From Guillardia theta CCMP2712 (taxonomy: Eukaryota; Protista; Cryptophyta): a stretch of 64,000 nt of DNA. This document shows, piece after piece, positions 1 to 64,000 of this stretch; the stretch's first letter is position 1, and every line of letters starts with the position of its first letter. The position numbers and the translations under genes were made by a program. Below the pieces are notes generated by a model that searched no databases, was not told the DNA's origin, and saw only the letters and a list, made by a program, of their open reading frames with translations. Where the stretch lies: contig NW_005434638.1 in the NCBI RefSeq assembly GCF_000315625.1, positions 123,692-187,691 on the forward strand. Reading direction: 5' to 3'.

Positions 1-868
1 TGTGAAATATCGAACAGTAGAAGCATGATTCTGATGCTTTAATCCATTGTAAAAACAGTTCGCAAAACACTCGAGATAGATTCCGCTACCTCTCGATCAC
101 TGATCGAGAACTCAACCACACTTGGTCCGCTAATACTCGTTGTGATTGCATCTTGTACAAACAACCATTTCTAATGTCCTCTCCATATTTCATCTGACCC
201 TCGGCGTCTCCGCAAAAACTTTGGAAAAGTTCCTCTGTTCTCAGGACAGATATATGAAGCTTAATATCGCTGGACAGATCTAGGTACTATTGCATGTGGG
301 ACTGTAAGGCCAGATTTTTTTCCTATCTCAGCACCTACATTTAGATGAGTTTACTTGACTTGTTGGACTATGGCATGATCCTTACTGCATTGCCTCTCGA
401 AGTCACCGAACACGTTGTGAAACTCTCAAACGAAATTTTACGAAACTGCTTTAAAGGACCTCTCTCGGACTTGAAGCAATTGCTATAGGGAACACGAAGA
501 ATTCCTGGACCTCTGGTCCTGACTATCCTTAAAATACTGCATAAAATACTCTACTAGCAGAGGCTTTCCGATTCTATGGATTCACTTGCCGAGACTAAAT
601 CCCTGGTATCCTCTACCTGTGTTTTAATACCTTTCCATCCCTCACAGTCATTCATTTCGTTAAATCACTTCCATCAGGATGCCACCCGTCTTGTCTCTGG
701 TCGCTCTCGGCCATTCCTAACGTAGTCGCATTCGCCTGTCTATCACGCTGACCATCACGCGGCGCAGCGGCTCTAGGCGACACCCTTGCATTGTGAATAC
801 CCCGAGGCGGGCTCCGCAATTGCTCGTATGGGGCTCCGCATGGGTCCCGGGTCTTAGGAGATGGCCAG

Positions 869-1500
869 AGGGGGAGCTCGGGGTAGGGTGGTATTATAAA
901 TCAGTTATAAATTACTTGAGGGTGGGGTGATATCCTTTCTTCGGAGGGGTACTAATAGGATTTTAGGGGGTCCTCGCCCTTGTTGCACTGGGGTAGGGGG
1001 TGAGTGAAGTGTGCAAGCGTGCAGGGAATGGTCGCAATTGCAGGTAGGGGTGGGCTAAAATAGTAGGGTAGTCCATGGAAAATGAGGAGGTAGGGGTACA
1101 TGAGTTTGGGAAATATCGTAGGGGTAGGGGCAAGAAGAGGGGGCGAAGACACAAGGTGAAGGGATAACAGTTAAGATGGTTAATTTCTTAATTGAGATAC
1201 TAGGTAAAAAGACGATAGCTTCCTACCTCTCATTGAAAACACACCTCAACGACATCTACTGGTAACCCTACGGCCAAAGAGTACCAGGCAGCACCCACTC
1301 ACTACCCTGACCCTGTCTATCTACAACAATAGATGATGATACCCCTCATTTTCCCCATTTCTCACTATCATGAAGTCTTGATTCTTCTACCCCCACCCCC
1401 TATGCAAATACCCCCACCCACTGTTGGCTATCTTCACACCCCACCCTCCAATCTTCACCAATCTCTCTTTAGCCTCACCCCTGCACCCCCTGCTCACGGC
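869..1500. promoter_or_regulatory. Bidirectional GGGGTAGGG / CCCTACCCC motif cluster upstream of the RRM gene
   Basis: G-rich copies at ~870-1145 switch to C-rich copies at ~1290-1500; function inferred from position only. Confidence 0.4.
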
Positions 1501-1513
1501 CTCCTCGTTCGGC

Positions 1514-2185
1514 ATGCGCTCCCTCCCCGTTCTGTTTCTCGCGGTCACCGCGGCCTCCGCCTTCGTCCCCCCCCTCAAGAACCCCTTCCCCGCCCTCTTC
1601 GGCATCTCTCCTTGCAACCTCCCATGCATCGCTTCGTCTAGACCGGTATTCCACTCTTGCACGGCCTATCGTGCTTATGCTTGATTTCGCACGTGTACTG
1701 CTCGCCAGGATAATTTGTTCCTGAGGCTATGTTTGTGTGATGTTGTGAATGCTTGCTTGTCTTGCATGCTCTTAGTAAACTTGCTTTGCTTGATTGCTGA
1801 CTTCCAAGCCTTGTAGGTTGCTCGCTTTGCAGGATTGTCGATGCAAGAATTGGATCCCAACAAGTGCTTCGTGAGCGGACTTCCCTGGGCATTGACGTCG
1901 GAGGATCTTCGTGACGTACGATATTTCTTGTTTGCTTATCCTTCAGCTAATTTGTCCTTTCAGCTCTTCGCCGAGTTCGGGGCCATCCAGGATGCGAATG
2001 TTGTTTATGATCGCGAGACTGGACGCAGCAGGGGATTTGGCTTTGTGACCTTCGCTGAATCAGCTGACTGCGAAGCCGCCATCACCGCCATGGATAAGGC
2101 TAACATTGGAGGAAGAACTGTCTTGGTCAAGCAAGCCAACGTGCGCGAAGCTCGTCCCGACAGGAACAGGATGCGATCAGATTAA
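1514..2185 (+). CDS. Plastid-targeted single-RRM RNA-binding protein (spliced)
   Basis: ATG at 1514 begins MRSLPVLFLAVTAASA^FVPP (signal peptide with ASAF motif). Downstream exons give RNP2 CFVSGL and RNP1 RGFGFVTF. In-frame intron ~1916-1963; stop TAA at 2185. Confidence 0.85.
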
Positions 2186-2698
2186 GTCGTTGGTGTGTCT
2201 CGTATAGTTTTCCTTTGTCGAGAGTTTGAGTTGCATGTAGCATAGTGTTTTGCATTTTTTCAATGTTGAATTGCTCGTTTCATGATGGCAAACTCAGCCA
2301 GATTTAAAGCATTCCCAAGTTGTGTGAGAAGTAAACTTGCTCTTTGAGTAACTCCTCTCTTACTTCCAGATCCAACAGTCTGTTAACTTCACTTCGCACA
2401 AACAGAACTTTCCGATCGCCAATGCTGGAATAAGACGATCATTCTTTGGACAATTCAGCTGTAGAATCAATTAGACGAAGATTTGAGAGAACGAGCACAA
2501 GGCAGATGTAGAGGGAAAGGGAGGGGTGACATGAGAGAAGAAAGCAAGAGAAAGCGAAGAAGAGGAGGGAAGGAGGGAGGGAGGGGGGAGAGGAGCTGGA
2601 GGAGGATGAGGTTACCTTCTGTACAAGTCGATCATGTATTGTGAACATCAATCTCCCATTCACTCTGTCATACCACACCTTGTTCGGGCTGGTTAGCT

Positions 2699-5268
2699 TC
2701 AAACTTTGTTTTCCCTCGCAATCAACACCTGAACTCGCACGCCAAGTTCCACCCTCAGTGAATTTCTGCTCAAGTCCAGCATCCAGCTGACTTGTATACC
2801 CGCAGTGACTGAGCCTCTTGTCCCTTGCTGCTCCTCCACCGCTGCTTCCTCCTCCACTTCGTCGCTGCGCGTCACCGCGTCTCCTGCGCTCGCTCCATAG
2901 CTACTCATCCACTCCTGTACTTGACCTGCTTGTACGGCTCCCACGTGCACCTGAAGGTTGTCCTCGACCTGCAGCAGGTGAAACTCCCAGCCGTACGCGC
3001 TGATACCATCGATGTGGACGCTGGAGATGTAGACGAAATCTTCACTGGCGCTGAAGGTGAAGGACTCCGTGTAGTGTCTCTTGCACACCATGGCCCCTAC
3101 CTCCTTGATGTACAGCTCTGTGCTCGTTCTCTCCTGGGAGAAGCATATGGGGGGGCCGAACAAGACCCGGAAGGAGCTCTCCAGCTGGACCATCAGGGGC
3201 TTCTGCACGTAGAAGGACTCGTACGCTGCTATCCCGATCTCGCAGTCCGCCGTCCCTGTCCCTAGCCGCTCGATGAAGAGACTCCGAAGCTCCTTGCAAG
3301 AGAGTTTGAAAGTCTCATCGAGGTATACCCCTCCCCTGCCCCTCTTGAGGTTGGCTACGAGGCGTTGTTGGAAGATTGACCCCGAGTTGGTTATCCAGTG
3401 GTTCCTTCCCCTCGTTATGCTCGTGACCAATGTGACCTCGGGAGCTACCGACAGTGAATCTTCATGATACTCCTGCTTGCAAGCGGAAGAGGAGAGAAAC
3501 ACCCTATCCTGCCCTGCCGTGTGCTCCGGACTGCTCAGGTTGAGCATGATGATCTTGGGTCTGTCCGGTATCGCCCGACAGAGCAGCTCTATTATCTCCT
3601 TGATGTACACAAACTGCTGGAAATCTTCGACAACGGAGCGACGAGGGTCGGGCGAGCACCAGAAGCCTCCGGGAGACCCGAGGGACTGAACGTAGAGGAG
3701 GAAGCAGTCCGAGTCGTCGAGGTTGCCGTCGGGTCGCAGCGCCGTCGAGAGCTCCTGCAGCAGCGACATGCTGCTTGCTCGAGTCAAGTTTGACTTGAGG
3801 TCAACCTTGGGGAAGCCGAGCTGGGGAAGGGATCTGACGAGGACGTCGCAGTCAGCCCGAGCATTCTTGGCGTTGTCCGGGTTGGAAGCCTGGATGACTT
3901 GTTCGTAGAGGAGGAGGAGCGCAAACCCGTTGGTCACTCTCCTGCATGCTCTCTCCTGCCGCTGCTCCTTCTGCTCCAGCAGCTCACTGGCGCTGGTCAG
4001 ATCCTCGTCCCTCGTGTGAGTGACTCTGATCTCGGCGAGGCTGGGCCAAGGGGAGGAGCCTGTCCTGTCATCGTGCAGGCGCTGCAGAAGATCCTCTACA
4101 GGATCTTTGTCGGGGAGAGGGTATTGAGTTCCATCGTCTGTTTCCGACATCATCTCCTCAAGAGCATCTGCCGTCGTCATAAAACCATCGCCAATGCTCC
4201 TGGAAGTGTTCCTTCCTGTAGTGAGAAGTTCTCCGTTCCTTCCTGTAGTGAGAAGTTCTCGTGCGTCCACCTCAGACATACCCGACGGCGGCTGCTCGGG
4301 AGGTACGGCATGTGCGACTGCGCTGTCGTGTCGTTGGCCTTCACTCGCCGTCTGCTGCTCGGCGTGCTCCTCTCTTCTCATTCTCTTCTCCAGCATGTCT
4401 TGTATCAGCTCGTCCAGCTGGCTGATCTGCTACGTGATCCTCGTCACGGACTGACATGACAAAAGTCTTCAGAACCTGAGCCGGTGAAAATTTGTCATCG
4501 TCCGAAAGGTCATCAACCAACCAACTGAAGCGAGCATGTCACAACAGGAAGCTCAACAGTCAGCGGGAAGTAACGTTCTCAGCTCTTACATGTCATGCTG
4601 GTGTGAGGGTGTGTCGGTGAGGGTCTTAGATGCCCCTCCTCTACTTCATTGTCATTGTAAGATCCTCGAACAATCGCTTCTGCCTCACATTCCCAGCTGC
4701 TCGATGTTAAGGCCTGCTTCCATGGCAGCCAGCAGCCCCTGAGGGAACAGTCAACAACGACCGCAGCTGCATGCTCGGGACCTCCGTCTCCTCGGTGACG
4801 TCGGAGGACACGCTTCGTAGGGTTTGCTGCAGTAGGGTGAGAACAGGGAGGGGAGGGGAGAGAGGGGAGTGGGGAGGACCATGGCGTCTTGTTCGTGCTT
4901 GAAACCAAGAGACTCTGCAGACTCCCAGAGGTGTTGTGCAAGAGAATAATGTCCGTTGAGAAAGAGCTTGTCAAAGATGTTCTTTCCCTCCTTGTCCTGC
5001 CTCAACCATCATCAAGGAAACCAAACAAGTGCAAGTACAAGCCAGCAGTGATCACCTTGCTGTTGACATCAGCTCCGTGGTTGAGGAGTGCGAGCACAAC
5101 TTCCTTGTTTCCTCGCATGGCGGCGATGAGCAGCAAGGAGTTTCCGTCGTCATCTTTGCTCTCAAGGTCCGCCTTGGCGCTGAGGAGCAGGTCGAAAACG
5201 TCGCACCTCCTCTCCATGACAGCGAGAGCAAGCAGAGAGTTCACACCGCTCTGATCCTTGGAGGACAT
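2699..5268 (-). CDS. Ankyrin-repeat protein joined to a catalytically dead caspase-like (peptidase C14 fold) domain and a beta-rich C-terminal domain
   Basis: 5002-5268 encodes ankyrin repeats (DDDGNSLLLIAAMRGNKEVVLALLNHGADVNSK, continued after a GT-AG intron by DKEGKNIF). The 565-aa ORF 2699-4396 has caspase motifs in order: GFALLL, D..L...L..LGF, NLT, DCFLLYVQSLG, PKIIMLNLS, TLVTSITRG..W...GSIF. The join through small exons at 4430-4830 is inferred. Confidence 0.7.
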
Positions 5269-5351
5269 GCTGATCCTTCTCCTTCCTTCACTTGCTCCTC
5301 CCCTCCACCTTACCTGCTCCTCCTCCTCTCTCCCTTGTTTCCTCTACTTCC

Positions 5352-5383
<32 letters not shown>

Positions 5384-6199
5384 CTCCTCTTCCCCTTACA
5401 ATCCCCCCCGCCCCCCACCTTCGCCTCCTTCCCTTGCTGTTGCAATGCTCCGCCTCCCGCAAACCTGGTAGGAACGGACGGGGATGGGAAATACCCTGGA
5501 CGACCAGCAGGACTAGCAAGAATGGAGGGCAGGGGGGGAGAGGGAGCGGGGGGGGGGGGGGGGGGCAGAGGGAAATTGGGAGATCAGAAAGGAGGAAGAG
5601 GAAGGGAAGAGGAGGAAGAGGAAGTGAGGGAGGAGGGCAGAGTTGAAGATGAGCAAGAGCCTGACGTCGATGGTGTGGACAAGAAAGGGAACAAAGAGAC
5701 CCCTGTGTTCATTAAAGCTGTAAAGTTTCATTCATTGCTTCTCTACCATCATGTGCTTTGATATTATCTCGCCATACGGGCCATAAGTCGCCTCCTGCTC
5801 CTTCTCCCCCCCCTCCCCCTGCCGTCACAAGCATGAGGAGGAAGCAGCACAAACCAACGCAGAACCTCTTGCGGTCGATGCAGAGACTTGGAGAGTTTGG
5901 AGATGATATTGTTGAACTTGATGACCTTCTGCTTCCTATCTTAGACCCCTCCCTCTCCCCCTCCCCCTCCCCCTCCCTCTCCCCCTCCCTCTCCCCCTCC
6001 TCCTCCCCGTCCTTCTCCTCTTGCTCTCCCACTTGCTGAATCTCCTCTTCGTCTTGCCCCTCCTGCTTCTGCCAATCTTGCTGCTCCTGCTCCTGCTCCT
6101 GGCCCTCCCCCTGCTCCCTCCTGCCCCTTCCCATGTAGCTACTCTGCCGTGCCTCAACCCTCTTGCTCTCCCTCCCTCTGCTCCGCACTGCCATTGCTC

Positions 6200-7435
6200 A
6201 CCTGCCATGCTGGGCTGTGGATGGGAAAACGAGAGACCTTGGGCCCCACGAAATGATCGTACACGTTGGTGGCGAGGATGATCCGCCGCCTGTAGGAGAG
6301 AGGTGATTTAGGAGGGAGCATACATTGAAGGGCAAGAGGAAGGAGGCGGATAGCCAGAGAAGGAAGAGCACGAGGAGGAGGAGGTGGTGGTGGTGGTGGC
6401 AGAGGAGGAGGACGAGGAGCACTATCAGAATGAAGGGAGGAGGAGGAGAGGAGGAGGATGAGGATGACGATGAGGATAAGGAGGATGAGGATGACGATGA
6501 CGATGACGATGAGGGGCAGCAGCAGCAGGAGAAGCAGGAGGACAGACTTGCTCGGCGGTTGGATTTTCTTCACCCTTGAGCTGACATTTGCCATTCACTT
6601 TGGATCCGGGTCAATGGAGTTGTACCTGCAGTGGGGAAGAGACCCGTCGATGATGATGCTCCTGTTGAACTTGTACTCCACCCTCTGCCAGTTCTTCGCC
6701 TCCTCTTCCTCCGTGTACTCATCCTCTACTGCGTTCGCTCCTCCCACATGTGCCCCCTGCAGCACTCATGACAAGACAAGCTCAACCTTCTCTCCATCCT
6801 TCCCCCCCTGCCCCCCGACTTCCTGCACCTTCCCCTCTCCCTGTTGACCCCCATCCTCTCATTCCCGCCCTCTCTCCCTTCCCTCCCTCCCTTCCCTCCC
6901 CCTCCTCACCTTGTATCCGGTCCGCACATAGTGCGACAGTCCATCTCGGTTCGCCAGGAACTCTCCTCCCTAGAGCACTTGTTATCCCCCCGCAGGAACA
7001 TGGTGCTTCCCCACCTCACAGTCTGCGCGCCCCAGGTGAATGGTCGCTGAATACATGGGGAAAAAGATGACGTTGTGCTGTCAAGAGTCGTGAGAGGCGA
7101 TGGCCTCCTCCCGTCTCGTCGCCCTCCTTCTCCTTCTGCTCCTGCTCGTTTTGCTTCTTCTCCTCCTTCTCCTTCTCCTTCTCCTTCTCCTTCTCCTGCT
7201 CTTCATGCTCACCTGATAGCGTTGAAACTCCGCGAAGTCGATATGGTAGTCACACCTGCCAGCAAGTCACCGGTGACTTTTCGCGCCATTTCAGCCTTGC
7301 CGGTTTCCTTCCCCTCCTGTCAGGCACCAGACCTGGACACAAGATGAGAATTTCAGGCAATGAGAAGAATGAGTAGTGTAAGGAAAGGAAAAGGGAAGAG
7401 GAGGGAAAGTGAGGGGGTTTGAAGGGGCAAGGAAC

Positions 7436-7472
<37 letters not shown>

Positions 7473-8316
7473 GGCAGGAGCAGGAGCAGGGGCAGGAGCA
7501 GGAGCAGGAGCAGGGGCAGGAGCAGGAGCAGGAGCATCAGCAGGAGCAGAAGGACCTCGAATCCATGAACTTTGTTGAGCATAAGCTCACTCCATGCGCT
7601 ATCATTATCCCCCAACGATTCTGCCTGCTGCTCGAGTCACCCTACCTTCTTGTGCTGTCATGTCACATGTACAGCAGTGAAGAGATGAGGAGCGCGGTGA
7701 GCTACGCTCTCAAACCACAGATGCTTCACGCAGGCGGCAGCCAACCTCAACTCTTGCGTCGCCTCCTGCATGAGCGACATGAGCCGGCGACGGCGAGCCG
7801 GGAGCAGACCTGGCAGTGCAGGATGTCGCTAGTGTGCAGGTAGAGACCCCAAGGCTTCCCCTCCTTCTCTTCCATGGCGAACTTGTAGACCTAAGGAGCT
7901 CATCACCTTCACTGATACTCGCCCGCCATCCCTCGCACTTGGTCTGCAAGCTCCTCTGGAACTACATCCTCCAACACCGTGACGGAGTTCCTGCAAGGGA
8001 TCGGCGGCAGAGCAGCTAGAGGGAGCCAGTGAGGAGGAGGAGCATCGAAAGCAAGCTTGCAAGACGACCGATGGAAGGGGACTCGTATCTCGCAGAGGGC
8101 GGCCAGGCGTCGTTGACGGGGATACATTCGTAGCCTGCAATGGAGGTCAGAGGTTGCCCCCTGTTTCGGCGGGATCACCAGCAGGTGCTCGTTGGAAGAC
8201 GTCGAAGTCTTCGTCGCTGTCCGACGAGTCGGTCGCAGCTGCCTGCATGCAGAGACTGGAAGAGACGCAGAGTCACACTCCGCTAGCCTTTGGCTGCTCC
8301 ACGATGAGAATACCAC
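6200..8316 (-). CDS. 2OG-Fe(II) dioxygenase-like protein, many short exons (ends approximate; may extend to ~5650)
   Basis: Minus-strand exons read VTVLEDVVPEELADQ, VHGFEV|WCL, CDYHIDFAEFQRYQ (HxD, 7214-7255), IFSPMYSATIHLG, RVEYKFNRSIIIDGSLPH (distal His) and RRIILATNVYDH (Arg strand). Confidence 0.6.
7437..7548. repeat. Intronic (GAGCAG)n microsatellite
   Basis: Directly visible hexamer array. Confidence 0.9.
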
Positions 8317-8815
8317 AAATTTCCCCTCCCTTCCTCCTCTCCTCCCTGTCCTCCTACTCTTCTCCTTCTGGCTTCTCGTCCTAGCTCCTCATCTGTCTCC
8401 TCCTTCATGCTCAGTCCTCCTGCTCTCCCGCCACTGGCCTCCGACCTCTCCCCGCCTCCCTTCTGGTTGGCCTTTTCATGCCATGATTGTTGGGGAGCTT
8501 AACAGTACCCCAGGTTGAAGCATCTATAGGACCGGTACTGAAAGCCCGACAATTTAAGAGTGACGTCAAGTGTAATGCTGGATGAGGGGGAGGAGGAGGA
8601 GGAGGAGGAGGAGGAGGAGGAGCCGGAGCATGGCGAGAGAGCAGATAGATAAGTCGATGAGGGAGCAGGAGGAAGTCAACGCAAGGAGCGTCTAGACACA
8701 TCAGACGGTTGAATGGAAACCTGATGAGGGGAGGAGAGGTTTGAAAACACTCGGAGCATTGTTTTTACTCATTCTCTCTGACTCCATTGCTATCAGACCT
8801 TCTCCTTCTTCACCG

Positions 8816-9867
8816 ATGAAGCTCTTGTTCACAGCCTCCATCTTCTTCATCCTGTTGGCCTGCTGCCGTCCAGTCTCAAGTCTCGATCTTCCTGACGCAT
8901 GGAAGAAAGTCCTCGACCAAAGCTCTGGTAAGCACTACTACTGGAACACGTTGAGCGGAGAGACCCAATGGGAGAGGCCATGGAGCATGAAAGAAGAAGA
9001 GTTGGATGACCTCGACGACATGGTCACCGGCGCAGGGATCGAAGAGTAAGGGGAGAGCCTGTGGGGGGTCATTGCTCCTTACCTGGCGTTACAGGATCGA
9101 CCACCAGGTGCTACAGCCGACCACTGAGACGTCCGACGATCTCTTCGATTACAGTGAGGGAGTCTCCGAGCAGCTGAAAGAGGACGCCAAGAAGGCGAGG
9201 GAGGCAAGCATGAAGAAGCAGGGATCCGACGGACAACGCAAGCCTTCAGCGGACAAGGTCAAGGAGGAAAAAGAGGTTTTTTCATTGGAATATCATATCG
9301 GGTGTTCTGACGGCCCACTAGGAGACAGGCGTTCTTTCTGAGAGCTTCTTCCGTAAGGCAGACGCGGACGGGAACGGAGGATTGGATGAGAAGGAGTTTG
9401 CCAAGGCCCTGAAGCAGCTGAACTTCTCCCTGGACGGCAACGAGGAGCAGCAGGAGCTGAAGGAATTCTTCGAAGCCAAGGGCAAGCACGGAAAGGCTCT
9501 GCTGGGATGGCAGGAATGGAAGGTTCTCATTGAAGATCTGATGGCTTCCGACCACGACGACAAGGGTCACTTGGCCCAGCAGCACGGGAAGGAGCATCGA
9601 GGGGAAGAGGGCAGTCCGCAAATCGGAGAGTACGACAAGGAGGTCTTCAACTCCTTCGACTTGGATGGCTCAGGAGAGCTCGACCGCCACGAGCTCCTCG
9701 TCCTTCTGCGGAACCGAGATGCTCCTGAAGTAGCGGAAGGGTCTTACAACGCAATGATGGAGGAGCTGGACAAGGATGGCAACGGGGCCCTGTCCTTGCA
9801 CGAATGGTATCGCGATGTTTCGCCGGGAGACTTCGTGGATCTCTTGAGAGGGCAACGCAAAGCTTGA
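8816..9867 (+). CDS. Signal-peptide protein with a WW domain and EF-hands
   Basis: MKLLFTASIFFILLACCRPVSS leader; WW motif LPDAWKKVLDQSSGKHYYWNTLSGETQWERP; EF-hand loops DADGNGGLDEKE, DLDGSGELDRHE, DKDGNGALSLHE; two short introns. Confidence 0.8.
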
Positions 9868-9962
9868 TCGATTAAATTGTAGCTTGATTTCTTTTCTTAA
9901 ATGGATGTACAGCTTTCCCCAACGAACCAGTAATCATATGAACACCGACGTGAAGACGTATG

Positions 9963-11538
9963 TTACAAATCCCTTTCGGTCTTGATCTCTTCGAATTTCG
10001 AATTCTCCTTCATACGGATCCGGTCTGCAATCTTCACGAAATGTTGTAGACGATTCTGCACTGCCATTGCAAGAAGTTGGAGCTTCTTCTGCCCAGCTTC
10101 TGTTTCCTTCATTCGAGAAATTGTTTCTTCCTGCATCGAGCCGTCACTAGAGTGCAAAAACGTGTAAGTACTACATACCCTGTGATAGTCTGAAATAAAA
10201 TCTCTCTGCAATTCATCAGCACTTCGGTTATCTCCCATTTCACTAGCAAAAGGCCGGCAGCTCTCCGGGGTCGTCATCCTGACCTGTTCGAACTCTTCCT
10301 TGGATACCTAAATAATGACGTCAGAATACTGGAAATAGAGAGGATATGGAAATCAGCGACAGGAATCGTTCATGTTCTCATGTACACACACACACACACA
10401 CACACACTTCTTTACTCCTCTCTATTGATCTCACCGGTCGAATGTAATGTTTCGAGCAGACCAGCGTTCCATTTCCGTCGAAAACTTTTTCCGATGCGAA
10501 ACAATAGAACCCACATCCAAAGAAACTCGAGCCCCATGAATCCCGACATCTGTAAAATTTGCAGACCTTCAGCTGGTCATCGTTCAATATCTCTTCAATC
10601 ATGTAACAAATCCAATCCAACTCCGTCATGAAGATTGGAACATTTTTTGACGTCAATCGTGTTATGAACTCCTCCTTATGAATTCCACAGATTGTAGATA
10701 TCAGGTCTGAAACATATAATTCTTGACGGACAGGCATCATGTTTTCGATCATATCCCATTTCATCCTCATAAATCCTGTATCCTGACTACGTTCCCAAAT
10801 TTCATTTTCCATCATTTCAAACACACCAGTATCCTTTTGATCCCCCATCAACAAATTACAGTCATGCGAAAAGCGCTTTTGCATTGTATGATTCTGAATG
10901 ACCTTGAATGTACTGAGTGCACTGCTGACCACATTCTGGATCGAAGGCGGAAGCACATAAGCTAAATTCAAGATTTGATCCTGACTGTACTCCGAGAACC
11001 TTGCCATCAAAGGATAAGCCCAATGTTGTGTGTCATACGTCTGAAAATATGTAATATCGTCTGCCAAACCCACTCTATTCACGTTGTAGCTCAAAGGTCG
11101 TTCAACTGCTACAACATCATGCTCTTGTTTTACATCTGAAACCTCCACTTTAACAAGAGCAAGATCACTTGACGAGTTCCAATCACAACAAGAGTCTCCT
11201 CTGCCATTCTTTATACACCGTGAGCATGGTCTGCTCAGATCACACCGAGCTTTGGCTCGTTTGCAAGCCTCGCATGCTCTGGGCACTTGAGCTCGCGGCT
11301 CGTGCGTTTCACCTGTCCAATCAACGCAAGTGCTTTCTTGGCCCTTTGCAATACAACGAGTACATGGTCTCGTATCTCCACACTTCATCTTCAGTTTCCT
11401 GCATGCTACGCATGCTCTGCTGACTGGCAACTGAGCAAGGCGCCTCGTCTTCACTACTTTCTTCTCCTTACCATCTGCATCCATTGTCGCAAAGAGAGGG
11501 AGAGATGCAGGCTGCCCGAGAACAGCCGTGCTCATCAT
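9963..11538 (-). CDS. Transcription factor with two tandem Zn(II)2Cys6 binuclear clusters
   Basis: CVACRKLKMKCGDTRPCTRC..C and CEACKRAKARCDLSRPCSRC..C in ORF 10378-11538. ORF 9963-10277 is the probable last exon(s), reached via an intron containing a (CA)n tract. Confidence 0.85.
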
Positions 11539-13575
11539 GTCACTCGCTTGCCCTTCACCTCAAATGAACAATGATCCTCCAAGAAAGTCGCTGCTTAAAC
11601 CAGGCCGCAACCAAGTTGCATAGAGAGATCTAGCAATCATGAACAGTCAGTACACATGTTTACAACATATGCATATAATAATAGATCAATCGGACACATG
11701 TCCTAAACACTTGAAGATTGCCCTGTATGTAAAATATGCATGGATTTTCTGTGATACACAATAAAAAGAGTAGACATTCCACGGACTGCATAAAGGAGCA
11801 ATATCTACTGCTACCACACGGCATTTTCACTTGCAAATCATCCCCACTTCCTAAATTTCTGTGCTTGAATCAATTTTTCTCAGCCTCTTCTCTTTGGTTA
11901 AAACATTTTCCTGGGCATCCTTCTGTTCAGTATTGTGCTCCTCCCCTGCGTCACGATATCTCGTTCTATCCTCTTCACCGCGCCATGTGCGCTAATATCC
12001 AAACTGTATCAAAAACCACCCCTACCCCCTCCGACATTCCTCTCACCCCTGTTGCCCTTTTCGAAGACTGTTACTACCCCCCTCTGTTGGCTTGATCCTC
12101 GTCACGAAAATATCCCTGTATCCACCTATTCACCCTTTGTTGTACTACCCTACCCCCTTTTGAATTGAAAAATCTCGATGGGACCAAGAACCTACAAGAT
12201 GTACCTATCAAGTATGCTCCCACCACCCGCTGCTTCCTTACTTTACAACCCACCCACCCACTGTAAATATGTTTGTTCCCTGGTCCCCTCACCCCTGACC
12301 CCGTAGAGATCATGCGTCACCCTACCCCTGGTGTCCCTACCCGACCCCTACCATCCCACTATTCGGCCTCACCCCATAAAATTGGAGTTACCACACACCT
12401 CTTTAAAAAAACCATTTTATATGATAGTAATCCGCCTCAGGGATGGGCGCATCCAATTGTAAGGGTTAGTTACAATTTCAAATATTGGCAGCAACTTCTT
12501 GTACATATTTGAATATTTTCTGTACATTCTGCAAAACCACCCCCGACCCGGTTGAGAATGGATAAAGCCCTTTCAAGAGTACCCCACCCCTTTGTACCCA
12601 CTCTGCTGGAAATTATGAGGCCGTGATGAAATATAAAATATGATTTTTATAATTGTGAGCCCAAAGAGACAAACTGATTTTCATCCTCTGATTTCAAAAC
12701 AAATCTCCAGATTTTCGTGTGCTCAACGAAATTTTCAAATTTGTCTGCATCCACCGATCATCTTCTGAAAGGCCCTGACAGCACCACCCCCCTTTCAAGT
12801 CCCTTCCGACTAGAATAACTGTCTTATTTACTTGACCACTTTACTACCATCGGTGTAGATCACCCCATCATAACCTACTTATCACCCCTACTTCTAAATC
12901 CCTACTACCCCTCGTGCTTTTGTCTGACCCCAGTCCAACGGCTTTACTACATCAATGACTCTTTTTAGTTTTTATAATGTCAATGAGCGGTACAAATACA
13001 ATTTTTAGGCTTGATCTTTCGTGCGAAGGGTTGTTTAAAAGGTATTTTTCACTCAGTCGCTGACTGATCACGTTACCAGATGACTTGATTCCCGAGAGTG
13101 ACCTGACCAGTGACAGGCAGAAATGAGCAAAAAAAATGCACCGGGCCCGTGTGGTGGCCCGGCAGTCGCCGGGCCAATGACCCTCCGGTCGAACGAATTC
13201 CGCCGGCTTTCCGGGCCTCCGCCTGCGCCCGGGGCACTGAACTCCCGCACACCACATTCGTACTAGTAGTTTTTTCTGCCTTTACCAAAAAGTAACTCAA
13301 ACAACCTAGGCGGGCTGGATTTCATCCTGACAAGCCGCAATGCCAGATAATGGAGCGACCAAAACATGGCAAGAGACCATGTGAGACGGCGACCATGAGC
13401 TGATATGCTTGTTCATGATAACTTTGTCCTGTATCATGTCGCTACCTGCTCTTGTGGTAAGAGCCTAACCTGCCCTGCGCACCGCGCAGGGTGTGGATTC
13501 ATGCCACCCTGGTCGACATGGGCCACAGGCATTACCCGGATCGTCTTTCCGTCAACATAGTGAGGACAAGCTTAC

Positions 13576-15383
13576 ATGACGCGAGGTGCTGGGTTGCTCC
13601 TCTTCCACGTCTTTCTGTCATTGGTCAGCCATGCTCTGACAGCGTCTGTTGGGTATGGAAAGCAGAGCCCCATCGTCGATACCCCGAGCATGTCAAAGTT
13701 GCCTTCCAATCGCAACAAGAGATTTTACGACGAGCTTGGAAAGAAGATTGCGAATCTAGATGAGCATGATTTTGACAGATTTGTTCTCGGGGCATTCGAC
13801 ATCCTGAACCGACCATGCAAGATTGCCTTCTCGGACCTTGTCGAAAGCGTCCGGCTGATCCCTGCGGATCCCTGGCAGTTGCTCGGGGGCCCGTGGATGG
13901 TGAGAGACTCAGCTGTCTGCGAGTGGTTCTGGTCGAATCCCGCATGGGAACCGATGACGCAGGCGGGACCAGAATGCGAGAGGCTGCTGGTGCCACAGCA
14001 GATCCATTCCTTCCATCGGGCGGTAAAGCAATGTCCAGCAGGGGGGGTGGTTCAAGTCAGCGAGGGCTTGTACAGGTGAGCACGTAAGAGTCGCATGCCG
14101 CATGCTGACTGTGCTGCCCCTCAGGTGGGATGGGTCCATAAAGATTCGATCAGGATTGAAGCTCGAGAGCTTGGATGGCGGCGTGCACGTTGTTGGGCAA
14201 GAGAGTCCAGTGCTGATGGGACAGTGGCAGTTTGCTCAGGGTTCAGCAGGAAGTTTGAGGAGTGTCGGACTTGCAGGTGAGAAGGGCTCTTTGAATGAGG
14301 AGGAGATGCGGTTGTTGCGTCCTGATTGGACTCTTTGAAGCGAATCTCTCCCACGAGTCTGAGAGCTTGCTGGACATCCGCGCTGGGCCATGGAGGTTCC
14401 AGTGGTGCGAATGCCGAAGTGTAAGAGAGGTCGTGCTGTGATCATGGCAAGCTTGACTGGGACGTGTCGTCCAGGTGAAGGGGGAAGTGGTGAACGTTTG
14501 CTGTTTCGGAGAGGCGGACTTCAAGGAATGCACCTTGGCAGGGATGGGAGCTGAAGAGAATCTGCGCGCGTCAATGGGTACTCGTTCCTCCTCGTACCTG
14601 GTGGAGGAGCTGAAGGATGGTGCGACACAGGTGCGTTCGTGACGGACTGGGGGAATGTGAGGTTTGAACTGTGCTCCTTCTCCTCTTTCGGGCTGTTGGA
14701 CATCGGCCTAGGAGACGAAAACAACAATGCTGAGAAAACGCCCAAGTCTGAACAATCCACAGAGGAGAAGGATAAAGATGAGGAGGACGACGAGGACGAG
14801 GAAGAGGACGAGAGCGAGGACGAAGAAGAAAGTCTTGGGGATGCCGAAGAGGAGAATTTACAGTCAAACGATGATCAAAGGATTGGTGCCACCGATCGGT
14901 TGAAACTTGGTTTCGGCCTCTTCATTGATGGTGACGGCCATGTGCATTGTGTAAATAGTGAGTTTCTCCTCCTCAACCTTCCCTCCTCCTCCTCCTCCTC
15001 CTCCTCATCATCATCATCATCATCATCATCATCAACATCAACATCATCATCATCATCATCATCCCCATTTACACGATCGCCCGACCTTTCCCAATCTTCC
15101 TGCCCCAGTTCTGTTCTCAAAACTCTATCTTGTCTCTCGAATCCTTGCCTGTCCTCTCTGCTCTTCTCCTGCTGTTCACCTCTCGTCCCCAGGCTCTTTC
15201 TCGGACTGTCACGTCGGCATCGTCCTGATGGCAAACAGCTCGGCTGTTATTGCTCAGTCGACATTCCTCAAGGTATTCTCGATCGACTCACGCGTCCGCT
15301 ACGATGGTGATAGTTGCCAAAGGATGTCTCATTCGGAGCCTTCTATGCTGATGAACATTCGAACTCCACCCTCTGCATCATGA
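13576..15383 (+). CDS. Secreted/targeted protein with right-handed beta-helix (pectin-lyase-like) repeats and an acidic tract; 3' end uncertain
   Basis: Signal-like MTRGAGLLLFHVFLSLVSHALTA; beta-helix start IHSFHRAVKQCPAGGVVQVSEGLYR|WDGSIKI; repeated strands such as GPWRFQWCECRS, ADFKECTLAG and GNVRFELCSFS. Confidence 0.55.
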
Positions 15384-15518
15384 ACTGCAGGTCTGATGTC
15401 CCTAGTTTGGGCTCCTATTCCCTCCTCCTTCCGTCTTCTCCTACTTCTCCCTGATCCTCCCTTCTTTCCCCTTTCCTCCCGCCCTTCCGCCCTCCTTATT
15501 GATTCGTTATCATATCAG

Positions 15519-17388
15519 GGGGTATGGACAGACATGGGCCGGGCCTGAAAGACCGAAACATCTGAACGATTACTTGTTCGAAGGATTCAAGATTGTCGTT
15601 TCTCCTTTCGTCCCTGCCAATGACGAAGAGAGGATGGAGTACTACAGGATGGAGCAGGTGAGGGAGGAGGAGAGCAAAGAGATGAACTTACCCACAACTG
15701 GTAGGAAGTTGAGAGGAGCAAGGGAAAGGTTGTATGAATGATGCTGAGGTTCCAACTGAGTGAAACTTGTTCTGATCTAGTTTCGAAACACCTTCGATAG
15801 GGACAAGCTCGTGCAAGCCGATCCTTCTCTCTTCCCCTGCTCAGAGTAACCGAATGTTTCCTTCCCTCCCCTTGCTTTCTTCCTTTGCATCTCCTCTCCC
15901 TGCCTCGCTGTCCTCCTCCCCCGGTCGATCTTACTCCTCCACTTGCACTTGTAGTACCTTCCTCTGTCGCCCTGTTCTCGCCCTCTCTCCCGATTGAAGT
16001 AACAAGGAGTTGAGCAGCGAACATAAGTACGTGTATGACGTGAGAGAAGCTGCTCCTATCAACACAGAGCTTTACCCAATTAGCAAGGATGGCCTTCTAG
16101 CCCTTCCGCAGCGCTTCTATGTGAGTACCGAGGGCAAGGACAAGCAAGGCGTAAAGGGCGGGAGGGATATGCTGATTTTTACTTTCTACAGTTTCTCTCC
16201 AAGAAGCCGATCGCACTGACAGATGACCCTCGGAAGTTTCGCCATCCTAATCCGGACGAGTTTTGTTACAACTGTGATGTCGGTGTGCGGTACGTGCGAT
16301 CGGCTGATGGAGGGTTGAAGGCGGAAGGAAAGATCACCTGATGATGTGGTGCCCTGAAGGCCAGGTGATCCTTCCATCTCCTCGTTCCTTCCTACCCTCT
16401 TCTCCTGTATGCATATGTTCATGGTGTTATCAGCGCCCCATCGAGCACAGAGCTGTTCCCGTCGTCGACCCTTGGTTCCTATTCCTCCTCCTCCCTTTTT
16501 CACTTGTGAGGCTTTTCTGCACAAGCTTGGCGGAAGCCTGTGGGATCACAGCGGAGTTGCGGAAGCGACAGAAACAGCGTGCATGGAGGAGGTGAGAGGA
16601 CGGAGCATTGCGTGGCTCCTGCCTGGATATGCTGCTGACAACGCGGCAGGCGAAAGTACATGGCGAATGGGAGGCAGGTGGAACGACTTGTCAAGGACGT
16701 GAGCCTTGTAGAGATGAGCCGAAGTGGAAGAAATCACTCCTTTGCGTCTTCAGATTCACTTGCATCCTGAGATTGTCAAGCTCAACGGGTTTGACGACCA
16801 GAGAGCGACACCTTACAAGCTCACTGCCTGCACTCAGCAACATCAGCCAGGACGGCAGGCTGCCCAAGGTTCGGGAGAACAAACTCAACGGCAACATCGA
16901 ATGGTGACAAGACGCCGCATCTGGTCTCTTGACTCGTCTAATCAGGTACAACACAACCTCCAAGAAGTGGAAAAGCCTCCAGGTGCCCTGGCTGGGTCTC
17001 CCCGTTCAGACCGGACTCGTTCTAGAGAACGGTCGGTCGAGATCGTCCGCGGGAGTTAGAGGCTCTGAATCCACACCTTACCTTGCAGGTCATGAATATC
17101 TGTCCAAGGCAGATATCGTCCACCTCAACTTGCTGAGACGCAAGGACGGACTCAAGGTGCACATGGGGAGCTGAAACTTGACCATGGCCTTACTTGTTTC
17201 GTCGGCAGGCATTGACCGACGAAGAGTGGCAGACGGAGTATCCTCGTCTACGAGAGATCTACAAGGAGCATTCAGACTCAGAGGATGATTTCCGCTTGCT
17301 CTTCCCCAAAGAATTCTTCAACAAGTCCTCGTGGGACCAACTTCCCGTGTTCTACGACCAGGTCATCAACGGCCGCTTCGGAGCATGA
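15519..17388 (+). CDS. Hypothetical multi-exon coding region (separate gene or 3' part of the beta-helix gene)
   Basis: Chain of short coding-like segments bounded by AG/GT (GYGQTWAGPERPKHLND..., HKYVYDVREAAPINTELYP..., ALTDEEWQTEYPRL...GRFGA*). No recognisable family. Confidence 0.45.
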
Positions 17389-17586
17389 AAGCGGGGGAGA
17401 GCATGCAGTGCAGTAAACTCCCTGTGCTGCTATCGCCTGTCATTTCCTCCCTGCTCCGCCCTACACCATTTGTGCGAAAATCCAGTCCACCCCCACCCCC
17501 TCATCTTCGTTACATGACCCCACACATTCCTGCAAACCCCCCTTTATGTGTCGTAAGGAAAAGGGCGCAAGTTCGGATCCCTTGAC

Positions 17587-19386
<1,800 letters not shown>

Positions 19387-19431
19387 GCCTCCGGACTCAA
19401 GCTGAGCACTAGCTAGAGTCAGTGAACATCG

Positions 19432-19511
19432 AGTTCATCGGATCATAAACCCCGCATCATAAACTGGTGATCCGATGAACTGAAAGTTCACCAGTTCATG
19501 GGATCATAAAC
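19432..19511. repeat. 14-bp inverted repeat plus a third direct copy downstream of the allantoicase stop
   Basis: AGTTCATCGGATCA (19432-19445) pairs with TGATCCGATGAACT (19468-19481); near-identical direct copy AGTTCATGGGATCATAAAC at 19493-19511. Confidence 0.8.
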
Positions 19512-19614
19512 GCTGCCGCTCACAGGCTGACCACTGAAAGCCTAGCCGGGTACCCGCCGGGCCGCTATCATGGCATGAGACGATTGAAGGCCGAGAAGGT
19601 TGAAGTAGTAGTCA

Positions 19615-19653
19615 CTAGCGGCGGTCGCGGGCCCGGCCCGGCCGGGCCGGGCC
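19615..19653 (-). mobile_element. Candidate Helitron-type 3' terminus (GC palindrome + 11 nt + CTAG)
   Basis: Perfect 24-nt palindrome GGCCCGGCCCGGCCGGGCCGGGCC at 19630-19653. On the minus strand it is followed by 11 nt, then CTAG (19618-19615), then T. No 5' end identified. Confidence 0.4.
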
Positions 19654-21041
19654 GGGCCGGGCCTCACTGGACCCCTGAACTCCCAATCAGCTCAAGCGTC
19701 AAGTCTCGAAGTAGTAGACGAACCGCGTTGACCCACGTAGTCCGTTTTTTCTTTGTCGCGTTGACCCTTTCACAGCCCACATCAGGAGCACCCTACCCCC
19801 ACAATTGTGACTCCCAATGCCAGGATTGTACCCGTACTTCTAAACTACCTCACCCACCCCCACCTGTTAGCCTCACATTGCAAATTTTGAACCCGTTCCG
19901 TGGGGCCCTGCACTATTGAGGTGGTGGTCTTAAATTGAGATTCTTCACCTAAGATTTGAGTTAATCTTGAACGATTTTGGGATCAAAAGTCAATTTATGG
20001 TAACTCACCCATAAAATTAAAAGCTTCACCTGTCAATTCTTGGTTCCCAATTTAGAACGTTCGTGCCTTCTTCTTCAATTTAAGATCAAACACCCACCCC
20101 TCTTTTTACATGTCTTTTCACCCTTCAAAGGACCGTACTATATACACATCCCCCACCCTATCGTTACACTGCAACTTCACCCTACCCCTCATTGATCCAC
20201 ATCTCACGGCCCTACATTTGTTCACCCCTGCCTGATGCCCTACCGTACCCCCTTTATTTCCCACCCTCGTGGTACTTTTTTGCCTCAACCCCCCTCCCAC
20301 CCGTACCTCCACCACCCCCTACCCCAGGCCATGCCTGTTAACACTGCCTAGCCTCCAAATCTTGCACAACGCATACCCCTACCCTACTTTGCTCTATGTT
20401 ACCACCCTCTCGTTACAGGCTGCTGTCTGCTTCAATATCTTTTGCTAGCTACCTTCTTTATACCACCCCTCCTTTTTAGACGAAATCACCCTTGTTTCCT
20501 TTCGTTACCATACTGATCACCCCCACCCCCACCACCCGCTCAGGTATCCACCTACCCCATTCCCAATCCTCGCCCCGTCGTCCTACCGGTAGCCATGGTG
20601 CTCGCCTCGGCGCGCCCCGCCAGGTTCATACGATGGCCTCCAGTGTTGAGTGCGCAGGACTTGATGCGCTGTCTGCTTGAAGACTTGTTCGTCCTCCCTG
20701 CTACTCGATCCTTCCTGGCCTCCTATCTGCCTTTTGTTCACGATTGATTATTGCGATACAGCCAATTTCTATCTATGATGTGTAATGATCATGGTAGAGG
20801 TTTCTGTGTATTCTTCAAACACTGTCTTTGCACCATGAGAAGCTGTGAAACAGGAGCTCTGGAGAATTTTTATTTCTGTTTGCTATCCAGTTGTCGTTGC
20901 AAATATTGCTTCATGGCCGAGATCTGGTGTTGTATCTCGCGCTGTTCGTGAACCTAGATTCCTTGTTGCATGCATGCGAGTCATCACCAGGCAAGCGGAT
21001 AGAGTTCAAAGCTGACTTTTATTTTCAGGTCTCCTCCACAA

Positions 21042-22528
21042 ATGGATGATAATCTGTCTGACGATCAGTTTGCTGGAGGAATAGACTTGGGTAACGGTAT
21101 GTCATTTGTCCCCTATCCCTGATCTGAGCTCAATCAACAGATGCATGTCTTTCTGAGGATAACGACGATCAATACAACAACGCAAAAATTTTTGTGGGTG
21201 GACTGAATCCTAGTACAACCGATGAACAACTTTACTCATACTTCAGTCGATTCGGTTGAATTTGCTCCACATGTAACTTGAAAGTTCTCACTTCATTTTT
21301 TCTTTTAGGTGAAGTTGTATCCAGCAAAGTCATGTTTAGTCGTGATACAGGAAACTCGCGCAGGTTATTCTACGATTGTTACCTTGATTGATGTACGCTG
21401 ATGCTCTGGAGTAGATTCGGGTTTGCTGTATTCCAAAGCCCATACGTAGCACAAAAAGTGTGTGAAATGCAGACTCATGAACTTTGCGGGTAGCTCTGAG
21501 ACAACGATTGGTTTTGATCTCACAGAAACCCCAGGTATAAAGTTGAAACACGCCTTGCTGTGCCAAGCAATCGGATGAAGAAGGCTACAACTTCTTCTGA
21601 GACTTGTAGGGAGTCTTCCAGGCTAGCAAGACAAGTGTTTGTCGGAGGCCTCCCAACAGATGTTACACCCCCCATATTTCGCGAGTGGGCAGAGCAAACC
21701 TTTCCTGGGAGGGTTGTCAATGCTGTTCTCGTAGTCGACAGATTGACTCACACGAAATCACGTGGCTTTGGATTTGTTACCTTTGATGCTCGTGACATGG
21801 TTGAAAGCGCAGCTTCAGTCAGGATGCTTCCTTTTGCTGACAGATTCGTGGAGGTGAAGAAGGCTGAAAATATGGCGCTCAAACAAAAAGGTTCAACCAA
21901 GTTTGATTTGCCCAAATCTCCAGTTGTTCGAATCTCACCGAGTGGAAATCGTATTGAAACACCAAACGGTCGCCCCAAAACCCTGGGAGCGATCCAGAAC
22001 TCAGATGGACAGGAGGTCGACTCAAAGTTGAATTCAATGTTCCAAGAGATGGGTCTCGGAGATCCTCAATTAAAGTCCAAATGGACAAAACCTGCAACCA
22101 AACCAGGAAAGAAGGAACAGACTTTGAGCGGAATGATGGAAAGCCAGTCTCCTGTTCCTCTTCCACAAGACAATGTAATGGAACAGACTATGGAACCCAA
22201 GATTCCGATGGATCAGCAATCGACTAAGCCAAACCCCATCGGATCTTGGAACATGAATCAAAGGAGTCCCTTGCAGCACCTCAGCAACGACAACCAGCTT
22301 CATTTATCCCCGACTGCGACTGGGCAGCCCAACGTTTCGAACCTATGGTCGATGCAACCGACTCACCACCACCATCAGCTGGCGTCGGATAACGACCTCA
22401 TCTTCGATGTCGTCAAGATGGCTCTGCAAGGGAGCGAAGAAGACAGCTCGCTTGCCAGCACATGGAGCTCTTCGTCACAAGGAAACATCTGGGGCGCATT
22501 TGATCAAACAGTACTGCACGGCATTTAA
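21042..22528 (+). CDS. Two-RRM RNA-binding protein (Musashi/hnRNP A-like); true start may lie upstream
   Basis: RRM1 KIFVGGLNPSTTDEQLYSYFSRFG...RFGFAVF over short exons; RRM2 VFVGGLP...KSRGFGFVTF; low-complexity Q/N/P/S tail. Confidence 0.85.
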
Positions 22529-22586
22529 TTGGTTTTTTGAAGATGGAGCCCAGACCCTTTCACTAGCCAAGCTCTTTTCAATTCTT

Positions 22587-25500
22587 TCAACCATCAGTAA
22601 TAGTTGAGTAACGTGAGAAGCTTACACGGAAATCGGATTTTAACAACTTATTAGCGTTAATCAGTAAACCAGTCCTGAATTTTTCATGATCTAGGAATTT
22701 CTCGCACACCTCGGACATTTCCCACTTGAGTTCAATCTTTCTCGCCTCTTGAAAATCTTGCATTCTGAGCACTTCGCCATCATCCATCTAGAAGTTTCAA
22801 AACCTCGATTGCCGTCATGATACGCTTGGTTGTCGCCGTCTGCTTCAGATCGACTATTGGAAGCATTGACGGCAGGACTGAAAGCAATTTCAAACTCTGA
22901 GGGTCACGACTGACAACACACTTACCCTGATCGCCTTGTGGACGAGTTGACGAAGGTTGTGACGTCACACCAAAAGAGGAAGAAAGTCTCTCTCGTCCTG
23001 AGGCAACACATCACTCGCTGCCTGCCAGCCTCTTGGTCTCCGACCTCGACTCTCGATTTTGCTTGCAGATTTCTGCTAAACGTTTCAACCTGCTGTGAAG
23101 GTGAACAAGAGGTCTGAATGGCATGGTGTCTGACAAGACCATTCGTTCTTGGACGAGTCTTTGTGCTTCAACGACTTGATGGGTTTTGAGCTGTCAACCT
23201 TCTCATTAATCCGCACGACCATGATACTTACTCACCCTTGCCCAGCAGAGCCCCTCCTGTCGTCTGCTTCGACTCGAGACTCCTCAAACTCTAGCAGACC
23301 CAACGCCGAAGAAATCGAGCTGGAGTCGTGCTCGATCGTGCGTGATGTATCTAGACAGCAAGTCAAAGTCGAACATCGCCCAAGTTGCAAGGAGCACCGC
23401 TATCCACCAGGTCATGCGAACTGACAAAGTCATCGATCTGGAAGTGATTGAAGTCTCCTAGCATCTCACAGTCGGATATGGTGGGATGAATCTGTCGGAG
23501 GTAGGAGGACGGATGCCGCGCCTGCCGTGCAATGTTTACTGAAGTTCGTCGTGAACGCATGCTCGACCTGGGAGATTAATGACTCGGCTAACGCCAGCGC
23601 CTTGTCGTTGGCGTTGTAGTTCTGAATCATCCAAGTGCTGCGTCCAGGTAAGAAAGGGGGGGTATCGGGGAGCAAGCTTGCTCACGGGCGTATCAGCAGC
23701 CTGACGTTGATGCAGTCGCTGATGTACACAGATGCGATGTCGAACCTATCCTGAGGCTCGTTCAAGACCTGCGCAATGGTGTGCAGGACTTCCAGCTTCC
23801 ATCCATTCAGCAGGTCGTTATCCAGCACGAACGGGACGATGTCTTCTGCGAACGTGACGTTGACAGCCACAGGTGTGTCCTTAGGAGAAGATGGTCGAGC
23901 CCCTGGATGAGTTCAGTCAGCCATCAAGTCTTGCCATGGATGGAGACCGCAACCTGATTGCTGATGGGATGTGCTGTTGTGTGCAGCCAAGTTGATGAGA
24001 ACTTGAGTTGGCTCGCCGGTCTCGCCCATGATTGATTCATTCTTCTCGTTTCTCACCTCGAATGCCTTCCAGGCCGGATATTGATGGCCCAGGAGCATGA
24101 TGGATCGTTCTTTCACGTTTTCGTTACTTTCACGAATCACAGATTGATTGAAGGTGTGCTGTTGAGATGAAAGCAGACCCTGTTTCACTTGAATACTTTC
24201 GTAAACAGCAGCTTTGTCTATTTGCACCTGACGACTCGTTACTTCTGCACTTCCCATCACCGCAGAGCTTTTACCTTCCCTATCTCGTAGTGGACATTGT
24301 TCTGTGGCTTACAGACAATCGTTGCCACCAAACAGTCTGAATTGTTCTTGAGCAAGAAGCGAAAAGTTTCATTGAACAGGATTTCTTCTCGGTAGATCCT
24401 GGACTTGGTATACTTCCGATCATCTCCGCATTCAACTTGCACGTAAATCTTTGACCCAAAAGGGACCAAGGGAATGTTCTTGCAAGCGATGACACTCATA
24501 TCGAAGACCACATCGTGGGTCCCATCCTGATGCTGCATCAGTCCAGAGCTCGGAGAGGAGGGGTCGTCTGGAGCAATTATCTCTTCTGCCCTCCCATTTT
24601 TGGCACGGGATGGTACCTAGAAACACAAAGGTTTCAATCGTTATGAGCAAACTTTCACTACTATTGAGATCGCAAGCACCGGGTCGAACTGCACGGACAC
24701 GTCGAGATACGAGCTCAACTTCTCCTTTGACTTGAGTTCCATCCTTGATAGAGGCATCAGTCTTGAGCCTTACAGATGCACACCAGCACTCACCCGTTGA
24801 GGCCCAAGAGCTTCAGCCCGATGGTCTGATCTTGCTGCGAGAGGTTCCCTAGGGGAGGGTCAACGAGGTCCCGAGCAGGAGCTTTCTCACCGTTCTTTGA
24901 CAGGTAGAGCTCCACGTCACTGACGTCGATAGCAGCTTCTCCTAGTATCAAGATGTTGCCATTGGAGTTGGATTGGATGACCTTCACTCAAGTCACTTCC
25001 TCACTCGAAACCCCACCTGCTACCTGTATCAATATTCTTTCGCTCGAGTTCACATCTTTGATGAATGATTCATTCCACACGGTTCTGTCACGTGTTGATT
25101 GTTGTTTCTTAGTCTCAAAAGCGCATTCGTTTCCGATGTGTACCCGACAATGGAGAAGTGTATCTCTGGACATCAACATCGGTTGATTGCAGCATTGGAT
25201 AACATTAATCTTTAGATTTTTTCGCGTGTTGGTTTGGATTTCTTCCCGCTTTTTGTTCCCTTTCGATTTCCCCAGCGGCATAAATTCTTGAATTCCGAAC
25301 AACAACTTTGCCGCGTTGAACAGCTTGAAAGCGATTTTGATGCATGGGCTACATTGGCTTGGTTCTGACAGCTGATCTTGACTTTTGCTTCTCTCAGACA
25401 GCTTGAAAGTCATAAAGATTTCATCTTGCACGACATCAGCACCATCATTAACTAGAATCGAGTACAAAATGTCGGCCATGGAAATTCGAACGCTCCCGAT

Positions 25501-27510
25501 CGCACGCAACTCCTTTGCTGTCTCGATGAGAAAGATTCGAAACTCTTGATACACATCTGCTTCCAAGATGTATTCTCTTGAAGACGACGAGGCATATGCC
25601 TCGTCTAGGGTCTTGTGGATTGTTTTCTTCCCCGCATTCAACACAAGAATCGGCACCGACTGGTCTGAGAAGTGGTCCCAATCGCAGATCTTGATCTTGA
25701 TAGCGATGGAATACTTGCATACACGAGACAAAATCTCTCGGAATTCACACTTCAAGGCGTTTTCAGTTGTTCGGTCGCTCGAGTATTCAAGCAGGAAGTG
25801 GATTGTAGGCTCCTCCGTCCTGGAGGCATCCTTGTCCTTTGCAAACCCGAAGTCCAACATATACTGTACTTGTTCTAACCCACTGTTGCATTCTCCGACA
25901 TATTCAAGTAAATCTTCGCTCTTGATTTCGGTACTTCCTTGACCAGGAAATGAAATAATGATTCGACCAATTTGTTGCAAGTACCCAATAGAAATCTTCT
26001 TTTCAACCATCTTGCAGAATTCTGGTGAGATTTCATACTTTCCCTTGACCAATCCTGCACGATCATATACTTTGATTTGGACCAAAGAATGCTCATTCCA
26101 TATGTAACTTGGAATGTTAGTTATGGTGGTTATCTATGTTGCAATTATCAGTTCACATCGAGAATAAGACAAGAAAGATAACCGAGATATGTGTATTCAA
26201 AGCATATTCTTGATTGCTGTACACGTTAATCGTCGTCAAGATTCGACAGAAATTTTTCAAATAGAGCATTTCATACCTGTGATGGAAATTTGTTGACGAA
26301 ACCATCTTGTTGTTCGTGATTCTATCGATTTGATCTGAAAGATCCTTCTCATTCTCTCATCGTTCAATGGAATTTTGTTGAAGTTCTACCTTTGGCTGTA
26401 GTGGAAGATTGAGGTCGTACATCACTCACATTCATAACTCTACAACATAATGTAACATGTGCTGTTTCGCCATATTTGTCTTCTAGTTTTTCGCCATTTC
26501 CCTTGGAGAGTGCATACCTGAGATTCGAATTGTCAGCTGATACCCCCGGTATGTAATCAGCGATACGTAAAGATTGAAAAGCGTTCACATGACATACCTT
26601 CTTGATCCTGCAAACGAATCGCATATGCTTGCATTGGAATGCGCAAAGTGAAGTCCATTCACAACGGAATGGACATCCTGAAAGTCTTGAGCGATGGTAG
26701 AAACTGGGAGTCTTAATGAACCTATTGCATCACATCAGTACAATAGGGCGAGAAGATGTAACGGATTGACCGATCATATCGTCCTTGTACGTCGAATTCC
26801 ATTTCCACAGAATGATTGAGATGCTGTCGTCTTCTTGCATGGTAAATTCAAAGCTTTCAAACCAGAGGGGACACCCAAGGAATTGTTCCCTTTCTGTATT
26901 GAAGTGATGATCTTGACTATGCAGCGAGAAAAACCTGGACTTGATCGTCACTTTCGGGCTGAAAACGTTAAAACGTACAGTTCAGCAGGCTTGAGGTCTT
27001 CAGGGATTGGAATGTTACTTGCTGACAGGATCATAACCCTAAGAGACATGTATCTGTTGAATCGAGGACTATCTGTCGTCCTTCCTACAACCAATTCACT
27101 TCTCTGTTGTTGACTCCCCATGTTGTGTGCTGTTTCCTAGTGGGCAGACCAAATTCAGTGATTCCGCCACTAGAGCGCAATGCCAAGATTACCTGTACAC
27201 TATTTGAAAGAGTTTCACCTGCCTTTCCTCCCCTCAGGATATGGCGCCATTGTTCTGCCACATCCATGGACTGGAAGAAGAAAGAGACATGTTCGAATCT
27301 AGCGGGATTTACCAGCACAAGCTTGTTCTTCTTGCTGTATCGTTCATCAATCATCCAAGAAGACAGTTCGAAGGATTCGGCATCTTCAACAGAGTATTCA
27401 TTCTTGTTCAGCATGACAATCTTGCCTGGCAGCATCTCGATGATCGAGTCCTTCTCTCCTCCCCCGCCTATCCCTCGCGCTGCCTTCACTTCCTCCCTCA
27501 TCCGCGACAT
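22587..27510 (-). CDS. Large multi-exon multi-C2-domain protein (possible N-terminal PH-like region)
   Basis: At least three C2-like units: LRVMILSASNIP...PLWFESFEF...DDMIGQ; LKINVIQCCN...TVWNESF; FDMSVIACKNIP...ILFNETFRF...EIGKV. Consecutive minus-strand ORFs are separated by short intron-sized gaps. Confidence 0.65.
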
Positions 27511-27797
27511 CCCATGACACTCCGATCAACCCCGATGGGTGGGGTAATTTTGGTGTTATACAGGGGGGTAGGGGTCATCAGGACCGACAGGACGCTTGGT
27601 CTGCTTCTTTTCATGGCAGGACGCGACACAACGGGGGGAGGAAGAGACGAGTAAGAGGCGATACTTCATCTGATGTATGCATAAGGTCATGCAGAGATGA
27701 TGGCATGACTCGAAAGTTCTAGTCTAAGTGAGGATCTACTTCTCTACGAAACATCGACACGGTCCTGCTTGTTCGCCCAGATCTCGATTCTTACCCT

Positions 27798-29155
27798 TCA
27801 AAATGCCATCCACCTTGCGTTGCAACGTATTATCCTGTTTGAGTCATTCTGACTCCGTTCTAACAAACAAGATGCGAAAGGATTATCCATTGGCTGGATC
27901 CGCATGGCTGAGGGAAACCCTAGTCGCTGCAAGGTAGCCAAGTCTCTTTCTTGATCTTGTTCGTCAAAGGCTGTGCAAAGAAATGGCGCAGGACGTGAAC
28001 TGCGATTTCTCAGCTCTAAAACGTTGTTTAGCGTCTGTTCCCATGGCTGAAAATCCGTCCCAATGCCAGGGTTGAGCATGACAAGCAAATCGGCCTGCCA
28101 CATCGTCAAAATCCAACTAATACCTGAAACAACATAAATTCACTTCGGAGCTTCGAAGTTTCTTGTTAGCAAGGAATTCGTCATATGAGCATTGGTGTAA
28201 GGATGCAGCGAGATTTGAGCAAAGCGTGATATTCTAGAAAACAAGCGAGTCACACTCGTGCTTGAAGTTTCAGCGCTTGTCACCGGATGAATAATCGCTC
28301 TGGCAGAAAGTTCTGGCCCAATCAAATGGAGCCGAATATTGCAATGCGGCAACAGCGCTCCAATTTCAATCCAATAGGTAAACAAGAGAGTTTCTTCCTT
28401 TGTAGCACAGCAAAGTCAACACAAGTCTCGTCATGTATTTGAATCAATGCAGGAAAACCTGGCTTGCAGCCCCAACGACATGGATCTGTGCGCCAATACA
28501 TCATTCAAAGTAGAGTGAGATCAAGCAAAACATTACCTCCAAGCGTCGCTTCTCTACACTTTCATTCGCTTGTTCAATTTGAAGGACTTCCAGTCCTTTC
28601 AGAATAGTGAGCGGGCCGGTGTAAGCAGCAGTGAGCATGGTCATTAGCCTTTTGTTCTTGTAATCCAATTTTGGTTGCCTATCAAAGCCTCGATTTCCGA
28701 AGTAATGGCCCCACGACCTTAAGACAGTTTCCCTTGATTTTCGAAAGACCTGTGAAGGCAATGCAAATTTAAGCCTGGCGTGATCGCCCTGTTCTTCCAT
28801 CTCAACGAGTTGCATTCTTTCATCGTGGCTGGTTGGCAGAGATAGGATGGAATTGATCATTGTCGAAACATCATTACTTTGTTGAGAGCTGGTGGAAAAA
28901 GGCAACCTACGTACTTGATGTCGCCAGATTCTCTGACAGCATTTGCGGATCCGAAAGCTCATTTTCCTCAGGTATCTCAAGATCTAATGTTGCACAGCGT
29001 TAGTCTTCGAGACCCTCCTGATTCCATGAAACAGCATCCAGCATGAAAGGGTCCCCCGCTCCTCCTCGCCATTCCAACCCTCTTCTCAATGGCGCCACTG
29101 CTCCACTGGTGGACTGGATCCTGCCATGCAACTCCAACCAAACTTTGGAACTCAT
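27798..29155 (-). CDS. MSS51 C-terminal-like domain protein (start approximate)
   Basis: AYTGPLTIL, W.EIGALLP..NIRLHLIGPEL, DLLVMLNPGIG, WEQTL, PFLCTAFDEQD, NPFAS and N..W match the order of motifs in MSS51/ZMYND15-type C-terminal domains. Confidence 0.65.
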
Positions 29156-29479
29156 GACTGAAACAAGGTATTGTTTTACATCAAAGTTTGGGCGTCTAGA
29201 AGTTTGAAACCTCTTAAAAATCAAAAAAACAACTTTTATGTTCGTACACGGTAATAATACAGCGTTTTTAGATATTATTTTCAGTATGGAAGAAATATTT
29301 TCGGTAATCTTATCTGCTATAAATAATTTATTTTCTATTTTAAGTTTTGATACCATTTTTAACATCAGAGGACGGCCCTGCTGGTACACACCTCCCGAAT
29401 CTCCAATCGAAGTAAGATCTTTTCGAATAATCCCTGGTACCTACCCCACCCCAACTTGCAAGATAAGGCCCATCGTAAA

Positions 29480-30060
29480 GATGGGGTGCATTTACTACAG
29501 GGGTGCTTCACAATAGGAAAAGGGGGGTACTGAGCGATATTCTGTATTTTGCGAGGTAGGGGTAGCCATCATGGGGGTATAACATGGGGTAGGGTCCACA
29601 ATGAAGTCTCCATTCGAGGTCATAATGGGGGTAATAGACTGCTCTAGAGGGTAGGGGTCACCAAAGATACGGGTGGGGGTCATTCCTCAGTCATACTGGA
29701 AATCCGCCCCTCAAGTGATGATCCGGATCCTGAACGACTGATAACACCCTAGTTGTACTACCCCACCCCCTATTTTCCACACTTTATGCATATCTTGTGA
29801 CCCGTCCATTGAGATACTTCACTACTGATCCACCCTACCCCTCAATCGACTTAGCACCCATCGAATACTCAAGCACCCCTTTTGTCTGAGTACCCATGAC
29901 AATCGTACCCACCCCTCATCTCATCACAACCCACCAGGTATGCTGATCATCACAACTATGAAGTTTGTAACCACCCCTTCCCTAATTATTGTATTGTCGT
30001 CTACACGGTATTGACCCCTACCACCTAAATGAGACAACCCCACCCTACGAATCCCCCCTC
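29480..30060. promoter_or_regulatory. Bidirectional GGGGTAGGG / CCCTACCCC motif cluster between divergent MSS51-like and PSRP1 genes
   Basis: G-rich copies at 29480-29680, then C-rich copies at 29755-30060. Confidence 0.4.
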
Positions 30061-30108
30061 CCTCGGCCTCTTCTTTCGTCTTCCTCCTGCCGCTGCGTCC
30101 ACTGCAAC

Positions 30109-31064
30109 ATGCACGCGTCATCGCGCATCATTCCCCTCGTCCTCCTGCCCCTCCTCCTCCCCTCCTCCCAGGCTTTCCTTCCTCTTACAACTCCAGTCAC
30201 CTCATCTGTGTCTAGTCTTGCTGCTTCTAGATCGCTTCCCCTGAAGGCGCGAACTGCGAGCTCATGTAGAAGATCAGTTGTCGTTCCGGTGATGTCGTCA
30301 GCCGTCAAGATCCCCATCACTATCAGCGGAAACAATGTGGAGGTACGAGTTCTTCCGACTATACATGATGTTCAGGATGTGTGACACTTATGTTTTCCTT
30401 AGCTCACCCCTGCACTGAAACAGTACATTAACGAGAAGCTCACAAACACTCTATCGAAAGTTGGCAGACTTGTGACGCGATGTGATGCCCATCTCACGGT
30501 CGATAAGAACCCATCCGTTGAGAACAATGCCAACTTCGAGGTCGTTGTCTCGGTCAAGGGAACAGTCATGAGAGCGTCGAAGTCCACGCACGACATGTAT
30601 GCGAGCATTGATGCTGTTGCGGACTCAGTGAAGAGGAAGCTGCGCAAGTACAAGGAGGTTGTTTGATTGGATCCCACATGTGTTTCGAAGTGAATTTCTA
30701 TTTGCAGAGGATTATTGATGCTCACCGCCAAGGCAAACCTGAGGCGATGGGATTCGACGAGGAGGAGATCCAGGTAAAGATGCGGCATGACCATTCAAGG
30801 AATGTAATTCTTGCTTTGTAGGGCTTCAAAGATTTCACTCAAGAAGTCGCCAAGATGGAAAACAGTCTCCCAGTGCCTCCTGCAGACATGTCCTTGATGA
30901 AGAAGAAGACTTTTCCCATGGAACCGATCTCCGTTGAAGATGCTGTCTTGTGCCTCGATTACATCGAGCATGATTTTTATGTCTTCAAGAACAAGGAGAA
31001 TGGCAAGATTGCTGTTGTCTACAAGCGCAATCATGGTGGTGTCGGTCTAATTGAGCCACAATAA
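30109..31064 (+). CDS. PSRP1: Plastid ribosome hibernation factor (PSRP1 / long HPF / LrtA family)
   Basis: Bipartite leader ...LLLPSSQA^FLP; ITISGNNVE|LTPALKQYINEKL, DMYASIDAVADSVKRKLRKYKE and C-terminal KTFPMEPISVEDAV...HDFYVF...VYKR..G.VGLIEP; three introns. Confidence 0.92.
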
Positions 31065-31299
31065 TGTGAATAAAGCGCGTTTTCACTTCATCTTGCCGGT
31101 TGTTGTGTGATATACCAATCGATCATCTCGCAACAATTTGTAGGTACAACAAGGATGTTGCTATCCAAGCACGTAAAAATGATCTTAACCGTCGCTCGAG
31201 AAAAAAACCCTGAATGGCAGATTCATTAGACCTAACCCATCCTCACTTTGGTGCCTACCTGCGGCGTGATTGTTTGTTCGAATGGATAGGCGACGGTGA

Positions 31300-33085
31300 A
31301 TTCGGCTGATATGTACTTTCAGGAAAGTCAGGAAAGAAAGCACAAACCTTGTTCAGCGGTGATGTTACGCTTGCGTGAGGAGATGACAAAGAAGCGTTCC
31401 TGTCATAATATTTCTCCTTTGTCTGTTACGCAACATAAGAGACCAAAGACAAAGATCACTTCTCACCCATCCGTATTTACGTTTCAATTCTGCGCGACAA
31501 AATTCGTTGGTTGCAACATTTGACAGTGCAGCTTCCGCTTGATATAGAACTGATTCTTTCCTGCAAAGTCTTTAAATATCAGCTTTCCAGCTAGCTAGCA
31601 CAGTACCTGCACGAGCCGATGATTTGTATCAAAGCATTCACTCCACCACATCTGTACATCCTCAAACAGTTGGAATCTGACCTGTATTTGCACCTTTTTC
31701 AGTCACAACCCATTCGGTAAAATTGACAACTTATGAGCAATATTTCGAAGAAATCGAATTGCTTCCTCAATGGCCTTCATATTATTTTCCTACCAACCGG
31801 TCACAATTTCAAAAGCTCGAATTGTCCTGGAGTTACAGCTTTGTTACAAACAGCCACGGCTGCTTCAATGCCTCCATGCTGTGCAATTTCATCCTTCAAA
31901 CCGATCCCGCATGACATGTGGGCTAGAGCAGAGCAAGCCTTCTCGATGACAGCGGGAGGATAATTGTCGTCGACATACTCGATGAGAATCCTTATACCTG
32001 TTAAAGTGTTCATTAGAACCCTCTAGCAGCATCCAAAGAAGTGATATCGTGCCTTCTGTTTGAACCAAGACTTGTCGAGCGATTGAATTCTTGATACAAA
32101 AATTTGATATTGACGCCAAGGCATGCTCAAGAGCAGCAAAAGCTTTGGTTTTTTGGAAAGATTTGATGATTTGAATCATAGCTTCGAGAGCACCGCAATC
32201 GAGTAAATCGTTCTTAAGCTCCTTGTCTCGCGAGAGAATCCGTATTCCTCCGGCAATATTGCGAGCCAAGTCCTGGGTTAGCCAAGATTTGTAGCACCAG
32301 GAGAAAAGCATGGCGTAAGCATCTTTGGAGACAGTCTCCTGAAAATTGGGCTTTACAGATAGTATATTCAATGCCATGTTCTCGTAGACGCGCAGCATAC
32401 CAAACGATCTAAAATCTCCACGACCCCCGAGTCCCATCAACTCTTCAAATTGACCATCCGTTGCAAGTCTTTCTCGAAGCCTCGCGTGGCATCTTGTCAG
32501 TTCGTCTTGTAAGTGGGCAATGCATTCCTTGTGCTGCCTTTCGCTATGTACAATCTTCTCTTGTAGTCTTTCAATCTCGATGTTCTTTTCCAACGTCCTC
32601 TTACTGAAGCCACTTTTCCTCAGAAAGACGCTCGTATCGCTCTCATATCCTTCATTGTTTGTACAACTCATTGAGTTGTAACTTGAAGATGAGAGTACTC
32701 TCAGGAAATTGTCTGTTTGCATTGATGAATCTTTGTACACTGGCATTGAAAATCGAGATACACAACAATCGCTTCTGCCAATTTCATCTATTGTACCCAC
32801 GACTGCAAGATCATACATCTCTTCTTAGATGCATTCCCAATAATGCGCAACAAGAGTCTCCGTAGAACTGCAACAAGAAACACATAACATTAGAGGAGTG
32901 AAACAAATGTGTCCTTGTCAGCCAACATCCCTCTCAGACTCTCCTTCGATCACGCAATCTCTCGGTGCTTCCACTTTGAGAAATATGTCCCCTTTACCGA
33001 CAGACAGGATCACAAGCAACCGAAAAGAAGACAAATGGTTTGAATCCCATCTACACTTGTATCGTGATTGGTCTTCCTTTCCTCA
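31300..33085 (-). CDS. Coiled-coil + armadillo-repeat protein (ends approximate)
   Basis: Coiled coil IEIERLQEKI...LQDEL; ARM-like units LLDCGALEAMIQII, ALEHALASISNFC and VIEKACSALAHMS..DEIAQHGGIEAAV. Confidence 0.65.
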
Positions 33086-34230
33086 TCTAGTTCTTGTTTT
33101 CCACCTCTCCCACGAATGTTGCGTCATTAATTAATCTCAAAATTCGCCCCGTGTGCCCCGCGCTCACCTGGCTTGGGGCTCACGATGCTGAATTCCTGAG
33201 TTGCAGTCTAAATATCACACCTCGTGTCAGCATTTCGCGTTCTCTGCATGCTCAAATCTCCGACCTCTCGCAGTCTCGTTCTTCACCCCTGCCTCCCCCG
33301 CTCTCCCTCTTTCTCTCCCCCACCATCCCCTCCTCATCAACTATTCCCCGCAATGCTCCAACAACCTCAACAAACTGTTTCCTTAACTACCGCCATCCGA
33401 CCCCCTACCCCCCTCCCTTCCCTCCTTCACCCCTACTCCTACCGCACTTCCGGGGGTGCACCCCGGACCTCCTCCCCGCGGCTTTTGCGAGACCCCACCT
33501 CCCCCTCACCCGTTCTCCTTCCACCCAGTGCCACCCTGGACACCCACCCCTATCAACTACCTATGAATCGACCCATCTCAGTCAAAACACTCTCTTCGCG
33601 CCCCCCTACCCACCCTCTTGCCACTCGCTCTGGCATATCCGCAAATTCCGGCTCATGATCCGCGGGCTGGCTGAGTTTTACCTGCCACCGTGACGCCCGC
33701 GACCCGGTACGCGGCCCGATCGGACGACGATTTGGCCGGGCAACGAAACTTGCAGGACTTTACTCGGTTTGACACCGACGGTCACTGAGTCATCGAGCCG
33801 GGCTCGGCCGGGCGGCCCACTGGCCCGCCGTCTGCGTGCGTACCTGTCCCCGGACGCTGCCAGGCTTTTGTGAACTTCGGAACCGGAACTGCGTTCTTGA
33901 CGGTCCGATCGGAACTTAGGTGGGGGATGACTCAGAGGCGACCGTCGCTCCGCCTCAGGCAGGCACGCCGCGGCACGGTGATGAATTTCCGACTCGGATG
34001 ATCGTTGTTCGAATTCCTGAAGCCCTGCCAAAGCTAGCTTTGCATCTCATTCATCAAAAGATATATCCTCTGAAAGTACCCCTATCAACCCCCACCGTTG
34101 TACGCCGAATCACCCCTTCCCAGAACCTAGTACGGGAGTATCTTTTCCAGTAGGGTACTACCCCCCCCTGTTCCCACACTGAGATACCTCGACGGTCCAA
34201 GTACTCCGGTCATCATCACCGTCATTTCCA

Positions 34231-34239
34231 CAGGACCCC
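34231..34239. repeat. Left target-site duplication CAGGACCCC
   Basis: Identical 9-mer directly abuts both TIRs. Confidence 0.85.
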
Positions 34240-37200
34240 CACGGGGGTGGAACTCCTCTTTTACCGGTATTAGGACGGGTACTTTTCCAATCCTTTTTAC
34301 AGGGGTGGGGTAGTAGAATTTGTTGGGAATCGCAATGGCGATCCCGCGACAAACTGTTTCGAGGATGAATATCTCAAGAATGAAAATCTGTACAATGCAA
34401 AACAAACATTTTGTATTTAGAGATACATACAAATTGTCATTCTCTATACTTGTTCGCTTTGTACACGTCTTAATTTTTGACATTTTGTCCTTTCTATCTC
34501 TTCTTCCGTAGACTTACAACCAGACAAAGTTCGTAAACCCTGAAATCTAGGCATTTGTCCTGTGAATCCTCCTCGTGTATCCAAAGATTGAGTATGTATA
34601 CGTTTCCGAGATCGAGGTTGGGACCTGCACTCATTCTCTTTGTCCCGTGTTCCTTCCTCTGCGTTGAAAAGCGTCTTCTCCCCGCGTGGTCTGCTAAGAA
34701 TGATTCGCTTTTTTGAGTGGTCATACACAAAAGGCAGATTGGGATCGAATTTTTTTGAGAGCTCAGTGCATGCTTTGTTGAATTTCCTCAAGAAATCTTT
34801 CTTGTTCAAATGACCTATCAAAGACCAGAGGTTTTCAACGCTGTCTGTGCAGAGCGTCCGTGCATTGAAGTCATACTCCTTTTCACCCAACACACCTTTG
34901 TTGTTGCTCAAATAACTCTGTATCTGTAGATGTGTGTCCATGGCTACAATCAGTCCTTCGAAGGTTACAGATGACAACCCCCTCATGTGCCTCTTGCCCA
35001 CCCTCATCCAATCCACATCTCTTAGAAGCCAGGTTCGAGCTCTAAGAATGAGATTTCTTCTTTCAGACTTGGTGAGGCCTCTCTCGTCGAAAGCTCTGTG
35101 AAGGCCGTTCATTGCTTCTGCCATTCTTGCTGTTTCAATGTGTCCCTCTGCATTCAGAAGCGATATGGCCTTGCTGCTGAACATTTTTAACATGATATCC
35201 ACTGATTGAGGGTCCGTGCACCCATCGACTTCCAGCTGCGTTAGCCATGACGAATTCTTCTTGGAAATATCAGTGTACGCAGCATGCCATGTTTTAGCCT
35301 CTTGCTGTGCAGTCGGGTTTCTCCCCGAGCCAACCGTGTGCCTGACATTCTTCAGTAAATGATTGATACATGGCGCAAAGAAAAGTAGCTTCTTCGTGGT
35401 TGGAGAGATAACAGGGTTTGACAGGTACTCGTTGAATTGAAACCTAATCTTGTTTGGATCAAATTCTTCCAATCCATCTGTGATCAATCGTTCGAGCTCC
35501 CAAGGCGTGAATTTGGCTGTTTCATTCTCTGCAACCCCTTGTTGTATAATGCTATCATATCCATACCGTCGGCAGAAGATGTGGATTCTGCTGTACATCT
35601 CGTTCAAACAGGCCTTAGTTCTGGTGGCAGGAGAACACTGCAATTTCTTTTCTCTCTGGACCTGCCATATCAATTGGTTCCTCCTCAAACTCAAGACGAA
35701 TTTCTCTATTTGGGCAAACTCTGCAGTGTTCATGTGCATTATTCCAGATCGAGTTCGAATTGTCACTTGGGACAAGTCAGGTCCATCATATTGGTTCATA
35801 TTCAGCAAATTGCATTCTCTCTCTACTTCCTGTGCAGTAATGGCTGGTTCAAAGTCGAATACGCATGAAATGTATGATGCGATCTCTGAGCATATCTGTG
35901 ATATGCTCAGCTTCTGGGCCTCTTGTTTGATAGCCTTCACCTCCGTTATGAATGTGCTTGGATTGTTCACGTAGTAATTCCTGTATATGCAAGAAAACTC
36001 GCCGTCAAAAGACCAGACATTGAAAATAATTCCACGCTCGTGAGCCTCCTTTGTAACGGCTTCCAATATTCGAAGACCTTCAGAGGCACTTAAACTTTTG
36101 GTTGAAAAACCAATGTACATGGGGACAGGGGGTGTGCTCGCACATCCATCTTGTGCAACCACACTGATGGCATCTTCAGCCAGTTCAGCAACTGTATGCT
36201 TGTAAAATTTCTCATTGTACTTGTACAACTCGTTTTGAAGTTCTGATTCGTTGACAGGCAGATCGCCATTCGCCATTCCCTCCAGTTTTCCTATCAATCG
36301 AGGAATTTCTACATCCATCTGTTCACAGCCTTCAATTACTGTCTTGAGGTAACGTTGATGTGGTGTGAACCTGACATCCTCTGGAGATTCGCCTCCGGTT
36401 CTATGCTTGGCAACAAATGCATTTCGAACCTTCTTGTATGCTTGCTCCATATCACTCTTCCTCTGATGCACACTCTGTTGATCGGATCTCAACATGCCAA
36501 CCAGCTGTTCGCTGATATAGTGTTCTGTCTTTCCTGTCAAACAAAACTTTTCCTTGCGATCTTCAAGCAGGTCAAGTCGCTGAGCCAAGTCAGGTTCATG
36601 ACTTGTTATACCCCCCAGATCTGCTTCACATTCCTCAAACACAGAACAAAATCCTGCATTTATCATTGTTTTGTCGATCGCACAACAGTTCACTCCAGTC
36701 TGACAATGCTCAGGATTCATTCGACGGAATTCATCCATCATAAATGTGCACACTCTGGACCTATCATTGCCATGCAGTTTCATGAGATGCCTATCTCGTT
36801 TCTGAAGAGTGGATGTGGATGGCAGAGGTAAGTTGTGTAACATCTGGTCCGCATCAAAAGTTCCAGTATTTTTGTTCCCCGGCCCTGTGAGCAAGCGATA
36901 TAGACCTGAGGTGCCGACATTCCAAATTGATGCAGCGAAACTCATGACTTGCTCAGAGTATCGCATGCCTCTAGTGTCCTTTGTTCGAAAGCCTTGTCGT
37001 ATCCAGTCGCTCACTATGAATGGCATGATGGGGTGTTTGCTCTTCATGCCATCTCCTTCCTGACTGGCGAACATTACGACATCTGAAACTATGTCGGGAA
37101 GCTCAGCAGAACGGAGGTTATCCATCGCCCTTTCAACATGGCAGATGGTGAGAAAGCACTTGGCAGTAGGACTTTCGTCATTGGATTCTTCAAGAGACTC

Positions 37201-38211
37201 ATGCTCTTCAAGAATGCTTCGGATGAAATCACGTCTATCCTCCAATGGCATTGACTTGAAGTTCTCGCACATTGTATGTGCGAGGAGAGCGAATGCTGTT
37301 TTGATATTGCTGTTCTGGTCTTGGCCAATATGTTCAGGCCTTACATACCTGCATGTGGCATGTCAGTGCTCTGGTGCATTCCAGCTCGCTGGTTACCTTG
37401 AGTGATAATCGTGTATTTGCTTTTGTAGCTCGTCAACAGTGTCATAGTGCGAAGTGGCCCAATGTCTGATTTTCTTACACAATGCCTTTTGCTTTTGCCG
37501 ATGATTCTTTACTTGAATTCGAAGCTTTTGCGCGTCTATGTGCAGCTGGAATTGATCATGATGCATTTTGGCATCTGCTCCTTGTTGAAACGAGGTGAAG
37601 TAATGAAGGAAACAATTTTTGAAGCCCTCTGCATTCTGTCCAAAGAGGTCACCTAGAAGCGTCAACTTTGCTCGCACATGAGAAGTGTTGATGGTGTGCT
37701 GGCTCAGCTTGAGATAACTAGCCGCTACTTGTAGCAAGCTATCATCCGCGTCGCTTATCTTCAACGTTGCGTGCCCGATGTTTTGCAGAAAATGTAACAA
37801 TTTCAGCACCAATGCGTCAGTGAACACTGCATAATCCTGTACAGTTTTCAAGTCGATGTCTTTGAAAGCCCGTCGACAACGTGAACAAGCTTTGATGCAG
37901 TGTTGAGGGATCGTCCGAATACTGTTCGTACTGTATCTCGTCTTACAAATAGGGCATTCCTCTCTGTCTGCTGTCGTCTTGCTCATGGCAAGGATGCAGT
38001 GCAGATTGCCCGCCAAAATTCGGATTTGAATTTCTCCCCATGGCGCGTCATAGATCTTGCATCGTTGCCTTATACCCCCTGCATGACCACCGCCCTCGAT
38101 GTGCATCGCGGTCGATGGGAGGGGTATTTAACTGAAAATTAGTACCAGGTATGGGCTAGAGGCAGTGGTTGGCCCGCGGATGAGATCGAATATAGTAGTT
38201 CCACCCCCGTG
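34240..38211 (-). mobile_element. Complete cut-and-paste DNA transposon, P-element/THAP9-like, 3,972 bp
   Basis: Perfect 15-bp TIRs CACGGGGGTGGAACT (34240-34254) and AGTTCCACCCCCGTG (38197-38211), extendable to 23 bp with 3 mismatches. Flanked by direct repeat CAGGACCCC at 34231-34239 and 38212-38220. Encloses a DDE transposase. Confidence 0.9.
34444..38106 (-). CDS. P-superfamily-like DDE transposase, 2 exons (join 38106-37397, 37348-34444), up to 1,204 aa
   Basis: A 48-nt GT-AG intron (37396-37349) fuses the 237-aa and 942-aa ORFs in frame. Motifs: RYS...FA...Y..L...LPLPSTSTL, AID (D1), SFDG (D2), CINHLLKNVR, DPQSV, LCTDSVENLWS (E). Confidence 0.88.
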
Positions 38212-38220
38212 CAGGACCCC
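38212..38220. repeat. Right target-site duplication CAGGACCCC
   Basis: Identical to 34231-34239. Confidence 0.85.
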
Positions 38221-39116
38221 CGATAATACCTTGAAGGACTACCCTACCCCCCCTTTAGATGTGTACACGACTCATATCCAGATCAGCCGTTTCGACCACC
38301 GGCACGGTGGTTGACATAAGAATAACATGTCATACAGAGGGGTAGGGGTACTGCCGGAAACGATGTGCTCTCTACAAACTATGGGGGAGGATGGGTGCTG
38401 TCACCAGAGAGTTGATGGGGTGGGGGTGGGGGCCAAAGGGGGTGAGGGTGGTCAATTCTTCTGGTGCGGGCCTACAGTATTGGGCGGTTTCACTTTTTAC
38501 CTCCCCCTACCCTACCCTACTGAAGTAGAACCTGACTTTACCCCACCCATGTTCTTTTAATGCTTTGATTGCACACCGCAGCTTGCCCAGGCTCCACCCC
38601 TCATTACAAGCTCTCTCGCCGTTGATTTACTATGAGAGCCTTTAAGTCGGGAGAGGGGAGGGAGGTCCTAAGTCTCATGGTTGCCTTCGCAAGGTTCAAG
38701 TACCCCTCCCTCAATTAGGACCTATTGTTCTTCACCCACAGGGTGACCCACCCCACCTTCTCCACCGGCCCTAAAGGTTCACATTGAACGTTGCTTCATT
38801 CCCTGAACCTCACCTCCTATACCCTCCTCTTGCTCCTCCTTGCCATCGTCTACTGGGAACTGCTGCCCTGGAAACATCTCCCTCTCCCTATCTCATTCGT
38901 CTTGAAGACCTCTTGGCTCTCTCTTGCCGTTAGCTGCCTGTCCTCCATCGGAATCTCTGGAACCTGCAAATTTTGCTCACTGTCGTCTCCTGATAGGTGA
39001 TCAGTCTTCTTGTCTACATTTTGCCTGATATGTTCGTATAGCTGTGCAGGGTAATGTCCGATTCGAATCTCAGGAACTAAGAAAGCACTTTGATCTTTGA
39101 GAATCAAGACCTTGAG

Positions 39117-42066
39117 ATGAAGGGCGACATTCAGGTTGCGAACGACACTGTCATCAGTTCTTCAGCGGATACAAGTTTCAAGAGAAAAGAGAAGGTTGAA
39201 GGGGCATCGGAAACACGAGACAACCAAATCGAAAGTTTGATTTCGGGAGCGCTAGATTCTAGTCATAATACAACAGCCATATCAGGTCAGGACACAATCA
39301 TAAACACCAGCGAGGACGTCGCAGAATCTGTCTCTGTGTTGCAAGGTCTGGGTGTGACCAAGCATGACTCAGACGGTAATTCGGAAACATCTTTCTTGAC
39401 CAATGATTACTGGCAGTCGATGCAGACACCCTTGGCCTCTCATGCTGTCGGTGCGACTCTGGCACACGAGTTGTCGTTCGAAGGGAATGAAGCAGCTCTG
39501 CATCACATCATCAGCAACCATCCCTTCCTCATCGAGTCAAAGACCATCGACGGCGAAACTCCTGCACATCACGCAGCTGCAGGCGGTCAGTCTCGAGTCT
39601 TGTACCTTCTAGCCAATCTGAGCAAAACAATCCTGCTCGAACCTGACTATGACGGTTGGACTCCGGCGCACATGGCGGCATTTTATGAGCAACCAGACAC
39701 GATCTCAGTCTTGAAAATTCTTGCACCCGAGTCATTCCTGTTAAAGGACAAGAAGGGGAGATTGCCCGTCGATCTCACCAGCAACAAGCATTGTCTGAGT
39801 CTGATGAAGGATTCAATCGTCGAAGCTGACAACTTGAAGATATCTGCTGCTGACCCCACCTCAACTACTGCTGAGGTCGACCCGGCTGTGGAGGAAGCCG
39901 CCTCTAAGGCCGTTGCTGAGGTCGCTCCTGCTACAGAGGAGGCTGCTACCGAGGCTGTTGAAACCACCGCTGCTACCGAGGCTGTTGAAGCCACCGCTGC
40001 TACCGAGGACCCCGGACCTGAAGACGCCGCTTATAAGGCTGCTCAAGCTTCGGAGGAAGAGAGCCCAGCAGAAGAGGTCGCCGCATCTGTGGCTGTCGTC
40101 GAGGTCGCGCCTGCTGATCAGACCGCGCCTCCTGCTGTCGAGAAGGCCGCGCCTGCTGCTGCTGCCGTCGAAGAAATGGCCGCTCCTGCTGATTCTCCTG
40201 CGGAGGAGGAAGCCGTCCCTGCTCCTGCCGTCGAAAAGGCGGCCTCTGCTGCGGCGGCGGAGCAGGTGCATACTGCTCCTGCTTCCGAGGAGGCAGCTCC
40301 AGCTGCTGCTGCCGTCGAGGAAGTGGCCGACCCGGCCGCTGTCGAGAAGGCCGTCCCTCTACCTGCTGAGCAGGCCCCTGCTCCTGCTCTTGCAAGTGAT
40401 GAGTCCCCTGCTGCTGCCGTCGAGGAGGCCGCTCTTGCTCCTGCTACTATCGAAGAGCAGTTGGCTCCTGTTACTGCAGAAGAAGCTTCTCCAGCCGCTG
40501 TTCAGGATGCTGCTCATGGTGCTGCTGCTGTCGAGGAGGCTGCTCCTGCCTCTGCCGTCGGGGAGGCTGCTCCAGCCGCTCCTGCTCCTGTTGCTGTCGA
40601 GGAGGAGGCTTCCGCCTCCCCCGCCGCCGCCGCCATCGAGGAGGCAGCAGCAGCAGCTCCTTCCGTAGAGGAGGCTGCTCATGCTGCTGCTGTCGAGGAG
40701 GAGGCTACCCCTGCTCATGGTGCTATCGAGGATGCTCCTGCTGCTGCTGTTGTTGAGGAGGAGGCCACGCCTGTTGCTGCTGCTGTCGAGGAGGCTGCGC
40801 TTGCTCCTCCTGCTGCTATCCAAGAGGAGGCTGCCGCTGCAGCTACCGCTCCCGTCGAAGAGGCTCCTCCTGCCCCTGCAGCTATTCAAGAGGAAGCCGC
40901 GCTTGATGCTGCTCCTGCTGTAGAGGAGGCTGCTCCTGCTGCTGCCGCCGCCGCCGCCGCCGTCGACGAGCAGGCTGCTCCTGCTGCTGCCATCGAGGAG
41001 GCTCCTGTGGCTGCCTTCGGGGAGGCTGCGCCTGCTCCTGCTCCTGCTGCTGCCGCTGCCGTCGAGGAGGCTGCTCCTGCTGCTACTGCTGCGGAGGCTG
41101 CGCCTGCTGCTGCCGCTGCCGTCGAAGAGGCTGCGCCTGCTCCTGCTCCTGCTGCTGCTGCTGCTGCTGCTGCCGTCGAGGAGGCTTCGCCTGCGCCTGC
41201 TGCTGCCGTCGAGGAGGCTGCTCCTGCTGCTGCGCCTGCCGCTGCCGCTGCGGTTGAGGAGGCTGCTCCTGCTCCTGCTGCTGCTGCTGCTGCCGCCGTC
41301 GAGGAGGCTGCTCCTGCTCCTGCTCCTGCTGCTGCTGCCGCCGTCGAGGAGGCTGCTCCTGCTCCTGCTGCTGCCGTCGAAGAGGCTGCGCCTGCTCCTG
41401 CTCCTGCTCCTGTCGCTGCCGTCGAGGAGGAGGCTGCTCCTGCGCCTGCCGCTGCCGCTGCCGTCGAGGCGGAGACTGCTCCAGCTCCTGCTGCCGCTGC
41501 CGTCGAAGAGGCTGCGCCTGCTGCTGCCGCTGCCGTCGAGGCGGAGGCTGCTCCTGCTTCTGCCGTTGCCGTCGAAGAGACTTCGCCTGCTCCTGCTGCT
41601 GCCGCTGCCGTCGAGGAGGCTGCTCCTGCTCCTGCCGTCGAGGCGGAGACTGCACCAGCTGCTCCTGCTTGTACCGTCGAAGAGGCTGCACCTGCGCCTG
41701 CTGCTGCCGTCGAGGAGGCTGCTCCTGCTCCTGCTCCTGCTGCTGCCGCCGCCGTCGAAGAGGCTGCTCCTGCGCCTGCCGCTGCCGTTGAGGAGACTTC
41801 GCCTGCTGCTGCTGCTGCTGCTGCTATCGAGGAGGCTGCTCCTGCTCCTGCTCCTGCCGTCGAGGCGGAGACTGCACCAGCTGCTCCTGTCGCTGCCGTC
41901 GTGGAGGCTGCGCCTGCTCCTGCTCCTGCTGCTGCCGCTGCCGTCGAAGAGGCTGCTCCTGCTCCTGCGCCTGCCGCCGCCGTCGAGGAGGCTGCTCCTG
42001 CTGCTGCTGCCGCCGTCGAGGAGACTGCTGCTGCTCCTGCTGCTGCTGCTGCTGCTGCTATCGAGG

Positions 42067-42097
<31 letters not shown>

Positions 42098-45000
42098 CGT
42101 CGAGGAGGCTCCTTCTGCTGCTGCTGCTGCCGTCGAGGAGGCTGCTCCTGCTCCTGCCGCTGCCGTTGAGGAGGCTGCTCCTGCGCCAGCCGCTGCCGTC
42201 GAGGAGGAGGCTGCTCCTGCGCCTGCTGCTGCCGTCGAGGCGGAGACTGCACCAGCTGCTCCTGTCGCTGCCGTCGAGGAGGCTGCTCCTGCTTCTGCTG
42301 CTGCCGTCGAGGAGGCTGCTCCTGCTCCTGCCGCTGCCGCTGCCGCTGCCGTCGAGGAGGCTGCTCCTGCGCCTGCCGCTGCCGCTGCCGCTGCCGTCGA
42401 GGAGGCTGCTCCTGCGCCTGCCGCTGCCATCGAGGAGGCTGCTCCTGCGCCTGCCGCTGTCGTCGAGGAGGCTGCGCCTGCTCCTGCTCCTGCCGCTGCT
42501 ATCGAGGAGGCTGCTCCTGCGCCTGCCGCTACCGTTGAGGCGGAGACTGCTCCAGCTGCTCCTGCTTGTACCGTCGACACTGCTGCGGTTGAGGAGGCTG
42601 CTCCTGCTGCTGCCGCTGCCGTCGAGGCGGAGGCTGCTCCAGCTGCTCCTGCCTGTGCCGTCCAAGAGGCTGCTTCTTCGCCTGCTGCTGCCGTCGAGGA
42701 GGCTGCGCCTGCGACAGCTGCTGCCGTCGAGGAGGCTGCTCCAGAGCCTGCCTCGGCCGTCCAGGAGGCTGCTCCAGAGCCTGCCGTTGCCGCTGCCGTC
42801 GACGACGAGGCTGCTGCTGCTGCTGCCGTCGAGGAGGCTCCTGTCGCTGCCGTCGTCGAGGAGGCTGCTGCTCCCGCTGCTATCGAGGAGGCTGCTCCTG
42901 CTGCTGCTCCTGCCGTCGAGGCGGAGGCTGCTCCAGCTGCTCCTGCCTGTGCCATCGAGGAGGCTGCGCCTACTCCTGCGCCTGCCGATGCCACTGCCGT
43001 CGAGGAGGCTGCTCCTGCTCCTGCCGCTGCTGTCGAGGAGGCTGCTCCTGCTCCTGCCGCTGCTGTCGAGGAGGCTGCTCCTGCTCCTGCCGCTGCTGTC
43101 GAGGAGGCTGCTCCAGCGCCTGCTGCTGCTGCCGCCGTCGTCGAGGAGGCTGCGCCTGCTGCTCCCGTCGAAGAGGCTCCTGTCGCTGCCGTCGAGGAGG
43201 CTCCTGCTGCTCCCGCTGCTATCGAGGAGGCTGCTCCAGCGCCTACCTGTGCCGTCGAGGAGGCTGCTCCTGCTGTTGCCGCTGCTGTCGAGGAGGCTGC
43301 TCCTGCTCCTGCCGCTGCCACTGCGGTTGAGGAGGCTGCTCCTGCTCCTGCCGCTGCTGCCGTCGAGGAGGCTTTGCCTGCTGCCGCTGCCACTGCGGTT
43401 GAGGAGGCTGCTTTAGCGCCTGCTACCGCTGCTGCGGTTGAGGAGGCTGCTTTAGCGCCTGCCGCTGCCGCCGCCGTCGAGGAGGCTGCTCCTGCTGTTG
43501 CCGCTGCCGTCGAAGAGGCTGCTCCTGCTGCCGTCGAGGCGGAGGCTGCTCCTGCTGCCGTCGAGGAGGCTGCTCCTGCTGCTGCCGCGGCCGTCGAGGA
43601 GGCTGCGCCTGCTCCTGCTCCTGCCGCTGCTGTCGAGGAGGCTGCTCCTGCGCCTGCTGCTGCCGCCGTCGTCGAGGAGGCTGCTCCTGCTGCTGCCGTC
43701 GAGGAGGCTGCTCCTGCTGCCGTCGAGGAGGCTCCTGCTGCTTCCGCTGCTATCGAGGAGGCTGCTCCAGCGCCTACCTGTGCCGTCGAGGAGGCTGCTC
43801 CTGCTCCTGCCGCTGCCACTGCGGTTGAGGAGGCTGCTCCTGCGTCTGCCGCTGCTGCCGTCGAGGAGGCTGTGCCTGTTGCCGCCGTCGTCGAGGAGGC
43901 TTTGCCTGCTGCCGCTGCTGCGGTTGAGGAGGCTGCTTTAGCGCCTGCTACCGCTGCTGCGGTTGAGGAGGCTGCTCCTGCTCCTGCCGCTGCCGCCGTC
44001 GAGGAGGCTGCTCCTGCTGTTGCCACTGCCGTCGAGGAGGCTGCTGCACCGCCTGCCGCTGCCACTACTGTCGAGGAGGCTGCTGCACCGCCTGCCGCCG
44101 CGGTTGAGGAGGCTAGTCCAGCGCCTGTTGCTGCCGTCGTCGAGGAGGCTGCTCCTGCTGCTGCCGCCGTCGTCGAGGAGGAGGCTGCTCCTGCTGTTGC
44201 CGCTGCCGTCGAAGAGGCTGCTCCTGCTGCCGTCGAGGCGGAGGCTGCTCCTGCTGCCGTCGAGGAGGCTGCTCCTGCTGCTGCCGCGGCCGTCGAGGAG
44301 GCTGCGCCTGCTCCTGCTCCTGCCGCTGCTGTCGAGGAGGCTGCTCCTGCGCCTGCTGCTGCCGCCGTCGTCGAAGAGGCTGCTCCTGCTGCCGTCGAGG
44401 AGGCTCCTGCTGCTCCCGCTGCTATCGAGGAGGCTGCTCCTGCTGTTGCCGCTGCTGTCGAGGAGGCTGCTCCTGCTCCTGCCGCTGCCACTGCGGTTGA
44501 GGAGGCTGCTCCTGCGTCTGCCGCTGCTGCCGTCGAGGAGGCTGTGCCTGTTGCCGCCGTCGTCGAGGAGGCTTTGCCTGCTGCCGCTGCCACTGCGGTT
44601 GAGGAGGCTGCTTTAGCGCCTGCTACCGCTGCTGCGGTTGAGGAGGCTGCTTTAGCGCCTGCCGCTGCCGCCGTCGAGGAGGCTGCTCCTGCTGTTGCCA
44701 CTGCCGTCGAGGAGGCTGCTGCACCGCCTGCCGCCGCGGTTGAGGAGGCTAGTCCAGCGCCTGTTGCTGCCGTCGTCGAGGAGGCTGCTCCTGCTGTTGC
44801 CACTACTGTCGAGGAGGCTGCTCCTGCGCCTGCTGCTGCCGCCGTCGTCGAGGAGGAGGCTGCTCCTGCTGCCGTCAGGGAGGCTGCTCCAGCTCCTGCT
44901 CCTGCTGCCGTCAAGGAGGCTGCTCCTGCTGTTGCCACTGCCGTCGAGGAGGCTGAGCCTGCTCCTGCTGCTGCCGCTGCCGTCGAGGAGGCTGCGCCTG

Positions 45001-46589
45001 CTCCTGCGCCTGTTGCTGCCGCTGCCGTCGTCGAGGAGGCTGCTCCTGCTGCTCCCGCTGCTATCGAGGAGGCTGCTCCTGCACCTGCCGCTGCCGTCGA
45101 GGAGGCTGCTCCTGCTGCCGCTACCGTCGAAGAGGCTACCCCATCCGCTGCCATCGAGGAGGCTGCTCCTGTTACCGTTGTCAAGGCGGAGGCTACACCT
45201 GCTGCTGCCGTCGAGGAAGCCGCCGCCGCCGCTGTCGAGGTGGAGGCTGCTCCAGCTCCAGCGCCAGCTGTTGAGGCGGAGACTGCTCTAGCTCCTGCCA
45301 ATGCCGTCGAGGAGGCTGCTCCTGCTGCTGCCGTGGAGGAGGCTGCACCTGCTGCTGCTATCGAGGAGGAGGCTCCTGCTCCTGCTGTCCAGGCGGAGGC
45401 TGCACCTGCTGCTGCCGTCGAGGCGGAGGCTCCTGCTGTCGAGCAGGTTTCCACATCCGCTGCTGCCATCCAAGAGGAGGCGGCGTCTTCTGCTGCTGTC
45501 GAGGAGGAGGCTACCCCTGCTGCTGTCGAGGAGGAGGCTACCCCTGCTGCTGCTGTCGAGGAGGCTACCACTGATGTTGCAGCAGATCTGTTGCTGCTGG
45601 AGGCAGGGACACAAACGGAAGCGATTGACATGCAAGTAGCTCCCGAGGAGGCCGCCAAGGTCGCTCCCACTAGAGAAGAAATCGACACCTCTGACGCTGC
45701 CGTCGAGACTACCGCTGACACTCCTCCTGCTGCTGCTGCCGCCGCCGTCGAGGAGACCCCGCCTGCTACTGTTGCCGCTGTCGACGAGGCTGCTGCTCCT
45801 GCTGAGATGGCAGCGGCGGAGGAGGCTGCTCCTGCCGCCCCCGCCGTCGAGGAGGCCCCGCCTGCTTCTGCTGCCGTTGAGGAGGAGGCGGCCATTGATG
45901 AACCCGCTGTCGAGAGCCCTCAGTCGGTGGAGGAAGCGGTTCAAACTGATGAAACCGTGCTTGAAGCAGCAACACAAACCGGGTCCTGTGACGTCACAGA
46001 TCCTTCCGAAGCCGTGCCCGCAGCTCCTGCTGCTGCTCCTGCCATCGAGGAGGAGGCCGCGCCTGCTGCTGCTCTTACTGCCGCTGTTCAGGAGGAGGAG
46101 TCTGCTGCTGCTGTTCAGGAGGAGGAGTCTGCTGTTACTGCTGCTATTGAAGAGGAAGAGGCCCCTGCGTCTACTGCCGAGGAGGAGGCCGCGTCTGATG
46201 CTGCTGCTGCTGCCGTGGAGGAAGCCACGCCTGCTGCTGCCGCCGCCGCCGCCGTTCAGGAGGCTGCGCCTGCCCCCCCCGCCGCCGCTGCTAATGCCGT
46301 CGAGGAAGCCGCGCCGGCTGCTGCGGTAGTGGAAGAAGAGGCCCCGCTTGCTGCTGCTATTCAGGCACAAGTCCCTGCTGCCGCTGTCGAGGAGGAGGCC
46401 GCGCCTGCTGCTCCTGCTAACGTCGATGAAAATGCCATTTCTGCCCCTCTGGAGGAAGAGGCTGCTGCTGCTGCTGCTGCGGCGGCGGCGGCGGCGGCGG
46501 CGGTGGAGAAGGAGGCCGCACCTACTTCTGCTCCTGCTGCCGTCGAGGAGGCCGCGCCGGCTGCTGCTGCTGTCAGGGAGGAAGAAGCG

Positions 46590-46621
<32 letters not shown>

Positions 46622-47264
46622 CGTTGAAGAAGCCGCGCCGGCTGCTGATGTTGATGAGGAGGCCGCGCCTGCTGCTCCTGCTGCCGTCGATGAAGATGCC
46701 ATTTCTGCCCCTCTGGAGGAAGTGGCGGCGGCGGCGGCGGCGGCGGAGGAGGAGGAGGCCGCACCTACTTCTGCTGCTGCAGCGGAGAGGGAGGATGCTG
46801 CGCCTGCTACGTCAGAAGAAGAAAAGACGGAAGGAGGGTTGTTGAGTCAGCAGGTCGTCTCGGGGGAGGCTGAGGCTGGGGTTGAGTCCGTCCTGCGCTC
46901 GCTGCTTGTGTCGCTGCGGTCAGCTCTTGAAGTCTCTTCGCTGCGAGAGGCCGTCGAGTCCCACATGGCAGAAGTTTACAAAGTCTTTCCCAGAGGCGAC
47001 TCGCAGACGCTTCAGAGTCAGCTGGATGAGGTTTCTCAGCTCAAGTTCGAGCTCAGGCTATGCTTCTTTCTCTGCTGCCTCGGAATTCTCTTCTCAAACC
47101 TCATCAGCTTCCGGCATGACTTTGCTCAGATCGCGTGGAGATTTGCAGTCACCTGGTTCCAGATGTTGTTTGCACTTTGGGCCTTCGCCATGCTGCATCG
47201 AAGTGTGTTCTCACGATATGGGCGGAGAAGTCCGACCAAGAAGAAGGACGAGAAGAGACAATAG
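39117..47264 (+). CDS. Giant (~2,715 aa) protein: N-terminal ankyrin repeats, ~2,300-aa Ala/Glu/Pro/Val repeat stalk, C-terminal hydrophobic (likely TM) segments
   Basis: Uninterrupted ORF with ankyrins DGETPAHHAAAGGQ and DGWTPAHMAAFY, many VEEAAPAPAAA-type units, and C-terminal LCFFLCCLGILFSNLI and FAVTWFQMLFALWAFAML followed by a basic tail. An upstream exon near 38800-39000 is possible. Confidence 0.8.
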
Positions 47265-47268
47265 ACAA

Positions 47269-47440
47269 GTTCAAGTTCATGGATCAGGTTTAATGATTAG
47301 TCGTTGAGGTTGTAATAAAAGAATATTCCGTCATGTGACATGTTTGCTGTAGCTCGTGTCGTCTCTTCATAAGAATCCTCCCCAAAAACGACAAGAAGGG
47401 ACTACAAAGCAGACGGCGGACCGCAACAACCCCAGCAGCA
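47269..47440 (+). repeat. 172-bp direct repeat, copy 1
   Basis: GTTCAAGTTCATGGATC...CCCCAGCAGCA, identical by eye to 53701-53872. Confidence 0.92.
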
Positions 47441-47547
47441 AGCCACGCCTGCTGCTGCTGGTGTTCAGGAGGAAGCCACACCTGCTGTTGCCGCCGCCGC
47501 CGCTGTTCAGGAGGCTGCTCCTGCTGCTGCCGCCGCTGCTGCTGCTG

Positions 47548-48270
47548 GCAATCCTGGATCCCATAGGTGGATTTGTAGCTCCCGTAGATGGAGGGCTTGC
47601 AGCTCAAGGTGTCTATCCCACTGAAATAGGTCTTCCCGTAAGGTCCATAAGAGTTCAGAGGGCAGAAATGGCACTCACTCCCGTCCAGTAGGTTTGTCCT
47701 CAACATCATTCCCTCAAAATCATACTTGGGCCTGCAGACACACTGGGTTGCATCCTGCAGGAGCTGGGTCCAGGCATTTGGCAGGCAAAGGAAGCAGGGC
47801 CCATCCCCAGGGAGCTGCTTGAAGAACCTTTCCCCACACTTTGGTCTCACAGGTCTTCTGTGTCACTCCAGCGACAACCTGCGTCATTCTCCACTCACAG
47901 CCGGGGCTGCAGACACAGCTGTCAGAGCTTGTGCTGGCCTTGTTCCTTGTGGTAGTGTTCCCATAGCACCTGATACACTCGCTGGCCCCATAGGTAGACT
48001 TCCAGTAGCCATGGGAACAGGGTTTGCACTCACCATTGACCAGACCATAACCCGGCAGGCAGTCGCAGTCACTCAGGTTAGTCCCTTTGTCGAGCAGTAT
48101 CGTGCTCCCATCAGGGTGAGCAGGCCTCTGAGCCGTAGGGAGGCTTGTAGGTTCCTAGGCCACAGGCAGTGCAGGGGAGATCGCCAATCTCGGCCTTGTT
48201 GGAATGAACGTCGCACAGATCACAGGGCCCGCCCAAAGCGCCGTCGTATCCAAGCTCACACGTAAAAGGA
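47548..48270 (-). pseudogene. Degenerate fragment of a Cys-rich (GCC2/GCC3, ephrin-receptor-like) repeat surface protein
   Basis: CTACGLGTYK...GSEAC, CLPGYGLVNGECKPCSHGYWKSTYGASEC and FKQLPGDGPCFLC repeats, interrupted by in-frame stops and frame changes; truncated at both ends. Confidence 0.7.
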
Positions 48271-49055
48271 TAGCTGAACACCCTGCAAAAGTAGGTATGA
48301 TAAAAAGATTGCCCTGGCAAGTTCATCCTCAATATGCCCTTATCGGTAAGTATAGCATTTCCAAGACTCTCAAAAGTCTGTGAGAATTTGCTATAATAAG
48401 AACTAACGAAGCCTTGCGTCGAATAGTAATAGATGTTGATCTGTCCACCCTATAATCGAACGATCACTGCTTGCCCGGCATGCTCCCGGGCGCGGGCCGG
48501 CGCTGATGGTCGGCAGACGGAGCGAGGTCGAGCTCCTTGCTGCGTGTGCTGACCGGCGAGGGGGAGAGCGGCGAGGCCAGGCTATGGCTCTCGTCTGAGC
48601 ACAGGTCGCTGTCGGTGTTGAGGACGAGGAGGGCATGGAAGTCATCCTGATGGCGGCGATGTCTTGAAGGCTATGGCTGTGGTGCAGGATCATGGTGCTA
48701 GCGGTAGGGAGGAAGGGTACTGTTCTTGCTCGTTGACGGTCTGTCGCTGCTGTATGATCGGATATGATGAATGATTCACGCCGAATGATCCTGGTCCAAG
48801 CTGTGTGTTAGCGGGTATGGCGATTTGGAAACCGTGCGAAGCCTCAGAGATTCGATGGCGCAGGTCGTTCGGGAACATTTACTGGTTGGATCTTTCTATG
48901 AAATGAACAAACGGAGGGCAAAGAACAGTAAATGTTAGCACGCAATGTGACTGTGAACAAACCCAAATATTTGTTTACCCTGCCAAGAGCAAACAATACA
49001 CAGAGAGCGTTGATCGAGACAAGCTATCAATCAAACTACTTGTTGGAATCAGTAA

Positions 49056-52000
49056 TCAACAAACATCGAGCAAGACATCAGTGTCGTGCTGTTCTCTGCT
49101 CATCTCCTCCTTGCTCGCTGCTGGTATCATGTCCTCTTCAGAGCAGATCCAGTACGTCACCATAGGGCCCTTCCCCTTGACCTGAATACTTCCTCTCCGA
49201 CGAACGCAGACTCGCTGTTCGAAGGATTGCTGTTGCTCTTGGATCAAGTTTGCAGTCCTCTGCGAATCATCCTCAATACTGTGGTAGGCAGAGCAAGCAT
49301 TGGATAAAGAGAAGGATGGCAACAAGAGAATGGGTTTGTAAAGGATCAAGAGTCTTTGTGCAAGTGCAAGATGATTGTTGCTGTATGCACCCCACCGAAC
49401 AAGCAATGTAAATCAACATCAGCATCCATCATTCGTCATCATCTGCTTCAACTTCATAGAAATTGTCCACCACAAGTTCAGCATGAGCACATGGACACAG
49501 TCGTGGCAGCGGCAATATCAACATCTGTTTCGTCACATCATCATGTCCACCATCTCTGCTCCTACCTCAGTGCACTGGATTCTTTGCGGGAGAGAGTTCG
49601 ATTCCATCCTGGAAGCGATGTTCACTGTGTCGCCTGAACAAGAGTCAAGTGACCAACGAGGTTTACAGATCCATATGGACCCATCCTCCTGTTCCTAGTC
49701 TCTCCTCCTCCTCCTCTTCCCCGCCTTCTTCCTTACCGAACAACGTGTACTTCGGCCTGGAGGTTCCAATGACACTGGCTACTACAGGCCCCGAGTTGAT
49801 ACCGACTCGGAGCTTCACACACCCCAACGACTCCTGCTCCTCGTCCACCAGCGTTGCACCAGCCACTTCCAACGCCTTCATAGCAAAGAAGGCGAGACGA
49901 GCAGCATGGTCGTGCTGCTCCGAGGCGAGGTTAGAGACGCACATGTACGCGTCGCCAATGGTCTCGATCTTGAAGATGTTGAGTTCGCAGGCAAGGCGAT
50001 CCAGCGCTGTGTAGAGGCGATCGAGCATGTGGGAGACTTTCTCTACTTCGATCTTGGAGCAGATGTCCGTGAAGCCGACGATGTCAGAGAAGTAGATGGA
50101 TACCATGTCTTTCTTCTCCGGCTCGATTTTCTTCCCGTCTCTCAGGGCGTTGGCAATGTGGGTGGGGAATACGTCGTAGATAAGATCCGAGGCTTTCCTT
50201 TCACACTCCATTTCCACTCCTTGGTTTCCTCCCTCGCCTTCTCCACCCCTGCTTCGCTTCCACCGTTCGCATGCCAACCTTGTCTTGCATGAGAAAGATG
50301 CTGAAACCGTATCCACGGCTCGGAGCCTCCGGTCAATCTCAGCGAGAGAGGGACGGAGATCTGTCTCCTTGTTCCAGCAGTCTCTAATCAATCCCTTGAC
50401 ATCGGCCGGGCAGCATTCGGCGATAACAGGACGCTTCATCTCTGTTCGCTGCAGGTTCATCACTTCGACCATGACAGCCTTGAGATCTTCGCCCTGATAT
50501 GGTTCCTCCCTGCTGAAAACTTCGTTGAGAATGATGCCGAACGAGTAGATGTCTGACTGTGGCGAATTGTTTCCACCGTGTAGAAGCTCTGGTGCCATCC
50601 AGGCAATGGTTCCTGTTCCTTCCGATGCTTCCTCCCAAAAGCTTACGCGTTTGACAAGTGAGAGACCAAAGTCTGCAACCTGCAGGACAAATCAGTACGG
50701 GGCAGAGGAAGGAGAAGCGAGGGGTCGAAGATCATTGGGGTAACACGCAGATCGCATTCACCATTCCAAGAATCCCTCTTTCTCCCATCATTGACATCTC
50801 TTCTCCCCGCTCAAGTGGTGATGCGATAACCAACGTCAGCTCACCTTTGCTCTGAGATTAGAGTCCACCAGTACGTTCTTGCTCTTCAGGTCGCCGTGGA
50901 TAACCTGTGGCTTTGAAGAGTGAAGGAAGCGAACTCCCTGGACGACATCGAGGAGCATCCAGACAAACATGTCAACCTCGAGCAACAATGTCTGGTTGTG
51001 AATGAGAGAATGCAAGGAGCCAAGTTCCATCAACTCCAACACTATGAGGGGGTCCATCTTAGAGTCAATCACGGCGCCCATGATCGTGATAATGCAAGGA
51101 TGTCTCAGTCTTGATAGGATCCGCATCTCCTTGACCAAGTTTTTCCTGATCTCATATCTCTTGGACAAGGATCGGCCGGACTCCCTCGAGTTTGTCAGAG
51201 AAGCGTTAGCATCCTGCTTTGCACTAACAATCTCCATAGATCCTGATCGTAAGGACGATCCTGTTCCTCCCGCTCCTTTCATTCTTCTCGCAACCACTCG
51301 CTTGACTGCTACAGGAGTCCCTCTGAAGTTAGCTCTTATCACCTCACCGTAGGTTCCCTGCCCGAGAATCTCGTCTGTCTCCTCGAGCTCGATCTCATTC
51401 GCAGAGACAAGCCACACAGAGTCTGCTTCTGCGGCTTTGCGCAGCACGTAGCAGTACCCTACTCCTGCGCAGATGAGCATGACTGGAATGATGATGACAA
51501 GAAGGAGGAGGATTGTATTGATATATTTCTTGCAGACGTTTGCAGGATTCTTTCCTCCCCGTGGCCAATGGATCGTGGAGGGAGAGCTGCCGTTGATAGT
51601 GTACGAGTCAAACATAGTCAAGGTGTGGCTGATGATTTTCCCTACTTTCTTCGATGCAGTTCCTTGTATGTTGATAATGTCATACCTGGCAAAAGATTAG
51701 CTCGTCATTAGAAGCGATTCCAGGACATCTACAAGAAATGAAAAGACTGCTCAACCAATGTTGCAATTCAAAGAGTATCGAAAAGAAAAACAAGACATTT
51801 CTATGCCACCTGCCGTTTGGACTCTCCAAGTTCGCATCTAGCTGAACTCTTCCTGACGCTCCAATGAAGTCGACGGACCGAAGGGAGTGAATGAGATCGG
51901 AAATGTTGCCGAGATCGCCACCTCTACCTAACATGTCCTCCAAAGCCAACGCATACGTGTACAAGGCATCGTGCGACATGGAAAGGAATGGGTCATACTC

Positions 52001-52963
52001 CAGCAGATGGAAACCAGGATATTTGACAGGGTCCAAACTCTTCCAGTAGTTGTTCAGCTGTATGAACGAGTCTGTCGTGGTATCGATCGCGATGTTGAGG
52101 CCTATGTAGCCCGAAGGAAGGCTTGAAAGCGATGACGTCACTGCATCACACCCTATCCAAACAAACTCATCATACACTCCAGCATTCTTTGCTATCTCAA
52201 ACAAAGCTTGTGCCTGGTCAGCCTGGAGGAGAAGAAGCATCACGCGGGGAGCCGAGCAGTTGTTGCGGACTTGCATCAATGAGTTCTGTGTCCCTTGGAG
52301 ATCCCCGAACTCCCAGCTACTTGTATGCTCCACTTGAATATCTCTGTACTTATCTTGCTTGATCGTATCCAGAAAGACATCTTGAAGACCTTGGCAAAAT
52401 GCATCGCTGCAGGCGATGGCTTGGATGTGCTTCCACCCAAAGTAGAGGATGAGCTCGGCTAGATTCGGCCCTTGGACTGTGTCGGGGAAGGAGATTCGCC
52501 CGATATTTGGATATTCTTTCTTGTTAGACAATGCAGGACTAGATGCTGAATAGCTGAGAGCAAATATATCGTAAGATCGTAAGATTGGTTGGATCAGCAT
52601 GCAGTCGCTGCTTCGATATGGTCCAACGAATGCAACAGCAGAACCTGTCGAGTTGCGGTTGCTGAGTGCATGTTCAAGTATCAGCGAGTATACATCCTCC
52701 ATCAGTTTATGCATGTCAAACACTACACTGTTGTTCTGCATTGTTCTAAGCGCTGTCACATCTAGATAATCGACTTCAAGTTGAGTTCCAGAGAGCAGCT
52801 TGGGATCCTGATTGATCAATTCTAGAGAGATTTTCGAAGCGATGTAATGCGGGTATTCATAAGCGCTGCTCATTGCATACAGACCTCCCAAGCGGATCAC
52901 TGAGGGTCTTTGAAGTCCTGAAACGGTTGACAGCAAACAGAGCAGCAACCATAACGAGTGCAT
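49056..52963 (-). CDS. Receptor-type guanylyl cyclase: signal peptide, ANF-receptor (periplasmic-binding-protein fold) ectodomain, TM helix, protein kinase domain, class III cyclase
   Basis: MHSLWLLLCLLSTVSG; VAFVGPYRS, SYSASSPALSNKKEYP, YFGWKHI; TM ILLLLVIIIPVMLICAGVGYCYV; GQGTYG, VAVK, HGDLKSKN, DFG, WMAPE; FSDIVGFT, KIETIGDAY, RVGINSGPV, YTLFG|DTVNIASRMES, VKGKGPMVTYW. Confidence 0.93.
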
Positions 52964-53591
52964 CGTATCGGTGGTACTTCCAAAGAGTTGAGGCCCTTCG
53001 AGTTTGAGCAACTCTTCAGGTCAAGCCAAACAAGATATCGAAGATTGCCGTTCACTAGCAACCATCTCTCTCACTGCTGTCGACTGATAGTGCATTCGTG
53101 TCTCCTGCTCGAGCGCAGCCATCGGCTTCCTGCTGACGCTGACCCGAGTAACTACACCCCATCTTCGCACTAGGGCTACATCCCGCCACAAAGAAAAAAA
53201 GGAAAGGTGATCATTTCCTGCGGTGGGGCGGGCTTGCTCGACAGCATGGTCACTAATCGACTTGAGCTCAGACGAGAGCAGAAGCAGCTGGAGGCTCTTG
53301 AGTACTGCACGGCTGCAGAGCGCGGCCGAGCGACCGGTGATCATCAGCGCGACGGGAGCAGAGATGCGGCTGTGAGGGAGCAGGGTGTAGCTGTAGACTT
53401 GATGATGTACCATAGGAGGGGCGTTTATAGGACTGCGCTAAGCTGCTGGCTTTCACAACACGTGGTACCCTTGAGCGCACAGAGGACGATTGGGGCTGTC
53501 GGAGCCATGATGGAAGCAGGGGCATAGGGGATGAGGTAGGAGGTGAGGACACGGGAGGTGCGCGTGCGAGTCAAGGCTGATGAGCAGAAGA

Positions 53592-53694
53592 TGAAAACTG
53601 CAGAAGACCAAAACCTCAACAGGTGTTTAGCTTCGAGCTGAACACCTGGTAAACGCCTTACACCTGTTGAGGTTTTGGTCTTCTGCAGTTTTCA
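53592..53694. repeat. Perfect 35-bp inverted repeat with a nested short hairpin
   Basis: TGAAAACTGCAGAAGACCAAAACCTCAACAGGTGT (53592-53626) is the exact reverse complement of 53660-53694. Inner stem CAGGTGTTTAGCT-TCG-AGCTGAACACCTG at 53620-53648. Confidence 0.92.
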
Positions 53695-53700
53695 ACACCT

Positions 53701-53872
53701 GTTCAAGTTCATGGATCAGGTTTAATGATTAGTCGTTGAGGTTGTAATAAAAGAATATTCCGTCATGTGACATGTTTGCTGTAGCTCGTGTCGTCTCTTC
53801 ATAAGAATCCTCCCCAAAAACGACAAGAAGGGACTACAAAGCAGACGGCGGACCGCAACAACCCCAGCAGCA
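53701..53872 (+). repeat. 172-bp direct repeat, copy 2 (3' end and UTR of the minus-strand gene ending at 53799)
   Basis: Identical by eye to 47269-47440. Confidence 0.92.
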
Positions 53873-54324
53873 CTTGCATGGGGCTGCCCTGCATCTCTGC
53901 ACGCGCGTCCTCAAACTCTTTCGTTGCTCTCATGAGCCCCCGACTGCAGGGGGTGGTCAGGAAGAAAACAGCTAGAGGAGGATATACCTCCTCCACGAGC
54001 TCTTGAAGCTCCTCTTGACATCCCACGAAGCCTCAGCAGCTGCCAGTCCCTTCACAAACTTGCAGCTCGTCCCTCTCTGGCTCACCTTCTCTGAATCCGT
54101 CATATGATGAGAGCGGTTGAGACGTTCTTGTCGCTTCCTTTGGTCATCGTCAGCATCTCTTCATTGCAGTCTTGTGAGTTTGTCACCTCGGGCTCAGGCT
54201 GAGAGTAGAGACCATCTTTGAACTTTATCAAGTTCTCCTTTGCCTGGATGGTTTCGAAGTTGTCAAGAATGGAATGATAATCATCATCATCACCACCACC
54301 ACCACCACCACCACCACCACCACT

Positions 54325-54355
<31 letters not shown>

Positions 54356-55170
54356 GTATCATTATCATTATCATTATCATCATGGACGACATCAACAACA
54401 ACCACGACCTTCTTCGCAGCAGACACAGACTTGTCGGACTCTTGCGGTGCCCGCAGGATGTTTGCTAGGAACATTCGCTTCCTCTTGTCGTTCTTTTCCC
54501 CTCGTTTCATCACTTTAGCTCTGGGAGGCTCCGCTGCCCTCGGCTCCTCCCTTGCCTGCTCCCCCCGCTGACTTTCGGGAGACTTTTCAGGTCCTTCCTG
54601 TCCCGCTGCTTCCACTATCCCCAACCTTGACTCGTATACTTGGATCTTGGAGGCGAGTGACTGCAGGGCGCTCCTCATGGTCTCAAGCTCCTCCTCCTCC
54701 GGTGTCGGGGAGGAGGGAGAGGGAGAGGGAGAGGGAGAGGGAGAGGGAGAGGGAGAGGGAGAGGGAGAGGGAGAGGGAGAGGAGGCGGAGGGAAGGGAAG
54801 CGGAGGATGGGAAGGAGGAGGAGGATGGGAAGGAGGAGGAGGAGGAGGAGACGTTCCTCGGGCGCTGGTTCGACTCTTGCATCAGGACAGGGGAGGGCGC
54901 CTGCAAGGGAGGGTGTCAGGAAACAGATCGGAAAAGTCTGAGCTGGACCTGCAGCTCTCTGGCCGTCCCTTGGATCCCGTTGACGAGGCCGTTGACGAAG
55001 CCGCCGATGACGTTCCCTGGTAAAGGAAGACAAGAGCGAAACGGGTCAGCGAAAGGCTTCAAGGGCAGAGACTCTGCAGCGAACATCGGGGTTGAGCTTC
55101 TTCTCCACAACATCTCTCCTCTCATCACGATCTGCCTAGTCCAAGACGCAAGCAAGAGGGGCGAGTCTAA
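53799..55170 (-). CDS. Hypothetical low-complexity coiled-coil protein with (SP)n tract and hydrophobic tail (start approximate)
   Basis: ORF 54100-54906 contains ELETMRSALQSLASKIQVYESRL; flanking short exons; last exon ends ...VLLGLLRSAVCFVVPSCRFWGGFL*. Confidence 0.5.
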
Positions 55171-55276
55171 GGTGTCATGGCAATGTGAGACAACACAAGG
55201 GAGCAATCAGGTCAACTTGCAGTTCAAGACCTTTACTTGCTCATCACGCCAACTTCTGCTAGTCCTTGCAAGGTCT

Positions 55277-55787
55277 CTAACCTCTTGAAGGATCTTTTGG
55301 CTCCTCCTTCTTTCTTCCTCCCAGCCTCCAGTACGCCTGCAGCAGCCCCAGTCAGCGCCAACGAGCACAAGGCAAGTCAGTACCGCGAACGAGGAGCCGA
55401 GGACAGAGTGGCAAGTAGCTGTGAAGGGAAGGAGATGTCAGATCAGAGACAAGGAGGACGAGGACAAATTGACCTGAGATGGCACATGGGAGGGCCGTCA
55501 GAGGATCCGCAAAGTTGCGAGTTGCCAGCACCTGGAAAACAACATTGATGACTTTGCTGCCACGTCACCAAAGGATCTCACCACTCCCAACGCGCTGTTC
55601 TGCATTCCCGTCTCAATGGAAACTGTTCTTGAAATGGGTTCGGGATAGCTACCAAATATTGTCAACGACATTTCATCGTCCTCCTCTTCACAAGCACTAA
55701 CAATACCATCACCACCACCATATGATTGTCGTTGTCGTAATCAGCATCGATATCAACATTATCGTCATTGACATCAATAGCAGCAGG

Positions 55788-55832
<45 letters not shown>

Positions 55833-57229
55833 CGTTCATCGTCACAAGTTCTCACCCGAGGATTCTCGGAACAAAATATCCAAGAAGGAACCCTCCGAGG
55901 TGGAGGCCGATGACAGCTCCGAGAAGAGGGAGACCGGCTGAGATAAGGACTCATAACCAACGCAAGTCAGAGGACAAGAGCACCTGCGATGAAGGAGGAC
56001 GCTGTCTGAGCTATCACGCTGCCACATATGAGAGAGACCAGCACGACGCAGAGCCTGTGGGGTTCACACGTCAGAGACGAGCACGAGCACGAGCAGGTCA
56101 GGTGCTCACAGGGGGGTCACTCCCGACACCATCTTGCAAACTGCTGGAGCGAAGGTGTTGATGGCAAGCCCGAGCCCAACAGGAGCTAAGACGACCTGGT
56201 GCATGGTCAGGGGAGGAGCGGGAAAGGAGGAGAGGAAGGTAGGAGGATCGAAGAACAAAAGCAGCACAAGGAGAGCGGAGCACAGAGAAGAGAGCACAGT
56301 TGAGCAGAGAACATGAGCTGCCAGTGAGCTTCACCTGAAGGGTAGAGATGAGCAAGCCTGAGGCATCGACGGGCACCAAGGAGCCAGCGAGGATGGAGGT
56401 GAGGAGAGGCGTCATGATGGGAGCCGCCATGGTGGAGACAGTCGTCATGAGCACTGAAAGAGCGACATCTGCCTTGGCGATGAGAGTGACCAGGTTGCTC
56501 GCTGTGCCTCCCGGACATGCCGAGACCAGGATGAGCCCCACGGCGAAGGCAGGCGACAGGCCGAAGAGCTTCGCCATGGACCAGCCCAGGAAGGGCATGA
56601 TGGTGAACTGGCACATGAAGCCGAGGAACACTTGCCTCGGGCTCTGCATGACCCGCTGGAAGTCCTTCACATCGAGAGTCATCCCCATGAAGAGCATCGT
56701 CAATGCCTGTCAAGGTTTGTGAGGAGGAGGAGGAGGAGGAGGGGGCGCATAGTTACCAGACTCGCTGTGATGAGATCTCCCTTGAGCCATGCCAGGGCTG
56801 CAGGTCTGGTGACTCCCAGCACTCCTCCAGCTAGCACCCAGAGGGGGAACCTGCAAGCCCTTGTCATGTTGCCGAGCTCAAGAGCATGTCGAGAAGTTAC
56901 AAGTTTGTGAGGTAGGCTGCGAGACGTACTAGAGGGGCTCCCTGGGGGCCATCAGACGGCGCAAGAGCCTCTCCTCCTCCTGCCATGTTGACTAGGCTGT
57001 CTTTCCTACGCCTCCAGAAGAGGCGAGGACGAGGACATGCTCTGTTGTCCTCGAGAGCAGAGGCCTTGGGTTTCCTGTCGAGACAGCAGGGAGCAAAGGC
57101 AAGGGAAGAGGCAACGGCTGGAGCGGCAGAAGGAAGTTGAGGATGACTAGCGATCAGTGCCATGGAAGGAGCTGCTGCTCCTGCCATGGCGACCAGCATT
57201 ACTCTCCACCACATGCCGCCGCACGGCAT
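55277..57229 (-). CDS. Bile acid:sodium symporter (BASS) family transporter, probably plastid-targeted (BASS1/2 pyruvate-transporter-like)
   Basis: MLFMGMTL, GFMCQFTIMP, GLILVSACPGGTASNLVTLIAKADVALSV, VVLAPVGLG, RTVSIETGMQNSALGV, ALPCAISATCHSVLGS..AAYWR; leader contains SLA^FAP; stop TAG at 55277. Confidence 0.92.
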
Positions 57230-57476
57230 GAGACCAGGGGGCTCGGTAAAAGGCAGAAGTTAAAATCTATCTCGCCGAAGGTAGAAAGTCCTTGCTGCCC
57301 TCAGTTATATAATTTTGTATCTTTTGTTGAAACAGTGAACGGTAATAATTAGATGATATCTTTCCGAAGTTGATCGAGAAGGCGGGGTCGTCCTCCTTTG
57401 TTTGCTCCGGTTTGCCTTTCTTTTCCAGTCAATACACACTTGATCGATTATCATAATCTGGATATTTTTAGATTTC

Positions 57477-59038
57477 TCAGTGTGGGTAGAGTCTCAGGTT
57501 TTCTTCTGAGATCTTGAGCCTAGACGACAACTTCTCGTCCGCCCTCATGAACTCATGTAGAGGAGGAACATCGACTTGTAGCGGGTCAGTGATGTTGATC
57601 AGAAGCGACATCTCTTCCCAGTTGACGTTGACGTTGAAACCTTCGCTCATGAGACTCCACTCAAGGATCCTGCAAGGAGATCAAACAGAGAAAAATGCCT
57701 CACAAGATAGTCACGAACTTGAGAGCAACCTCGTCGTTCAAGACTTCAACGAAAGCTTCCATCCACTTCTCCTCAATAGATCGCTCAAATTTCGCATGGG
57801 ATCGGAAGAAGCGACCTGACAGAACAACTTTCTCGATCGCTCTGATGTACTGAGTCTTGTCGATCTTTCCTGCTGCCAGCAGGTTGTGAGCCTTGACAAG
57901 TAGCTTGTCAAACCACTCGGTATCAGTCCACGGCAGCCAGCTGACTGACATGTCATTAGCATCGTCTGTCACTTCAGACATTCGGCGAAGTAGTGGAAGT
58001 GAATCTGACCAGGCCTTCCAGTCCTCAGTCATAGCATTGAGAGTGTGCAGCATTCCTGAGTGTTTGCCGAGTGCCCAGACTGAGTTTGACGCTCCTGAAA
58101 GCTGAACTACTACATCAGAATCCGAGATGTTGGTCGTCATTGACGCCAAGATATGGGGGAATGAGAGCGAAGAGAAGAAGAAGCGTGGCGCAAGATTATA
58201 TTTTCTCCTTGGGTCTGAAGATGAAAAACAGGATTGACCACTTTGCCCATCAAAAACGCACCTTGAACCATAGAATAGTAGATAATTTTGGCTTGTATGG
58301 GGCATGCCTTGCCTTTCACGTGACCAATGATATGGTAGACCTAATGATGGGTACATTTCTGACAACCTGAAGTTCGGCACTGTGTTTGCCGAACGAAACA
58401 TCACTTTGTTGTCCCCAAGGCTTGAAGCATGTTTGAGACAATGATACACGAACTCGGTTGCCAGGTAGATTCTTGACTGCACCATCAAGCATCAAACCAG
58501 AACAATGAGCAAGATTGCTGCCATACCTGCCATGATTTTATGCTTCCCTCGACCAACGCTTGCCATGTCATCGAGGCCTTTTCTGCGATGAAACTTGCAA
58601 ACTTGACTGAGTCTGACTGTGATGCCGCAGTCTTGATCTCTTCTGTAACATTCCACACTTTGCGCGAGACTTTGATGGATGATGAAGTTCCCAGCTCCTG
58701 AGGTTCAGACATTCAGAGAGCACTGGCCATGTTGAACACTAGGTAGCTCAAACATGCAGACTTGCCTTCTTAATTGAGGCAGCACGCTGATAGTCTTCAG
58801 CCGACAAAGCTTCCTGCAGCTCCTTCTTGAGAACTTCATCAGCCTCGTGATCTGGTAGGAAGATCTCTCCGATCTCAGCTGCGACTGCATGCGCGTATCC
58901 GCCATGAAGGTTCGGAACTGCGGCTCGAAGCCAAGTGTTATCTATGGCTAACTTTTGCTCGGCTCCCTGGGTTCCTTGGAGCCTTGCAATGCACATGTAT
59001 GCGACTAGAATGACAAGACTTGATGTGTGAAATCCCAT
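57477..59038 (-). CDS. Hypothetical signal-peptide protein with a UVR (UvrB/C) motif
   Basis: MGFHTSSLVILVAYMCIARLQG leader; LKKELQEALSAEDYQRAASIKK; consecutive minus-strand ORFs separated by ~50-nt gaps. Confidence 0.55.
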
Positions 59039-59817
59039 TGAAACGAACTGATGTCAAAGAGAAACAAGTCAGCTGATTCAGAGAAAGCAGTCAGCTAATT
59101 CAAGTTGATCGTCAAAACAACTGATCCTGACACTGTGATCTTCATCATCACCCATCTTCCTCCTCCTCCTCCTCCTCCTCCTCCTCCTCCTCCTCCAACC
59201 ATCATAGTCACGGTATCGCACCTTGTCTTGTACCTCCCAACTGCCGTCTCTTGACCAGCTGCAATTTGTGGGCCCCTCTATCAGCCCGCCTCAGATTCCA
59301 TATTCAAGCCCGCCTCATCTCCATCAGCGTCCGCTGTATTATGGCGCTCTATCCCTGGCTCTGTCACCCTCCCTGCCCTCCCTCCCCTCCCTCCGCTCCC
59401 TCCTCTCCCTCCTCTCCCTCCTCCTCATCTTCCGTCTCCTTCTCCCTATCCCTGTGTTTTCTTCCCCTTTCCTCCCTATCCTTTTTCCTCGCGTTGCTCT
59501 CCACATTCAAGCCTTCCTCCACTTTGAACTTAAATATCCTCCGTTATGAATCCTTTTCACTCCTTCCTCCCTTCTCTAACTGCAGCTACATCTGCTTGCC
59601 TGCCTGCCTTTGTTTCTTGTTTCTGACGTCAAGAGTAGGGAATGCTCTCCTTTGGCATCTTCGGACAGCTGAAGGAGCTATGTGGTCGGGTATGATTTCA
59701 ACTTCTTCTCTGTTTTCCCGCTCACAGAGCTGGCAGCTTCCCTCATACATACAGAGTGATCGTGTGACTGAGGTACGTTCATCGGTACCAGCATAATTTC
59801 TCTGAAAGGTTGACCAG

Positions 59818-62051
59818 ATGATTCCGTTCGCCATGGCTGGATGGTTGGCGTATAAGTACTTCAACCACAAGCGCGTTCACCTGGAAAACTCGCTCGTGCT
59901 CGTCACTGGGGCATCAGCAGGGATAGGACGGGAGCTTGCGCTGCTGCTGACCTCGAGGGGAGCAGATGTCATCCTGGTAACGAGGAGGGAGGAGGTCTTA
60001 GGTGACCCCTGGTCTAAAGGGATGCAACAGGTTGCGAGGACGGCCTCGGCGTTGGAGGAGGTGGCTGAGACGATCAACGGCAGGGGATGGGGAGGGAGAG
60101 CATATCCCTACGCGTGCGACTGCTCGAACGAAGTTGAGGTGGATAGCATGATGAAGAAGATTAGAGATATTGCCGAGGGCCTCGGACCTGACATCTTGGT
60201 CAACTGCGCTGGACAAGGGCGATGGGACTTCTTGGATCAACTCACAGACAGTGAAATCAAATCCGCCATTGACGCTCCCGTCATGGCGGCGGCGCTTCTG
60301 AGCCGAGCAGTGATCACAGACATGATGCGCAAGGGTGGAGGAATCATCATGAATGTGCAGAGTCCCGCTTGCTCCACCTCCTGGGCAGGGGCGACAGCAT
60401 ACATCTCGGCACGATGGGCGCTGCGAGGCCTGACGACGGCTCTGCGAGCTGATTTGCAGAAGAGCAACGTGCTGGTGCAGGAGATTATCCTGCCTGGAGT
60501 GGCTTCGGACTACTGGAAGCACAACCCCGGGAGCAAGGAGAAGATACCATGGCTCTCGCGCTACCTGGGGATCCCGCATGACGTCTCGACCTTGCAAGCT
60601 GCTGCCTGGATCGTGCAGTCGCTGGAGTCGAGATCGTCCAACAGCGTGTACGGTGAGAACAGGAGATCCTCTCCTCCCGCTGGTCGCTGACATGCTCCTG
60701 CTCCTGCTGCAGGAGGGTTGCTCCCTCACATTTCCCTGTTCAACGATTGCTTCCCCTCCCTCGTCCGGGCGCTGATGCACATTACTACCGTGAGACCTCT
60801 CCTTGCTTCGCCTCCTCCTCCTCCTCCTCCTCCTCCTCCTCCTCCTCCTCCTCCTCCTCCTCCTCCTCCTCCTGATCATCTTTTCAACTCCTTCAGACTC
60901 CCTACGTCTCCATCGGCAGCGGCGATGCCCACGGTTCTAGTTGGACCGAGTGTTGTCCCTTGTTGATCCTTACAGCAGGTAACAAAGCTGCGACCAAACT
61001 CGGGAGCGCAGGAGGTGCAGGAGCAGGAGCAGCAGGAGCATCGGCAGGCCCGAGCACGGGAAGGGAGCGAGCAGCAATCCTTTCACCTTCCAAGAGCTCT
61101 GTACCTCTTCCTGCTGGAAGCGCTGACACCACAAAGAGTGCTCCTCCTACCGCACAGCCTCAATCTTCAGCAGGAGCCACTCGGTCCAAGGTCGCAAGCT
61201 CGACCAGTGAGAAGGGGAAGGAGGAGAATTCAGCGACAGAAGGAAAAGCATCCGTGCGGCAGAATCTTTCAGCCATGTACTGGGCTAAGAACCAAGGGTC
61301 GTCAGATCCTTCTCCTGATGCGCAGAGGATGAAAGAGAAGAAGGAGAAGGTCAAGGTGCGTGAAGATCATGGTCTTGCTAAATGTCATGTGACTGTGCTG
61401 GTGAAGGTCGAGGAGAGCAGTAGAAGCAGCGTGAGCGGGAGGGACCCAGCGGATGAACTGGAGGATCTCGCAAAGAAGATCTCGGATGGGAAGGAATTCA
61501 TCCGGAAACTGGAGGACAGACTCAAGGCTGCAGAGGAGGAGGACGAGGAGGAGGACGAGGCCAACTCCAGCCGTCGCTCCTCTGTGTCTGTGGCGAAAGC
61601 GCTGGAAGCGGCGCAGCAGAAGCAGCAGACCCTGCAGCAGCGCTACGAGAATCTGATCGCAGTACAGAAGATTCGGAGCAGGGCCTCCATGGACTTTTCG
61701 AGCCGCAGGTCGGAAGTAGGAGGAAGAACAGCATCGTCGGGGGGGAAGCCGCCTGGAGGGATCGGCGTCGGGATCAGTCAGGAGCACAACGGCATCCAGA
61801 TCCTCCTTATGGCCCCCGAAGGAGCCGCCGCCATGTCGGAGCAGCTGAACCGCGGGGATGTGATCCTGGCCATCAACGATGTCTCGGTGAGGAACAAGGC
61901 AGCTGAGGAGGTGCTGGAGATGTTGAGCGGTGAGGAGGAGACGTTTGTCACCCTGCGAGTGAAGGCAAGTGGGCTGAGGTCTGCAGTGAGAGAAGTGAAG
62001 CTGAGGAGAGGAGCAAGTCTCGACCACCTTGCCTCCCAGGTGCTCACTTGA
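59818..62051 (+). CDS. Short-chain dehydrogenase/reductase apparently fused to a coiled-coil and a C-terminal PDZ domain
   Basis: VLVTGASAGIG, CDCS, LVNCAG, NVQS, AYISAR. Phase-compatible GT-AG introns link to ORF 60960-62051, which has PDZ motifs GGIGVGI...MAPEGAAAMSEQLNRGDVILAINDVSV. Confidence 0.7.
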
Positions 62052-62244
62052 GCAGGAATCTGCCACAAGCTCCTCCTGCTCCTCCTACCCCCCCTGCTCC
62101 TCCCTGGCTTCTCGTTCTTTTGCCCGATGGATCTGCGGCCGGCAATGCTGCTGCTCATGTAAATAATCTTGTGATTTCTTGACATTTTGCTCCATCGTGG
62201 TTGTCAATGAACATATTTACATCCTCTCGCCTCCTCCTCCTCGT

Positions 62245-62732
62245 TCAGTGAGCATCCGACGGTTTGATGCGGTAGAGCTGCGTCGTGAGCATAGAGATGT
62301 GCCGCATGATCCAGCGCAAGCTCAAGTTCCCGTTTGCCAAGTTCTGCGAGAATGTTAGAGAGGGAGAGAAGTAGAGGAGGAGGACGAGAGTAGAAGAGGG
62401 AAACAAGGAGAGTCAGGAGAGCAGAAGAGGCAGCTGAGGAGGAGAAGGATGTGGAAAACTAGGCACACGAAGGCAGTGTAAAGGTCAAGAGGGGAAGAGG
62501 GAGAAGCAGCAGGGGAGAGAAAGGATACGCGGGTCTGGAGCATGCGGTGGATTATGTCGGGGATCGGTTTGAACTGCATGATCTCATTCTCAATCTCCAG
62601 CGCCTGAAAGTTCGTCAGTCCCTCCCCTTCCTCATCTCATGTTCCTTCATCCATCTTGCTCCTCCTCGCTTTCTCCCTTCAACCCCACCACCCATCCTCG
62701 TCCTCGTCCTCGTCCTCATACTCGTCCTCATA

Positions 62733-62765
<33 letters not shown>

Positions 62766-62778
62766 ATACTCGTCCTCA

Positions 62779-62831
<53 letters not shown>

Positions 62832-63640
62832 CCTCGCTCTAACCTTCTTGAGCAGCCTCCTCGAGTGATACTCCAGCCACATGAGGGTCGAATGTGACGC
62901 CTGCATGAGGGTCGTCGGCTTTCCCAGCACGTCGATCTTCTGCCCCACGAAGAGATCCCAACACTGAAGCTGCTCACCGTCCCGTCCTAAGAAAACGATA
63001 AGCAGGAGAGAAACATGGTGAGGACACGAGGCAGAAAGAGGAGAGGAGGAGAGGGGAGGAGAGAAAGAAAGGAGAGAGAAGGGAAGGAGAGGGAGGGGGA
63101 CAGGACAAGAGAGGAGGGGAGGGGAGGGAAGGGAAGAGGAGGGGAGGGGATGGAGTGGGATGGGGTGAGGGGAGAGGAACCTGCAATCTTCACGTCCCTC
63201 AGGGCGACGCTCTTGTTGAGAATGATCTGAAAATTCTTGGCTTCCATATCGTACCTGGGGGGGTGTCAGCTACTTTCATCTCCTCTCGCTCTCCTCCACC
63301 TCAGCTCGATGTACTTCTTCACGGCCTCCTCGAACCACCAGGAGAAGAAGACAAGCCGCTTCGGGGCTGAGAGAGAGTGAGCTCATGAACAGCTGGAGGG
63401 AGAAGTGAGCGGGAGGAGGGAGGCGGTTGGGAGGAGGGAAGTGAGCGGGAGGAGGGGGGTAGAGGGACAGACAGAGAGGGAGAGGAGGGGACCGGGAGGA
63501 GGAGGATGAGGACGGCGCTTGAAGGACTCCGGGGCTTTGCTATCGACGCGGTGGGAGTCGATTTGGAAAGTAGTGAATTTTTGCTTCACGTCCTCGAAGC
63601 TCTTGCGATCTTCAGCAATCTCGCGAACAAACTGGGAGGA
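62245..63640 (-). CDS. DM10-like domain protein, 3' part (5' end not resolved, possibly beyond the window)
   Basis: Exons RLVFFSWWFEEAVKKYIEL|RYDMEAKNFQI and LQCWDLFVGQKIDVLGKPTTLMQASHSTLMWL resemble the DM10 pattern of NME7/EFHC ciliary proteins; stop TGA at 62245. Confidence 0.5.
62696..62830. repeat. Intronic (CTCGTC)n microsatellite
   Basis: Directly visible hexamer array with CTCATA variants. Confidence 0.9.
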
Positions 63641-63854
63641 AACGCAAGTGAGCAAGTAAGAGCCTGGGAGGAAGAGGGAGGGAGAGGCAGACACAGGGGA
63701 GAGGAGGAGGGGGAGACATAGGAAGGGGAGGAGGGGGAGACATAGGAAGGGGAGGAAAGGAGAGGCAAGAGCGAGTCAGCAGGGAAGGTTGAATGATTGA
63801 AAGAAGAGAGAAGATAGACAAGAAGAAAACGCCATAGTTAGGATGTTGTGTAGT

Positions 63855-64000: not shown

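Follow-up and report, generated by a model that had tools for sequence, protein, structure and literature searches.

A gene of the cryptophyte Guillardia theta couples ankyrin repeats to a caspase-fold domain in which both catalytic residues are replaced

Caspase-type proteins are usually described as confined to animals, and it is for this reason that a caspase-like family in a cryptophyte is of interest. Reviews and a 2025 study of Guillardia theta apoptotic bodies report caspases as undetected outside animals and algae as having metacaspases only (PMC12462507, PMC5756287), in agreement with what an earlier note on this DNA had said of algae. That note, made from a 64,000-nucleotide stretch of G. 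theta CCMP2712 DNA (the window), had also described caspase motifs with replaced catalytic residues in a long open reading frame preceded by ankyrin exons. The locus raises the questions of whether these parts belong to one expressed gene, whether the protein has a caspase fold, and what such a domain could do once its catalytic residues are replaced.

Read from the N-terminus, the encoded protein has ankyrin repeats, then an acidic linker and a caspase-fold C14 domain, and last a probable SPRY-like domain (Table 1). X1 (3066 nt) and X3 (2838 nt), transcript contigs that come from two studies, have the ankyrin exons spliced onto the large open reading frame, as the earlier note had supposed. 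Eight GT-AG introns are spliced out in transcript contigs of the two studies, and X3 uses an alternative acceptor 3 nt off at intron 6 (giving 4430-4475). The contigs extend upstream to at least 5337, and the database gene model, P0001, agrees with the spliced contigs. The gene is expressed, with the ankyrin and C14-like parts on one spliced transcript. A single raw RNA run, X21, placed almost zero reads on the gene, and no variant letters were found at the His-site and Cys-site codons in the contigs of three runs. The long reading frame reported previously (565 aa, minus strand, 2699-4396) is present and intact; the gene does not end at 2699, and a splice donor at 2725-2729 is followed by two further exons (2678-2616 and 2458-2363) that complete the C-terminal domain. 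The beta-rich C-terminal domain proposed earlier stands, now as a probably SPRY-like domain.

Table 1. Features of the pseudo-caspase gene (window positions; residues are those of P0001)
Feature	Position	Strand	Basis or remark
Coding region, 9 exons, 794 codons plus stop at 2360-2362	2360-5268	minus	Translating the exons one by one gives P0001 exactly; total 2385 nt
Ankyrin repeats, residues 13-96, exons 1-2	4922-5232	minus	Pfam Ank_2 E 6.8e-10, Ank_4 E 7.9e-11; split by intron 4997-5055
Intron 1, 59 nt, within ankyrin region	4997-5055	minus	Transcript contigs; splice dinucleotides checked
Other short introns	4827-4879, 4739-4781, 4641-4688, 4525-4589	minus	Transcript contigs; splice dinucleotides checked
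Acidic linker, poorly conserved, residues 111-336, exons 3-7	3944-4826	minus	30-39% identity to Hanusia
Intron 6, 49 nt, GT..AG, adjoins the big exon on its upstream side	4427-4475	minus	Transcript contigs
Caspase-type (C14) pseudo-protease domain, residues 337-590, p20-like and p10-like parts, one exon	3182-3943	minus	Profile, Pfam-in-relatives and structure-model matches
Codon CTC, Leu424, at catalytic His position (SHG to SLG)	3680-3682	minus	Profile alignments, translation
Codon AGC, Ser473, at catalytic Cys position (QAC to NLS)	3533-3535	minus	Profile alignments, translation
C-terminal beta-rich domain, probably SPRY-like, residues 591-794, acidic insert	2363-3181	minus	Split by introns 2679-2728 and 2459-2615
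Intron 7, 50 nt; 565-aa ORF reads into it and ends at 2699	2679-2728	minus	Contigs and splice check
Intron 8, 157 nt	2459-2615	minus	Contigs and splice check

It is exceedingly improbable that the locus is merely a pseudogene, or that separate genes have been wrongly joined in the gene model. The low expression in run X21 and the lack of a Pfam C14 match in the window protein would be compatible with this, but the frame is intact over 794 codons with eight canonical introns removed in two studies, conservation with Hanusia is strongest in the "dead" domain, and an ankyrin-upstream layout recurs in three other lineages; the spliced contigs and the exon-by-exon identity to P0001 rule it out.

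The modules on either side of the C14 part differ in how readily they are named. The ankyrin region is above the Pfam cut-off for Ank_4 (42.4 bits), Ank_2 (39.8) and Ank (36.5), and the exon at 5002-5268 is itself ankyrin (Ank_4, E 8.5e-11). No Pfam domain was found in the linker, which includes a conserved helix motif, ISQLDELIQDMLE, common to the relatives as LDLLLEEADRAM, and a pre-C14 segment. The C-terminal domain is probably SPRY-like, as judged from several sequence comparisons: Pfam SPRY (PF00622) matches three relatives at E 2e-4, 4e-4 and 0.035, all under the 26.3-bit cut-off; hhalign against G. theta SPRY domains gave a probability of 68.8% (P 4.5e-5), where 30 shuffled controls reached at most 0.4% (P at least 0.13); and Atlas features score the domain 0.85 for SPRY/Neuralized. 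A PDB profile search with the C-terminal alignment returned only matches at E about 1, several of them SPRY-bearing proteins (Vid30, ryanodine-receptor SPRY regions), and the AlphaFold (AF2) model of this domain is unusable (pLDDT 38). No death-fold domain (DED, CARD or PYD) was detected in the protein by Pfam.

The p20- and p10-like motifs that the earlier note had placed in the correct order lie at residues 152-405 of the open reading frame and align with DrICE and caspase-1. Even at E up to 10, the G. theta protein has no C14 match in Pfam and the window open reading frame matches no Pfam family at all, and a single-sequence phmmer search of the PDB gave LIM-domain noise only (E about 1). 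Standard domain annotation misses the gene: the source leaves the protein unnamed and lists no precomputed Pfam domains for it other than ankyrin. In relatives, PF00656 passes its 21.4-bit cut-off: the Hanusia orthologue scores 34 bits (E 3.2e-8), P0003 31.3 bits, P0004 45.4 and P0005 22.2. A family profile searched against the PDB found caspase-1 at E 2e-11, and its top 60 matches are all caspases. The AlphaFold model of the domain (pLDDT 73, pTM 0.77, six main strands) was built from a 7-row alignment, is of moderate quality and may lean to the well-populated caspase structures; Foldseek of this model gave at least 393 PDB matches at E up to 0.001, with caspases on top and caspase-11, -4, -6 and CED-3 best (E about 1e-9). 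The earlier note had proposed a comparison with caspase, paracaspase and metacaspase structures, and here VIA structural Z ran from 16.3 to 18.1 for caspases and c-FLIP (c-FLIP, 17.8) and from 10.8 to 14.9 for metacaspases (metacaspase-4, 14.9; Yca1, 12.9), with MALT1 at 14.7, the gap between caspases and metacaspases or MALT1 being only 1.4 to 5 Z units. Atlas neighbours of the domain are mostly animal caspases. The core of the caspase fold is kept, and so are caspase-specific motifs, including K-x-N/D-L-T-R after strand 2, S-x-G, P-K before strand 4, G-S-x-F in the p10 part, and the terminal strand. A C14/caspase-hemoglobinase (clan CD) fold is supported by the profile, the Pfam matches of relatives, the model and a reciprocal probe of the genome.

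Which branch of C14 the domain belongs to is a separate matter, and it could be a degenerate metacaspase- or orthocaspase-like (C14B) pseudo-protease that has come to look like animal caspases spuriously, through divergence and a biased database. The genome holds at least 28 metacaspase-type C14 matches, cyanobacterial pseudo-orthocaspases with replaced dyads are known (PMC6426788, PMC5756287), the PDB is rich in caspases, and a Z of about 15 is reached even by metacaspase-4 and MALT1. We nevertheless regard this reading as unlikely, as the family HMM matches an Aedes caspase at E 2.4e-20 but no C14 paralogue of G. theta better than 0.007, the first extra-family match with a C14 domain among 1.84 billion representatives is an insect caspase, and the Aedes caspase domain used as a probe of the 87 Mb G. 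theta genome matches this gene alone. The p10-like part with its G-S-x-F, a part absent from metacaspase-like and orthocaspase proteins, and the six main strands of the model argue in the same direction. The metacaspase-type C14 genes of G. theta have no significant direct similarity to the family, and metacaspases are not its best structural match; among the C14 sequences and structures compared, the nearest relatives by both sequence profile and structure are C14A members, and the family resembles animal caspases more closely than it does the metacaspases of the alga itself.

At the catalytic site, profile alignments to DrICE (3sir) and caspase-1 set SLG opposite SHG and PKIIMLNLSS opposite PK(L/V)xxIQAC, so that both substitutions noticed earlier hold at the level of codons, and the QACxG pentapeptide is absent, with NLSSP in place of QACRG. 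The pocket for Asp at P1 is also absent in the caspase alignments, Arg179 being replaced by Ala, Arg341 by a gap or Ile, and Gln283 by Asn. Across seven family lineages the His column reads L/V/T/S/S/T/T (His in 0/7), and the Cys column reads S/C/C/C/C/C/C, the Ser being that of G. theta. These columns indicate that loss of the His is family-wide and early and that loss of the Cys is specific to G. theta, points absent from the earlier note; the His would already have gone in the ancestor shared by the whole family, with loss of the Cys following later in the Guillardia lineage. On this evidence the C14 domain is predicted to be incapable of acting as a canonical cysteine protease. Retention of the Cys in six lineages is a hint that the relatives may have some chemistry. 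The domain could still be an enzyme with non-canonical chemistry, in which the Cys of the relatives, and Ser473 of G. theta, would work with another base, for example the conserved Asp/Glu of the relatives' C-x-D-P-x-E-R motif. Cys in 6/7 lineages despite His in 0/7, and a site that reads C-(G/C)-D-P-x-E-R across the relatives, would fit such an enzyme; it is nonetheless very unlikely, as no dyad His occurs in the family, the seven invariant columns hold no other His or base, nothing corresponds to Arg179 and Arg341 of the pocket, and the D-P-x-E-R motif is gone in both G. theta and Hanusia, with Ser in G. theta.

The family is very small, with about nine cluster representatives among 1.84 billion, and is apparently restricted to cryptophytes. 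Judged by regional protein identity to the Hanusia orthologue (65% in the C14-like domain vs 30% in the linker), the pseudo-caspase domain appears to be kept under constraint. In three more lineages (L022/L023, L025 and L026) the family gene is immediately preceded, on its own strand, by an ankyrin open reading frame, and in L025 an in-frame 123-nt GT-AG intron is possible. Searches of the G. theta genome with the protein and with the family profile each found the gene itself alone, indicating that there is no second caspase-type C14 gene in this genome, its other C14 genes being of metacaspase type, and that the locus is its only one resembling caspases proper. In published inventories GtMC3-14 appear as metacaspase-like proteins without p10, and a single G. 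theta C14 protein lacking the dyad, GtMC13, is mentioned (PMC5756287); since these are p10-less and the protein described here escapes Pfam, it is probably not among them, GtMC13 included.

The genome search bears on the earlier proposal of an active partner encoded elsewhere, for which a search for paralogues retaining His and Cys had been suggested; none of caspase type was found in the genome, and the lack of a second member of the caspase-type clade weakens the proposal in its c-FLIP sense. In its strict form, a c-FLIP-like decoy would heterodimerise with an active protease encoded elsewhere and so control apoptosis-like death. The c-FLIP protease-like domain is indeed among the top structural matches, and G. 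theta forms apoptotic bodies, with two metacaspases induced in the death phase (PMC12462507), but there is no caspase-type paralogue to serve as partner, metacaspases are described as working without caspase-style dimerisation (PMC3734836), and no death-fold domain is detected. We consider such a decoy quite unlikely.

The most likely role, to which we assign a probability of roughly 0.7, is that of a cytosolic multi-domain adaptor acting as a non-catalytic interaction scaffold. The protein would work by binding and not by catalysis, the dead caspase domain serving as a dimerisation or client-docking module, as in c-FLIP or in MALT1 acting as a scaffold, and the ankyrin and SPRY-like modules would recruit other proteins. 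Such an adaptor would build up a signalling complex or hold it in check, perhaps in stress or death signalling. It would be a natural case of a protease fold kept purely, or mainly, as an interaction module. The family is conserved and expressed, appears to keep its three modules in a constant arrangement, and lost the catalytic His long ago. The gene is a concrete candidate for testing by cell-death researchers, in an alga that can be induced to undergo apoptosis-like death.

A more specific reading of its history, in which the ankyrin-pseudocaspase-SPRY protein is a vertically inherited C14A offshoot in Cryptista and a c-FLIP-like regulator of apoptosis-like death, is doubtful; if the offshoot were real, caspase-type proteins would predate animals. 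Recent transfer from animals was also considered and is unlikely, given an identity to caspases of only 12-20% and the short introns of cryptophyte type.

Among known systems, the animal caspases (MEROPS C14A: caspase-1, -3, -4, -6, -8, -9, CED-3, Dronc, DrICE) provide the best profile and structure matches. In the G. theta protein, as in these, p20 precedes p10 on a single chain and the core has six strands; the motifs K-N-D-L-T-R, S-x-G, P-K-hydrophobic strand and G-S-x-F are also common to both. The family lacks the His, the QACxG and the Arg179/Arg341 pocket and, in G. theta, the Cys as well; the prodomain is ankyrin in place of CARD, DED or PYD, a SPRY-like domain is appended, the host is a cryptophyte, and identity to animal caspases is low (12-20%). 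c-FLIP itself arose recently as a paralogue of caspase-8/-10, carries tandem DEDs and works through its pairing with caspase-8. Like c-FLIP(L) (PDB 3h13; PMC7586951), the G. theta protein combines a caspase fold with replacement of both dyad residues, fusion to interaction modules and a pseudo-protease domain apparently kept under selection. Unlike c-FLIP, it has no caspase-type paralogue in its genome and no DED, and its pseudo state is family-wide. The MALT1 paracaspase offers a similar arrangement of a non-apoptotic caspase fold between interaction domains, with a scaffold role, although it resembles the G. theta protein less, in sequence and in structure, than caspases do. The dyad of MALT1 is intact, its specificity is for Arg, and its interaction domains are of the death and Ig types. 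Cyanobacterial pseudo-orthocaspases and GtMC3-14 are likewise C14 proteins of photosynthetic organisms, in some of which the dyads are replaced (Tyr/Ser) (PMC6426788, PMC5756287), but these are metacaspase-type proteins without p10, whereas the G. theta pseudo-caspase has a p10-like part. The precedent for caspase-type C14 proteins in a non-animal protist is the set of caspase-like proteins of Reticulomyxa (Klim et al. 2018, PMC5982838), which belong to another supergroup (Rhizaria) and have been reported to be closely homologous to animal caspases. After Reticulomyxa, the G. theta gene would be a second non-animal data point on the timing of the caspase branch of C14.

The 565-residue open reading frame (ORF) that the earlier note placed at 2699-4396 on the minus strand is present as described, in a genome of 87.1 Mb and 669 contigs, and its closest named orthologue is in Hanusia phi. 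It is 99% identical across its full length to the JGI database protein P0001 (794 aa), which has further N-terminal ankyrin-bearing exons and two C-terminal exons. Two Logan contigs from two studies, X1 (3066 nt) and X3 (2838 nt), align to 2100-5337 minus eight segments, and all eight are CT..AC on the plus strand, corresponding to GT..AG on the minus strand. P0001 was used to represent the spliced product and the exons were compared with it singly; their translations give consecutive pieces of P0001, summing to 2385 nt, or 794 codons plus a stop at 2360-2362. Because the spliced contigs and the exon translations match P0001, the proposed ankyrin-caspase fusion is real at the RNA level, with both contigs joining the two parts. 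The ORF end at 2699 is a read-through into intron 7.

Introns of the pseudo-caspase gene (window positions, after ambiguity shifts given by the mapping tool) and relatives on environmental contigs
Feature	Position	Strand	Source
Intron 1	4997-5055	-	X1/X3 transcript contigs
Intron	4827-4879	-	X1/X3 transcript contigs
Intron	4739-4781	-	X1/X3 transcript contigs
Intron	4641-4688	-	X1/X3 transcript contigs
Intron	4525-4589	-	X1/X3 transcript contigs
Intron 6	4427-4475 (4430-4475 in X3)	-	X1/X3 transcript contigs
Intron 7	2679-2728	-	X1/X3 transcript contigs
Intron 8	2459-2615	-	X1/X3 transcript contigs
Ankyrin + C14-like + SPRY-like relative	L022:6595-12640	+	environmental cryptophyte-like contig
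Ankyrin + C14-like + SPRY-like relative	L025:59-3112	+	environmental cryptophyte-like contig
Ankyrin + C14-like + SPRY-like relative	L026:3158-6228	+	environmental cryptophyte-like contig

Intron 6 has alternative 3' acceptors of the NAGNAG type, 3 nt apart (4426 in X1, 4429 in X3; 4426-4430, minus strand), so that one codon is gained or lost immediately ahead of a conserved ISQLDELIQ motif. At 3149 a base is missing from one contig of run X14, which is of low depth, unspliced and probably DNA; the high-depth transcript contigs have it, so the omission is most likely a mistake in the assembly of that run. A Pro/Ser/Gly-rich low-complexity stretch (5338-5700), skipped as a repeat in read mapping, adjoins the gene upstream at its 5' end. 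In the one raw RNA run mapped, X21, almost no reads cross the gene, and expression is probably low under the conditions of that run. The convergent neighbour (1835-2351, plus strand), an RRM_1 RNA-binding protein (Pfam E 6.8e-19), is very highly expressed there, at about 180-fold coverage (170-186 in depth). Loose poly(A) ends of this neighbour lie at 2348-2351, only about 9 nt from the pseudo-caspase stop codon, and both genes run together in transcript contigs, so that an antisense overlap of their 3' UTRs must exist.

The Pfam model for peptidase family C14 (PF00656) does not match the G. theta protein itself; the Hanusia orthologue clears the cut-off of 21.4 bits with 34 (E 3.2e-8). When 1.84 billion representatives were searched exhaustively with HMMER, only nine proteins came in at E <= 0.001: the Hanusia protein, three relatives of 600-650 aa (P0003, P0004 and P0005, each passing the PF00656 cut-off), an Aedes tandem caspase, three fragments and a 4047-aa low-complexity protein that is unrelated. 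Against the PDB, a two-sequence profile matched DrICE (3sir, E 0.004), and a seven-row family profile matched caspase-1 at E 2e-11, with caspases making up 60 of the top 60 PDB sequences. In the AlphaFold2 model of residues 332-592 (pLDDT 73, pTM 0.77), strands and helices follow one another as in a caspase protomer. With this model Foldseek returned at least 393 PDB matches at E <= 0.001, the best being caspase-11, -4, -6 and -1, CED-3 and caspase-8. The independent VIA structure search placed Sf-caspase-1 first (Z 18.1), followed by c-FLIP(L) (17.8), CED-3 (17.7), Dronc and caspase-4 (17.3) and caspases-9, -8 and -3 (16.9-16.3), with metacaspase-4 (14.9), MALT1 (14.7), a SAVED-CHAT protease (13.3) and Yca1 (12.9) lower. 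In the ESM Atlas the neighbours are mostly animal caspases. The caspase fold claimed from sequence is thus borne out, as caspases lead the PDB profile, Foldseek and VIA results alike.

PF00656 matches in the G. theta genome number at least 28, none of them the pseudo-caspase gene. The family HMM matches an insect caspase at 2.4e-20 versus 0.007 for the best G. theta C14 ORF; conversely, an Aedes caspase domain finds a single place in the whole genome at E <= 1, the pseudo-caspase gene. Alignments contain motifs of caspases proper: K-x-(N/D)-L-T-R, S-x-G, P-K leading into a hydrophobic strand and, within the p10 part, G-S-x-F. We refer to the domain as caspase-type in the sense of nearest similarity, not of proven monophyly with caspases. 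Elsewhere, on G000 contig C97:154810-232340 (L014, L016-L018, L021), at least eight PF00656 ORFs of 624-626 aa stand in tandem and match the profile in its p20 part only (positions 5-146); they are probably the expanded p10-less 'metacaspase-like' GtMC genes.

Both catalytic residues are replaced, as the earlier note had read: DrICE and caspase-1 alignments place SHG opposite SLG and P-K-x-x-x-I-Q-A-C opposite P-K-I-I-M-L-N-L-S, the codons are CTC (3680-3682, His site) and AGC (3533-3535, Cys site), and contigs of three runs have no variant letters at either. At the His position the seven family rows have L, V, T, S, S, T and T; at the Cys position G. theta has S and the remaining six have C. 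The alignments to DrICE and caspase-1 put Ala or Asn where caspases have Arg179, and a gap or Ile in place of Arg341. Thus the His and the Asp pocket had already gone in the family's ancestor, and the Cys was lost in G. theta alone. A C-(G/C)-D-P-x-E-R motif at the Cys site is common to the relatives other than Guillardia and Hanusia, both of which have lost it.

The C14-like domain is 65% identical to its Hanusia counterpart, and the ordered parts of the C-terminal domain reach 61-71%; the pre-C14 segment (39%), the linker (30%) and the acidic insert (24%) are more divergent. That the dead domain is the best conserved large region, exceeded only by a short C-terminal block, argues for a retained non-catalytic function. 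In the Hanusia EukProt model, P0002, two short introns corresponding in position to G. theta introns 6 and 7 appear to have been kept as in-frame sequence. Ankyrin repeats are absent from its apparently mis-framed N-terminus, and the model is therefore uninformative on the fusion in Hanusia.

The C-terminal domain, whose structure model is unusable (pLDDT 38), is probably SPRY-like, as five weak lines of evidence agree. Sub-threshold Pfam SPRY matches fall at the same place in P0004 (E 2e-4), P0005 (4e-4) and P0003 (0.035); PDB profile matches at E about 1 include SPRY-bearing Vid30 and ryanodine-receptor SPRY regions, with one non-SPRY protein (SHPRH); and the language-model neighbours in the Atlas belong to SPRY and Neuralized clusters (0.85, 175 shared features). 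Alignment by hhalign to four genuine G. theta SPRY domains gave 68.8% probability (P 4.5e-5) across a G-D-v-I-G-c-x-l-D...F-T-x-N-G core, compared with at most 0.4% (P >= 0.13) for 30 column-shuffled controls, and a permissive alignment pairs G-W-E-F-H-L with the SPRY W-x-Y-E-V block.

The order ankyrin, C14-like, SPRY-like appears to be a fixed architecture of the family, because the C14-like ORF or exons in the environmental contigs L022/L023, L025 and L026 are each immediately preceded, on their own strand, by an ORF of ankyrin repeats. In L025 a candidate 123-nt GT..AG interval would link the two parts in frame, just before a conserved L-D-L-L-L-E-E-A-D-R-A-M motif. These members most likely derive from uncultured cryptophytes, since the mitochondrial-carrier gene on L022 is closest, among named proteins, to those of the cryptophytes Guillardia theta (49%) and Baffinella frigidus (41%).

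Inventories list GtMC1 as type I, GtMC2 as type III and GtMC3-14 as metacaspase-like and p10-less (PMC3734836, PMC5756287, PMC9104976), and caspases are stated to be animal-only (PMC5756287, PMC12462507); Klim et al., working from Reticulomyxa proteins, argued for a caspase branch older than animals (PMC5982838). Pseudo-variants are on record for both orthocaspases (PMC6426788) and human FLIP(L) (PMC7586951). The present pseudo-caspase differs in having a caspase-type sequence in an alga, a family-wide His loss and a new domain architecture; full-text literature searches gave no description of an ankyrin-caspase-SPRY protein in cryptophytes. The pseudo-caspase is relevant to researchers on the evolution of cell death, with its function predicted from structure and analogy.

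The analysis shows directly how the gene is spliced, the architecture and fold of its product, which residues are lost, the constraint on them and how the family is distributed; by analogy, the protein is most likely an adaptor or regulator, because two classic protein-binding modules flank a conserved, catalytically disabled caspase domain, which may serve as a dimerisation or docking surface. G. theta is reported to form apoptotic bodies and to induce two metacaspases in death phase (PMC12462507), and any link of the pseudo-caspase to cell death is circumstantial. The active partner postulated in the earlier note cannot be a caspase-type paralogue, since protein, family-profile and Aedes caspase probe searches find none in the genome; a metacaspase is a conceivable but unsupported partner. 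The structural part of the earlier interpretation stands, and its c-FLIP-like reading in the strict sense, with such a paralogue as partner, is disfavoured. As analogues for the proposed adaptor or regulator role, we would look to c-FLIP and to MALT1 in its scaffold role.
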